Assembly: GCA_000934665.2 (NCBI GenBank)
Contig: JYFJ02000135.1
Span: forward strand, 1-64,000
Origin: Catajapyx aquilonaris
Taxonomy: Eukaryota
Reading direction: 5' to 3'
DNA length: 64,000 bases
The position numbers and the translations under genes were made by a program. This document shows, piece by piece, positions 1 to 64,000 of this stretch. The notes beneath the pieces are model-generated. The model was not told the DNA's origin. It was given only the letters and a program-made list of their open reading frames with translations, and searched no databases. Each line of letters opens with the position of its first letter. Positions within the stretch are counted from its first letter, which is position 1.

Positions 1-3000
1 TGGAAGTGGCCCAGATGTGGACTACGAGCCTTGAATTGCCCCATTGTGACACTCGGATGCCGCTAAGGACACTGCACATTAGCTCAGAAGGAAAAAAAGG
101 ATCGGTTAAGGGGCACAGACTGTGTGCGACATTAACCCAACCACGACCGGCAACCCCTCGTTAGATTATAAAGTAACTGTAATTCAAAAGCAGTCAGTGG
201 CTAATCACTACCGATGCATGAATGAACGCATTCTCTTTTTGGTATTGCTCTTTTCCCTCATCCGCCTCTTCTCCCCATCCGCCTATTCTGCAGAATGAGG
301 GAGATGCTCTTCCCCCTTGGTATACTGACCGTTATTGAATTATTTGTCAGTAGCGGTTTTTAAAATTGGTCCGGTTTTCACCAGCATGTGACTCCTAAAT
401 GTTGGGCCATATTGGAGAAACAGAAGCACATATATTTGAATACTGGTCCTTATTGGAAGGGACTAGCAGCATAAGTGTTGGCAGTATCTGGGCAAGATAA
501 TGTCCCTAGCAGGTTGAGCATGGGCTACTATTAAGTCCGGTCGCAGCCTGAAGTGACTCTGGGGGTAGGGGTAGGGGGTGGGGGGTTTACCATGACCCAA
601 TGCAGTATAAATATGGAGTGTTAATGAAGGGAGGGGCAGAGCAGTGGCAATCCCCTTCGCTTCCAATTGCCCGACACTGGCTGGGAATGGCCATCAGACT
701 GATTTCGCAGCAATTCCAGGCCGCCACTTATTTAAAATCGGCGTAACTGCGTTCACTTCTCCACTTTGGTGGGGTAGGAGGAGTAGGGTCTTCAGGGGGG
801 AGGGAAAAGGAGTTGTAGCTAATAAAACCACTCGATGCCGCGGCTGTGGATACGAGCATCGTTTACTGTCGAGGGTGGTTTGCTGGGAGTACAGGACCAA
901 GGGTGTGGGTGTTTTTGAAGGGGGGGAGGAGGGAGGGTGCCAGGGTGGGTCGCGAAAAAAAGTTTATCTCCGCTCGTGATACCATCTTTTGCCAATGCTC
1001 ATTCCACCCCGCAGTGTGGAGCGGAGATGGCTCAATATCAGGCAGAGTGTTGCCAGGTCGTATTGGGCCCCGAGAAATCTGCGCCGAGTTGCTTTTATGG
1101 CCAACACTTCCCAGTCTTTAGTGCAGTGCGTAACTCGAGATTATCCCCAGACCAACTTTGGCTGATGATCCGCCATTCGTCGCTCCCTCCCTACCCTACC
1201 CTACCCTACTACCCACACCCAAAAACCTAGGCTCGGACCATCCAAATAAAGTGGGGGACCCTTTCCACTAACACCCTCCTCCGAAAAGGGGACTCTGGAG
1301 GATTATTGTCTCGTTATGAGTAACTTTTCCTCAAGTCATTCAGGAGGCATATGTAAGACATCCTGATTGGCTTGATGCTCGTTGCAAAGTGTCGTCCATG
1401 GTGTGTAAGGAATGGTAGGGTCCAAAGAGTTGATATGTGAGGCAGCCTGGAATGAGCTGGTGCTGATGGGCCTGAATGGCGGAGTTCCCTCTCCCCAATC
1501 TGCGGATAGGTCTGGCTGCTGGAAGCTGGGTGGCAATTTGAGAAGCATAACTGATGAGCCAGGATTGATCAGCCTGCGGGTTTTCATCCGGCCCCATCCG
1601 CAGCTTGCTGGTCCTTAGCTCCTTCCTCCCCAAGCATTATTTCATCGCGCATGATTCTCTAGCCGATTAAATGGACACAGCCAGCAGTTGGAAATAAATG
1701 GTAACCATCCCTGTTATGTTCTTTAGCGTCGAAATGACCATTCCAGGCCAAGATTACTGACTCCATAACCATTCCATTGGACCATAACTGAACCTCGTGA
1801 TGTTTGTCGGAGAGGAACAAGGGAGCTCGACAGGCATTACTCTCCTTATAAACGCGTAAGATGGCCTATAGGAAGCGGGAGAATTCCACTGGCTGTGTCT
1901 ATTGCGGTTTGCCCATAGACCTCCACCACGATTCATGGCCGGGGCTGCACCTATAAAAGCTGAATTGCGCTGCAATTTAAATAAATAACCGAAATTACGG
2001 GGCTTTTTCGGGGGTGGAAACATCACGGCGGCCTTAAATCTTGCTGTCCGCAGAGTTAGGTAGGCGGAGGTCCATTGTGTACGTTACTGGCGTTAAGTAT
2101 GCATTGGGGGCGAAAAGCCTACCCACCGAACATTAGGCTATGCGAGAGGGGGGGCAGGATTAATGCCGGGGTCTGGCTTTGCTCATTTTGGATCATTCGT
2201 CTGGACTACCATCTCTCATGCATGCGGATCAAAACTGCTCTCTCTCGCTCTCTCCAAAAGGGGGGAAATATGAATCATGTGACGTATCGCCACCGGAACA
2301 CTTAGGCGCAGAGAGGCTTACGGTATACCGCACCCCACGTCACAAAAATCAACTGTTGATCTTTCAGTTGGAATTCATTAGTCGAATCAGGTTCCAACCT
2401 GCCATAGACACTTGGCAGATTTCTACCTGTTATCTGATGCGGATACAGTACCGCGGAAACGGAGGTTTTGTGGTAACAAATATTCCTTATTATTTCAGTA
2501 AATAAAACAAGGGTGACCATTGTCAGCTGGACATTGTCTGATATATATCCTGAGCGTGTCTAGCAGCAGCACCCATTGCCATTCCTTGGTCCGGCCTCAT
2601 GAACTTTGTTCTCCTTTATGCAGGCTAGATTCCTTCCGCGCAATCAAAGCGTCAGGCTTGTCTGGCTGAGAGACGACGCCGCTTCCCCGCTTCCCGAGAG
2701 GTGGTTTGGACCCAGCAAGAGATTCTGAGCCCAGAGAGAGTGGCCTGTCCTTCTTCTCAAAGTGACATCGGTGGCCAGTAGAGAAGCTGCCGCCCAGACG
2801 CTTGCGGCCTGGGTGGTCACCATTACTGGTAAGTAGGGAGGACACATGAGGAGACATAGAGTTTGGTCCCTATACCATGGTTGGTGAATCGAGCGGTGTG
2901 ATCAATGTTGAAATCAGGATCACATTTCTGATTCTGGCATGGGTGGCACCGCAGCTCCTAGGCATGGGTTACAGCAAACAAAATATTCTTCGCCGGAGGT

Positions 3001-6000
3001 GTCGGGAAGTTTTGGGAGCTGTCTGTGAGGTTTAGACCGCAGTCACCGCACTGCTGAAGCTTCCTCGCCTTGGTCTCCTCGGAGGGCACCCATGACCCCC
3101 TCCCCTTTCCTTCCCAAGCCCCAACTCCTTCCTCCCCAGGAGGATTCACCTGCACTATTTATGCCGCCGAGAAGGAGGAAGGCCGCATTTATTATTCACC
3201 CGCTTCGTGGGTGCGTCATGACCGCTTCAAAAAGTGTCGCGTTGAACACGCCTCTTCGTCACCTGCACAGGGTGATATTCAAATCGTTTAACCTCTATAC
3301 CATGTGAAAGCTGAAATTCCGCGCTAATTCTGTTTTGGCCTAAAATGTCTGACAAATGAATTCAGTCGGCCGACATATTACAAAATGTGAGGACACTCCA
3401 CCTGTTATTCCTCCCGAGTCTATGACTATTCACGAGACGTCCTACCCTGTTATAAGAATGACTCGGAAGTGAAATCCGAGATGTGCCCTGTCGTCCGGAG
3501 CAAGCAAAAGGACCTTTTTGCGGTCTGGCCAAACTGCCTACCTGTCGTGCCTGGGAGGAAAGGTGACCTCCTGGACTTCTCAGGAAAAGTGTTGCGGTTC
3601 CGAGCAAGCACAGCACTGTCATAAGTCGGACCCCCCTTCGTTTGACACCGGATAAAACCCCGGTCCTTTGCTAATTATCAGCTTGGGAGTCCTCTTGATA
3701 GACAAGGGCCAATCTGTCGGCTCGTTACAGTTCAATTGGAACAGGTTACCTTCATCGAGGACGTGTTTGTGGCCGCTCATTACTCCACTCGGGCCCATCA
3801 TGTATCGCGCGTATTAATTAATACCCGGGTATGCCTGTCCGATGATGCTCAATAATTTATACAGGGGAGGACTCTAGCTTTTCATAGTGCGTTACATCTT
3901 GGCTGTTGGGCAGATAGCTAGCCGGAGCGGAGATTAGGAAAGACGTAATTTCACCTCGCTGCTGCTGGGGGGTTGTTTAATAGTAATGCAGATGAAACGG
4001 GTCGGGTAGACACGCCGGGGCAGTTTTATCCGTCGCATAAAGTCGCAAACTCGGAGTTTACCGGCGACGTACCAAAATTCATGCTGATTAAATTCCCCCC
4101 TCCAACGAGGTGAAAAGTCTGGATTGACCTCGTTTGTAAATTTTCAAAAGGGAGGCTGGGTTGTATTAACATATATGTGGCGAATTATTGATGAAGTTTC
4201 GACACAGCGCAGCGGTTGGAAAAATCCGCGTATTCTGTGGCTAAACTCCCCAATTTGTCTGCAAAGTTGCGGTGCGTGTTGTACAAGAAATTAGTGCATA
4301 ATTAGTACAACCGTCAGGGGAGGTCCTCCCCCACACACCACATACCCGGATGGCACGTATGTTTCAGTTACCACATGTAAGTGCGGTGCGTGTGCTAAGA
4401 ACTGAGCTCCTCACACTTTCCCCCCCTTTTGACATGTACCAAGGGGAGAGTCCAAGGAGAGACATCGTCATTACCTATACATGAAGACAATCTTGACGAG
4501 TCTGTTCATTGTCCAGAAAGGAGTTTAAGGGGGAGGTGAGTCTGGGAGGGTTAGAAGAAGATGAATATAAGAGGAGTCTGCGGTGCCCCGGCTCCATTTC
4601 GACTTGTGTCCGCAGCCCGCCCCCTTGCGGTATGCGGAGTCTTCGGCCCAGGTGACAGCTGGGGTCTAGGACTGGGGACCTAGGACGTCGGGAGGTTGCC
4701 CCCGTCGACAGCCCCCTTCCCCTCAAGCTTCCCGGCTTGGAACCGCACAAGACGGTTTCCTCCACCTCTTCGACTGCACTTATTCAGGGTGTACCTAACA
4801 CTCCAACCCACCCCTCCAGACGAAGATGACGGCATCCCCCTCTCCTTCCCTCCCTCTCAAGATGTACGGGACACTTTTCTTGGTCCGGATGTCGACAGGA
4901 GGCCCTAATTGCTTAAATTTAGTCTAAGAGGTGGTTCATAATTTAGGTTGAAATGTGGACAGTATTTGGCGAATGATGCATAATTCGGCAGGGATTGAGG
5001 AGGGGGGGGGTTCTTCCGCATTAGTTTCGCAGCAGGGTCCTCGACCATCCTTTTCCTGCTCCCAGCTCCACCTGGCTCCCTTCGTCACCTGCAATCCGTC
5101 ACGGCGTCGCCCATTCCACTCTATTGACAAGATTCATTATTCATCCTGGCGAGATATGTGGCCTCTCAGAATGGAGGGAAGGGAAGAATGAAAGAAAAGA
5201 GAGGAGAAAGGATGGAGGGGGTGAAGTCAGGTGTCGGTCCCCGAGCGACAAGAGTCACCATCAAGCAAGAACAATAAGGCGTCTCGCCACAGACACTTCT
5301 ATTTCCCATCAGTCACACGTGGCAGGAGGTCCGCCGTACAGGAGGTTCAATGGAAAGGCCTTTTTCTCCAAATAGGCATCGCGGTGATGACAGGAGAAGG
5401 GACAAAAAATATGAAGCCCGTGTCTGGTCTGGCACCTGCAGGTGAAAGAATAACAATCTGCGGCTGCATACAGTAAATTGTTTGTCCTGCTGCCAACAGA
5501 TGGACCGGGCAGCCACGCCATCTCTGGGAATAAATCAGCTTATTGGTGTCCTGCACAACCTCGTTAAGAGTGGGATTAATGCAGATATTTTTGCACTGTT
5601 TAAGCACATTAAGGAAATCATTGATTGATTCGAGTTATGATGGTTTTAAATTTGATGTTTTAAAGGTTAGCCTGATTTTCATGTCAGAAACTTACGTACT
5701 GTACATTTCTAGGACAATGTTTTTAGCCAAAATGTAACTGATCTACTGCATTTCAGGTTGAACTTCTTGCTCCAAGTAAATAGCACAGGTCATACCAATA
5801 ATGATTCTCACCCTTATTACTATTTTAGCAGCTACGATGCACCACACTAAAGTCAATATTATGCAGTCTACCCGAGAAGTCTCTCCGGAAGCAATGAAAA
5901 ACCTTCCACATAAACAAGTGACTCACCAACCAACAACAATACCATAACTTACCCTCCACAACACACTACACGCATTTCTTCCAACTAAAACATTGCATAA

Positions 6001-6908
6001 AACGTTTCCTCCCATTTACTTCCCTCCAGCCCACCAAAGATCAATCCATATCCCATCAGCAGCCAACACTTCATCTTTTGCATACAACCATAAATACAAG
6101 TTAGCCCTGATTTGCAGTGGTCGCTGGATCCGGTCCAAAAAGCCAGCTCCACGATATCCTTGGCCCTATCCTCTCTCCATCCACTCCCACTAGCAATGGC
6201 TGCATTACTATTAATTATGACAAGAAGCGAGACAAGAGTCCAGCTTGTGCCACGGGGACGAAAAGTGCAGTGGGGAATATGACAGCGCCCGGACGTTTCT
6301 TCATAATTTACCATCCGAGGTATAGATCGAGATGTCGCTTCCGGGCAGATGACAACCTTTGTAAAGCCCTTCTGCCTGCTCTTCTCTCTCGGCTGCAGAT
6401 GAGTTAGTTGTGGCTGGGCGGGAAGAGGTGGAGGAAAAATTTTTGCCACATGTTCCCGAAATGAACAGACGGAAAAGAAAGGAGACGATGCGGGCGACTG
6501 ATAGCAAAAATTACATGGGCTGCTGAAGTCAGATCGAGATGGGGAGGTGAGATGCCTTCCGGAGTGTCAGAGAGATGTATCAGAAAAGAGGGGTGGGTGG
6601 GTTGTGGTGAAAAGCAGGTTATTGATGGAAGAAAAGGGGAGGAGAGGAGGAGTGAAGAAAAAGAAAAAAAAAAAGAAGGACCGAGGAGTCCTTCGGAGCA
6701 GGAGGGGCCCCCGATGCCTTTTGTTCCCAGCCTGATTGCAGCAGAATTCCACGTCGTGGAATAACAATGACGTGCGTCAAGGGAGAAAGTGATGGCTTTC
6801 AAAGGGCTCCGGGCGCAAATTAGTGGAAAACTGGATCCCCGCAAGCCTAATTTTCAAGCACAGACCGCGCGATTGACTCCAGCCATGTTTCTGTATACCT
6901 GCCAAAAA

Positions 6909-7010
6909 CTGTGAGGGGCTCTGGTTCGATCACCTGGCCGGGCACTCGTCACTCACTTGACGGGCGATCAGGCCCAATCGGCCCGTGCCGATGACCTGAA
7001 AGTGGTTAAG
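6909..7010 (+). mobile_element. Possible degenerate or truncated SINE fragment
   Basis: B-box-like GGTTCGATC at 6923-6931 in a context similar to the SINE head at 41070-41110. Hairpin ACGGGC/GCCCGT (6960-6986), then a CCGATGACC tail-like motif. No A-box or TSD found. Confidence 0.3.
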
Positions 7011-7437
7011 ATAGCTTCAAAAGCTCCTGGAAAGGTGTCAGGTTATCGGTTTTATCTCACTTGTTTTAGGCCAGACGCACAGGTATTACAAGATGCTCAT
7101 ACGTTTTAAGTCCATAGTAGATCCTCGTAAAAGTTTAGTCGAAATGTCAGGTAAATCTGAGTAGATTTAGTCCTTGCCATGATCGTTTCTTAGCTGCAGC
7201 CTTCACTATTTTTAGTCTAATTGCGCTCACAATAATGCAGTACAAAATGAAAAAAGTGACACTCTATTCTATAATAACCTGTCATTGAAGGGATCCCAAA
7301 GATAAATGAAATTTACGTAAACGACGCGTTTTAGTGTGGAAATTTTGATGAACTGAAATTTTTGTGGATATTCTTGGTACATTACTCGTGTAATGCCCAG
7401 GATATGTTATTCAATTGTTTCATTCATGTTTGTTGTT

Positions 7438-7484
7438 TCGTACTTTTTCTCGTACTTTTTCTCGTACTTTTTCTCGTACTTTTT
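7438..7484. repeat. 12-bp tandem repeat (TCGTACTTTTTC) x ~4
   Basis: Read directly from the sequence. Confidence 0.9.
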
Positions 7485-10400
7485 GATCGAAATTTTGAGA
7501 AATTCATACATTTCTGTTTTGAAATGTCCGACTCTCGTCCTCTATAGTCTTTACTCAGCGTGTTTGCAGATATCTGGCGCACCCAACAGCACATGACCAC
7601 TTGCGAAAGTCCAGAATAGTTGAAATACAAAGCGGAGGTGACGAGTGAGTGAGTGGATTCCGTCCGTTTCGCAAATCCCAATTACCGCTTTGTTGCGTCT
7701 AGGCGACCCCATCTAAACTTAGCCGATCACAAAGAGGACCAAATGGCCATTCCTACGGGTTGTGACATTGACGGGTTTCCTCATAGTTGGCAGCCGTCTT
7801 CGTCTTGAAAAAGCTGCTGTTGGGTGGGTGGGTGGGTGGAAAATAAGGGAAAGGCGAGCTGTAAAGCAGTCCGGGTCCTTCTTCTTCTTGCGCTGTTTAC
7901 AGAGGCTTCCTCCGGCAGCTTCCCATCCCCCTAGCCTGGTGATAATTGCTTCCCGTTCTTCATTTGTCAGCTCTATGTCACTCCGGTGATGTATCTGAAG
8001 CAGCTGAGTTGAAGTACGTGCAGTTTCCTGCTCGGCGCCGGAGACACTGAAATACTGTCAGAGAAGGTTGCGGTCTCCGGATCAGATTGACTGCTGTCTC
8101 GCAAAACACTTTTCGAGACTCGCCCCCCCAAACTTTGAAATTGTTTGCGTTGTTGGAAGGAAGGGGAGAGGAGACGTCTCTCACAAAACACCAGCACCGG
8201 AGACAGAGCCAAAGCCAAGAGAGCTGTGTCATACCATGAACAAAAGCACGCCCAATGACATGGCAAAAGACGATATTTTTGCGTCGTTTGATGTACCAAT
8301 ATGGCCATTGACTTTTTTGAAATGACAGTTAATTTTGGCTTGTTTAAGTGGGGAGGATGTTATGCAAGTGCGCCAATTTTGAATCGACGTACCACGTGGT
8401 TCGTCATTAGGGGCTCATGTCAGAGCAGATCGATATATTTGATACCTAATTTCTCACCAATCAAGGGAGGACCCTTGCCGACTGTAATCTCAAATTTGAA
8501 TCCGTATTTGCACTATCAAATGTTTTGAATGGGTTTCGGCCCAATTTCAGTGATTTTTGTGCTAATGTAAATTTAAACTTGAGCTTTTGAAATTATTTTC
8601 ATTGGATGTTTAAGTCCAGTTCATTCAAGGAATTGATTTTGATTTTTCTTTACAGTTCGCCTTTGACAGTTAAATTTTCCACTTCTTTTTCATATATTGT
8701 CAAGTGATTAATAATATGAAGGAAGAGTCCATTCATTTAGGTGCTTTCACTCAGGAGATCTGATAAGAAATACGTTACTGAATGTCGCATATTTATTTCA
8801 TGTTTTTAAGCCCTATAGTATAATTGTGACTTTGATCTCAGACATTTCTGTCTACCTGTTCTATAGAGAAATGTCGGGTTTGTTGATTGTGTTTTTTCAC
8901 TTCCAAAAATAGCTGAAATAGCGATTTCAAAAATTCTCGCTCACACTTGTGTTGAAATTTCAGCTCAAAAATTTATAGTGTGTGAACACGCCTAGAGACG
9001 AGGTCGTCCAAAATACCCTGTGTGTTGTGCGTGTCCATTGTCTCGCAAATTGAAGTAAAAGAAAGCGTTTGTCACCCGCTTGCAGCTGGCGCTCCTTGAG
9101 GACGACGCCCTAGGACCGGCGGTGACCACCTTTTCCAAAACACATCAAAAAATATGAGCACCGTTGCACTTTGATGTGACGGCGGAATATATGGCCTCCT
9201 GCCTGCGCCTCCTGGAGCAGTTAAGTGTGACACATAGCCTTCTTCCTTGCGAGAAGAGCTGATGAGCAGCCTCCACGAGTCCACCGAAAAAGAGAAAATA
9301 ATAACAAATAAAGAAAGAGCGACGTTCGTCACCTGCCTTTGGCCACGTCCCATTTCGTCAAGAGAGCCAAGACGGGCAATAATCTTAACGCCTGATTTAC
9401 GCCAAAGGTCGCCTGGACTTGGACGCGGGCCTACTTGTGCAATTTGCTGCTTTAGACGCACAAACTGTCGCTACGTGGCAAAATCACAGCTTCCGGCCTG
9501 TTTAGCATCTACTGCAGTCACGTAGCTCATAGATGGCGCCACATGGATCAGGTCAAATTGGACAAGGAAAATGTTATCTTCGCCTTATTACACATGCAGT
9601 AAATTCTTATGGGGAAAAATTAACAATAATATTAATATGCATTTGTGGAAGTGAGCAAAGGCATATCTGCTGGCCGATACATCGACACACGATTTTTCCG
9701 CGGGCAGTTCAAATCCCCGTCAAGCCATCGCCATTTTGAAACCGATTCCAACGCGACGTCCGGTAATAACAACTTAAGTCCATTACCGAGCCCGATTTGC
9801 ACTCTGCATTGATTTGATTAGAGCCCGTTTGCGTCAACCGCCGCGCCTGATCTTTTTGTATAACAATGGCGGCGGTAATGTTGGGTGATAGTTACCTTGC
9901 AACTCAATTTCTCTCAGAGGCTGAGGAGCTTTTTTTTTTCTTCTTTCTTCTTTTTCTTTTTTTTTCCAAACGATAGCGACAGCGCACTTCTGAATGGAAG
10001 GAGCTGCCCCGGTAATCAGTATCCATCTCAGTTTTCCAAGCTGGATTCCTCGCACACTGCCTCCTAACTCATCTCCACTTAACTTTCTTAATTTTCTTTC
10101 TCGTCTTGCTGCGAGACCCCTCCTCCTCCTCTTCCCGTTTCCCTCCTCTTCATAAAGGAGGATCCCAGATTGGCGACGTCATCTCCAGAAAACGCGATAG
10201 CTTTTGATTTTCGTCGCGGCCAAAAAATATTTTTTTAGCGCGCCATCTTTCGGACACCATCCCGCTGCAGTGTTACCTGCATTGGGGTAATGTCAATCAT
10301 AACCCGGATCGAAGCCTCGATTTGCTATGGATGTGGGTCCCCTGTCGAAAGCCTCTCCCACCTCTTTAATTAATGACTAACGGAATGAATCGGTGTTTAT

Positions 10401-13400
10401 CTACCGGAGATTGAACAACACTCTGCACTCTTCCATTTACCCCAAATTGAATTATCCTGCATAATTCATAAAAATCTGCACGCCAATTCCGCAACAGTCA
10501 CTCGGAGCAATAATGGACGCTAATTCCGGTGCTTTGATTTTTGTCAAAAGTTTCCATCCTGGCAGTTCAAAACTCATAGTATGCACTATATGCAACCAGG
10601 ATATACAATTATTTACGTACTAATTGTAAGTAATTAATTTATTCCCAAGTGCATAAATTTACTCGCCAGAAAATACATTTTTTACCTATAAATAAATTTA
10701 GTTATCAGTAAATGAATTTAATGCGTCAGTAAATGATTTGTATTCAACAGGTAAATTTATTCAAATTGCATTCAGATTTTTTTATTATTTTTCCACCTGC
10801 GAAAAATTAAAATGCCTTTTGCGCTGTGGTGATGTACACTGTATTACATAAAAAAGGAAGTAAGTGGCGGATGTTTTCAAAAATTCGATAACTTGTGTCC
10901 ACCCTGTAACCCTCGACTTTCTCCCCCTCCCTCCCTCCCTCCCCTCATCTCCATCCTCCCTGCCCCGCCCTCTTTCCCAGAGCAACAGGTAGCCGGGAAG
11001 GAAATAGCTTTTTGACTTGCATCGAAAAAATCAGCCTCTGCTTTTCCCAGCCCACCGAAACTTGCCTGGGACAAAATAGCTCCACTTTATTTTGCATAAG
11101 CAGCCTTTTTGCACACTCTTCACCTTGGGAAGGGTTGCGGTGACTTGTATGAATACGTGACAGCTAACATGGCTTTCATTATGTAAGATTTGTGACACAT
11201 GGCGCATGTTGTCTGGATTGCTGCAACTTGCACGTTAGGTGAGGCTTGATAGAAAATAATGCTATTTTGAGGCGCAGTTTTATCGGAAATTATTCCTGGT
11301 TATGTTTGCTGAACGTGCTCAAGTATTTTTGGTCGAAGCGGACATTTCGCACCTTGGAAACCGCTGCTTCCTTTAAAACTCTCCGGTTATCCTAAACTAT
11401 AACGATAATGTGCGTCTTATCTCAGGACGCAATGAGTGCAAACGGCAGACCGTGCGGATGAAAATTGCTCTAATCTTTAGGCCGTCTGCAATAAATAATT
11501 ACCATTTCAACTCGTTAATTGGACACGCGTAAGGAAATTCGGGGGGGGGGGGCGACATCATTACCAAAACGATGTGATGTCATACGAGTGTCGTTATGTT
11601 CCCTGCGGGAAATCATGTCAGTATTTTGTTAATTTATTAATTTGTTTAATTTATGTGATTCAGTCGCCTTATTTGTTCCAATTTGTTATTTGTCTATTTA
11701 TTATTTTATTTACTTGCATTTTAGATATTATACACCTGGATGGACTCCCAGCACCCTTTCCTCTACCGGACAACACCATCCAACTCACCACCACGCCACC
11801 TACCGACTTCAGGTGCCACAACGTCACTGCCAGCTCTAAATGTCACCATCGCTTTGGTGACACTTTTGTCCAGTGATTAGAGAATCTTAATCCAGGTGTG
11901 AGTTGAGCCACGATGAGTATGCCATACGAAAATGAGGTCACGAGACGGAAGTTTGCGGGGCCGTCGCACCAACTCCATCGTCGACGGAGCTACGAAACGC
12001 TCCTGGAGTCAATGGTCTAATAAGTCTTAGCGTATAATGTTTCAAGGGTCATTAGTCTATAATAGGCCTATAATCCTGATATATGGCGGTTAATATTCCA
12101 GGGGATAAGTGGGTATATCCCATCGTGCCCAGGCTTGCAAAAGGGAGTCTGGGGGGTGTGGAAGGATGGGTGGGAAGGTGGGGGAGACAACGACAATGGA
12201 AAGAGAAGGGACGCTGCGTCAAATGCGCTAAAGTATAGTTGCGGGGCTCCCGGGCTTTTGCGGCGCTTATTTACACAGCGGATGACGCGTCGAGGACAAT
12301 ATTTCAAGTCCGGGGGTATACAGCAGGATGGGGTAGGAGAGAGGGAGGGATGGGGTGAATCAGAGTCAGTCGGCGTTTTGATCCGTTTTCCCTTCTCTTA
12401 CAACCCCCGGAGGTTAGAAACTTGGCGTTGAGGTAACGCTACCGGGGAGATTACCGTGTCGGCAACTTGCTCGTAAATTGCGGGAAGAGATTGTGACGCG
12501 CCTTGTTACCTCTTTGTTTGCAAGCCAGCGCCAGGGTATAATTGACTAGTGTTATGGAGGGTGGGGAGGATGAGAGGGGGGGCACGACACTCTACGATAA
12601 TTGGTGAATAGGATTATTTATGAGAAGCTCCGTGTTGGCTACTACCCGGTTCCTCCGGTTTCGTCGCAGTTCCTCTGCAATACATATTTTCATGAATAAT
12701 AATTGGCACCAAATGGGTATCAAACATTATTTGAACACCTTGTTCTGCTTTCGTATGCTGCTAGCTATGGCTATAGGCCTACTATTAGACCTATACATAA
12801 AAATTCGAAAATCATCTATCAGCATACATATCTCATCACCAAGTGGCCAGAACCATCAGGCCCGACACAGATCCGACCACACAAATCCCAGGACCATATT
12901 TTTAGATATCATTTCTTGAGGCGCTTTTGGAAAGTAGTTTTTCCCAGGCTCCCATAAGCAACCACGCCCATTCATGGCTACCCCGGGCGTGTCCACCCCA
13001 CAATGAGCAGAAAATCACCCGAAAGCTCAGTCCCTTATACGGTTGGGGCACATCTCAATTATTACTCCTCCTGAAAGATCTCTCCATAAAAAAAGTTTTA
13101 AAAAATAAAATAAAAAAATATCAAACTGCAAATGCGGTTTGCAAACCGCACTCGCACCTGTTGTCCGGGTCTTCCCTTTCTTCGTTGCATGTCAGCGCGG
13201 TGAAAATCCACGTCAGTCCTATTTTGGCCGAATGCAAAAGCGGACAAGAGGATGCCATGGCCACGCCTGTGGCCGCAGACTGGTCACAATGGATTCCCTG
13301 AAGCAAGACAAGGCGGCCCAAGGATTCCCGTGACCATCTCTCGCTCTTGGCCCCGACGTGAATCACGGATCTAGAGAGAGGGAAAATCGAATCAGACGCT

Positions 13401-14304
13401 CCTCGGAAGCCAGAATATTTGGAATTTTTCCCATCCACTCGTGTGATTCCGTGTCTGAAAATACAACCCTGAGGAAAAACCTGGAACCTATATGGGGATG
13501 GTGAAGGGGGGGGATATTAACCTCCATGGTCATCCAACCACGGTTGTAAACAAAATACTTGCAGTGCGGGCTTATTAATTAACTTTTGGGTTGCACCCAC
13601 CGGAAAAAAATGGCTGGTAAATTGTAACCTCTCGGACTCTTGGCCACGATTCCATATTTGCTGCTGGAAGGGTCCAGTTATGTGGAAATTATCATATTGG
13701 AAGCGTTACCAACTGGGTGCCAAATCGCGCTTTGGAAGGAAAAAATGCCTAGGTGGACCCCCCCGAAATGTGTTATTAATCGGTCATTGGCATTTGACCA
13801 ACTGATATTGGGCGGGTAGGGTCCAAGTTATTTCTTTATTCTCTTTTTGGACCATAAAGCAAAGGGCAGCACATTGTTTTCTTCGGTGGTAATATCTGGG
13901 AGATGCATACGAATGGAACGGGAGATTAGAGCTTGGGTTATAAAACGTGATAAAAGTCCAGAGCATCAAACCAATGAACCGTGCAACACCGGCAGACTGT
14001 CCTGTAATGCAAGAAATTACATCGTGCTTGAAGCACGTTTCCCTACACAAATCCGGGGGGGCCCGGTTTTTCCAGCCATTGTTTCACCGCATCGAACACA
14101 TTATTGGATGAACTAGGATGATCGCATTAAGCCGCTTTTCTCGGAATCCGGCAATCAATCGGCTGCTAACCGCTGCATGAAACAATTTGTGGCGGCGATA
14201 GTTTGGAAGGGTTATGGTGTCGTCGCTGACGTAAATGTTACAATTGTCAGAACCTGTTTTCCGTATCAGGAATGGTAGGGAAAAAGGTTAGGTCGAAAGC
14301 TCTT

Positions 14305-14517
14305 GAAATGCATAATTTCCTATTACAATGCATGCAACTTCAGATAGGCGAAAAAATTATTCATTATTCTAAATAATGCTTAGGTGCATATTTTCCTATT
14401 CAATATTTAGTGTCCGTTATTAATCTACATAACATAAAAAATATTTTCTTGCATTATGTAAGGCAGCATACACTAAATTGCATTTTATTACACACTTGGT
14501 GCATATTATTCTGGGTG
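14305..14517. mobile_element. Degenerate AT-rich repeat remnant related to the 50.4-50.9 kb element
   Basis: TAGGTGCATATTTT (14381-14394) is the exact reverse complement of AAAATATGCACCTA (50409-50422). Further GTGCATA/TAGGCGAA units are present. Boundaries are approximate. Confidence 0.4.
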
Positions 14518-17500
14518 ATGGGCCAAAGTATGCCATACCAAGTTTAGAGTGTTCAGCTAACCTAATAACGGCGGGCAACTTTGGGAGGATTCATTTTCCA
14601 ACTTGCTGCTCAAAGTCTTACTCTTTGCTGCCGGCAAGTTCTCGGCGTCTGCCCGTGAACCGCCATGATTTGTCGTCATCTCGGCGAGGGATGCAGGAAG
14701 GACATCCGTCTCCCAGAACGGGGAGAGAAAAGCATGTAACACTTCCCTGCTGCCAAGCCCACACTCGCCGAAGGATGGCAAGAAATTACCTCAGGCTTGG
14801 AGATGAAGTGCTGAAAGTGTACCATTAGGCCAGGACGGTAATTACGCCGATATATCACGTCGCTCACGCTGCCCCTGCCACTGTCGGTGCCATATTTTCC
14901 ATCAATTGTCAAAGGTATGACCCAGAATGGCGCAGGAGAAAAAAGAAGAAGAAAAATGGCGTCGGAATTTACAGGACGCGGCCGGTGGTGGCGCCACTGG
15001 ATGAATTTACAGTTGATGGCGCCATGGATGAAATGGAGGGAGGAGGATTTGGGACAGAGTTATAAATACACACCTTGTCGCGAGTTACTGCCTGGAAGGT
15101 ACAAATCACTCCAGTGATGTATGGAGGCGTAAGTTACTTGATGTACGCGCCGAGTTAATGAGGAACGTAATTACGGCGATGAAAAACAAGGAATTGGCCG
15201 ATGGTTTCTCCCCAGAAAGCAAGAGGATCCGGTCTTGGGAAAGGGGGGGGGGGGAGGAGGGAAGTTCCTACTTGATGCAGGGATTATGACGTGAATTTCG
15301 GATTAGAGTTTCGACCAAGTCCAAACTTCTGGAAGCGCCCGTGTCCTCTCTGGAAAATTACAGACTGCGAGACGTACAATACCTTTGTTCTAAGACCAAC
15401 ACTTCATGCCGTCTTAATTGAAGTCAGGAACAGAATTACAATGCAACCGCCTCGGGGTCCTTATTGCCTTCCAGAAACTTGGTGAGGGGGGAACGTCAGT
15501 ATAAAAATGAGAGAGCCTTGCATTGTTAGAGTCGATTTCCGCACCTGGCAACCTTGTCCCAACCACAGGGGTCATCCCCTCTGGTGTGTCATTGTGTCGC
15601 AAACTAGTCCCTCATAAATTGGCCCCGGAGTTGTTGATTGTGGCACAAAAAGCGACGACATGAGCGGATGGGAAAAGGAGGTAGGCGTGGATGACAGATA
15701 TCTATCAAGCGGCTCCGGAGCGTGTTGGGCCTTTGTTGGTGCTGCCGGAGGGCTAGCTCCCCGGATAGAAAATCCGGAGGAGAAAGAGCTCGTCAAAGTA
15801 GAAGGGGGCTAAGACGGAGAATGGGATGCGGGGATAGCAACGCGCCTGATACACAAAGGGCTCCCACATGGAGGACATGGGTGTCAACCGACGACCTCTA
15901 GGGGGGGATTTTGCCAAAACCCCTTTTGTTGCGCGAATTTTCTGTCCGGACGACACTTCGCTTAGAAGTAACGAACGTTGTTTGGCATTATTTTGTGTCA
16001 CTTCCCCATCCCATGTATTGATTCTACGCATTAGAGTCACTGACCACACTCGTGACGATCATATTTTTACATTTTATACCACAATCCTGGATTATTTAAA
16101 CGCGTTGACCAATGTGGGTCGAGCTTGTTGTAGAGGGCAGTGCTCTCGTAATTTTTTCTACAAGTGCAGGTAACAATAGGCGGAGTGGGTAAAGGAACTG
16201 CACGAACCATGCAGCTACTAAAATAATTGCTAAATGCATTTCTTAGTGCAGAATTGTCGGAAGTGTAATGCCGCACTGAGGTCAACACCCTCTCAGCGAC
16301 TGTTTTAAATACTACGAAACTGGGACACATGAATGTATATGTATGACTATAAATATGTGCGTAATATTAAGCAGTTTCATTCATTGTTTATTTTTAAATA
16401 TACCATTCTGAAGAAAAAGTCCACATTCACTATTTCATATACCAAGTACCGAATAGTTCTAGTCTGATAAATGCGAGTTTTCCTGTGTAGTCAGCAACCA
16501 AGCCGTACATCTGAAGTCATCTTGCTGCAAATCAGTCTCCACGTGTCTCCCCCACAATTTTAGACGATGCACCCTGTACAAAAAATGTAGAAGCCAGAGC
16601 CAGTTAGCACAGCACCAGAGCCCGTAGGCGCCTAGCAAGCAGAGTCTTCAGCAGACAAAAGCGGATCCTGATGATCCTTGAGCACCTCCAAGAGAAGAAG
16701 TCTCTCCCGCGCTGTCGCCTAGGGGCATCATCGGCTCCTTTTTCTCCGCCTGACAACCTCTGCCAGCTGCCAAGGTATCTGTCCGTCAATCAGCGTCTTT
16801 CCAGGACCCGGCTAACTCCAGGTTAGCGTATGACAACTGACGGCTGCGTTTTGACTGACACTCCAGCGCGCCTAATAATAGGCTGTTCTGTGGAAAAGAG
16901 ATGGAGGAATTCACCGGATTTTTTTGACTCTTCTTACCACCCCACAGATCTAAGAATGCTGCTAGAAAATGGCGGCGTATCTAAATCAACCGGTTTGCTT
17001 GTTACGTAACATCAGTTGCAGGACCGGTTACGCAATTCGTCATTATTGTATGAATAAAATTTCTAAGTGTGAATTTTGGAGTTTCCTGCATGCTGGCAAC
17101 ATGCTGGTTCCGTCTCCAAGCCGGGAAACAGCTATTGTTCCACTCTACCAACATGAATTGCATTGTGTATTTTTTGGGATGTTGGTCCATAGGTCCTCAT
17201 CGATGATTCTCCACCAGACAGGTCCTTGCGGCAACTTGGTCCAGGGCTCCAAGAAAGATTGGGGACTCCGTCTTTGCTTTCCTGGAGACGTTTTTCTCTC
17301 TTTCCTTCCTTGGCAAGCTCCACCTCCTGAAGCTCCCCTTTTGTGACACGATTACCGATTAACCCCCCCACCCCTCCGGAGTGTCCAAACCCACGCCCGA
17401 ACTTGGCACCGGCTCTCTTAATTATCTTAGGTTCATTTACTAGTCATAATTACACGTGGAGCCAACCAGGGTTCGGGTTATTAGACGCAACGTGTGACGT

Positions 17501-20500
17501 ATTAAGTTTGTTACCAGCTCTGACTCCACTTTGGTCACCCCTGAACCCTGCCCGTGGACCGAAACTCTGCCGATCTCGATGGCCACCCGATCGTTATTGA
17601 ATTTACTCGGCAGCCGTTAATTACAAGAGGACGAGGCGATGAATCCGCAATGAAGCCCCAGTCCTGGCACCTCTATATATACACCAGGAATTCAACTCAG
17701 CAGATAGAACCCCCCCCCCCTTCATCCCCCCCCTCCGATCTCACCATCTGTATCTATACACATACTTGGTGCCAACACAATACCCCATAGCCCAAAGTGC
17801 TTCTTTTTCCTGAGTGCGGGAGGGGGGGGGGGATATATACACCCGAATGCGGGGGGTAACTAATCGCCCGCTTCCCGAATAGAGTTGAGAGATAGTCGAG
17901 GATTCCACCCATAAATTGTATTAATTTATGCAGGGCGCCCTTATAGTCTCCGCCCCTTGATGAAAAGCTCATTGGCTGCTTTGGAGACCTGAGCACTGTG
18001 CGGTCCTCAGTGTTTGCAGGCATCGATAGTAGGTTGCATGTTGCTGTGGTCCATAGCCACTAACTGCTCCTGACTTTGCTAGGTAAATCACAAAATGTTT
18101 CAATAGGCGTTGCGGTACGTGACATTGTGAAGCCATGGGGGGGGGTTTCGAACCCAGGACCGGCTTAATATTTTAGATAAACGCTTGTGGGAAAATCAGC
18201 ACTAGGATCAATTTCAGGGCTTGAATTCCAAACGGGAGCTGGTACAAAGCCTACCTGCTGTGATTCAGTCGTTAGTAGCCCCAAGCTATGATTGATCCCA
18301 TTTGGGTTCCAACCCTCCATAAAAGAAACTCTCTTGTAATGAAATAAATATGCGGTAATGACACAAAAGGAGTCCAGCACTTCCTTGTAAAGGTGTGTCG
18401 CTCCCTTTTCATGCTGACCACCTAAGCCAAGCAGACCGCAATTTAACCAGGACCCCCCTAACTTTTTTTTTGAAAATGAAAAGAAGAAGAGGGGGGGAAG
18501 TCCTTTTGACCCCTGTGTGTTCCGATCCGCTTAGGCCCCCGGGACAAGCCTCAGACACAAAAGTCTGTTGTGGCAACACTGCGGGCGGGCGACGGGGCCG
18601 TCACCAGCAGGCGGAAATTTAATCACCGTCATGATTGAAAAGCCTCCATCATTCGGTTGGGGAGGTAACGCTAATCCTTTCGTAACACGGCATGGGAAGA
18701 ACCCGTAAAAAGTGCATAAGATAAGAGGGGATTAGGTATGTCGGTTGCGTCTACCTGACCCCCGTTGCAAGGGGCCGTTCCTGTTATTTTTTTATGCCTT
18801 CATGGGAGAGAGGACCACATCTGCGACTTCTAGACAGCACCCCCACCTCTATCTGTCTTTGGCTGGCTTTACAATAGACGTCTCCATCCAGGCCAGCAGT
18901 TTCCCTCGCCCAAAACCCCCCCGAAGTTTGCTGCGGCGGGACTTTTGCTGGTCCATTGGCGACCCCCAGGCTTCTCCCATCGCTGCCAGCAGCAAAAGGG
19001 AAGAGTTATGGCCATCACGAGTTCAAAATCTGGCCGGCTGGGGAGTCACTTGGAGAGAAAAACTTTGACCCAGAAGGTCACCAATACCAATTAAAAGATG
19101 TATGTAATTTAGGGCAATTTTTTTACAGAGTAGGATGGGTGGTAAGTATAAGTCTGATCTAGCCACCCACTTGGGCCCCCGAAAAGTTGCCCGGATGAGG
19201 GAAGGGAAGAGGGCCAGGCCTAGGCAGGCCAGTAAATCAGGAGGCCTGCCAGGCGCCCGGAACAAGGCAGTCAGAGCAGGCCCTGATGGATCGCCCCTTT
19301 TCAGGAGGGGGGTCGTCCATACAAGAAGGTGGCCCCAGATTTATGGAGCAGTCCGGCCGACGTGCCGACTCAAAAGGGGGGCCCCCTCGTTCTAGCTAGC
19401 TTGCTAGCAAGCCTCTCTCTCTCTCTCGCTCCCCCGACCAAACCATATGGCCTCAACCAAAAGCCTATATGTACACGAGCTGCCAACCACTAACCTAGGA
19501 GAGACACTGCGCACTTTAAGGACGCCTGAGGATAGTGCAGGAATGGACAGGATGGGGGGGGGGGGGNGGGGGTGGTTCATCCTGAAGGGGATGCAACCAA
19601 AGTTGCTCGGGGGTGCTGCAGGGTGGATGGTTGCCAGGCGCAGACCTGGTCGGTTGGGTAAAAATTTTAAAGATATTTATGCAGATAATTCTGGTGCATC
19701 ATTCTTCCAATTGCAAAACGTGCTAATCCAGTAAGTTGGTGCCTCTGTGCAGAAAAGGTCTAGGGCGGCCTAGAAGGGACAGGGCGAAGCTGGCCACCAC
19801 CAAATTATTGCATATTATAATTTATTGCTGGAAATAAAGAAGTGGCCGGCTTTATTGACAAGCCAAGCAGGCAGACAGGCCAAATGGCCAGTCCTGACAG
19901 ATTGACAAACGGGTTCAGGCCCAGGGATGAATTAGAGTTTTCGGGGAGGGAGGGTATAAGGGGGGGCTACATGTCCACCACCTCCCCCCTTTTTTGACTT
20001 CCCACCCCCCGTAAACCTTTTTGACTTCCCTTCACTCATTCTTCTTCCCATGTCCTTTGTGATACATGCTGTCGCCCTGAAAGGAAGACTGTACCCTGCA
20101 AGCAACGTTAGGCAGATAAATCAATTCTGACTCGTGTGTTTCTTCTTCCTTTTGGACCAAACTAGTCGCTCCTGATTCGGCGGCGCCGCTGGGAGAAAAG
20201 CTCGCCCTGCCATTAGTTTGCCGTTGCGACTGGGGGCCCAGGGATGGTTTCGCATAAGTCATTCCCAGCCTGACAATCGCATTATCTTCCATGCGAAGTA
20301 ATTGCCATTTGATTTTGGAGAGATGTTTCTCTCCCCAGTCCCCAACCATCCAGCCCCAACTGGGGTAATGACGTCCTTGGCATCCTTCTCTATGATAGTC
20401 GCCTAGTGCTGCTCACCTGCCCCACCTACTGGCCCCAGGTGCTGACAATGCAAGGGGGTTCACACCCTTCCATCCGTTGCGCTTGTCGTCACCGGATTAT

Positions 20501-23500
20501 ACAGCACCCCAGGCAGCACAATCCTCCTCAGCCCAGAAAATTCCCAAAAATTTGTCAGCCGGTGCCATCCGGTGTTTACGGCTCTCTCGCCCAAAACATG
20601 TATCGCACATTTGTAAACAACGTCATCTGATACAGGACGGCGCCCAAAAAATTGAATATGTCCGCGGTGACGTCCTTGCACTGATTGCTATTCATTAGGC
20701 GGAAAGCCTTGCGGTGCGTACATTGATGAAACGCCTGTAATAAGCGCAAGGCGTGAGATATTGTCCCAACCTGACATATGCCATTCTGGACGCACAGGAT
20801 AGTTTGAAAAAAAAATACATAAACAGGTTGATCAATATGTAAATAAGATATCGCCTTATTAGGCCAGATTAATTAGGAATGTGGTACGCGGCCCAGACGA
20901 TTTTTGTGAATTACAGTGGTTTGGTTCATGCCAATTGAGGTCTAACATCAATGTCCCCGGAGATTTTGACTATATGCAGCCGGAACTGCCATTTATCTTC
21001 CCTTTATTACAGGTCAGCATTATCTGATTGTTGGCTTTCCGAAATTACCTGGTGCATTTCTTAATCTCGCCTTCGAATATTATACAAAAAAGAAGTGAAT
21101 TATGATAGAGGGTATATCAAACCCATCAAATTCACGCCTTCAAATCACTGATAGCCTCCTCAACCATGGAAAAAAGGAATTCCGCTACAACTCCCATGTG
21201 TTAAAACCAGTCTCGACCAGCCAATTTGCTCCATGGATTGCAATCTGACAGTAAATTGTTATATTGTTTTATGATATACGTTGTTTCAAAAAAGCCCTCC
21301 GTCATTGGCCGTCAATGGCCGGTAACGGCTATTTCAAATTATGAAGTTTTGTTGAACACTATCTTGTTCAGTAACACAAAAAACACTTAAATCAAATTTA
21401 AACAACTTGAAATGCTATTGAAATAACTATTTAAAGGAAGTTAAAATAAAAACACAAAAGCTTATGTAAATTAAGCTGTTAAAATTTAAAGCTATGAAAT
21501 ATGGGATGTCCGAAAGCCCCCTCTTACGGTTATCTGTTGACTTGCGACAACCTTGCCAAATGAGTCTTGGTGCTGAATCTCATCCCTGCCCATTTTGCTA
21601 AGAGTATCCGAGTGACGGTTTAGGAGCCACCTTGAAATATTTGGCAGCCTTGAAATGAAACATAGCCGCAAACTGCTTTACCTATAGGCGCAGTAGGAAA
21701 AGTTTTCTGCCCCCGAAATTTTGGCGCCGGAAATGCAATAATTTAGCGACTCCCAAAAATCCTGTCGACATGCCATCCTTTCTCTTCTCAAGGCAGAAAC
21801 GTCTGAATATTAATAACTTATTTAAAAATCCCCCCCCCCTCCCCATCTCGTTGAATCCCAAAGAATGGCCATCCTCCACGAGGAGCAGGGCCTCAAAAGA
21901 CGTTTCCTTGGCACGTCCCCATGCATACCATCTTTTCGCATGTCTTTCATTTCGCGCTTCTTCCGCCGGCGTTGCTACTGCTCGGCTATAGGGGAACCTC
22001 CTTCCCTTTTCCTCCTTTTTCTGACACTTTCAATGTTCCGAGTCTGCTGACAACTTGTGGCTGACTCTAATAATTGCGCCTGAAAACTTCCAAAAATTTG
22101 AGTCTGAAATAGCACAGATAGGAGAGCTATGTAGCTAATGATTCCCTCTAATTTGGCATGTGTGGGAAGCGTTTTTTTCCGGTTACATGGCGTATTTTTC
22201 TTCCCTTGAGTGAGCGTTTTTAAAAATAGGAGAATTAATATTTAAGTATAGGGCTTCTGCGTTTCAAATGTGACGGGCAGACATTGTCATTAAACATTAA
22301 TGCTACTCACACCTTAACATTTAAACAGTTAAAGGTTTGTTATGAGTAACATTGCACTATAATCTCGTATTAATCGTATTGAAATTATTTATACGGTTTA
22401 ATCACTTGTTCACAAAATGCTTCTCTATTCATTTCCTAAAAATTTATATATTCTGGTAGTAATATATCAGTATAATTGTTGTTATTTTTTTGTACGGTAC
22501 TTCACTGCTTATTTTAAAACCTACAAAATAATTTTTGGAGTAACTATGTTCAATGACTATGAAACATCAACTGTGCGTATATGTATAAATAATGGATACC
22601 TTTAAGCTATTTAAAGAGGGTATAGCCTGTTGCAAAACAATTTATATCTGCAGCTAACTGTTGGCAAAAAAGAGTAAAGAAACTGTGCTAGCCACTTATA
22701 TGGACACTTCAGAGGTTGTTTTAATTAATAAATATCTACTTTACTGTCCGTCTCATGACCTAACATGGTTGCTCCGCTACCTCTAGAGAAACTTATTCAA
22801 TATTTAAATACACATGATACGCCACGCAAAATAGCACCAGCAGAAAGCACGAAAAAAATGATTCATCGCGTAGCGTCAACTCCACACGAAAAATATATGT
22901 TTGAGTCTGTATCTCTCGCAGTATTATTATCTGCCCTACATTCTTCCAGTCCCGTACTCTTGACAAAAAAAGAATGCTGACCATCCCAAATTAGAGTCCA
23001 GAAGCCAAGTGAGAGCCCATGTCACAGACTCGACACTGCACTACTTCCGGACGCAAAATATAAACTAGTTGACACCCCCCGAATATTATAAATACAAACA
23101 GTATTAAAAAATCTGTCGCTATGTATGGTCTATTCGACTTTCACCTTTTACAAACCCGCAAACCCCCGAGTGTCTACAAGTCCCCGAAACCCGATGACAA
23201 AGGGAGCATAATTTTCTCGTCGCGGGGCTCTAATCTTCTCTTCCTCGGCAAGAGATTAATGCATATTTTTCAAAGGCAGTCATCCGTTTGCAGCCCGCCT
23301 CCCTGAGCCGTTTGTGACGGCCAAAAGAAGGTGCTCGCGTGGGTGTGAAACAGGAGACACCCACCCCGAGTCGAGGAGACGACACCATGGGGTTGTGCCC
23401 TTTGTTGTGGAAAAAATGCGATCCTTAGCTGTCTCTGACACAGCAATAATTTTGAAGATTTAATATTAATCGTAGTTAATTTTTAATCGTTATTTATTAT

Positions 23501-23641
23501 TTGTCCGTGCAGTGTCCACTTGCATAATCGTGTAGTCTAGACTTTGACCAGTTTTTTTGCTCAAGGTTTGTTCTACATGGCGTGCTTCCAGATTGTTTAT
23601 CAGGATTGGGTACACACGACGGCCAGAACCCTGCCAGCTAT

Positions 23642-23713
23642 TCCGGTATGGTCTAGTGGTTAGGATACCCGGCTCTCACCCGGGAGGCCCGGGTTCGATT
23701 CCCGGTACCGGAA
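23642..23713 (+). tRNA. tRNA-Glu (anticodon CTC)
   Basis: 72-nt cloverleaf: acceptor stem TCCGGTA/TACCGGA plus discriminator A, D-arm A-box TGGTCTAGTGG, anticodon stem CCCGG/CCGGG with loop CT-CTC-AC (CTC 23675-23677), T-arm GGTTCGATTCC. No intron, no encoded CCA. Confidence 0.97.
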
Positions 23714-23714
23714 C

Positions 23715-23720
23715 TTTTTT
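23715..23720 (+). terminator. RNA polymerase III terminator of tRNA-Glu
   Basis: T6 run one base after the discriminator nucleotide. Confidence 0.85.
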
Positions 23721-25500
23721 ATTTTTCCTTAAATAATATGAATTTAACCCACTCATTACTAATCCATTAGTATATTTGCCATAAATCTACGCAGTACTTG
23801 CCTGATTGCGGTGTAGCATAACCGGCCGTGCAATAAATAAGAAGAAAGTATGCCATTTTTCTGCAGGTGACTTTTTAATATCATGGAGTCCGCTAGATGG
23901 CGGCCATTAATTCCGGGTGAACTAAACCTAAACTCAATTCGCCGCGTCTTAGCCTGTAAATTGCTGCGACAAATCCTAGCCCGTTCGTTACATTTCGGAA
24001 GTGAAAATCCGGTGTAAAATCATGGGAAAGTGTCTCCGGAGTCCCAAGATGGCGACCGGTCACGCTTAACATCCCTCCCGGCTTACTTTACCGTGAAACA
24101 ACATCCATAAATACGCGTCTCATTTTGCAGCTCAACAATCGTCACAAATAATGTGTAGTTCCTGAACCAACCAATATTATTATTACTTTTTTTTTGTGTG
24201 ACCGCGCAGGCGAGAAAAGGTCACTGATCCTGGGCTGTGCTTCATTCCGGGGGTAATACAAGAAATGTTATACGGCCAAACTATACAGGATATAAGGGGG
24301 GGACCTCCGGATAATATGTTGCTCCATCAAGTATATTTCCTCAAAAGAGCGTAGCATTCGACGGTAATGATTAATGGACATGAGATAACCCGCAGTAGCT
24401 TATGTACTAAGTGTTATAATAAATCTTTCCCCTTTCGGAGACTAATGGCTCCTCGGTGGGGAGCCCCATTTCATTGAAAAGAAGCTGCACCAATGTGAGG
24501 ACCCTCCTGCTTGCCCACCCACCCCCTACGTCCCCCTCTTCTGAAATAGATAGAGTAAAAAAAAAAAAGTAAATGCCCAATCCTGTTCAATGACTTCTCG
24601 CTTCGTTCCGGTGGTACTGAAGGAGTTCCGTGAGAATCGTGGGTGTTTACACAACACAACCTGTTATACCGACAAACATTTGGCCCCCTCCACATAATTT
24701 GTTCTGAACAAACATGCCGCTCTGATTTTTTTTCGGCCACTGTTATAGCTACTTAAGTCGTTGCTGACGATGGTACCTGGACATGTCTTCACAAGTTGTG
24801 ATGCAAACTGCTGAGGCCTGCTCTTCCCTGGCTAAAACGCAGGCTTCATTTACTCAAGTCTACCGCAATATATAAAACAAATGAGTAGAGTGGAGGTGCA
24901 TTTAGGCCAGCCAGGTTCCTCCTGAAAAAAGAAACCTAAGTCCAATCCTCCTCTTCTTCCTCCAGCACCAGTGTTAGGGGGAGGGGGGGGCTCATCTCCC
25001 ATTCGTAACGAGCCGGGGACTTTGCATTGCGCCGTTTTAATTGTAGTTAGGTAGGTTTGCGCTAGTGACGCCCGTGTATTAGATTAAGTTATGAAATACG
25101 CCCTCTTGCCGTGCGGTGAAATTAAACGTTAAGTATTATTTACACTGGGGCGGGTGTAGATGGGATCAGGCTCTGCAACCAGATGTGGTGGGATAACCAG
25201 CCAAAAAGAAAAACGAGGCACGTGGCTACAGCTCCCCCGCCAACTCGAATCTCGTTAGCTTTAGTGGCGAATTACGGCCTGGAATTGTCTCCTTTCGCTT
25301 TGACTGAGGAAATTAACTTGTGCTTATACGCCGTTTTGGCAACCTAACCTCCTCCACCCTTTTGTGATGGCCTACCAAGCCTCCTGTGCCTGCCTGGCTC
25401 TGGAGACATTTTCTTTTGGGATGAGGACTGGAGGAAAAATGGACACCACTGAATTATGGGGATTACTGGACACCTGAGTTGGACCAATTAAGTTGGAAGC

Positions 25501-25574
<74 letters not shown>
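25501..25574. repeat. (TAT)n microsatellite, ~24 copies
   Basis: Perfect trinucleotide run; it produces the poly-Ile in track ORF 25372..25641. Confidence 0.97.
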
Positions 25575-28500
25575 GCATGCTCACATGTGTCAATATGTAA
25601 GTCTTGATAGGTAGTAAAAAATTGGTAATGGGTTGGTTCAAGTATTGCGTCGGTGATCAGGCCTCTAATCCTTGTAATGGGGAGGTGGCGATGACGATTA
25701 GTTTAATTACTCTGCCAGAGTAACATGCGTCGTGTTTATGTGGCGTGGCAATATTCATAATTCTCCAAACTGATGTGGATGCAAATGAGAGGGACCGTGG
25801 GTTGGGGAAATTAAGTAGAAAGTTCATCAAAGGAGTGACAATCAACGGGACTCGATCTCGACCGCCGCTTCCAATAGAATTATCAATCATGGTTAGGAAG
25901 GGGGCGGAGGGGAGGGGGAGGGAGGACTTTGGCGGGGGTTGGGAGAGAGAGAGAAAAAAAATTGGGATGGGAGGGTGTGGATTGGGGGGTGGGATTTGTC
26001 ACGCTCATACTCCCCAAATCGTCTGTTCGCCTCCAAATTCAACACTTATTCTGGTTAGCCATGCAAATCGAGTCGATGTTGCACTCTTTTACATTGCTGA
26101 TGAAGACTGATCGATATCGTTTCGATATTTATGCATTATTGGTTGCGTAGGGCTGGTCTGCTGCTCTGCTGCTGTGAAATGAAAATATAAATTGTAATTG
26201 TAAAATGGCTGTGTTAACAGAATTACTAAACACTGCGATCTGAGAAGCCACATCAGTATTGGTTTTAGAACATTACTCAACTTGAATAATAATAATTGTA
26301 CGGACACCGTTCATAGTTCACTTTAGCGGGCCGTTAGAATGCGCTAGGCAACGCTGACGTAATCCTGAGATTTTTCTGAATCCTACGTATGTATTTAATT
26401 GTCACTGATTGTAGGTGTATTATAACTTCATGAAGCTATACAACCGACCTCCAGGCTCATCAAAACTCATCTTCTGAACACAAATCTCAGTTACATTAAA
26501 CGTAAGGAATTTCCATAACCTTTCCTCTCTGGCGTTACTTAGAATACATGTTTATCAAACTCTGGCCTCCACCCCTTAACGCCGCGCTTAAAATCCCACC
26601 TTGGGAATAACTCCTCATTAACGCAATGAACCCGAAACTTTATAAATCTAAAGGGATGGCTAATGGGACACTGGGACCCTTAGCATCGGAACTCAAGACT
26701 TTGGACATTCAAATCCTAGGTCCTGGTAATGTCCCTTACTACAAGCAAACCCAACAATATTTCCACCTTCACGTCACCCATGAAAAATTTCGCCATTTAT
26801 TGGCAACCTCACCCCAGCCAAACTCCTGGGAAAAAAAACCTTCGCTTGAAAATAAAAATGGTTGACGCAGTGTCGACGTGTTATTATACGACATTCAACA
26901 TTGGAACCCCCCGGTGACTCCAAGATCGAGCACCAAGTCGTAAATCATCCGCTCCAAGACGATTAAAATAGACGAAACTTGATCCTGCCTTCAATAATTG
27001 CCCGGATGATCTCTGGGAGTGTTCACTTCCTTTCCCCCCAAACCTTGCGACTCATTTTTCGCGTCTTGAATGGCATAAGAATCGGGCCCAAAGAAAGGGG
27101 AAAAAAATGTATAAAAATGGGGGAGTGAAAAATCGGTTCCTTTTTCCACACGTCTTATTTCCCCCAGCAGTTCGTGTCACAAAAATTAGATATACAATAA
27201 AAATGGTAAGGGTTGGGCCTTAGGATGAGGAATCTGCCAGGTGTCGTCTTCTCACTGTGGGATTAGTGACGGTCGTGGTAGCAGCACACGCCCCCTGGAA
27301 ATTTTGGCACGTCGTCATCAAGATTAAAAGCAAGAAGCGGTTGCTTGTCTGTAATGTTGGCGCTCAATAATGTGATTATTTCCACTTCACGTTGGTGGAT
27401 TTGGAATGGGGGAAGGGGAAGGAGGGGGTTGTTGCAAGGGTGAAATCCATATTATATTGAGTCAGTAAATTTGTGAGGGAGTAAATACTTGAAGGAAGGG
27501 GATCCAGACAGTACAGCGTTGGATTAATTGCGAGGTGACAGTGTTATAACGGAAGTTCATTGCAATGCGATATTGGTTCATTTGGAGTGAATCTTTATGA
27601 ATGTGAAAAATGCATTCGTTGTGAGTGTCAATTAAGAGTAAGCTGCTGGACCTGATCTGAAACTAGTTATTGTTGGCTTAACAATGCGAGTTCAGTTTAT
27701 GCTTGAGCGTTTGAATGATCGTACTCAAGCTTAGAAATCAGATAAAATAATTCACAGTAGCAGATGACATGCGAGAAGAAAATTGTATACTAAAGAAAGT
27801 TATGATGACTCACAATGTTTCAATTGATTTGTTGTGTTGGCATTGTATTCGTAATATGCCGACCTAAAATTCAGTCACGTTTTGATCAAAACTGAGATAG
27901 GCATTGCTTAATGTCGTCCTATAAGTTAGTGTAGGCCTATTTTCCAATGGTCAAGTCAGTTTTCAGATCGAAAAATTGCAGCCTATTAGAGAAATATTGG
28001 AATATAATATTATTCCATGGGGGGAGGGGGAGGGGGGAGATAATTCAATCTTAGAATTGTCCTATCTAGAAATCATTCCGCAAAGTTGATACCGTACTGA
28101 TCATTCTGCATTCAGGTTGTCCCTTCTTTACTGTTTCATTATTCAGGCAAAAATTGTCATTATGAGTTGTCCTTTTATTATATTGCAGTGTCCCACGTCC
28201 GAAAGAGTCACCACGAAGAATAACACACGGAGGATAATAACTTCATGGATGTTTGCAGCAGACTTCCTGACATCCGGTTATGGTATGTCACCAGCAGACA
28301 AGAGTTGGACTTTACATTATACTAACTTCTTTTTAAATGCCTGTTTGTTATATTGCATTGAATACCGCCTATTAATATGTCTTGGCTACATTTGTTAATT
28401 AACTTGGGTCGCCTTCATCTCTGGAGACCTGTCCCATTCCTATAAAATTATCGTTATGTTATTATTACAAATTGTCAAAATCGATAATCGTTTGCAATAT

Positions 28501-31500
28501 AATTTTATTCTCACCTCCTTGGGCATTAAGATGGTCATGAGAATAAAAGGAATGAAGGTGGATCCTTTATAAGAGGTGGCACTCGGCATAAAAAAGGCAG
28601 GAGTCGTGAAAAAAGGAGAGTGTGATTGTTGTGGTCAGTGGGCGCAAAATGTGGTCCCATGGAAGCTTAGTGCCCTGGTGTTGGTGTCTGGTCCTGTCCG
28701 ATCCCTAATCGGCAGTGAGCGGGGCCCAGTAGCCTGCACCTCCAGGGTTTTATAGGCGTCCCGATGGCCCTATGTCAGGGCCAACGTAAACCGATTGTCG
28801 GCCTGCTGTCGTGGGGCTTTGATCACCGGCTCCTTCCGGGGAACTTACCTGTCCCCCAGACCTGCTCTTCGTGCAGAACAAGAGTGGTGGGCCTGGGAAA
28901 TGGACGGCCTTAGATTCGGCTGTTCCTTGACCAAAGAGATGCCCTGTCCTATCTGCAAGTGCAAAGATTACGCATCGCAACTGCAGTCCTTTGACGGCAC
29001 AACCTGTCGTGTCCGGCCAGTCCAGCATGGCGCGACGACCGTTACTCTCTTCGCGCCAAAAGTAACGGCCGCGCATCAAAATTTACCTAGTTAGCCGTTA
29101 GTTAGGAAGCGCGCATCCAGGAGCGGTCCTAAGTTAGGGTATGTTAAAAGGAATGGCGAAGGGTGAGTTGGACCTTAATGGGAAGATTTGTCGACGGCGG
29201 TCGGTGTCGCGGCTGACCATCCAAAAAGGTTTGGGAGGGGCGGTGGCGGCGGGTGTTCCGTAACACGGCGGGGGGGGAGAGTGTCCCTCCGGATCTGTCC
29301 CCCTCCTCTCCCCACACCACCACCTCTCCTGGTCCTCGAGGGCCTGCCAGCCCAGACGGTTTACAACCGGGCCCAAAATGAAGATTCAGTGAGGTGGACC
29401 CTCCTCGGCCCCGGGGCCGGGGCAAAAGGCCTGCTTTATGACTCCTTTGCGGGACGCCCGCTGTCGCACGCCCAGGCCTCAGGTGGTATTTCGTCTCCCA
29501 GACTCTCTTTTTTTCTGTTCCGTAAAGGGGGGGAGGGGAGGGAAGAGCAAGTATATGGGATATACGCACACGAAGGGAGTTGGGTCCGGATGAACAGCCC
29601 GGTGTAAGGTCCGGACATGTTTGTTGGCGCCTTTACTAATGTCGAAAGGGCTCCTGTAGGACTACTGTCCTTTTTGTACTAGGTGGCTGTTTTTCAGTTC
29701 ATAAATAATTATTACACGCAATTTATGCGACGTTGGAGTATGAATATAGCCGACAAGTGGTGCAGGAAGCCTCGTTCCCCCCCAGCTCCTCCTCCTTCCC
29801 AGTGATAAGACCTCGGGAGCCTTTATTTTCCACAACCTACGTCCTTAAATTAACGGAGGAGCCTATCAATCTCGTTAATGTTTCTGAGTTCCAGCCATGC
29901 ATGCACAATGATTACATCATCTTGCTTGATAGCCTGGATCCGCAATATTTTAGATTAATTAAGCAACATATCAACAAGGGAATCTCATAACGTTAATTTA
30001 CAGTCATGATGGTTTTTTTTCTCAGTCTCTTCTCTTCTCTTATACCCTCTCTTCTCTCCAGTTCTGTTCCTTTACAGCCACCACCCCCCGTCGCCATTTC
30101 CTTCCCAATTCCTTGCCATTGCGGGGACGTCCCTACGATTATTGTTCCACGGCTCAACCAAATGTTATGTTAATAATTTCGACTCTGCTCCCTTCTTGAA
30201 GGATGTAAAGTCGTGCTGAATTCCTTGTAGTGCCAGGAATTAGCCAGGCGAATTAAAGCGAGCCGAACATTAACAGTTTTCTATGTGTGGCCATGGTTGC
30301 CAAATTAGTTTGCCAAGATTTTTTTTTTTTGTGGATGTCATTTAAAGTACGGTCAACTGTCATTTATCACCTGGATTATATTTAGAGTATCGGATGAAAT
30401 TAATAATAGAGCTCTCAGGTCTGAAAAAAGCTGGGGGAACAGCCTGTTATTTAGGGCCTATTAGGCTTGTGTTGCAGTTTGTGTTTGCGTCAATAAATGT
30501 CGTTGAGGCAGAGTGAACTTTATTACAGGCGGCGTTCACCAAAAAATGAAAGGTTTTTTTTCCAAAATAGGCAGTTAATTCCGGAACCTCAGCTCATATA
30601 CCAGCCCATTACCATGATAGCAGAGCATGCGAATTTATTTTACAAACTCAACCCAGAGTTTGGTTATGTAAAAGGGTCGGGCCTAAAAGTGGAGGACTTA
30701 TCCGGGCCGAGGTTTTTGAGACAAGGATAGAAGATGAAGACGTCAGGCGTCACGGAGGATGATCCTCTTTCTACTGGAGGTAGCCAGCTGGGGCACAAAA
30801 CTCTGGGGCCTTCCCTCAAATGAACTCGACTTGATTGCAACGCCAGACCGGAGGAAACGGCTGCACTTTGGTGGCAAAAGTTGCGCCGTTTTTCCCAACA
30901 AACCCAATCTGGTTTTCCATTTTTATTTCCGGAAATGTCTCCTGAATAATCCGGATTTTTTTTTCAGACCAGAAAAAAGCACAGGAGGTAAACTGGTGAC
31001 CTCTAAGCCAGATATGTGCAGGAAAATTTGTTGTTGATACAAGCTCTTAAGTGCAGGTCATAATTTGAATATTTGGACAAGCTTGAAACCTGCCCTTGTG
31101 AGACACAAGAACAAATTGGGTTACACTGCTTGCAGAAAACAATTGTGTCGGCCTTGACGTCATATCGGTGGGGATGCGACAAGCGTGACACCTTTGTTTG
31201 TCACTGAGCGATTTATCTCGGGCGGTCAGCGCGCATATAGACGAGGACATTAATCTCGATGTCGGGTCTCGCAGGTCGGAGCACCAAGGACGTGTTGTGC
31301 GTGACCGTGGATGATGACTTTTCCTGCGACGAAAAAAAAAAAGGAACGAGGGGGTCCCTCTGTGGGAACCTATTTTTGACAGGCGTTGACCAGGTCATCT
31401 CGATTCTAAACACGGAGGCCTATGATTTGGTGCAAAGGAGACGTAACGCAGGCTGAGCTGGGAAGTAGGATTGATAGGTGGCTTTTCTCCCTGTGGTCAT

Positions 31501-34500
31501 CAGGGTCTCATCGTCCAAAGAAATCAAGACGGATTTCAGCCCCTCCTCTCCTCTTTTCAAAAAGAAAAAAAAAAGAAAGGTGCATACTAGGAAAACATTA
31601 AGTTTCTTTCTCTTCCGACGGGAATTTGCGGGTCATAAAACCGGGCCGGCTCGTGGTAATGACCGCTTTTCGTCGACCGGGTCAGCTGTGGAGTCTTCAT
31701 CAAGGCGCTCATAAACATGTCGCGGGACTGCCACCAAATGTCGCGATAAAAGGGAGAGAAAAAATATAATAGGGGAGATGGACTAACGAGTGTCTAATGT
31801 CAGCTGTACCTCCCAGAAATGCTAAGGACAACCATGTGTAAGTCCCTCTGGTGGTAGCGTGGGTGAAGATGATCTGATAAACATAGTTGGGAAGTGGGAT
31901 GAGGGGGAGGGGGCGGAAGAGGAACGGCCTCCGATGGCAGCGCCGCAGTGCAAAGTCATTGAAGCTTCCCCGTCAGTAATGGATGGCGATGCTTCCGGGG
32001 ATTAAATTTGATCGCCGTGGACACCAAGATGCATGGCCCCATTTGAAATGATGTATGTCTGCTTTTAGGGGGAAATACATTTCACTCCCAAGTTTCCTGA
32101 GGCCCCCATGATGTGACATTTATTTGGGTCTGTGAAAGCCTCCCTTGGTCATTCCAGGTACGGCAAACTTTTAGTAATCACTGGACCCTGTCTCAATTCT
32201 GTCGGCTTCTAAGAACCCGCTGGCTCAACTAAATTCTCCCCCCGATGGCTTCCTTTCACGTAAATCACGCCATGCAAGGGATAAAAAGGGAGGAAGGGAT
32301 AGAGAGAGAAGACTTTTGCGGATATTTTGATGGATGCTGCTTGCTAGTGTTTCCATGTCTTCTTCGACCATAGAAGGGGAAGGTACCAACAGGACCAATG
32401 GACTCTAGCTCTAAATATTCCAGCGCCGTAATTTATTAGTTCCTTGAATTATGGGACGTATTTGTGATATAGCAAAGGCTGGTCGTAAAGAATGCCAGAG
32501 TGAGACGTTTCGGCCACATACTGTAAATGAAGTGCACCATACTCTCCCCCATATTTTTTTTTTCTTTTTTGGTAGGGAGGGGAGTAGGTAGAGTGTTGGT
32601 GGGGGGGTTATGCCTAGCCCATAATGAATATTATTATGCTAATGCACGGCTTTGTGGCCAATTCGACACTGTTTTCGTCGGCCGGCGCGGTGTGCATGGT
32701 AAGTGCTGCGGCCGAGGGTGTCTATATATCAGAGGTAGATTCTTGGTACAAATATATTCAAAAAAGCGGGGAGAGGGGAGGGCACGGCAACTATTGGGCG
32801 GGACACATTTTGGTGGGGAGCGTTATTAATTAACAGGAAGAATCGGAGTAAACCGGGGGTGGTAATTGAGGTGTTGGAGCACATGCGGGAGTCGTTACCA
32901 CAGATTTTACGACCCAAAAAATCCGGAACCCAAAACCAGGGGGTAGTAACTGCATTATTTGGAAAGGAAACTTCCGGTAAATTTTTTTGAAGTTTGCACA
33001 ATTTTTAAAAGGTGGTATATGCAAATCGATAAAACTGGAGATGCACATAGCCCATCTCAACATCTTCCTAAAATGAAGGCAGGATATCTCTTCTCCTCCG
33101 TCCTCCATACCCCCTGCTATACACCACCTACCCTCTCACAACCCGCAAACATACGGCCTCATTATCCGGCATGAAAGAGAGCGGGACAGCATGATTTAAA
33201 GGAAGCCGTAATGGCAATAGAAGTACAAGAGTTTCAATGCAACGCCGATCCCCAACTGACGGCGTCCTGTGAAATACGGGCCTCCGGAATGATTTCATAA
33301 ATTTTATTCCCCGACTCTTAAGATCGGAAGAGTGATGGCTGCCTCGGGGGAAGACGAGGGCCATAACCATTCTGGAGCGTAGCTTCAAAATGGCATCCCC
33401 CCCACCCTCTTAGATTCCATAATAAAAAATCACTACCCCATGTATTGCATGGTATGTAAAATTTTGCACGTCAAAGCACATATGTGCCCGATTTTTATCG
33501 CTGGGTTGGGGAAAAAAAACTGGCAAATTAAAAGGCAGTGAGGGGTGTAAGGTAGTTGATAGTATCGTTGTACTTATGAGACAATTACTCATCGGTTTTA
33601 GTAGTTGCATTTTTCCTGCAGTTTCTTCCTGATAAGCTGAAATTATAGATAAGTCTGAAATTATGGCATGTGTGTGATTGGCCGGATCTGGTCAGAGTAC
33701 ATCCTGTATACAGTACTTTTATAGGATGATTGCCACGGTGATTATTAAGTAACGCCTTAAGAAAATAAGGAATTTCGAAGTGAATGGCCTGCATAAGAGA
33801 AAGCAGCTATCTGATGCATGGGATCAGCAGCGAGCATATTAATCGCAAGTTTATCAAGTGAAGGCAAAACTTCAACGTCGTGATTCCGGCGATAAAGGTC
33901 ACGTCTACTGAACTCGATGTAAGGTGTGGTGTCTTGATCACAACTTTTTTTCTGATACATATTAGACTCTCAGGAAGTTATGAAATAATTTTTCAGTAGT
34001 TCTTCACACCAAAAATGTCCTCTGAATGACATGACCTACCCAGCGACTCCAGGTCACCCCAGCGAAATAACCTCATTATCCTGAGAACGCCATCCAACCA
34101 TTTGAGTCCAAATGCTATGCCTGCTAATTTATTCTCTGTGCTTGTTTTTTTATAGCCCGCGTGACTTTATCCGGAGCACTAGTTTCACCTGCTGAAGTCC
34201 GGTGTGGCAGGTGTGACATGACTTAGCCTCCCGGAATATATATCCGGGGAGGGCTAGCTTGAGGGCCGCAGAGCGGAGGAGATTCCTCCTGTCCCTAATG
34301 TCCCCTCTCGGGGTCTCCGGGATGCCAAGTTTCCGGGTCGGACAAGTTTAGTGGACAAGTGCGCGCATTTTTTCCTCTCCCCTTTTGGACTGAAAAAAAA
34401 GGTGGTCCAGTCCGACCTTCCCTATCCAAAAAGGCCCTCTTTTGTGGTGTTGGGCAGGTGTTTGTATGGGGCCTCGTAGGAGAAGACAGAAAAGGGACTC

Positions 34501-36716
34501 CCTGGATTTCTATCAAGCGGAAAAGGGCCCGTGTTACACGTCCCGGATTTTTTAAACCCTGAAGCGGGGAAACCTGGATGACACCTACAACTAGAGGTCT
34601 ATCCCCAGGATTTCCCATCCGCCATTTTAGCCTCCCCCAAAACTCTCCCAGTTTTCTCCTCCTCCTCCCTGCTTCCTCCCATAATTCTCTGGGCCCGGAG
34701 CCATAGCCGCCACTAGCAGCAGAAACACTGTATGCACAGCAGCATACTCGAGTACCCCCGTAGTTTCCTCAGCGCCCAGGCATGCCCGGGCATTAATATC
34801 ATATTCTCAAAACTTCCAATGATTTGTGTCCTTTTCTGGAAAGTGCAATTTACAGATAACTGGCGTGATTTACGTCTGAAAGCTTGATAAACTCATATTC
34901 GGCTTGAGTGAGTAATATCTGCATAAAACCTTGAATAGGATTACAAATGTTCATAAATTTCATCCGTAATAATTCAGTCACTCGTAGGCATGATCATTGT
35001 GCAGGAAAGCGCGCTTCCCTCCCACTCTCTGCTCCTTCCCCCACCATTGCCTCCCTCGTTTTCCGAAAATGTAGGGGACCGAGCGGGTGGAGCTTGAAAT
35101 AAGGGCTTCTAATCTCCGCAAACTGGACGAACGCTAGCTACCCCCAGTTTCCTACAGTAGCTCTTGAACCAAAAGGACTTGATGGCAGCAGTTGGGAAAT
35201 GGGAGAGGAAGGCTTCTGGCCAGAAAGGAGGACCCCCTGGATTAGGCGATCGAGGAGAGACAATTCGCTTGCAAAAACAAAAGTAGCATTGGTGAAGAGG
35301 AAAGGGGGGAAGGGGGCAGAGGGTAAAGGGGCAAGAGAGAGGGTGCTTTTATGAACTTCGGGGGGTCCAGAATTTGCTGGGATGGAGTTAGAGAGAGTTT
35401 AAGTACAGAGGTGGGGGAGTAGAAAAGAGCGAGAGTTATGGAGATAGCTGGGACTTTGGGCGGCGCAAAGTGCTCTAGGGGGAGAATTTCCAATGGGCTA
35501 TTTAAAAATAAAGAGTATTAGGCTGGGAATTGACGGCCATCACTTGTTACATAAAGTGTGGTAACTAGAGCTAGGCCAGGGCGTCCTTAGTGTGCCCTGT
35601 GGACTAAATATGGAAGACCTGTGAAACATAATTCTAAAAATTATTAAACACACTTTCATTCGTAAGTTAGTGTAATTAATTATGAATAAATATTCCGGAC
35701 AAGAAATTAAAAATTTGCCTTCAGCCGGCGCAATTTTTCCTGGGGTATTTTCTGAAAGCCGTAGCATATGGTGTTTATTGTGCATACAGTGTTTATTAAA
35801 TATTAAATTTACGGCACATAAGTGATGTCACCCCTCAAAGGGGGATGACATCGTTGTGGTTTTCGTTTTATTGGACAATAAAATAAATGAGTTGCGTGAC
35901 ATACTTTAATCGGACCAACTGCTGTAGAATAACATTTGGTATTATAATTAATGACGTAAATTCGTGCCGTTTGTGTACAACAGCAATAAGGTGTGACTGG
36001 AATTTTTGAGACGAAGTGACAACGCAGCTTTGCTGTCGTCCCTGGCAATGTAGATATTTGGTAAGAGTCGAAGAAAATAGACGTGTTTACTCTTTCAGCG
36101 TTAATTTACAGTGTTGTTGTGGCAGCTTGAAGCGCAGAATTTTCCCACGGACAATTAGGCTACGGAATTGCTCACATAGTCCGAGTTGAGAGTTGCGGTT
36201 TAAATGGCATTATTTGTGCTCGACAGATATGCCGACGTGTTTTTGAAACGCAAACCAAGTATCTGCTTTGTGGTGCAGCTGTCAGCAGAGATAAATACTC
36301 TCTTTTGGGCTAATTATGCTCCCACACAATGCGACCGGTAGGCCTGTGTTTCTATTACAATTTTTTTTTGTTCAAAATCTAATATTTACGGTGCTTAATT
36401 GAAGCCGAAACATTGCACGTTGTGCGGTCACTTTGTGATATGCTATTGCGAATACAGGCTTAGTTGTAAAAGTTGCGCTATATACAGAGCACGCCATGAC
36501 AATTTGCTACTCTGGTATTGGAGAAAGGACTGGTGTAAAAACATGGTGTAAGTTCAACGAGGCTGAACTGGGATAGCCGTCATCTATGCACCCGTTACAC
36601 CCAAGGGCTGAAATATATAACACATAATGTAAGTCATTTACAAATTAATCGCAATGAAAAGGTCATTTAATGAAATACAAATGTCTTGCTGTACGTATGA
36701 AAAGTAATAGTGCAAA

Positions 36717-36975
36717 TGAAGACCTCGGGGGAAGAAAGATCAAGGTCCGCTTTTTGTCAAAAATGAACTAGCCTACATATCTCAGAAGATACTATCACTA
36801 GTGTAGCATAATTATGATTGTTTGGTCGTGGTTGTGGAGTAATGAAAAAAGGTCACAATGGAAGACCCCGAAAGTGGTATTTCCAATGGAACCTTATGGG
36901 CCTTCGAAATTTAAAATTGAAATATCTCAGTTTCACCTGATGTGGATCTTGATCGTTCTTCCCCCGAAGTCTTCA
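36717..36975. repeat. 34-bp imperfect inverted repeat, probable non-autonomous DNA transposon remnant
   Basis: TGAAGACCTCGGGGGAAGAAAGATCAAGGTCCGC (36717-36750) matches the reverse complement of 36942-36975 at 30 of 34 positions. Confidence 0.7.
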
Positions 36976-37427
36976 AATTCAAACACAGCTAATTTGCTCA
37001 TTATTAAGATACTGATGCTGCAGTCGTTTCTGCAAACTGTTGATTTTCAATAATATTGCATCAGTGTTAAATAAGATAAAGAAAGCTCGTATGAAAAGGA
37101 ATACACTCGGAAATGATCCAATTAAGCAACACTGCCCCAGTGCGACATTCATATACTGTGAAAGTGATGCACTGAATGCTTTCTTTCAACCACTACAGTA
37201 TAGGTACTATTACTGGAGTAGAATATCGCACCTATTTTCAGCACCCTTGCGATAAACATTCAATGGGAAAAGTGGCAATATATTCCGCATTGAACAATAG
37301 CCTATTGCTTTAGCCACAAAGTGATAGGAATTCACTACTTTGACCTGATTACCACGCACTGACTAGTCGAATACAGAGGATGTAGTATAAGACACACTCA
37401 AACTGAAGACAAACTAAAAGTTTGTAC

Positions 37428-37465
37428 TCCCATAAAAGGGCTTCCCTCCAATGGGGTTTTTAAAA
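37428..37465 (+). mobile_element. Extremely 5'-truncated non-LTR retroposon insertion (38 bp)
   Basis: Perfect 17-bp direct repeat AAACTAAAAGTTTGTAC at 37411-37427 and 37466-37482 flanks TCCCATAAAAGGGCTTCCCTCCAATGGGGTTTTTAAAA. The insert ends in A residues and resembles the 3' end of the SINE at 41034-41389. Confidence 0.7.
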
Positions 37466-38989
37466 AAACTAAAAGTTTGTACGAATAAAATGTATACAAA
37501 ACATAACAGTGTTGTTTAGAACCTTATCAATTTGCATAATTATATTGCTGTCAACACGTAATAAATGTCAAGAGACCCTGACTTATTCTGTGACAAATGA
37601 CTCTCTGCAATAGTTTTTCCCCAGTTGACGCACTGCTTATTGGGCGTGACTGGTATAAACATGAGAGGCAGTATAAGCAGTCCCGGAATGATGTGGCTGT
37701 GCTTTTTACCCCCGTCCCCCTATCAGAGGTGCTATATTGGCGCACAATGCACGACGCGTGGCAAATCATTGGTGATGGGATGCGATGCAGTAATTGAAGC
37801 GATGAGTTGCATAAGGGCACTTCAGCACGACAGTCTCATTGCTGCAGGGCACTTATGAAAATCATCCATTACACCGGAATCATTGGTAATATTCCTATGC
37901 GGGGGAACTCGTGTTGTGAAAGTAGACTTTTCACTCGGGCATATTTGGACTAGATTGGGTTTTGCAGTTGTATTGTAGTTAATATCAGGTGAATTGGAAA
38001 GCTTGTCGTGACGGATTGTGTTTTTCTGTGATTGCTAGAAAGTACTGATAAATATTGACCTTTTGACCAAAGTGATTTCCATCTCTCAGGACATCATATT
38101 CAGATAGAAAAGTGTCTGTTTGCAAATATATTGTAATTGACCCGCGGTGGACATATTGAAAGGGACGTTTCATGTTGGATTGTCCAGAAGTTTAGATACT
38201 GGCAGAGAAATATCTTTTAGCGACATGACGATGTACTATTGTTAGAGGGGGCCGTTTCCATGCACAATTCACAATATATCATTACTCTACTGCATGCTGA
38301 GACAATAGCATATTATTTTGAGTGATTACCTGTATGCAAGTTTTCATTTGGACTGGGTGAGAATGTTGGAATGAAATTTGTTCTAATGTTGAGGAAGAGG
38401 GACTGCCCAAAGGCGGGAATGAGGGGTTGCGTAGGAGACATGAAGCGCTATTGAAGATATAGGAGAAAGTTAGGTAAAATACTGGAAAAGAAGGCATAAT
38501 AAATACTGTGTCACAAAAGTCAACTCACATCCGCATATGGATTTAAATCAATCGGTACGAATGTGATATAATTTTTGTTATACGACGTATGCAATATATA
38601 TCGAGATAATAGGATGGCTTTCAGGATCATTAGAGCATGCGTATTAATATTGAGAAGTGTTCCGATATCAGCATGCACAGAGAAAGTTATTTACATAATA
38701 TTATTTATGCTGTCAACTTTCTGAATGAGGCGATGAGGACTGAAGAAATTAAGCAATGCTAAAATGTGTTTTGCTTTTTATGCAATACATTGCTATACAT
38801 TTACACTTATAACCTTCATGTTCAGTTGTTCATTGACATGTAGTTAAATAAATATCACTGTTGTCTACAACGTGTCATCAAAGACAGAGAACAATATCCG
38901 CAGATTCTTCCGCAATACAAGAACATGTTACCTTTAAGTAAATAGTAACAGTCATCATCAATTATGCTGAATATGTGACAAAATGTAAT

Positions 38990-39148
38990 TCTGACTTATT
39001 GCTCCGTATTATTTATTACTACTCTATTTTTGACGAAACCTTCACAAATATTTGCTTCTAAATTTTGTAATCGCAAGAAGATCCACATGTTCTAATCGTT
39101 GGCATCACGATGCTCATAAGTTACTTGGATTTACAAGCCAGAGTTCGC
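38990..39148 (-). other. Putative non-coding terminal (3' UTR) exon of the peptide gene
   Basis: Donor-like AAT|GTAAGC at 39480/39479 after the stop. Strong acceptor tgctttcttcttgcAG| before 39148 with an upstream TTTAAT branch-like site. AATAAA at 39017-39012 on the minus strand. The 3' end is approximate. Confidence 0.4.
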
Positions 39149-39532
39149 CTGCAAGAAGAAAGCACTTGCTATTAAAATTCACACTGATTACGCTGCAACA
39201 AAACGCCACTTTTACACGCCATCAAATACAATTAAATAATTTAGACTCCTTAAGTATTAACAATTTCAAATTAACATTTTCCTTCAATTCAAAGCTTGTG
39301 AGAGTGCAATATGTATATGGATGGATATTAATAAAGATTTTTTTTTGAAAATTAAGTTATAGTTCCTTGGTAGGTTACAGGTTATTTATGAGTTTCTCTC
39401 ACAGATATCTCTAATGAGCATAATGTTTTCACTAGCCTGTCACTAAGGTCACGTAACACTTGTAAAAAGCCCAGCTTACATTTAAACACAGTACCGTAAC
39501 GTACATGATTTCCAGTCGGAAGAAGTTGGAAG

Positions 39533-39609
39533 CTAATCGTAGAAATTATCGCAGAAGTAAACACATCGTCCATCGGAAGGGCTAATTTCGTCACAATTAC
39601 ACCCAAGAA
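39533..39609 (-). CDS. Coding exon 2 of the small secreted peptide (endothelin/apamin-like CxC-x9-CxxxC core)
   Basis: Acceptor ctctcatggttttgcAG| (AG at 39611-39610) closes an 84-nt GT-AG intron. Read in the phase set by exon 1 it gives VLGCNCDEISPSDGRCVYFCDNFYD-TAG, with four Cys. Spliced CDS is 144 nt (47 aa plus stop). Confidence 0.7.
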
Positions 39610-39693
39610 CTGCAAAACCATGAGAGTCGAGAGTTATTTAATGCCACTAATTTTGTCAAGATGGTACAGCACGTAGGAGGTATATCTCCTTAC

Positions 39694-39760
39694 CGGTTGC
39701 ATTAGCCGTGTCCACAAGCAGTAAAACCGCCATCACCAAAAGTAGCAGAGTCTTCATCAT
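39694..39760 (-). CDS. Coding exon 1 of a small secreted cysteine-rich peptide gene (signal peptide)
   Basis: ATG ATG AAG ACT CTG CTA CTT TTG GTG ATG GCG GTT TTA CTG CTT GTG GAC ACG GCT AAT GCA ACC G translates to MMKTLLLLVMAVLLLVDTANAT plus one base. It shows a basic N-region, hydrophobic core and A-N-A cleavage motif. It is followed directly by donor G|GTAAGG (GT at 39693-39692, phase 1) and preceded by a correctly spaced TATA/Inr. Confidence 0.75.
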
Positions 39761-39787
39761 GCTTAGTCCAGTGATGATAACCACTAT

Positions 39788-39822
39788 ACTAAGATGGTCC
39801 GAGCTTCTGTCTCATACTTATA
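39788..39822 (-). promoter_or_regulatory. Core promoter of the peptide gene (TATA box plus arthropod-type initiator)
   Basis: TATAAG at 39822-39817 and TTAGT at 39792-39788. The Inr A (39790) lies 32 nt downstream of the first T of the TATA box and 30 nt upstream of the ATG. Confidence 0.6.
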
Positions 39823-40859
39823 GGCTCTGCTGACGTATATTTTTTAGCCCTTTTTCTGTCGCGTCACATCGCCTTTGTCTCACGTACATAATTCAATCAG
39901 CACCGATTGGTCGAACAGAACAATAGTATTGCCTGCACGAAAGCGACCAATATCGTTATCACGGCGTGTCTCATGTGTCAATGTGACGTCAAGTGCACGA
40001 TATGTCACGCTAATTAGGAGCACGTGCAATTAGTGAACAGGTATGCCCGTCCTTGGAAAGTATCAGAACGATGCCTATCAAGTGGCCATAAAACCGTCAT
40101 AAGTCCTCCATATTCGGCTGGAAAAAAGTGGTGAGTGTCAGCGGCATCGAGTGACGCGTCACCATCAGGGCACCGAGAGAATAACAGCGGAATAAATGAG
40201 AGGAGAAGGTGGGGCTGAAAGGCAGCTTTACGATTCAGCTTCGGCGGATTACAGAGAGCCGTAATAAAGTCTCCATAACTCGTCCTTCTCTGCTTAGGTT
40301 GCCCTATGATTATAACTCGGCCAGGCCTAACTAACTGCGACACCCGAGCCCCTTATTTGGCCAAAACCGAACTTGGTCGGTGACCTGGTTTTGAGGGGGC
40401 CGGCAGCCAGGCAGCAGCACTGCAGCGGAGGTGACGTCACTTGGGCATGGCCGCGAGCTGCCGCCACCTGTTGACATTAATTAAGGAATCCTGACTAACT
40501 GCGACACGCAAGCAAGCGACTTGGAAGAATCACGGTTCTAACTGGTGTGACAGGTTGGCTCAAAACGAAGGGAGAGTGGCATGATTATAGGAGAGGAGGC
40601 CTTAGCTGGATGGAAGGCTGGCTGTTATTGGTACAGTACAGGAAGATGGCCAATCGTCGAACACGTTTGAACTTAAAAATTCTCCCCGTCTATGATGAGG
40701 CATTAAATAAAAATGCTATTTGAAATTAATTTCTTCGCATAGGTATATTATATTCCATGTTGTCGCCCGATATCGATTTTCAATATACAATCATCAAAAT
40801 CGATTTTTGATGCGTCAAATTTCTCCCTATTGCATATCGATAATAATTACATCACGGAA

Positions 40860-41033
40860 AAAGCGATATGCATTTTCCAAAAAAAAAAAATCGATACTCA
40901 TATCCAAAATATTGATATGCAATTTTCAAATCATCTATATGCAATTTTCAAATTATCGACATGTGAATGCCCAAATTATCGATATGTGAATGTCCAAATT
41001 ATCGATGTGTAGATTTTTAAAATATCGAAGAGG
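40860..41033. repeat. Degenerate 22-23 bp tandem repeat (ATCGATATG...CAAATT), interrupted by the SINE
   Basis: Successive units ATTGATATGCAATTTTCAAATC / ATCTATATGCAATTTTCAAATT / ATCGACATGTGAATGCCCAAATT / ATCGATATGTGAATGTCCAAATT / ATCGATGTGTAGATTTTTAAAAT. Confidence 0.75.
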
Positions 41034-41389
41034 GGGGAGGTGTGGTGGCCGTGATGGTAACGTCACGGCTTGCTGTGTGAAAGGCCCCAGGTTCGATCCC
41101 CGCCTGGGGAACTTTTCTTTCACCTGCGTCAGGAGGGTCTCTGACCTGCACCAAGGAGGTGTCTGGCAACCTAACCTCCTGGGGAACAGCACATGACCCG
41201 TTTGCAAGACGTGCACCTTGCACCCATGTTCCCTCCCCAAAAATTCCCTATCCCTTCCCCATGTCCTTTCATCCTTGCACCGGAGTGAAGAAGAAAAAAT
41301 AGAAAATTGAAGCAAATGGTGGTATCCCACCCCCCTAAAAGGGCCCATGGCCCTAGCACGGGGTAACGTAAAAAAAAAATTATATATAT
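41034..41389 (+). mobile_element. Full-length tRNA-derived SINE (~355 bp)
   Basis: A-box-like TGGCCGTGATGG (41046-41057) and B-box GGTTCGATCCC (41090-41100). 3' stem-loop at 41329-41364, then an A10 plus (TA)n tail. Flanked by a perfect 12-bp direct repeat ATATCGAAGAGG at 41022-41033 and 41390-41401 (TSD). Confidence 0.88.
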
Positions 41390-44300
41390 ATATCGAAGAG
41401 GCATTATTCCGATCTGAACATGTGAGTGACCCTATTTCTTATTTGAGCCACCAGGGCGCTGCCGTTAAGAACATGGCCGCAAGGTGATGCCACCTGTTGG
41501 AATTAATTACGCGTATTGCGACGACCTGGTTCCCATCATAAGAGCTCGCATGCACAACCCTAATAGACGACACTGAAAAATAATCCCCCTCCTCCTCCCT
41601 GAAGCCCCCCAACAATCGGCGTTCTTCTTATGATAAAAAAAAAGAGAAGAAGCAACCCCCTCGGGATCGGAGTTCATCAAGTACCATCCGCAGGCTCCAT
41701 TTCCTCCGACACTCCAGCAAAACGTGGAACAAAAACGGGGGGAAACCTTTGTATGTAATAATCTGCCGAGGCCCCCAAGTTTCGTGACAAATGATTCAAT
41801 AACATGAGAAGGTATTCCGCTACAGCTGACAGGGGTTGACTAATTCTCATTTGTCGTCGGGGAGTTGGGAGCAGGGGGAGGTGTACTGCAGAGAAGCGGT
41901 CCTCCTCCTCCTCCCCCCACCATCACGTGACTGGACGTCATCAGACTTTGAACAGAAAGCACGAATTGTAGGAAGGGAGGAGAAAAAACCAGAAAATATG
42001 GCGGCCTTTTGAAACGTTGATGTATAGGTGTCAGGGTAGAAACGTGTTTTATTCGTTCTGTTCGTGCTGGAGATTGATGCCGCCAATTTTGTAAAATTCT
42101 CCACCTTGCGGTGAGAGATAGAACTACTCTGCTCGACTTTGCTCATATGGCAGTGCCGTGACGAAATTAAGTTCAAAATGTAGAATTCATACCGGTAATT
42201 AATTTTAAAAATTAAAATAGATTTCTCTTAATAAATTGTCAATTCAGTACGCATAAATGGGTACCAAACAGGTACAAAACACCTGATTTGGTTCGAGGTC
42301 ACTGGAATTAAGCACAATGAAGATCAGAATTAGGAAGTAGTGTGTATATGTCGTAGGACCTGATTTTCACACATTTTTTTGTCGCACGAGCATAATAAAC
42401 AGCAAGGTAATAAAACGCGGGGGCTCCCGGCGATCTTTTTGGAAAAGAGGCGACCACACGTGCGTTATAGTCAGAAAAAAGTGATGATAAAAAAAGCTAG
42501 CCGAGAGTGTGGGAGCCGTTAACAAGCCGGCAGGGTTTCCTTGGGGATCTCACCTGGAATCCGGGGAACTCGCCCAGGACTCCCACGCTCACCTGAATGG
42601 ACAACCTGGACTAATTAGCCCTCCCTCACCTACTTGGCACAGTCTTTTTTTGGAATCCTTCCCAGATTTTTGGACCACCTAAAAATGGATGAAAATTTTT
42701 CCATTGAAAATAAAAATTCAGATTGTTCTGAATACGACCTGACAGGTGTTGACTAGACATTTTTTGCTGGCGGGAGTCGCACCTACCTGAAACGTGTCCC
42801 GCATCTGATGTCAAACTGTCGCATCAAATTTGACACTAAAAATGTGATCGGCAGTCCGGTCAAACTCGTTAACTCAGGACAGCAAATGTGACAAGAGTCT
42901 GACGTCGGTTTGTGATTAATTTTGATCACTAGTCCGCGGGTTGTTGGACCTCAATCCTGTTGACTGAAGGTGGTCAGCCAATAATGCAACAATGGCTTCC
43001 CAGTTTCTCTATGGCACAGATGTGTATAAAATAATGATCGCCTGCGAGTAAATCTCTCCCACGCCTTGTGATGAAGAAACATGCGCCATTAAGTTTTCAC
43101 GGTAAGCATGATAAATTCACGTGTTAGCAAAAGCGGAATTATGGCCCGGAGAGGAGACTGTGTCAACACGTGCCACAAGTCACCCATGGTCTTTTCTTCC
43201 CACCCCACCCAAATATAGGCGATGTTGTTATTGAAGCAACACTCCTAGCGCATCCGCTTAGAACCGGTTGTGTCAACTCAAATTATGGGATCTCTAATTC
43301 TATAGATGTTTGAACACAAAAGTCTGGTTGTATCAAAGCAAATTAGTGAAAATCTCCGATTAGTCTACGATCACGATACTGATCCATCTAATCCTGATCC
43401 CGATCATGACATAACAAAATCTGACATTTTTTTAAATTTTTTGCAGTAAATATGAGAATAGATCAAAAATATTCGGTGTGTATTTAAGTGGATAATTACT
43501 GGAAAATTACCCCCGTTTTAAGTGGCAGAAACTGATTCTTTCCTCATGTTGAAATTAACCTACTAGTGCATAACCGGCCCTCTCCAAAAAATGGGCACGT
43601 AACTGGCATCTGACATATGTCGACCTGTACCTGCACTGGAGAAGCTCTGTTTGTGACATGCAAGCGGCCAGGTTAATTAATCAGCCGAGAAATGACACTC
43701 GAAATAAATGACATACAGTAGTTACCCGGAGGCCATCACAAAATTCCCCTGGAAGTTTTTACCTCGTTTCAAAATTTTAGCGGACAGTGCACATAAGGTC
43801 AGTTGCAGATACACATTAGGTGCGTCTTAACTATCTCGTGTTATTAATGAGAGAGGGGGTAATGGTACCCTGAAGGAGCTGCCCTGCACAGGCATTTCAG
43901 GTAGAAGTGGAGGACCAGGTCGGCCACCTTTGAAGATGGTTTTAGGGGGAGGAAGGTGGGCGGGTTTCTCCTTTTGACATGGCGGCCCGCTCAAAAAAGA
44001 CTCATTCCCTGGCTACGGGCTAAGAAAGGACTAGAGAGGCTCTGGCTCTCTCTTCTCTTATTCCCTCATCTTCCCGTTGGTAGCAGAGCACCTCCTCTCC
44101 TGACAGGCCCCTTGGCGTAAATCAATTTTCAATTATACGTTTAGGACTGTATTATATTGCTGTCATTTTCATAAATCACCCCTGGTCACCATAAATTCCG
44201 GAGGACCTTCATGGAAACTGCATACAAAGTAACGCTGGGCAGGAACAAACGCCAGGTTTCCATAAATTTCAGTTCCCCTTGCCTTGGCGTTGGTTTGGGC

Positions 44301-47300
44301 GAGACCCTGCGGCCACAGGCAACTCAAATCCATGGATGCAGAACTTTGAGAGAAATTGGGAGGAGCCATGAGCTGAGACGTCACCCATAAAAATCGGGAT
44401 TGAACCGATGTATCGATATATCGTAATCATGGCTTCCAGAGGGTTTATTTCTTATGGCGAAAACTGGGGGTCTCGGGTGGGTGGGTGGGTGGGGTAGGGT
44501 GAGTCGTAATTCCAAGCCCGTTCTCCTGACCACGCCGTCGCCTGCCAGCGGATAATGAAAAGAGGCGAGATTTATCGGCGATCATGAGCAATTCAGTCCG
44601 GCGCCCTCGTTCCCTCCGGACGCCTTGATTTATGTCACATTATTCACTGCGATGCGAAGGGCGCTCTTTCCCACCGGGGGGACCCCCATGGGCACCTGGG
44701 GTTTTTTCGGGGGCAGGTCACAAGGAGTCCCTAACTGTCTCCGAGGCCCGTTCGCACATCAATCTCCACCGGAACAGAACGTTATGGGGGCCACCTTTTT
44801 TGCGTATACGCAACATACAAGAAGTGTCCAGGAGCATGAATCACTGCTATATTTATTTGGTTTTCCTTCATGGAAGGGTGAGGGGTGTGACATATCCCCC
44901 GAAAAACTCATGGTTGGTTCCACCTGGGTCAGTGGCTTGACTTCCTCGACGGGGACATCCCCGAGATTGCTTTTTCGCTCGGCCTGACAGCTGGAAGACG
45001 GAGGGACCTACTTGACAAAGTCCGTCACACGAGATGAGACAGATCCACTCTCCAAGTCCACGCTCATGGACTCCAACCTACATTTTTTTTTATATACCCA
45101 GTATCGATTCGACGGTTAAGGTGCCCCTAATTATACGTAACCAAATGTCCGGTGCGTCTTAGGCCAGATGTCATGTACGTGACTTTTATCGTATAGTTTA
45201 TACCAAACGTGCCCCCCAACAGGGCTAGTTCTTTGTCATTAACCCCCCCCTCCCTCCCATCACTTCCCTTCCCCGCTTTCCAATATAGGGCTGCAGCTGC
45301 ATGTCATTCACTGTATCACGTGGCGTACCGACCATCATGAAANACCCCCCAAAAACGCACAATACCGCTCTCGTTTCATTTGCTTCGAATGGAAACAAAT
45401 TTAGGACTGGAATTGCCACTCGAGAGGAATCGGCTCCATTTTGGAAGTGTGGCGTTGTGGAAATTGAAAGGAATTGATATGAACTATTGAATTATTTATA
45501 TCTGGCACGTGAAAACTAGGGTATACCACATAGCAAAATTAGGGAGGGGGGGGGCCTAGAAAGAAGTCTCGAAGGACAATAGAGTGACGGCCATGTTTGA
45601 ATTAGTGAAATATGAGTGGTGATGAGCGAGTGGAGGAAAATCCTAAACATAAGAGATGGAAGGAAGTTTGGCTTAGAAATCCCGAGCAGCTTGGGGGTCA
45701 GCCCAGCGGCGTGGCTCAGCACTTGATTTATGCCGGCTTTGCAACCACTCATCATGGAAACAATGAAGGGGCATGGGAAAGGATTATTGGCGACAAGAAA
45801 CGTGGAATGGAACTCGTGCAGCAGCTTGGCCGGATGATAAAGGCGGTCAACGGGCCGAGGTTCAAACCCTTTTCTTCCGAGCGGGTCTTCGGAAGCGGGG
45901 TCATGCACCCAGGTATTGGCCAAAAAGGTCAACTGGCCATTGTTGCATCATTGATAGCTACAAATGAAAAAAGTGGGTGCATATGTGTATGATAGGAGGG
46001 GGAGACCACGTCACCGGTTGTTTACCATAATTACACAATTTGGGAAAATTTATGCTTGGTGTGGGGAGGCGACAGATGGCAGTCGGGACAGCGGCTAATG
46101 GCCCGTGTTGCGTCTGCGCACAAAAGGCGTCGGGCGCCATTAATATGTCCTGTCATATATACCAAAAAAAAAGGTCTGCCAGGTTCATCTCCTCCATTAC
46201 ACTCGAGACACGTCCTGTCCATTTCCTTCATTGTCCGGCTGAGGGACACGTCAATTGTCCCTCAGACAGCCCCCAGCTCTTATCCTGACCGTGTCACCAA
46301 AATTAAGTGCAATTTTCTTGGGCGATGAGGGCGCATGTCCTCATCTCCTGTGTTGGAAACCTGAGCAAGCAACTGATGGGACCAGGAAGAACAAGGAGTG
46401 CCTGATTTATGATCTCTTGTCCAGAGGGGGCTGCGATGCTCGTCTTGCGGATGTCCGAGGAGAAAAATGGCGGACGAGCGTGTCCAGAGAGCGCCACTTC
46501 AGAAGGACACCCCCATCACCCCCCCACATGTAGGGTGTGCCTAGAGGGTCCAGTCCACACGACACGTACCAGAATGGTAGTAATATTCCGGGATATGATC
46601 CCTGGACATCTAACAAAATATGTATGCTCATATTAAAATAATCGTTAAATTATGCAGGCTCGACATATTAGGTAAGCAGCTACGCCCCTTGCTTCCTCGC
46701 TTCCCGATTGATAACTGCAATTATACGGTATTCCATAGTTGTGCAACAATCCATTTAGGGGGTTATCTAGATACGTCCGTAAACTGTCCCCGGAATTCAT
46801 TGAATTCCACCTGCGTATGAAATGAATGAGCCATAAAGCGAAACTCTACAAGGATTTAGATAAGGGACCAGCTCCCAGGTGAATACCATTGAGGAATGCC
46901 ATAGGCCGTAAATCGCAGCCCTCACGTCAATTATGCATTGTTGTATCGCGCATTTTACGGCGGGACCAAATTCATGCATTCTGTCTTCATAAATAAGTTT
47001 TCCTCTGAATATCAAATAATTCCTATCTTTACGAGCTCTGTGTAACACCCTGCTAAAGTGGTTTAAGCAGGTGGCAAGACACCCTTTCTGATTGGCTCTA
47101 ACGCTAAGAATGCCAATGGGGAACCAGTGATTGAAACGGGCATCACTGGAGGAGATAATTTATAATAATTAGGTTCTTTGACTTAAAATTTTTTTTTCTA
47201 ACAGGCTCTCACGTCTCCTGCAGATTTTTGTGTGTATGGCTTCAAGACATTTTTCGACCCAAGGTGCGAGCTGGTCCGAAATAAAGCCATCATTCCGCAA

Positions 47301-50300
47301 GAAGGAGCCAAAAAAGTTGGGCCCTTTTTGAAACTTTTTCGGAGGCAAGGCTTAGAACTCGAGTGTTTTACCGATTGGGGGTAGATTGAAGTAGGGTAGA
47401 CAGGTGATGAGGAGGACCCCAAACTGGACTTTGCCAAAATTTCCTCCGAGGCAGTTATCCAGCAGATCATGGAGGAATGTCCGGCAGAGGTGGTCAAAAA
47501 GGGCTTAGCTTCCGGGGTAATCGAGACACCTTTCACAAGATGTGATGTCGCTTTCATGGGACTCGAGGTGTCATCCGGATGTCATTTTACAGGATAACTC
47601 TGTTTGGAGTTGCGGGATGGGACCAAATTACTGCAGAAATTTTTTAAAAACTAATTATTATATAACCTACAACCTTTCGAATAGCCTGAGGGCAATCTGG
47701 TTCCAAATCGTGTAGAAACCGAGTCGGGGATTAATTAGTCGTCATGCGATCGGGTACCGAGTTGGTTGGGGTGTAGACGAACAATACCGGACCCCCAGCT
47801 TTTAACTAACAGGTTAATCAAAGAGTTCCCGATAGCGTGTCGATTGATTGATTATAGCTTGCAGCAGCGTTGGTTCTGGGACGGCTTCCAATTGAAGCTG
47901 GCTGGAAAAGGGGCTGCCATGCCAACAACCATTTGCAATTCAGATGGACTGACGGGGGGAATCCTGGTCTGGCAGCTGGAGAGTATACTACTTGTACTTT
48001 CTCCATCCATCCCTCTTGTCTCGCTTGCATGTATGGTGATCACGTTATTATCAAGGTGCTTACATACAGCCATCAGCCATAATTTGACAGCATTACAGCT
48101 TGTAGCGCCGCCAGGATTAGCTCAAACAAGGGGGCAACGCCTTTCTCCATTTTCTACTCATGTTTTACCCACATCGTTCATCTTGTTTGGGAATATTATT
48201 AAGAGATTGTTGACTCCGGCTTTACGCTAGGTTGGGCCTTCTTTCATTTTTTTTTCAGGGAGGTTCTGCGGGTAAAAGGGAGCTTTATTGCGCGGGGTGT
48301 TCAAAACGGACAAATTGAGGAGCCTGGCTTTGAAGCAACAGGGTGTTTAGGGAATATGGGGCAGACTTTAAACGGTTGAAGCCTCGAATATACATCATAT
48401 CGTTCGGCAAATAGGGCCAAATATAACTATTATTAATTTTAGAATTTATGTAACTTATTGAAATCGCCCAGCTGAATATGCTATATTTGTGATGTGGATG
48501 GGGGTATTAGGCAAAAACTGCTTTGGCGTTTACAGTGAGCGAATTTGTAACTCGGCAGCCAGTTTTATGTGTATATTCCAAACTTTCAAAATAGCGCTTG
48601 TGTAGGGTAGGTTTGGTAACGGTTTTAATTTACTTCTTACGACTGAAAGATTTATAGCCATTTGCGCAGGTGCTATTCGTCAAAACCTCCGCTTTAAAAG
48701 TGCAATATTTACTTTTCCTAGGACGATAAATTACAGGGTATATTTAAATATATTTGTGGTGGAATTTTTGGGCAATTTTTCCCTCTTGTTGCATGTATGA
48801 CAAATACGACCATATCAATAAATTAATAAGGAAAGTTTTGTGAAAACAGTGTCATTCACAGCTTTGGATTGGCATAATTTGTGAAAGATCTCAATTCTTC
48901 TTAATGGCGCATCAGGTCATATTTTCCTTATTCTCATTGGCCCCACATAATTATCATTTCATGGACTATGAAAGAGGATGTAAATGGGAATTAGGAACAG
49001 AGAAGAGTGCGGTCCCTCGCCCTTCATTCCGTCTGCAAGACCATATAACAAGGTAGGGGGGTTGAAAAGAACTGGGGGCATCTGCTTTATACATGAAGTG
49101 CTTTACTAGTTAAACTGTTGGGACTCGCACATGAGCATCTAAACTGTCGCCGTCGCCATTTAAAGCCATTTGGGACGGAACGTTATTATTTTTTAAAACA
49201 TCCGGACGAAATGGGCTATCTTACGTCGCCTTAGATGCGCTCAAGCGTGACTATCTCGCATAATTATTACCGCCAATTCCCTTGTGTCACATCACGTTCA
49301 CTTCACATATATCGGCGGGCGTCCATATGCTCAATGTGGACTTTTGCCCCAACTGAAACGGACGCATCAATTATTGGCATAATAAAGACAGTAATAAACA
49401 TAAGCAAATTGGGGTAATTTCTACACTATCCACTCCTTAGTGCACAGTAGTCACGGCTAAAAATTCGGCGCGATTCCATTCTCATTGAAAGCAGCTTATC
49501 GCCTTGCGACCTGCAAAAAAAGAAGTGGCCAAAGGCCATCCGGGCCAAAGTGTCCCTCTGGCCCCTAAAAGAAAATTAGCCCCCCATTTCTCAGGCGGAT
49601 TTCTGGCGTGTTTTGACACCCAGCTCCGAATTCCATTTCCCACTATTTACTGTGGGCTAGCCGGACACATCCTTTTTCTGCGCACTCAGCTGACATTTGG
49701 GGACAAGATCACCCTCCTCGCCCTCAGGTTCCAACTCACCCCCAAAAGGGGTAGGCAACCAGCTCATACTTGGAGGGCAATTGACTAACGAGACGTGACG
49801 TCAGCCTCCTAAGAATGCTCCTCCGGATCCATTAAAAGGGGGTCGCAAAAAGAATAAGTTGTCGGGCGAAAAGAAGGGCGGCAGAAGTCTTTTTGGCCGA
49901 CTGGGTTGGAGCCAATCCCAATCTAATTCGGTCCAATTCCTCACAGATGAGAGCAGAGTGTAGCCTTTTCCTTTTCCCCGCGAAAGATCCTTCACTTGGT
50001 TATTACGCAGCGGGTGATGGATTGTAATAACCTAGCCGACAGAAATACACCAGAAGACAGGGGCTCTCGGAATTTATCCCCTTCAAATCTCTGTCTTCAG
50101 TTGCCTCGGCGCTCTAATGGTCACGTTTCACTATCACCTTATGGAAGTCATAAATTTCGGGGTTGGCCAAACTTTTGGAAACAAATCTTTCGTCGAGGGC
50201 TGGCAGCATGCAAAAAACTCTTCAATCACGTCGTAGGGAACTGTCGGAGAGAGCCATTTGCAGCATCCGGACATGAGTTATAGAGGCTCCATATTCAGGG

Positions 50301-50384
50301 AAAGGAGGGGGTTCGTTACATTACAAACCCCTCTCCCTCTCTCTTCCTCTCTCTCACTCTCTATTACCCCCTCAGAACTTGAAC

Positions 50385-50852
50385 CATGCTGAAAATTCAA
50401 AATGCATAAAAATATGCACCTAGAATATAAAATTATGCCTCAATCTTAATAGTTGTATGCACACTGCACCAGCTTTATTACCCATCAAAAATTTCATGCA
50501 CCTCTCAAATATTTTAATTCACTTAGGCAATATTTTATTTACGTAGACAATATTTTATTTACCTGGACAATATTTTATGCACTAGGTCACTAGGACAATA
50601 TTATCCATCTAATAAATATTGCTATGCACATAGTCAATATTTTAAGTACCTGACGAATTATTTATGCGCCGAATGAATACTTTATGCGCCGAATGAATAT
50701 TTTATGCATCTAGTCAATATTAATATTCGCCTAATAAATATAACTATGCACCAAATAAGTATCATTATGCACGTAGTCAATATTATTATTCGGCTAATAG
50801 CCTGTATGATGCACCTATACTCATTATTTTTATGCACTTACATTTTCGAGTG
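50385..50852. mobile_element. MITE-like element with imperfect TIRs and internal degenerate ~20-bp tandem subrepeats
   Basis: Left end CATGCTGAAAATTCAAAATGCATAAAAATA versus reverse complement of the right end CACTCGAAAATGTAAGTGCATAAAAATA, with a perfect inverted 12-mer at 50403-50414 / 50825-50836. Internal units resemble AATATTTTATGCACCTAGTC, including an exact duplication of TTTATGCGCCGAATGAATA at 50661-50699. Confidence 0.6.
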
Positions 50853-53800
50853 CGCTGATATGGACACACATGGCACTCTTTTGTGGAGCACTTAAATGCT
50901 CCAATTATCGACAATTACGTTCAGCTGTCATACCCAATCGAGGGTTGCCATTCGGACCTCTCGCAGATTTTGACGTTGATTGCGATGACTGGTTGCGCGT
51001 ATTCTTACGCATAATTGAGGCTGTTTTGCGCCGCTTGTAACTGAGTGGAATTATATTCATGGCTGGGGCTCTGGCTGCTGCTGCCTCATTTCATTGATTA
51101 CTCGCTCACAGCATTTGCCTCGCCACATGTCAAACCGCTGATCATCTCGTCATTGCCGTTATTACAGCATAATTAACAAAACTTATGGTAACAGAAGCGT
51201 TAATTAGTGGCTCCGCACTGAATCAAGTTGGAAGGAGCAAAGAAATGAGTTGGGAAAGGTTTTAGAAGTTGATGAATTATTCCTTGGAACGTCAATTGCT
51301 CTTACGCTACTGGAAGGAATCAAAAGTGCGGTTTCATCGTCTTTGGATGTTACAACCAGTAAGCAGCTAACTGTTGGGTTCATTACTCGAAGTTAATATA
51401 AGCAGCTCCCAATATAGAAAACAAAAATGTCAAAATATTAGCTACAATCCTTTCTCATCGAATGGGTTCCAATCACACCCATATGATAGGACTTCTATAG
51501 GTATCCCCCCCAGCATAGAAGTGTCCGAGCCTAGAGTCGTCTCTTCGGAAGAGGTCGAGTTGCGGAAGCAGCGGCCCTCGACTTTTGGAAAATGAAATTG
51601 TCATTATTAGGAAGGAGGCATTACTCACAAGAAATGGCAGTTTCCCCTGAAATTGCAATGGTGGAAAAATGAACAAAAATCACAGTGGGGCACTTCTGTC
51701 GTCGGCTTGTATCACGACTTGGGAGGGAGGGGGGGGGGGGGGTAGAAGGAAGAAAGTGGGGGGCAGCTGCGAAACGAGCCGGCCGCCCGGACACTTTTGT
51801 CAATACAAGGGCCGGCAATAAAGAGCACGCGTGACACCCGAGGAATGACGAAACTTGGGAAGGAAGGGAACCTTTTGCGGAGCCCTTTGCTCCCCAACTT
51901 TGCGGCCATTCGACCAACTTGTCTCTCTTCCTTAGAGCAGCCGCTCCATTCCTATAGTCCTTCCTAATTCGCTTTTTAGGGCCACCGGCCTGGCCCAATT
52001 AGAGTGATCACTGGCAAAATAAACCCGGCCATTATTAGTCAATTCTGTCGATTTTCTAGAAAATTGGGTCAGCAACGATTAGATTTTTTGGAGGAAGAGT
52101 GTTGCGGTGGGTTCCAGCTGGACCTACCCAGTTTGTCCCAAAATTAACTCGTAATAAGTTTTTTAGTGCTGTCTTTAGCCTAGTGGTCGTAATAATGGTG
52201 GAGAGATGCTCATTCTGGAAAAATTAATCGGGGGCCTGCCCTTTTCCGATTGTCTTTGTTCGGGTGGTCATAAAAGGACACTTACATTGTTGTAGTAGCG
52301 CGCTAGGGAGAGGGTTCAAATGACCCCTCCTGGTCCCCCTCCACCCCACCGATATTGAATTTGGCCTGCCGGGAAGCAATAATCATCTGCGGGGACAATA
52401 AATTGGGTGGATTCAATGCAAGGATCACGAAATGTTTTAGCGATATCACGGGCGGACAGTAAAGCCCAAATGCGTAATAGTTTATGACCGACGGTGGTTG
52501 CCAATACTTTTTTTTTTTGCCCCATCGCAGGTCATTTATGACGCTTTGCCCATTAATGTGTTGACGTTCAGTTCCAACCGAAAGAGACTCGTCACTGCCA
52601 CCGTTCATTTTTGTCGACCTGATTTGGCCCAAAATAATAACTTTTGCCAACATATTAATCATTACTTTGATGCACTGCACCGAAGAGTAATGAAATAGGG
52701 CGTCAAAGGTGCTGGTAATTCGCGTTTTAAAATGGCGAACTTTGTCACTGACTTCAGTAGCAAGAAAAACATTTGCTGTCGTCAATCAACCAACCAGATA
52801 TTGCTTTTTTAGTCCGCTTTTCCTGCCACGTCCCATTATAGTCGAAAAGGGCCTCAGCAATGAAAGCCACTCTTGCTGCTGGAGAAGAAGAGCGCAATCT
52901 AGAGCGGCGCTGTAATCTATTCGACTAAACGTAGAAACATTTCCCAATTGGTAAATTTGGCGATGGACCTTCCTCTCATTCCCTCCTACCCCTATACCCC
53001 CACCCACTTCTCCATCTCGTCCTCTTGAAGACGTGCCAAGCTGGCACCCTGCTTGCCAAAACGATTAATTAAGGCCAGTTGAATTATTGGTTGGTTGGGA
53101 CGGCATCTCCCTCCGTCTATATTGTAATGTAGGCCTCGTCGCATCTTCTGGCCATAGGCCCATTTGCTAGCACTATTCTGCTGGAAAGCTGTCACTCACC
53201 TGCTGGCCTGAAGGTGGGAATGGCAATAGATGGCGCTGGGATGCATCGAAGCTTCGCTTGCCACGTCAACGGATGGCGCTGGCTGCAATGAAGCTTCACC
53301 TGCGCTGTCAGCAGATGTCAGCACCCTATTTCATCCACATTAATGCTTCAAGACAGAAGTTTCAAAAGGGGGTGTGATTTATCTTCTCTCGTAAGTAAAA
53401 ATGGTCGCGTTTAATGTCACAAATCCGGCAGGGCGCAGGGATATTTCAAGTGTGACGACCGAGCCGGAGCATTAGTTGGCATGCAGAGGCGGGAGATATA
53501 TGACACCTGCAACTACAAGAACCAGGTGTAATAAATAGGCCGCAATTCATGGGGTCTCCCGTATGACATCTCCCTCCCAGAGTTTTTCACCTTCGCTCTT
53601 AGCAAAAGGCTGGAGGGGAGGCCGTTTTGGCACGCGAGATATGCAAAGACTAATGCGCCGCCTCTGAAGAATAGCCTGGCATGTAGTTATGCACTTTACT
53701 TGGGCGTATGAGGAATGACATGTTTCTGTCACATTTGTCAAGCCCCAGGCGCTGTGATGAAATTAAACATCTGTGCTCCTCAGGATGGGGTGAGTCTGAA

Positions 53801-55965
53801 TTGAAAATTTGGGGAATGAAAATTTTTTGAACACCTTTTGTGGGAAATTTTTTGACCGTAATATTTGCGATTCTCCACCCTCTTCCGTTGGTGGTAATGG
53901 CCGGAATCACCTTATTACCATGAGTCCGTCCCCCTCTCTCTCGATATAATTTTTACGTCTCTCAATATTCAAGACACCTGGCGGAGTCCTGGGAACGGAA
54001 TGCAAAAGTCTGGTAAAATCCAGCAAAAAGAATTACTGAGCGTCCCAAAATTACCATCCCAGTCACAATTGGACCATTCTTTAGTCCGGGTCCTGACGGT
54101 TAAATTGGTCATCCACCAGCCACTTGGCACCTTGTTGGCTCTTTGACTCCAAAAAATTTGGCCCACATTGTTGCGACACCGCAAAATTGGTCAACCTGGC
54201 GACAATGACGGTCAGCCACCTCCGGAGTGAATGGACCCAATATTCAAAAAGCGACTTATGAATTTTCTTTCAGTTTTTTTTGTGGGACACGTCAGCCTGT
54301 GTGTGTATTCTGCCACCGTTGTCTTCCATTCTCCGGTACAATTCACAATTCCCAGACCGCAAATCTCGTCCGGAGTTGTCACCAATTAGATGCAGAGGGT
54401 AGAATGAAAAGAAAATTCTCCCAGGACTTGAGTGAAGCTCCATGTGCGGATGGCGAAACAAATACGGCGCCAATGGATAAGAAGTGCCTTCTCCTAAGAA
54501 AAGATGAAGTAAAAAAGTGAAGGCACGTCATGGCAGACTGCTGCACAACTCCTTTGTCCTCATCTTTCGGTTCTGGCCTTTTGCAGACGAGACTTAAGCA
54601 GAAATGATTTCTCCTATTGTAGCTCTTTACACACCCTGATGGATGGCCCCTAGAGAAACCCCTCCTTTTTTGAGGCCAAACTATATATAATATAAAAAAA
54701 TATCAAAATTGAGCCGAATCTGATAACGTGTCGGTCCACTTTCAACGCTGCCCTTTTAAAGTCAAGGAGAATTAGGACCCGTCTTTCCATGTCCGACAAG
54801 GAGTGTATTGTATGAATTCAGATGCTGAATTCGCCATCCCCTTACACCATTGTATGCATTTCAATGTGAATTGAATTGCAAAGCAATTGTAGCGCGGTTT
54901 CACCTCATTTTTCCCCGCACTATCTTAAAAGTAACTATATGAACAGGGTGATCCAACAGCCCAGAAACACTTACTCCCCCCTTCAGGAATGCATTCGACA
55001 CCACCAACCCTAGCTTAATTTGCTTAATTACACCTTAATTTGGAGAATCCTCCGCACACCCTTCCACCAAAAAAATCTGGTCCAGCGGTCCTTTTCAGAT
55101 GTCATGCTCCTGGTCCCGTGGGAAAGCTGTGTGTCTGCGCCTGACAGGACAAGCAGTGCATTTGAGATGGAATGAAGAGAGAAGTTGGTATGGAATTTTG
55201 GGGGAAGTTGAGGGGGGGAAACTGCAGTAGGGGTATGGCGGGGGAGGCAGGGAGGGTTTTAGATCTGGTTGAGCTCCATCTCCACACCCAAATTAACTGG
55301 CATCGTTTCGAGGAAAGCTTTTGGCTCCCTTGTCCGTGCGGTTTGGCAGAAGCCCCCTCCGAATGACAGCGGATACAGCAACGTGATAATTGCAGATAGC
55401 ACTGCGTTGCTAAATAGCATAATCCAGGCTACTTCGTCTTGCCCCGATGCAGCAAAGGCTCTTAAGGCTGACGCTAAATTTTGACTGAAAATGCCTCGTT
55501 TTGCACAAAAAAAGACTTGCCTCTCTGGGGCTATTTTACCTAGGTAATAAGTGGAACGACGCTAATGACCTCGCTGTTTCCTCGTTTGATTGCAAAACGG
55601 GATGATTCGCACTGGAGGACAGGATTACGAGTCGAGCCCAGCCTGGTTTTCGGAGCCAACAAGGTGCGGTTGTTACTAGCATTGTTATTGGGGGCTACTT
55701 TATGAGTGGAGCGTGTTCAAGGAGCAGTTTGAGGGTTTTGGGAGGGATTCGTACCTTGACGGGGATCTCTTCTTTGATGGGATTTGATGATGTTTTTATT
55801 TTTTGGTGACATTTTCAATACATCGATAGCTGGCGACATGGACTGTGGTCATGGGTTGAGGCTAGCTGAAAAATATCTGCAATCAGCATCATGGCGGCTC
55901 AAATTCTAAAGTGAACCAAACATAAGAAAAACTAGGGTGAAATTCATTCCTATTATTATTTTACC

Positions 55966-55971
55966 TTTATT
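55966..55971 (-). promoter_or_regulatory. Candidate polyadenylation signal of tsh/tio
   Basis: AATAAA on the minus strand, followed ~25 nt later by CA and then a U/GU-rich tract (GTTTTTCTTATGTTTGGTT). Several upstream TGTA motifs lie within ~250 nt. Confidence 0.45.
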
Positions 55972-56019
55972 AAAGTCATAATAACCTTACATTGGAAGCT
56001 CACGGAAGGGGGCAATCCA

Positions 56020-56056
56020 TAATAATAATAATTATAATAATAATTATAATAATAAT
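56020..56056. repeat. Imperfect (AAT)n microsatellite
   Basis: taataataataattataataataattataataataat. Confidence 0.8.
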
Positions 56057-59000
56057 TTACAATATAACTGTACATAAAAAACACAACGTAATTCCTCCCT
56101 GTACAGTCAAATGTACGTTGTTGTGACACATATGTCCGTTCGGGCTGAGTAACATTGAACCAAATGCAAAGATGAGGATCAACCTGGTATTAAAGAGCAC
56201 ACATGTACAGTATACGTGCAAGAAAGAATATACTCTTTCCCATCGTTTTTAATGGTACGTACTTCCCCGCATTTAAGAACGTGAAGATAAATCACAAGAG
56301 CGATATATTTTTTTTTTCTGGAACGCCCACTAAACAAGAAAAGTAGAGGTATTTTGTCTGCCATTATTATTATTACTAAATTGTTCATTCCCAAACTTGG
56401 CGCCATTGTGGTTCCATTGAGTGAGGTGAAGACGGAGTGAACACAAAAAATATATGTTCATATTCGGCATCGGCAATAATAATACATGAGGGCTCCAAGT
56501 TTAGGGAATGCACAGTTCTCCAATCGTCCAAAGTCAGACGGGTGACACACAAAAAAACAGAGAAATAGGTGGCAAGTTCCTTTTGATTTTGGAAGCAGCT
56601 CGAGTTGTCTGCAACAACACCTCCCCAACTTTCCTATTCCTCCCCTCCCTCCCTCCCGCCCTCCCACCCCCTTGAAACCCACCCACCCAGTTAAAGAAGT
56701 CTTGCTCAGATCCCGCAGTACAGATTCCCCAAGTTACTGCACGATAATTCACTGAAGATATTGAGCGTAAGATAAGGCTCGTCTGCTCATTCGAACTTTG
56801 TAAGTCGTAGAATGCTTAATGTCTTTCCTTTGGATTCCTCCTTGAAACATTTCTCCCCAGTCTCTCATTTGAAGCACGAGTGATTCAGGGCTCCGAGGTA
56901 TCCCGGCGACAACCAACAGCCTTCTCTCTCACTGATACCGAAATACTATCGTTTTCCTTCCATCGCCTTTTCCCCTTCTTAGAATCCAGCTTAATCTAAG
57001 ACTCAGGTACGTCGTTCCCTATAATATCAGCAGGCCGCCATCTTTGGTCACAACACTCTTAAAACTTCGCACGAAATTTGTTTAAAAGTTCCAAATGACA
57101 TCACCGGGTGTTGTCACTACTTACAGAAACAGTGTCATTTGGACCTTATTAAAATATAAGTACACCGGATTACACTTAACTGACTAAATAACACTGCAAA
57201 GTGTGTGATAAAAAGCGTTTCAACGCATAATATTACACATTTAGTAGCATTACAAACAAGCATTTTATGCACAAAAAAAGGTATGTATAATGTGCATACC
57301 AAGTTAGGAGTGAATGACGCCTGCCCGGCTTGTGACCTGACCAAAAATCCAGTTTTTGATATGTGCCCGGTAGGCCATCAGACGGGAAATTATCCTGAAG
57401 GGATTTTGCCTTGCCATGCGTGTCGTTCACACGTTGTACTGCTACTGAAACAAGGTAAATAATGGGGCATAACTGCTCCGGATGCCACAAGGTAGCCACT
57501 TCCTCCGCCGAATTAAAAGAAGAAAAAAAAAGATGGTCGCCCTTCTGGATTGGCATCTATTCGCAAAATGCGCACTGAAGTGAGTCCGAAATATGATGGT
57601 ATGGGATTAAAAATTCGCAGTGTTTCGCTTCCGGGAAGGACTCCTAATTACAGGCTAGATATACGAATCCGATAAAAAGAAGAGGGAAGGAGTCAATATC
57701 TCCAAGTCTCTTCAAGGCTTGCAACGCTCCAGATGCGCCCTAAACCCTGCTCACACTCTTCCGGTCCACTTTCATTGGCAAAAATCATAATCTTTGAGTG
57801 GGAAACCCGTTGCGGAAGAAACGTGACTGGCATTCCTTCTGGTTCAGTTCATAAAGCTTAATCTGGCCAGCTTTCGCCATCTTAACACCTCCACAAAAAT
57901 GCCATTTTTTTTCTTCTTTCCCCCTAGAGCTGTAATCTGGAGGACCTCCCATGGCTATTCTTTTAATGCAATCTATCATTATCATCGAAGGGGTCATCTC
58001 AGCAAGACATGTCCTCTTATCGTCCGGAGAAAAACCTGACAAACTGTCTCCGCTCAGGACCTCGGGGGTATGGGATGTTTTTTTTTTTTGTGGGTGGGTG
58101 GGGGGGAGGGAAAACCTCAGGCTGTGGCTAAACGAGAGACTCCGGGAGACGTGATTTGTCAAAACAGGGCGGCTTTATGCAGCAACTTATACCTCTTTTC
58201 CCTTCCATCTCTTGGGGGGGCTTCCGACATCCACCCTCGAAAACTCGGTCGGCTTATGCACTGGCATTTCCACGGGTGACACTGTCCTGGCTGTCCTCTG
58301 GGAACCTCTCTCTGTTTTTTTAACGACCGTGCCGTAATCCATGTCACTGCATCAGTTCTCAGATTACAATAAATCCTTGATCGGCACTTGGTGCATGCGT
58401 GCAAGATGGCGGACTCTTTTGTTTCGGGGCGAAGTCTAGCGGCGGTTTAGAGGACTGATATCGGCTAGGGGCATCTCCCCCTCAGGACTCGTTTGGAAAC
58501 GCCCTGTCTAACGGACACCTTTGCCCATTTCCTCCTCGCTTAAACAGGGAAACAGATTCCGCTATCGATTACTTTATCGCCGTAGTAAAGGTTACGACCC
58601 GAAAAGAATCCAATTCGGCATCAAATTCTACCCCGTATGCATAAAATCGGGTTACGCGTCATAAACGGAAGATCAAGACTCAAGTTTTATTCCGAGACTC
58701 TTGAATAGACCTGATTTCTTTTTTTTTCTTTTTTTGTCGATATGGAGTACAGGGGGTGTTGCAAAACTCGAAATGAAGTCGGTGGAGATTTCATTAGCTT
58801 GATAGTCGTTAGACCGTGGCACGAAATCTCACAGGTGATAAATTAACCATGCGATTACGCTGTAACTCGGTTCAGCATGGTTAAGAGTACGTTTGACGTT
58901 GATGGCAAATACGGCGCAGTTACGAAACGTCTGGCGCAATGTAACTCGGTTGTTGTGCACAGTGCGGTGTCCTGAAACTTTGTTGACGGGGAAGAGACGC

Positions 59001-60177
59001 CCAAACGTGTGGCCCGCGGGGGTCAGCAGTGCCCTAATCATAGGCAGGTAATTAAGTTCAAACCGCTACTTATCTCCAGCGGCACTTTGTAGCATTTGCA
59101 AAGAGGGGGAAGAGGCGACCAAGGAAGAATTTGGACACTTCTCTTACAGCTGCCCCGGATTTCAAAGGGGGCGGCCCAAGGAAGTACTAAACGTGATTCC
59201 CGGAAACCCAACGTTGCAAACTTTCTTCTAAGCCATACCCTCGGGGGCAGAGGAGGAGGGGTCACTGTTGACGTCGCTTTAGTGACGCCACTAACTGCTG
59301 ACTACTTGGGGGGGGGGGGGGGGGGGGCAAANTGTACATCGTCAGTCCCACCTACTTATTTCCAGCAGACCTAATTTACGCCACTGATATTCAACAATCA
59401 AAGTTAGAGAAAGGCACGCAAAAGTTATGTATTATTTTTTTATAGCCCCGCATAGACCCCATTCTAAATGGGACTTGCGGGGGTGTGCTTACATAAAGGA
59501 CACGTATGGAAAGACAAAGCGAGTGTGCAATCCAGTTGTTCTCGAACGAGTTGTGTGAAACCTTAATAAAAAAACTCATACTCAAAAAAATAAATTAATG
59601 ACATCACAACCAAGGAATATCCAGGATGTTCTCTCTCTTCTCTCTGTGTTCAAAACGCGTATTGCGAACTGTACATGAATATATATCACCCTTCCCCGAC
59701 ACGTTTAAAGTCATGTCAGACCTGATGAAAAAGCAGACGAGCACCGAAAAAAATGAGTATCCCTGTTTGGCATCGTTTGACTAAAATTGTGACCTTCCCT
59801 ATTCAATCACTTTTTTCTAGAAAAAAAAATCCCCTTTTGTATACGTTGTCAGACTACGCAAGCTCAGGAACCCATTCACACACATTGAAACAGTTCGTGT
59901 CGTTTCTCCCAAAGGAAGAAAAAAAAATCCGCACCCACACAACTTGCATTGCAAAAACTATAACCTATAGCTTACATACACTGTACATACGTTTACAACC
60001 ACTGAGAGACTTTGGCCCGTCCTCGATTATACATGATTCCCCCCTACAATTTATCGCAGGTATTATCCGCTAATAAACAATACCCGCCGTAGTAGTATAC
60101 AGCAGATATTATTATTATTATTTTGAAGTTCCTAAAAATGTCCTACAGCACACGCATAATCAATTTGCGGTTGCACT

Positions 60178-60223
60178 TTGCTTGCTTGCTTGCTTGCTTG
60201 CTTGCTGCTGCTGCTGCTGCTGC
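60178..60223. repeat. Compound (GCTT)n(GCT)n microsatellite in the tsh/tio 3' region
   Basis: ttgcttgcttgcttgcttgcttgcttgctgctgctgctgctgctgc. Confidence 0.9.
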
Positions 60224-60784
60224 CGCCCTCCCCCGGTCCTCCCCACCTCCACAACACGCACAGTCATTATCTGGCAAAGTAGGCGACGTTCGTTCACATA
60301 TATGTATTTTACATATCCCACGGCAACACCTGTCTGGACCAGATAGAAATGTGACCGGCGAATGGAAACGAGAATTTTGACGCCATGGACCCACCTTCTC
60401 TTCAGGCTCCCCCATCTCCCTATTGTGAGGGAAATCGAATGCTTTACCAGGCCTGCAGGGTAAATTCGCTTTTACATTCGAGCTCACGAAAATGATAAGC
60501 AAAAGCGGATGTATCCCGCCTGAGGTTGTGCCGTTGCCGCGGTCCATTTTGACACGCCGTCCCCTCCCTCCCACCCTCCCATACTCCCCAAAAACCCGCT
60601 TCTAGAGAATGTTAGAGGAGGTGAGTGTCAAAAGGGGGAGGCCTAATCTTGGCATTGTATGAAGCTAATCACAATTCCCGAAAGTGAGCTATAGGACGAT
60701 GAGACACATACAAATGCATACTGTTGGCAATTATTATTTTTTAAACATGTTTTTTAAACCTGGGAGAATCGTCACAAATAGGGG

Positions 60785-60785
60785 G

Positions 60786-60820
<35 letters not shown>
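60785..60820. repeat. (GTT)12 microsatellite; reads (CAA)n on the tsh/tio strand, ~25 nt after the stop
   Basis: Perfect trinucleotide run. Confidence 0.95.
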
Positions 60821-60821
<1 letters not shown>

Positions 60822-60845
60822 TCGGTGGGGGTGGGGAGACCATCA

Positions 60846-63800
60846 TCACACATATTTGCTGCTTAGCTGCTTGGCTAGTTCTGTGTACTTGAGAAACTTG
60901 GAGTGCGGCGACTCCTCAAAGTTGGGCGGCGGGGGCTGGGGACTCTTGCCCGCGGAGGCTGCCGAGGATGAGGTGGAGGAGGCTTTCCCGCCCGGATTCT
61001 GGTTCTTTATGGCCAGGGCGTCAGGGATGGCTCCGTCCTTCACAAAGTGCATTTTGGACAGGTGGTGGCGATAGGCGCCTTTGGAGATGAAGGGGGTGTC
61101 ACAGAACGCGCACTTCATGATGGAGTCCGTCATCACGGCGTCGTTGCAGGCCCAGCTGAAGGCCAGGATGGCCCCCGGTGTCCCCTGGTTGCCGGACGCG
61201 TACGTACCGGAGGTCCCCGGCCGGCTGGCGTGGGACTCGGTCTTGTCGCACAGCTTCTGGAGGGCGGCCAGCGGGTGGCTGCTGCCCTCGGCCGGCGCCC
61301 CGGACAGGTTATCGAACATGGAGGACAGTGCGCTCAGGCTGCTGGCCGCACTGTCCGAAGACGACTTGCCTTTGCTGCTCTTGGGCGGAGGCCCGGGGGA
61401 GGAGGCCGCCGCCGCAGGAGGGGTTGGCTCCGGAGACTCCCGCTTCTTCTCACTTCTGGAAGCACAGGAGAGGTCGGAGCGGTCGCTGGTGGTGCTGGGG
61501 CAGGGGCTGGGGGCCTCCGAGCCGGTCTTGGTCGGGGTGGGCGTCCCGTTGGTCACCCGGTCAGCCGAGGCCGGAGGGGAGGTGGCCACCGGGGAGGTCA
61601 CGGGGGTCGCAGCGTCCTTCCTGTCGTCTGCGTCAGGTACTTTCCCGTCCTCAACCTCGCTTTTGTCTTTGTCGTCACCGTCCACCGACTCCTTGGCTGG
61701 TGACACCGGCGGTGACTCCTTGGGCTCCGACTTGTCGTCCTGGAGGGGGTCAGGGTGGGTGCCGTTGTCTTTCGGCTGGGGGGTGGAGCGGAGCGAGGGC
61801 GGGGGCGGAGGAGAGGACATCTCGGGGGTGGATTTTTCGGAAGGAGGCTTGGAGTCTTTCTTCTGCCTCTGCTGCGGTGGGCTTTTGGGCGAGGAAGGAG
61901 GTGCGCTGGCGGTGCTACCTGCGGGAGAGGTCACGGACTCGGTACCGACGCCGTTCCCGCTGCGAAAGGAGCCCGAGGCAGCGCTGGCGTCACCTTTGAC
62001 CTTGTCCGACATTGCACTGGACTCGCTCCCGCTCCTCTCCCTCTGCTGGTACTGGTAACACCTGAGGAAGTTCATGGTCTGGGGATCGACCAGGGGTTTG
62101 GTGTAGTCCACACTCTCGTCAATGCCCAACCTCTTCAGGATGCTGGATCCGACGGGTGTGCCTCCGAAAGTCTGCCTGGCTCTCGAGTCGAAACTCTTCT
62201 CGATCAGCTTCTCGATGGCGTTCAGTACGGATGGAGATCCCTCCTGATCCCCTGAGCTCCCCTCCCCAGTTCCTCCTCCACTCCCTGTGCTCTTGTGGGA
62301 GCTGTTTGTGCCTTTGCTGCTGCTGCTCTCTTTGGTGGTTCCAGAAGCTGCTTCGGGTGGCGTGGGTCTGCCGTCCGAATGCTCCGATTTGGGCTCCTTC
62401 TTCACCGTGGAATCAGGTGACTCGGCTGGGTCGGCACCGGGGGACATGAGCGCGCTCTTGAGCAGGTTTCTTTGGCTGTTGCCCAAGCACTGTCGAATGT
62501 GGTCGACAAACAAGGGCGTCTCGATCTTGTCCCCGCACTTTTCGCACGTTATCCGACCCGTGTTGTCCTTGGATCCGCTCTTCCCGTCGGTGTTCTTCAG
62601 TTCGTTCTGCGCCCTCTCCAGTTCCAGTAACTTCCTGACAGGAAGAGACTTCTTCCTCTTCTCTCTCGTCTGCCTCCGACGACCCCCGCTCTCGGTGATT
62701 GACCTCATGATGTGCTCTTTGTAGTGAGAGTTCTTGACCATGTGATTGCTCAGTTCTTTGAGGCTGCTGAAGGCCTGGTCGCACACCTTGCAGGTGAGCA
62801 CCGCGCTGACGTGGCTCTGGTTGTTGGTCTTGTCGTCCGCCGAGCGCCAGGAGATGATCTGTTCCTGGGATATGATGTTGGTGTAGTGTTGTGTCTGTTG
62901 CATGTGAGCCGTCATTTCGGCCAGACTCCTGAAGCTTTGTCCGCACCACATGCATTTGAGGATCTGCCGGGTCTGCTCGGCTCCTTTTCCCAGCCAAACG
63001 TCTTGGCCGCGAACCAGTTTCCGAGGCAGGGGCATGGTTTCCTTGATCAGGAGGTTGAGGTCAGGGGAGCTCTTGCTGGAGGTAGAAGGTGCCTGGATGG
63101 ACATGGATGGTGTGGAGTTGGGAGGTTGCGTCTGGTGCGAGGATGAGGAGATGGGGGTACTGGGAGATGAGATGCTGGCGGCGGGGCTGCTCGACGGAGG
63201 GGTCAAGTTGGGCACGCTGACCCCGCAGTGCTTGGCCTCCTTCATGTGCGCCGTCATGGCTGCCAGAGACGGGAAGCTCTGCTTGCACCACACGCACTTG
63301 AGGACGTCCTTGGCCTGCTCTGCCCCCTTGTTCAGCCAGTGGGTCTGCCAGGCACTGGGCCTGCCACCGGCACCCAGGGCGTTCCTGAAGATGTCCGCCG
63401 CGTCCCCTCCCAACCTGCTCAGTTCGGTCATCTTCTCCAAGGCCTTGCTGGCCTCGCTGGGGGTATTCGTTGGGGCTGGGGCGTAAGGTGAGTGGCCGGG
63501 ACTCATCATGCTCTTATCCAGCTTGAGCTTCCCGTTCCAGAGCGGGATCTCTGAACTCTTAGGTGACAGGGAATTGGGGTTGAAAAATGGAAACTGCATG
63601 CCCCAAGGTGACCCCGGCTTGAACGAGGCCGATCCTTGCTCCACGCGGGCAGACTTCTTGGCGGTGGGCCCGTGGTTCTCCCCTCCGATCCTCTTCCGTG
63701 GTACGGACAGGTCCAGAGGGCTGTCCCCTGCGCCAGTGGCTGGAGGTGATGGGCTGCTGGTGTTCTGCGACGATTTGCTGAGGTTGAGTGCGCCACCATC

Positions 63801-63998
63801 GTCGGAGCAGCTCTTCTTCTTCTTGGTGCTGAAGTCCAGCACGGCTTCTGACGCCTCGACCATCAGGTTGTGGGGTGGCGATGGTGTGGTGGTCACCAGC
63901 GGAGAGATGGCTTCTCTGGGCGATGGATGCAGGGGCAGGATGATGCCCCGTGGTGGCACCATCAGGGGGGCCGCGGCACCCATGAGTCCCACTGCTGC
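60846..63998 (-). CDS. tsh/tio: Teashirt/Tiptop family C2H2 zinc-finger transcription factor, large coding exon, 5'-partial
   Basis: 1048+ aa uninterrupted ORF. It has three Tsh-type zinc fingers (KCVWCKQSF..HMKEAKH, KCMWCGQSF..HMQQTQH, TCKVCDQAF..HMVKNSH), a C2HC-like CEKC..HIRQC and a C-terminal finger (KCAFCDTPFISKGAYRHHLSKMH). Also present: CtBP motif PLDLS (63705-63719), conserved blocks PRKLVRGQDVWLGKGAEQTRQILKC and SAWQTHWLNKG, and the C-terminus SKFLKYTELAKQLSSKYV. The track start at 63992 is GTG and the frame stays open to the window edge, so the true start or splice acceptor is upstream or at CAGCAG 63997-63992. Ends in TGA TGA. Confidence 0.97.
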   Translation of the reverse strand, partial: AAVGLMGAAAPLMVPPRGIILPLHPSPREAISPLVTTTPSPPHNLMVEASEAVLDFSTKKKKSCSDDGGALNLSKSSQNTSSPSPPATGAGDSPLDLSVPRKRIGGENHGPTAKKSARVEQGSASFKPGSPWGMQFPFFNPNSLSPKSSEIPLWNGKLKLDKSMMSPGHSPYAPAPTNTPSEASKALEKMTELSRLGGDAADIFRNALGAGGRPSAWQTHWLNKGAEQAKDVLKCVWCKQSFPSLAAMTAHMKEAKHCGVSVPNLTPPSSSPAASISSPSTPISSSSHQTQPPNSTPSMSIQAPSTSSKSSPDLNLLIKETMPLPRKLVRGQDVWLGKGAEQTRQILKCMWCGQSFRSLAEMTAHMQQTQHYTNIISQEQIISWRSADDKTNNQSHVSAVLTCKVCDQAFSSLKELSNHMVKNSHYKEHIMRSITESGGRRRQTREKRKKSLPVRKLLELERAQNELKNTDGKSGSKDNTGRITCEKCGDKIETPLFVDHIRQCLGNSQRNLLKSALMSPGADPAESPDSTVKKEPKSEHSDGRPTPPEAASGTTKESSSSKGTNSSHKSTGSGGGTGEGSSGDQEGSPSVLNAIEKLIEKSFDSRARQTFGGTPVGSSILKRLGIDESVDYTKPLVDPQTMNFLRCYQYQQRERSGSESSAMSDKVKGDASAASGSFRSGNGVGTESVTSPAGSTASAPPSSPKSPPQQRQKKDSKPPSEKSTPEMSSPPPPPSLRSTPQPKDNGTHPDPLQDDKSEPKESPPVSPAKESVDGDDKDKSEVEDGKVPDADDRKDAATPVTSPVATSPPASADRVTNGTPTPTKTGSEAPSPCPSTTSDRSDLSCASRSEKKRESPEPTPPAAAASSPGPPPKSSKGKSSSDSAASSLSALSSMFDNLSGAPAEGSSHPLAALQKLCDKTESHASRPGTSGTYASGNQGTPGAILAFSWACNDAVMTDSIMKCAFCDTPFISKGAYRHHLSKMHFVKDGAIPDALAIKNQNPGGKASSTSSSAASAGKSPQPPPPNFEESPHSKFLKYTELAKQLSSKYV

Positions 63999-64000
63999 AC

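Follow-up and report, generated by a model that had tools for sequence, protein, structure and literature searches.

A candidate two-exon gene for a small, acidic, cysteine-rich secreted peptide in the non-coding flank of an arthropod tiptop gene

Introduction

The locus at 39533–39822 on the minus strand of a 64,000-nt stretch of Catajapyx aquilonaris DNA (the whole of which is hereafter called the window) raises the question of whether a series of gene-like signals composes a real gene for a very small secreted peptide or came together by coincidence in non-coding DNA, and, if it is a gene, to which kind of peptide its product would belong. A preliminary description of the window had read the locus as a hidden spliced gene, lying in a teashirt gene desert, for a peptide resembling endothelin or apamin.

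Genes for small secreted cysteine-rich peptides of arthropods encode short precursors, with the signal peptide on an exon of its own and a phase-1 intron by the cleavage site, and their products have an even number of cysteines and often no relatives beyond a narrow lineage. A phase-1 intron right behind the signal peptide is common in small secreted-peptide genes, introns of 60–100 nt are common in arthropods, and TATA-type promoters are usual for tissue-restricted genes. Two groups of two-disulfide peptides invite comparison with the present one. In the endothelins, the first cysteine pairs with the fourth and the second with the third, with a helix across the CxxxC part, and the CCHamide-group receptors of arthropods are related to the ET-type receptors. 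The bee-venom peptides apamin, MCD peptide and tertiapin are basic peptides with an amidated C-terminus, and they are produced from precursors that have a pro-region; the cysteines of MCD peptide have the spacing C-x-C-x9-C-x3-C.

Results

A promoter-like pair, a signal-peptide exon and a cysteine-rich exon on the minus strand

Direct reading of the minus strand finds a TATA-like box, TATAAG, at 39817..39822, and an Inr-like motif, TTAGT, at 39788..39792, which departs by one mismatch from the arthropod consensus TCAGT; the first T of the box and the A of the Inr-like motif, at 39790, are spaced by 32 nt. Transcription would start at this A, leaving a 5′UTR of about 30 nt. Two consecutive ATG codons follow at 39760–39755 (minus strand), with an A at −3, and open the coding part of exon 1 (39694..39760, minus strand), whose 67 nt make up 22 codons plus one base and encode the signal peptide. 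A phase-1 intron of 84 nt is predicted at 39610..39693 (minus strand), one codon past the predicted signal cleavage site, with the donor GTAAGG, the acceptor TTTTGCAG and branch-like motifs (UAAC/CTCAT) 14–31 nt upstream of the AG. Splicing of this intron is suggested by the features that mark a GT-AG intron, namely a GTRAGT-like donor, a pyrimidine-rich tract with a YAG acceptor (here TTTTGCAG) and a frame that stays open through the junction to the stop. The coding part of exon 2 (39533..39609, minus strand) is 77 nt long, supplies 25 codons, counting the one completed across the intron, and ends with the stop codon TAG at 39535–39533 on the same strand.

All of the elements named in the preliminary description, from the TATA and Inr motifs and the ATG through the 22-codon signal-peptide exon and the 84-nt phase-1 intron to exon 2, are thus present on the minus strand at the places given for them, and joining of the exons by coordinate with a script reproduced the 47-residue product that it had claimed, letter for letter.

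Past the stop, no canonical poly(A) signal occurs within 500 nt; a CATAAA variant lies at 39390 (minus strand), 143 nt on, and the first canonical AATAAA at 39012..39017 (minus strand), 516 nt on, which may serve as the poly(A) signal of the peptide gene. The distance to this nearest canonical signal, together with a donor-like GTAAT contained in the G-C-N codons of exon 2, would suit a locus whose exons are real but whose transcript takes another form, with exon 1 joined to a farther acceptor or exon 2 spliced through the internal GTAAT, so that the 47-residue precursor is not the main product. We consider such a transcript very unlikely, as against it no strong acceptor is closer than the one at 84 nt, which yields an in-frame, cysteine-rich and stop-ended exon, an outcome obtained for none of the 419 signal-like loci in the shuffled windows described below.

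The locus lies downstream of tiptop in otherwise gene-poor DNA

A teashirt/tiptop zinc-finger exon of 1050 codons occupies 60846..63998 on the minus strand and is still open at the window end; it is context, outside the peptide gene, and the tiptop stop codon is followed, about 21 kb farther downstream, by the peptide locus, which has the same orientation. Besides tiptop and the peptide locus, a single gene was found in the window, a tRNA-Glu (anticodon CTC; 23642–23714, plus strand; Rfam 67.9 bits). The setting proposed at the outset, a teashirt gene desert, accordingly holds, with the tiptop ORF and the tRNA-Glu found and none of the eight other long ORFs that were tested in the window assigned to a Pfam family. 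The tiptop exon has a GC content of 0.62 and a GC3 of 0.78, against about 0.37–0.50 in the flank. Among the matches listed for the tiptop protein there is no close relative: the best identity was 65%, reached in its conserved part, and its divergent part showed 39–47% identity in matches covering at least about two-thirds. In a quick tree of 21 named proteins picked from the 120 matches listed, the tiptop protein took a long branch that lies outside both the Neoptera (including Hymenoptera) and the Decapoda sampled.

Two other origins of the peptide locus were considered and rejected. A transposon or repeat origin was set aside on finding no tight terminal repeats around the locus and no second copy in the window, and a cluster of paralogues in the window was set aside on a tblastn search of the product against the window, which matched only the locus itself.

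Several repeats were recorded in the surrounding DNA. An A/T-rich inverted repeat of 25 nt, 84% complementary, at 39322–39346 and 40882–40906, brackets the peptide locus together with about 1 kb upstream of it; it is probably a low-complexity chance pairing, and it is possible that it bounds a small mobile element carrying the peptide gene. A tandem array of about five copies of a 23-nt unit, matching at 78–81%, occupies 40903–41028, about 1.1 kb upstream of the peptide promoter. A direct repeat of 38 nt with 84% identity, at 40446–40483 and 41472–41509 (1,026 nt apart), contains a TTAATTA core like a homeodomain site and might be either a duplication of regulatory DNA or an element's two ends. 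Farther off, an inverted repeat of 45 nt at 36717–36761 and 36931–36975, 80% complementary with 169 nt between its arms, resembles a MITE or a long hairpin, and a CTG-type repeat at 25497–25598 (plus strand), which has a long poly-Leu reading, gave a weak tblastn match to the signal peptide.

The complete model is rare in shuffled sequence, and parts of it are not

The gene reading has to be weighed against a chance line-up in the AT-rich non-coding 3′ flank of tiptop, in which a GT...AG pair happens to fall between an ATG-led hydrophobic frame and a short frame with cysteines, with neither transcription nor translation. As controls, the window was shuffled by an order-2 Markov model, which does not mimic real non-coding DNA, and all chance rules were written post hoc, with the locus already seen, so the figures that follow are optimistic. 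The full two-exon model was defined by a GTRAG donor close to where the signal peptide would be cut, a pyrimidine-rich YAG acceptor 50–500 nt downstream, and a mature part of 15–60 residues with 4, 6 or 8 cysteines followed by a stop.

Under a strict signal-peptide rule, one locus passed in the real window, as against only four passing ORFs in 200 shuffles, and the full cysteine-rich model was completed in none of the 200 shuffled windows. A loose rule admitted 419 signal-like loci in 400 shuffles, not one of which could be completed to the full model; three signal-like loci passed it in the real window, where the peptide locus alone could be completed, and none in the reversed window. The two other ATG-led frames admitted by the loose rule in the real window, at 218 (plus strand) and 50765 (minus strand), have 26 and 27 codons, could not be completed, and were taken as chance. 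The promoter rule, which asked for TATAWR followed 26–37 nt on by an Inr-like TYAKT upstream of an ATG, was passed by 24 of the 2,209 ATGs in the window (about 1.1%), four of them at the peptide locus. What these results hold against chance is that the signal-peptide, two-exon and promoter features are independent of one another and all point in the same direction.

Other measurements lean towards chance. A six-frame translation of the window contains the pattern C-x-C-x(6–11)-C-x3-C two times, so the cysteine spacing by itself is not rare; besides the peptide locus it is found at 5390–5440 (minus strand) alone, where neither a signal peptide nor a start lies close by. The open frames of 34 and 51 codons in which the exons lie have local chance probabilities of about 0.11 and 0.035, and the peptide coding sequence has a GC content of 0.44, close to the local non-coding level, and a GC3 of 0.48, near the non-coding level as well, compared with the 0.78 of the tiptop exon. 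Moreover, the locus is the best-looking pick from 128 kb of two-strand sequence, chosen before the rules were written, and very many windows were scanned, and therefore rare coincidences are to be expected somewhere. Taking both sides together, we judge chance to be an unlikely account of the locus, though one that keeps appreciable weight as the main rival of the gene reading.

A short precursor with a predicted signal peptide and an acidic product

The precursor has 47 residues, of which residues 1–21 form the predicted signal peptide, with Lys3 in the n-region, 12 uninterrupted hydrophobic residues and A-N-A at residues 19–21. Judged by rule, these are the features of a eukaryotic signal peptide: a positive n-region, a core within 7–15 residues and small residues at −3 and −1. 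Cleavage is predicted after Ala21 (A-N-A/T), and a cut after V-L-G would be a weaker alternative. The cysteine peptide starts 1–5 residues past the predicted signal cleavage and ends at the stop codon; exon 2 supplies the framework C-x-C-x9-C-x3-C and then a five-residue tail, D-N-F-Y-D, ahead of the stop. The 22-residue form is acidic, as had been claimed for it, with four Asp, one Glu and one Arg, besides four Cys and no Lys, and the charge of the mature peptide at pH 7 is about −4.3 to −4.6 (about −4.3 for the 22-residue form). No pro-region, dibasic site or C-terminal Gly for amidation is present in the 47 residues.

In precursor, exon and intron layout, the candidate is like the small secreted cysteine-rich peptides of arthropods in general, from which it differs in being acidic, very short and not assignable to any family. 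An AlphaFold2 single-sequence model was obtained for the 34-residue frame of exon 2, nine residues of which are intron-encoded; it is of low confidence (mean pLDDT 71, pTM 0.30) and contains a beta-hairpin, with strands at query residues 13–18 and 25–29, and no helix, so that the cystine-stabilised helix proposed in the preliminary description was not confirmed. A Foldseek search of this model against the PDB returned no matches at E ≤ 10.

Homologue searches

The same 34-residue frame was compared by HMMER with 1,835,955,588 representative sequences, and only two matches were returned at E ≤ 0.001, both of which were judged spurious, being repetitive translations that aligned mainly to the intron-encoded residues. 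A word search with the exon-1 frame against proteins of 28–90 residues found no shared words, two degenerate back-translated DNA patterns had no match in metagenome contigs (both did pick out the peptide locus when run on the window as a positive control), an ESM Atlas search with the peptide part gave no usable match, and no occurrence of 6-residue strings from the peptide was found in the literature. The blanks drawn by the HMMER, word and metagenome-pattern searches are what a chance line-up would give. Little can be drawn from them, since assemblies seldom have peptides of 47 residues called in them, and with exons of a length that most searches cannot handle, the absence of homologues is weak as evidence.

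The endothelin likeness is limited to the cysteine framework and a few residues

The preliminary description had left room for the peptide being distantly related to endothelin, and profile searches return this family and no other: Endothelin (PF00322) was the sole Pfam family at E ≤ 10, with an E-value of 0.055 and 13.4 bits against a gathering cut-off of 20.5, and sarafotoxin-m was the sole PDB sequence matched at E ≤ 10, with an E-value of 1.5 and 8 identities in 16 aligned columns across one 2-residue gap. The endothelin likeness is therefore the best that any library offers, and it is non-significant.

As far as the portions of PMC8859281 drawn on here describe it, the endothelin framework is Cys1-X-Cys3...Cys11-XXX-Cys15, with seven residues from Cys3 to Cys11; Asp8, Lys9, Glu10 and Phe14 are conserved, and His16, Asp18, Ile20 and Trp21 form an invariant tail, of which Trp21 occupies the bottom of the receptor pocket and is needed for binding to the receptor, extended or altered tails being poor binders. 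Measured against this description, the peptide is like endothelin and sarafotoxin in its CxC...Cx3C arrangement, in the Asp three residues before the third cysteine, in V-Y-F within the CxxxC part, which includes the Phe14 equivalent (PMC8859281), and in a mature length of about 21–26 residues. Its loop has nine residues rather than seven, and the HMMER alignment needs a 2-residue gap to accommodate it; two of the four conserved residues are kept (Asp and Phe), whereas Gly and Arg stand at the equivalents of Lys9 and Glu10; and none of the four invariant tail residues is present (PMC8859281). The likenesses claimed beforehand (CxC, the Asp before the third cysteine and C-V-Y-F-C) were accordingly all read in the sequence, as were the stated differences, a loop of nine rather than seven residues and no Trp. 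The suggestion of a distant relationship is not supported, because the residues that define the family and its C-terminal tail are absent and the score of 13.4 bits is below the cut-off of 20.5.

The precursors differ as well. Endothelins are described as cut from large precursors by convertases and endothelin-converting enzyme (PMC13311285), whereas the present peptide lies directly behind its signal peptide, ends at the stop codon, and has neither a pro-region nor convertase sites. In addition, the portions of the same source that bear on distribution describe endothelin as deuterostome-specific and report no venom mimic outside Atractaspis (PMC13311285), and the two sources, to the same extent, treat the family as restricted to chordates (PMC13311285, PMC8859281), while the source of the peptide is an arthropod. 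A genuine arthropod endothelin/sarafotoxin-type peptide, be it an ancient relative pairing with ET-related receptors of its own, of the CCHamide group, or an independent mimic directed at the ET-type receptors of vertebrates, is what the sole Pfam and PDB matches and the shared CxC, Asp and C-V-Y-F-C would recommend; given the score, the loop, the substitutions, the missing tail, the precursor and the described distribution, we hold it to be highly improbable. Judged on its residues, the peptide has the CxC/CxxxC framework in common with endothelin, may have its cystine-stabilised framework as well, and is not a member of the endothelin family.

The bee-venom likeness is confined to the cysteine framework

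With apamin, MCD peptide and tertiapin, the peptide has in common two disulfides, predicted in its own case, the C-x-C element first and the C-x3-C element second, an arthropod origin and, in the case of MCD peptide, the same cysteine spacing, and it is this framework alone that would recommend a relative of that group, a K+-channel-blocking venom peptide. In the other respects it is their opposite: its net charge is about −4.5 where the bee peptides are strongly basic, it has no C-terminal Gly for amidation where they are amidated, and it has no pro-region where they have one. No match to apamin, MCD peptide or tertiapin was returned from Pfam or the PDB at E ≤ 10, in library searches rather than direct alignments, and the organism falls outside the neopteran insects sampled in the quick tiptop tree, Hymenoptera among them, on a long branch. 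Such a relationship is, in our estimate, the least credible of the explanations considered.

Discussion

Based on this analysis, we favour, with moderate confidence, the reading of the locus as a genuine gene, unannotated and restricted to its lineage, whose two coding exons specify a secretory precursor of 47 residues. The support for this gene model is intrinsic to the sequence and consists of the promoter-like pair, the context of the start codon, a canonical signal peptide, good splice sites and the stop-closed cysteine-rich exon. Further points in its favour are that the one Pfam match falls in a family of small disulfide-bonded peptide hormones, that the locus is not accounted for by any repeat or TE structure, and that an AATAAA follows 516 nt past the stop. 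Transcription would begin near 39790 from a TATA-type promoter, and the 84-nt intron would be removed from the transcript; the precursor would then be directed into the ER, where signal peptidase would cut after Ala21 and two disulfides would form, and an acidic peptide of 26 or 22 residues would be released with no further processing.

As to its role, the product of such a gene looks like a directly secreted effector of the gland, haemolymph or defence type (toxin-like, immune or semiochemical) rather than a neuropeptide derived from a prohormone, and this preference is drawn because the precursor has no pro-region, dibasic sites or amidation signal.

If the locus is not expressed, it would be a useful warning of how convincing chance gene models can look. 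If the endothelin-type reading, doubtful as it is, were true, a ligand of this type would no longer be confined to chordates and the venom of Atractaspis. Since the peptide is short and has a simple two-disulfide framework, it can be synthesised, and its sub-threshold likeness to endothelin offers an inexpensive experiment on whether the V-Y-F core, lacking the Trp tail, can adopt an endothelin-like fold and make contact with ET- or CCHamide-type receptors. If the locus is expressed, it would add another very small secreted-peptide gene to those missed by ORF- and homology-based annotation, and it would place a peptide gene within DNA that is normally seen as purely regulatory around a developmental gene.
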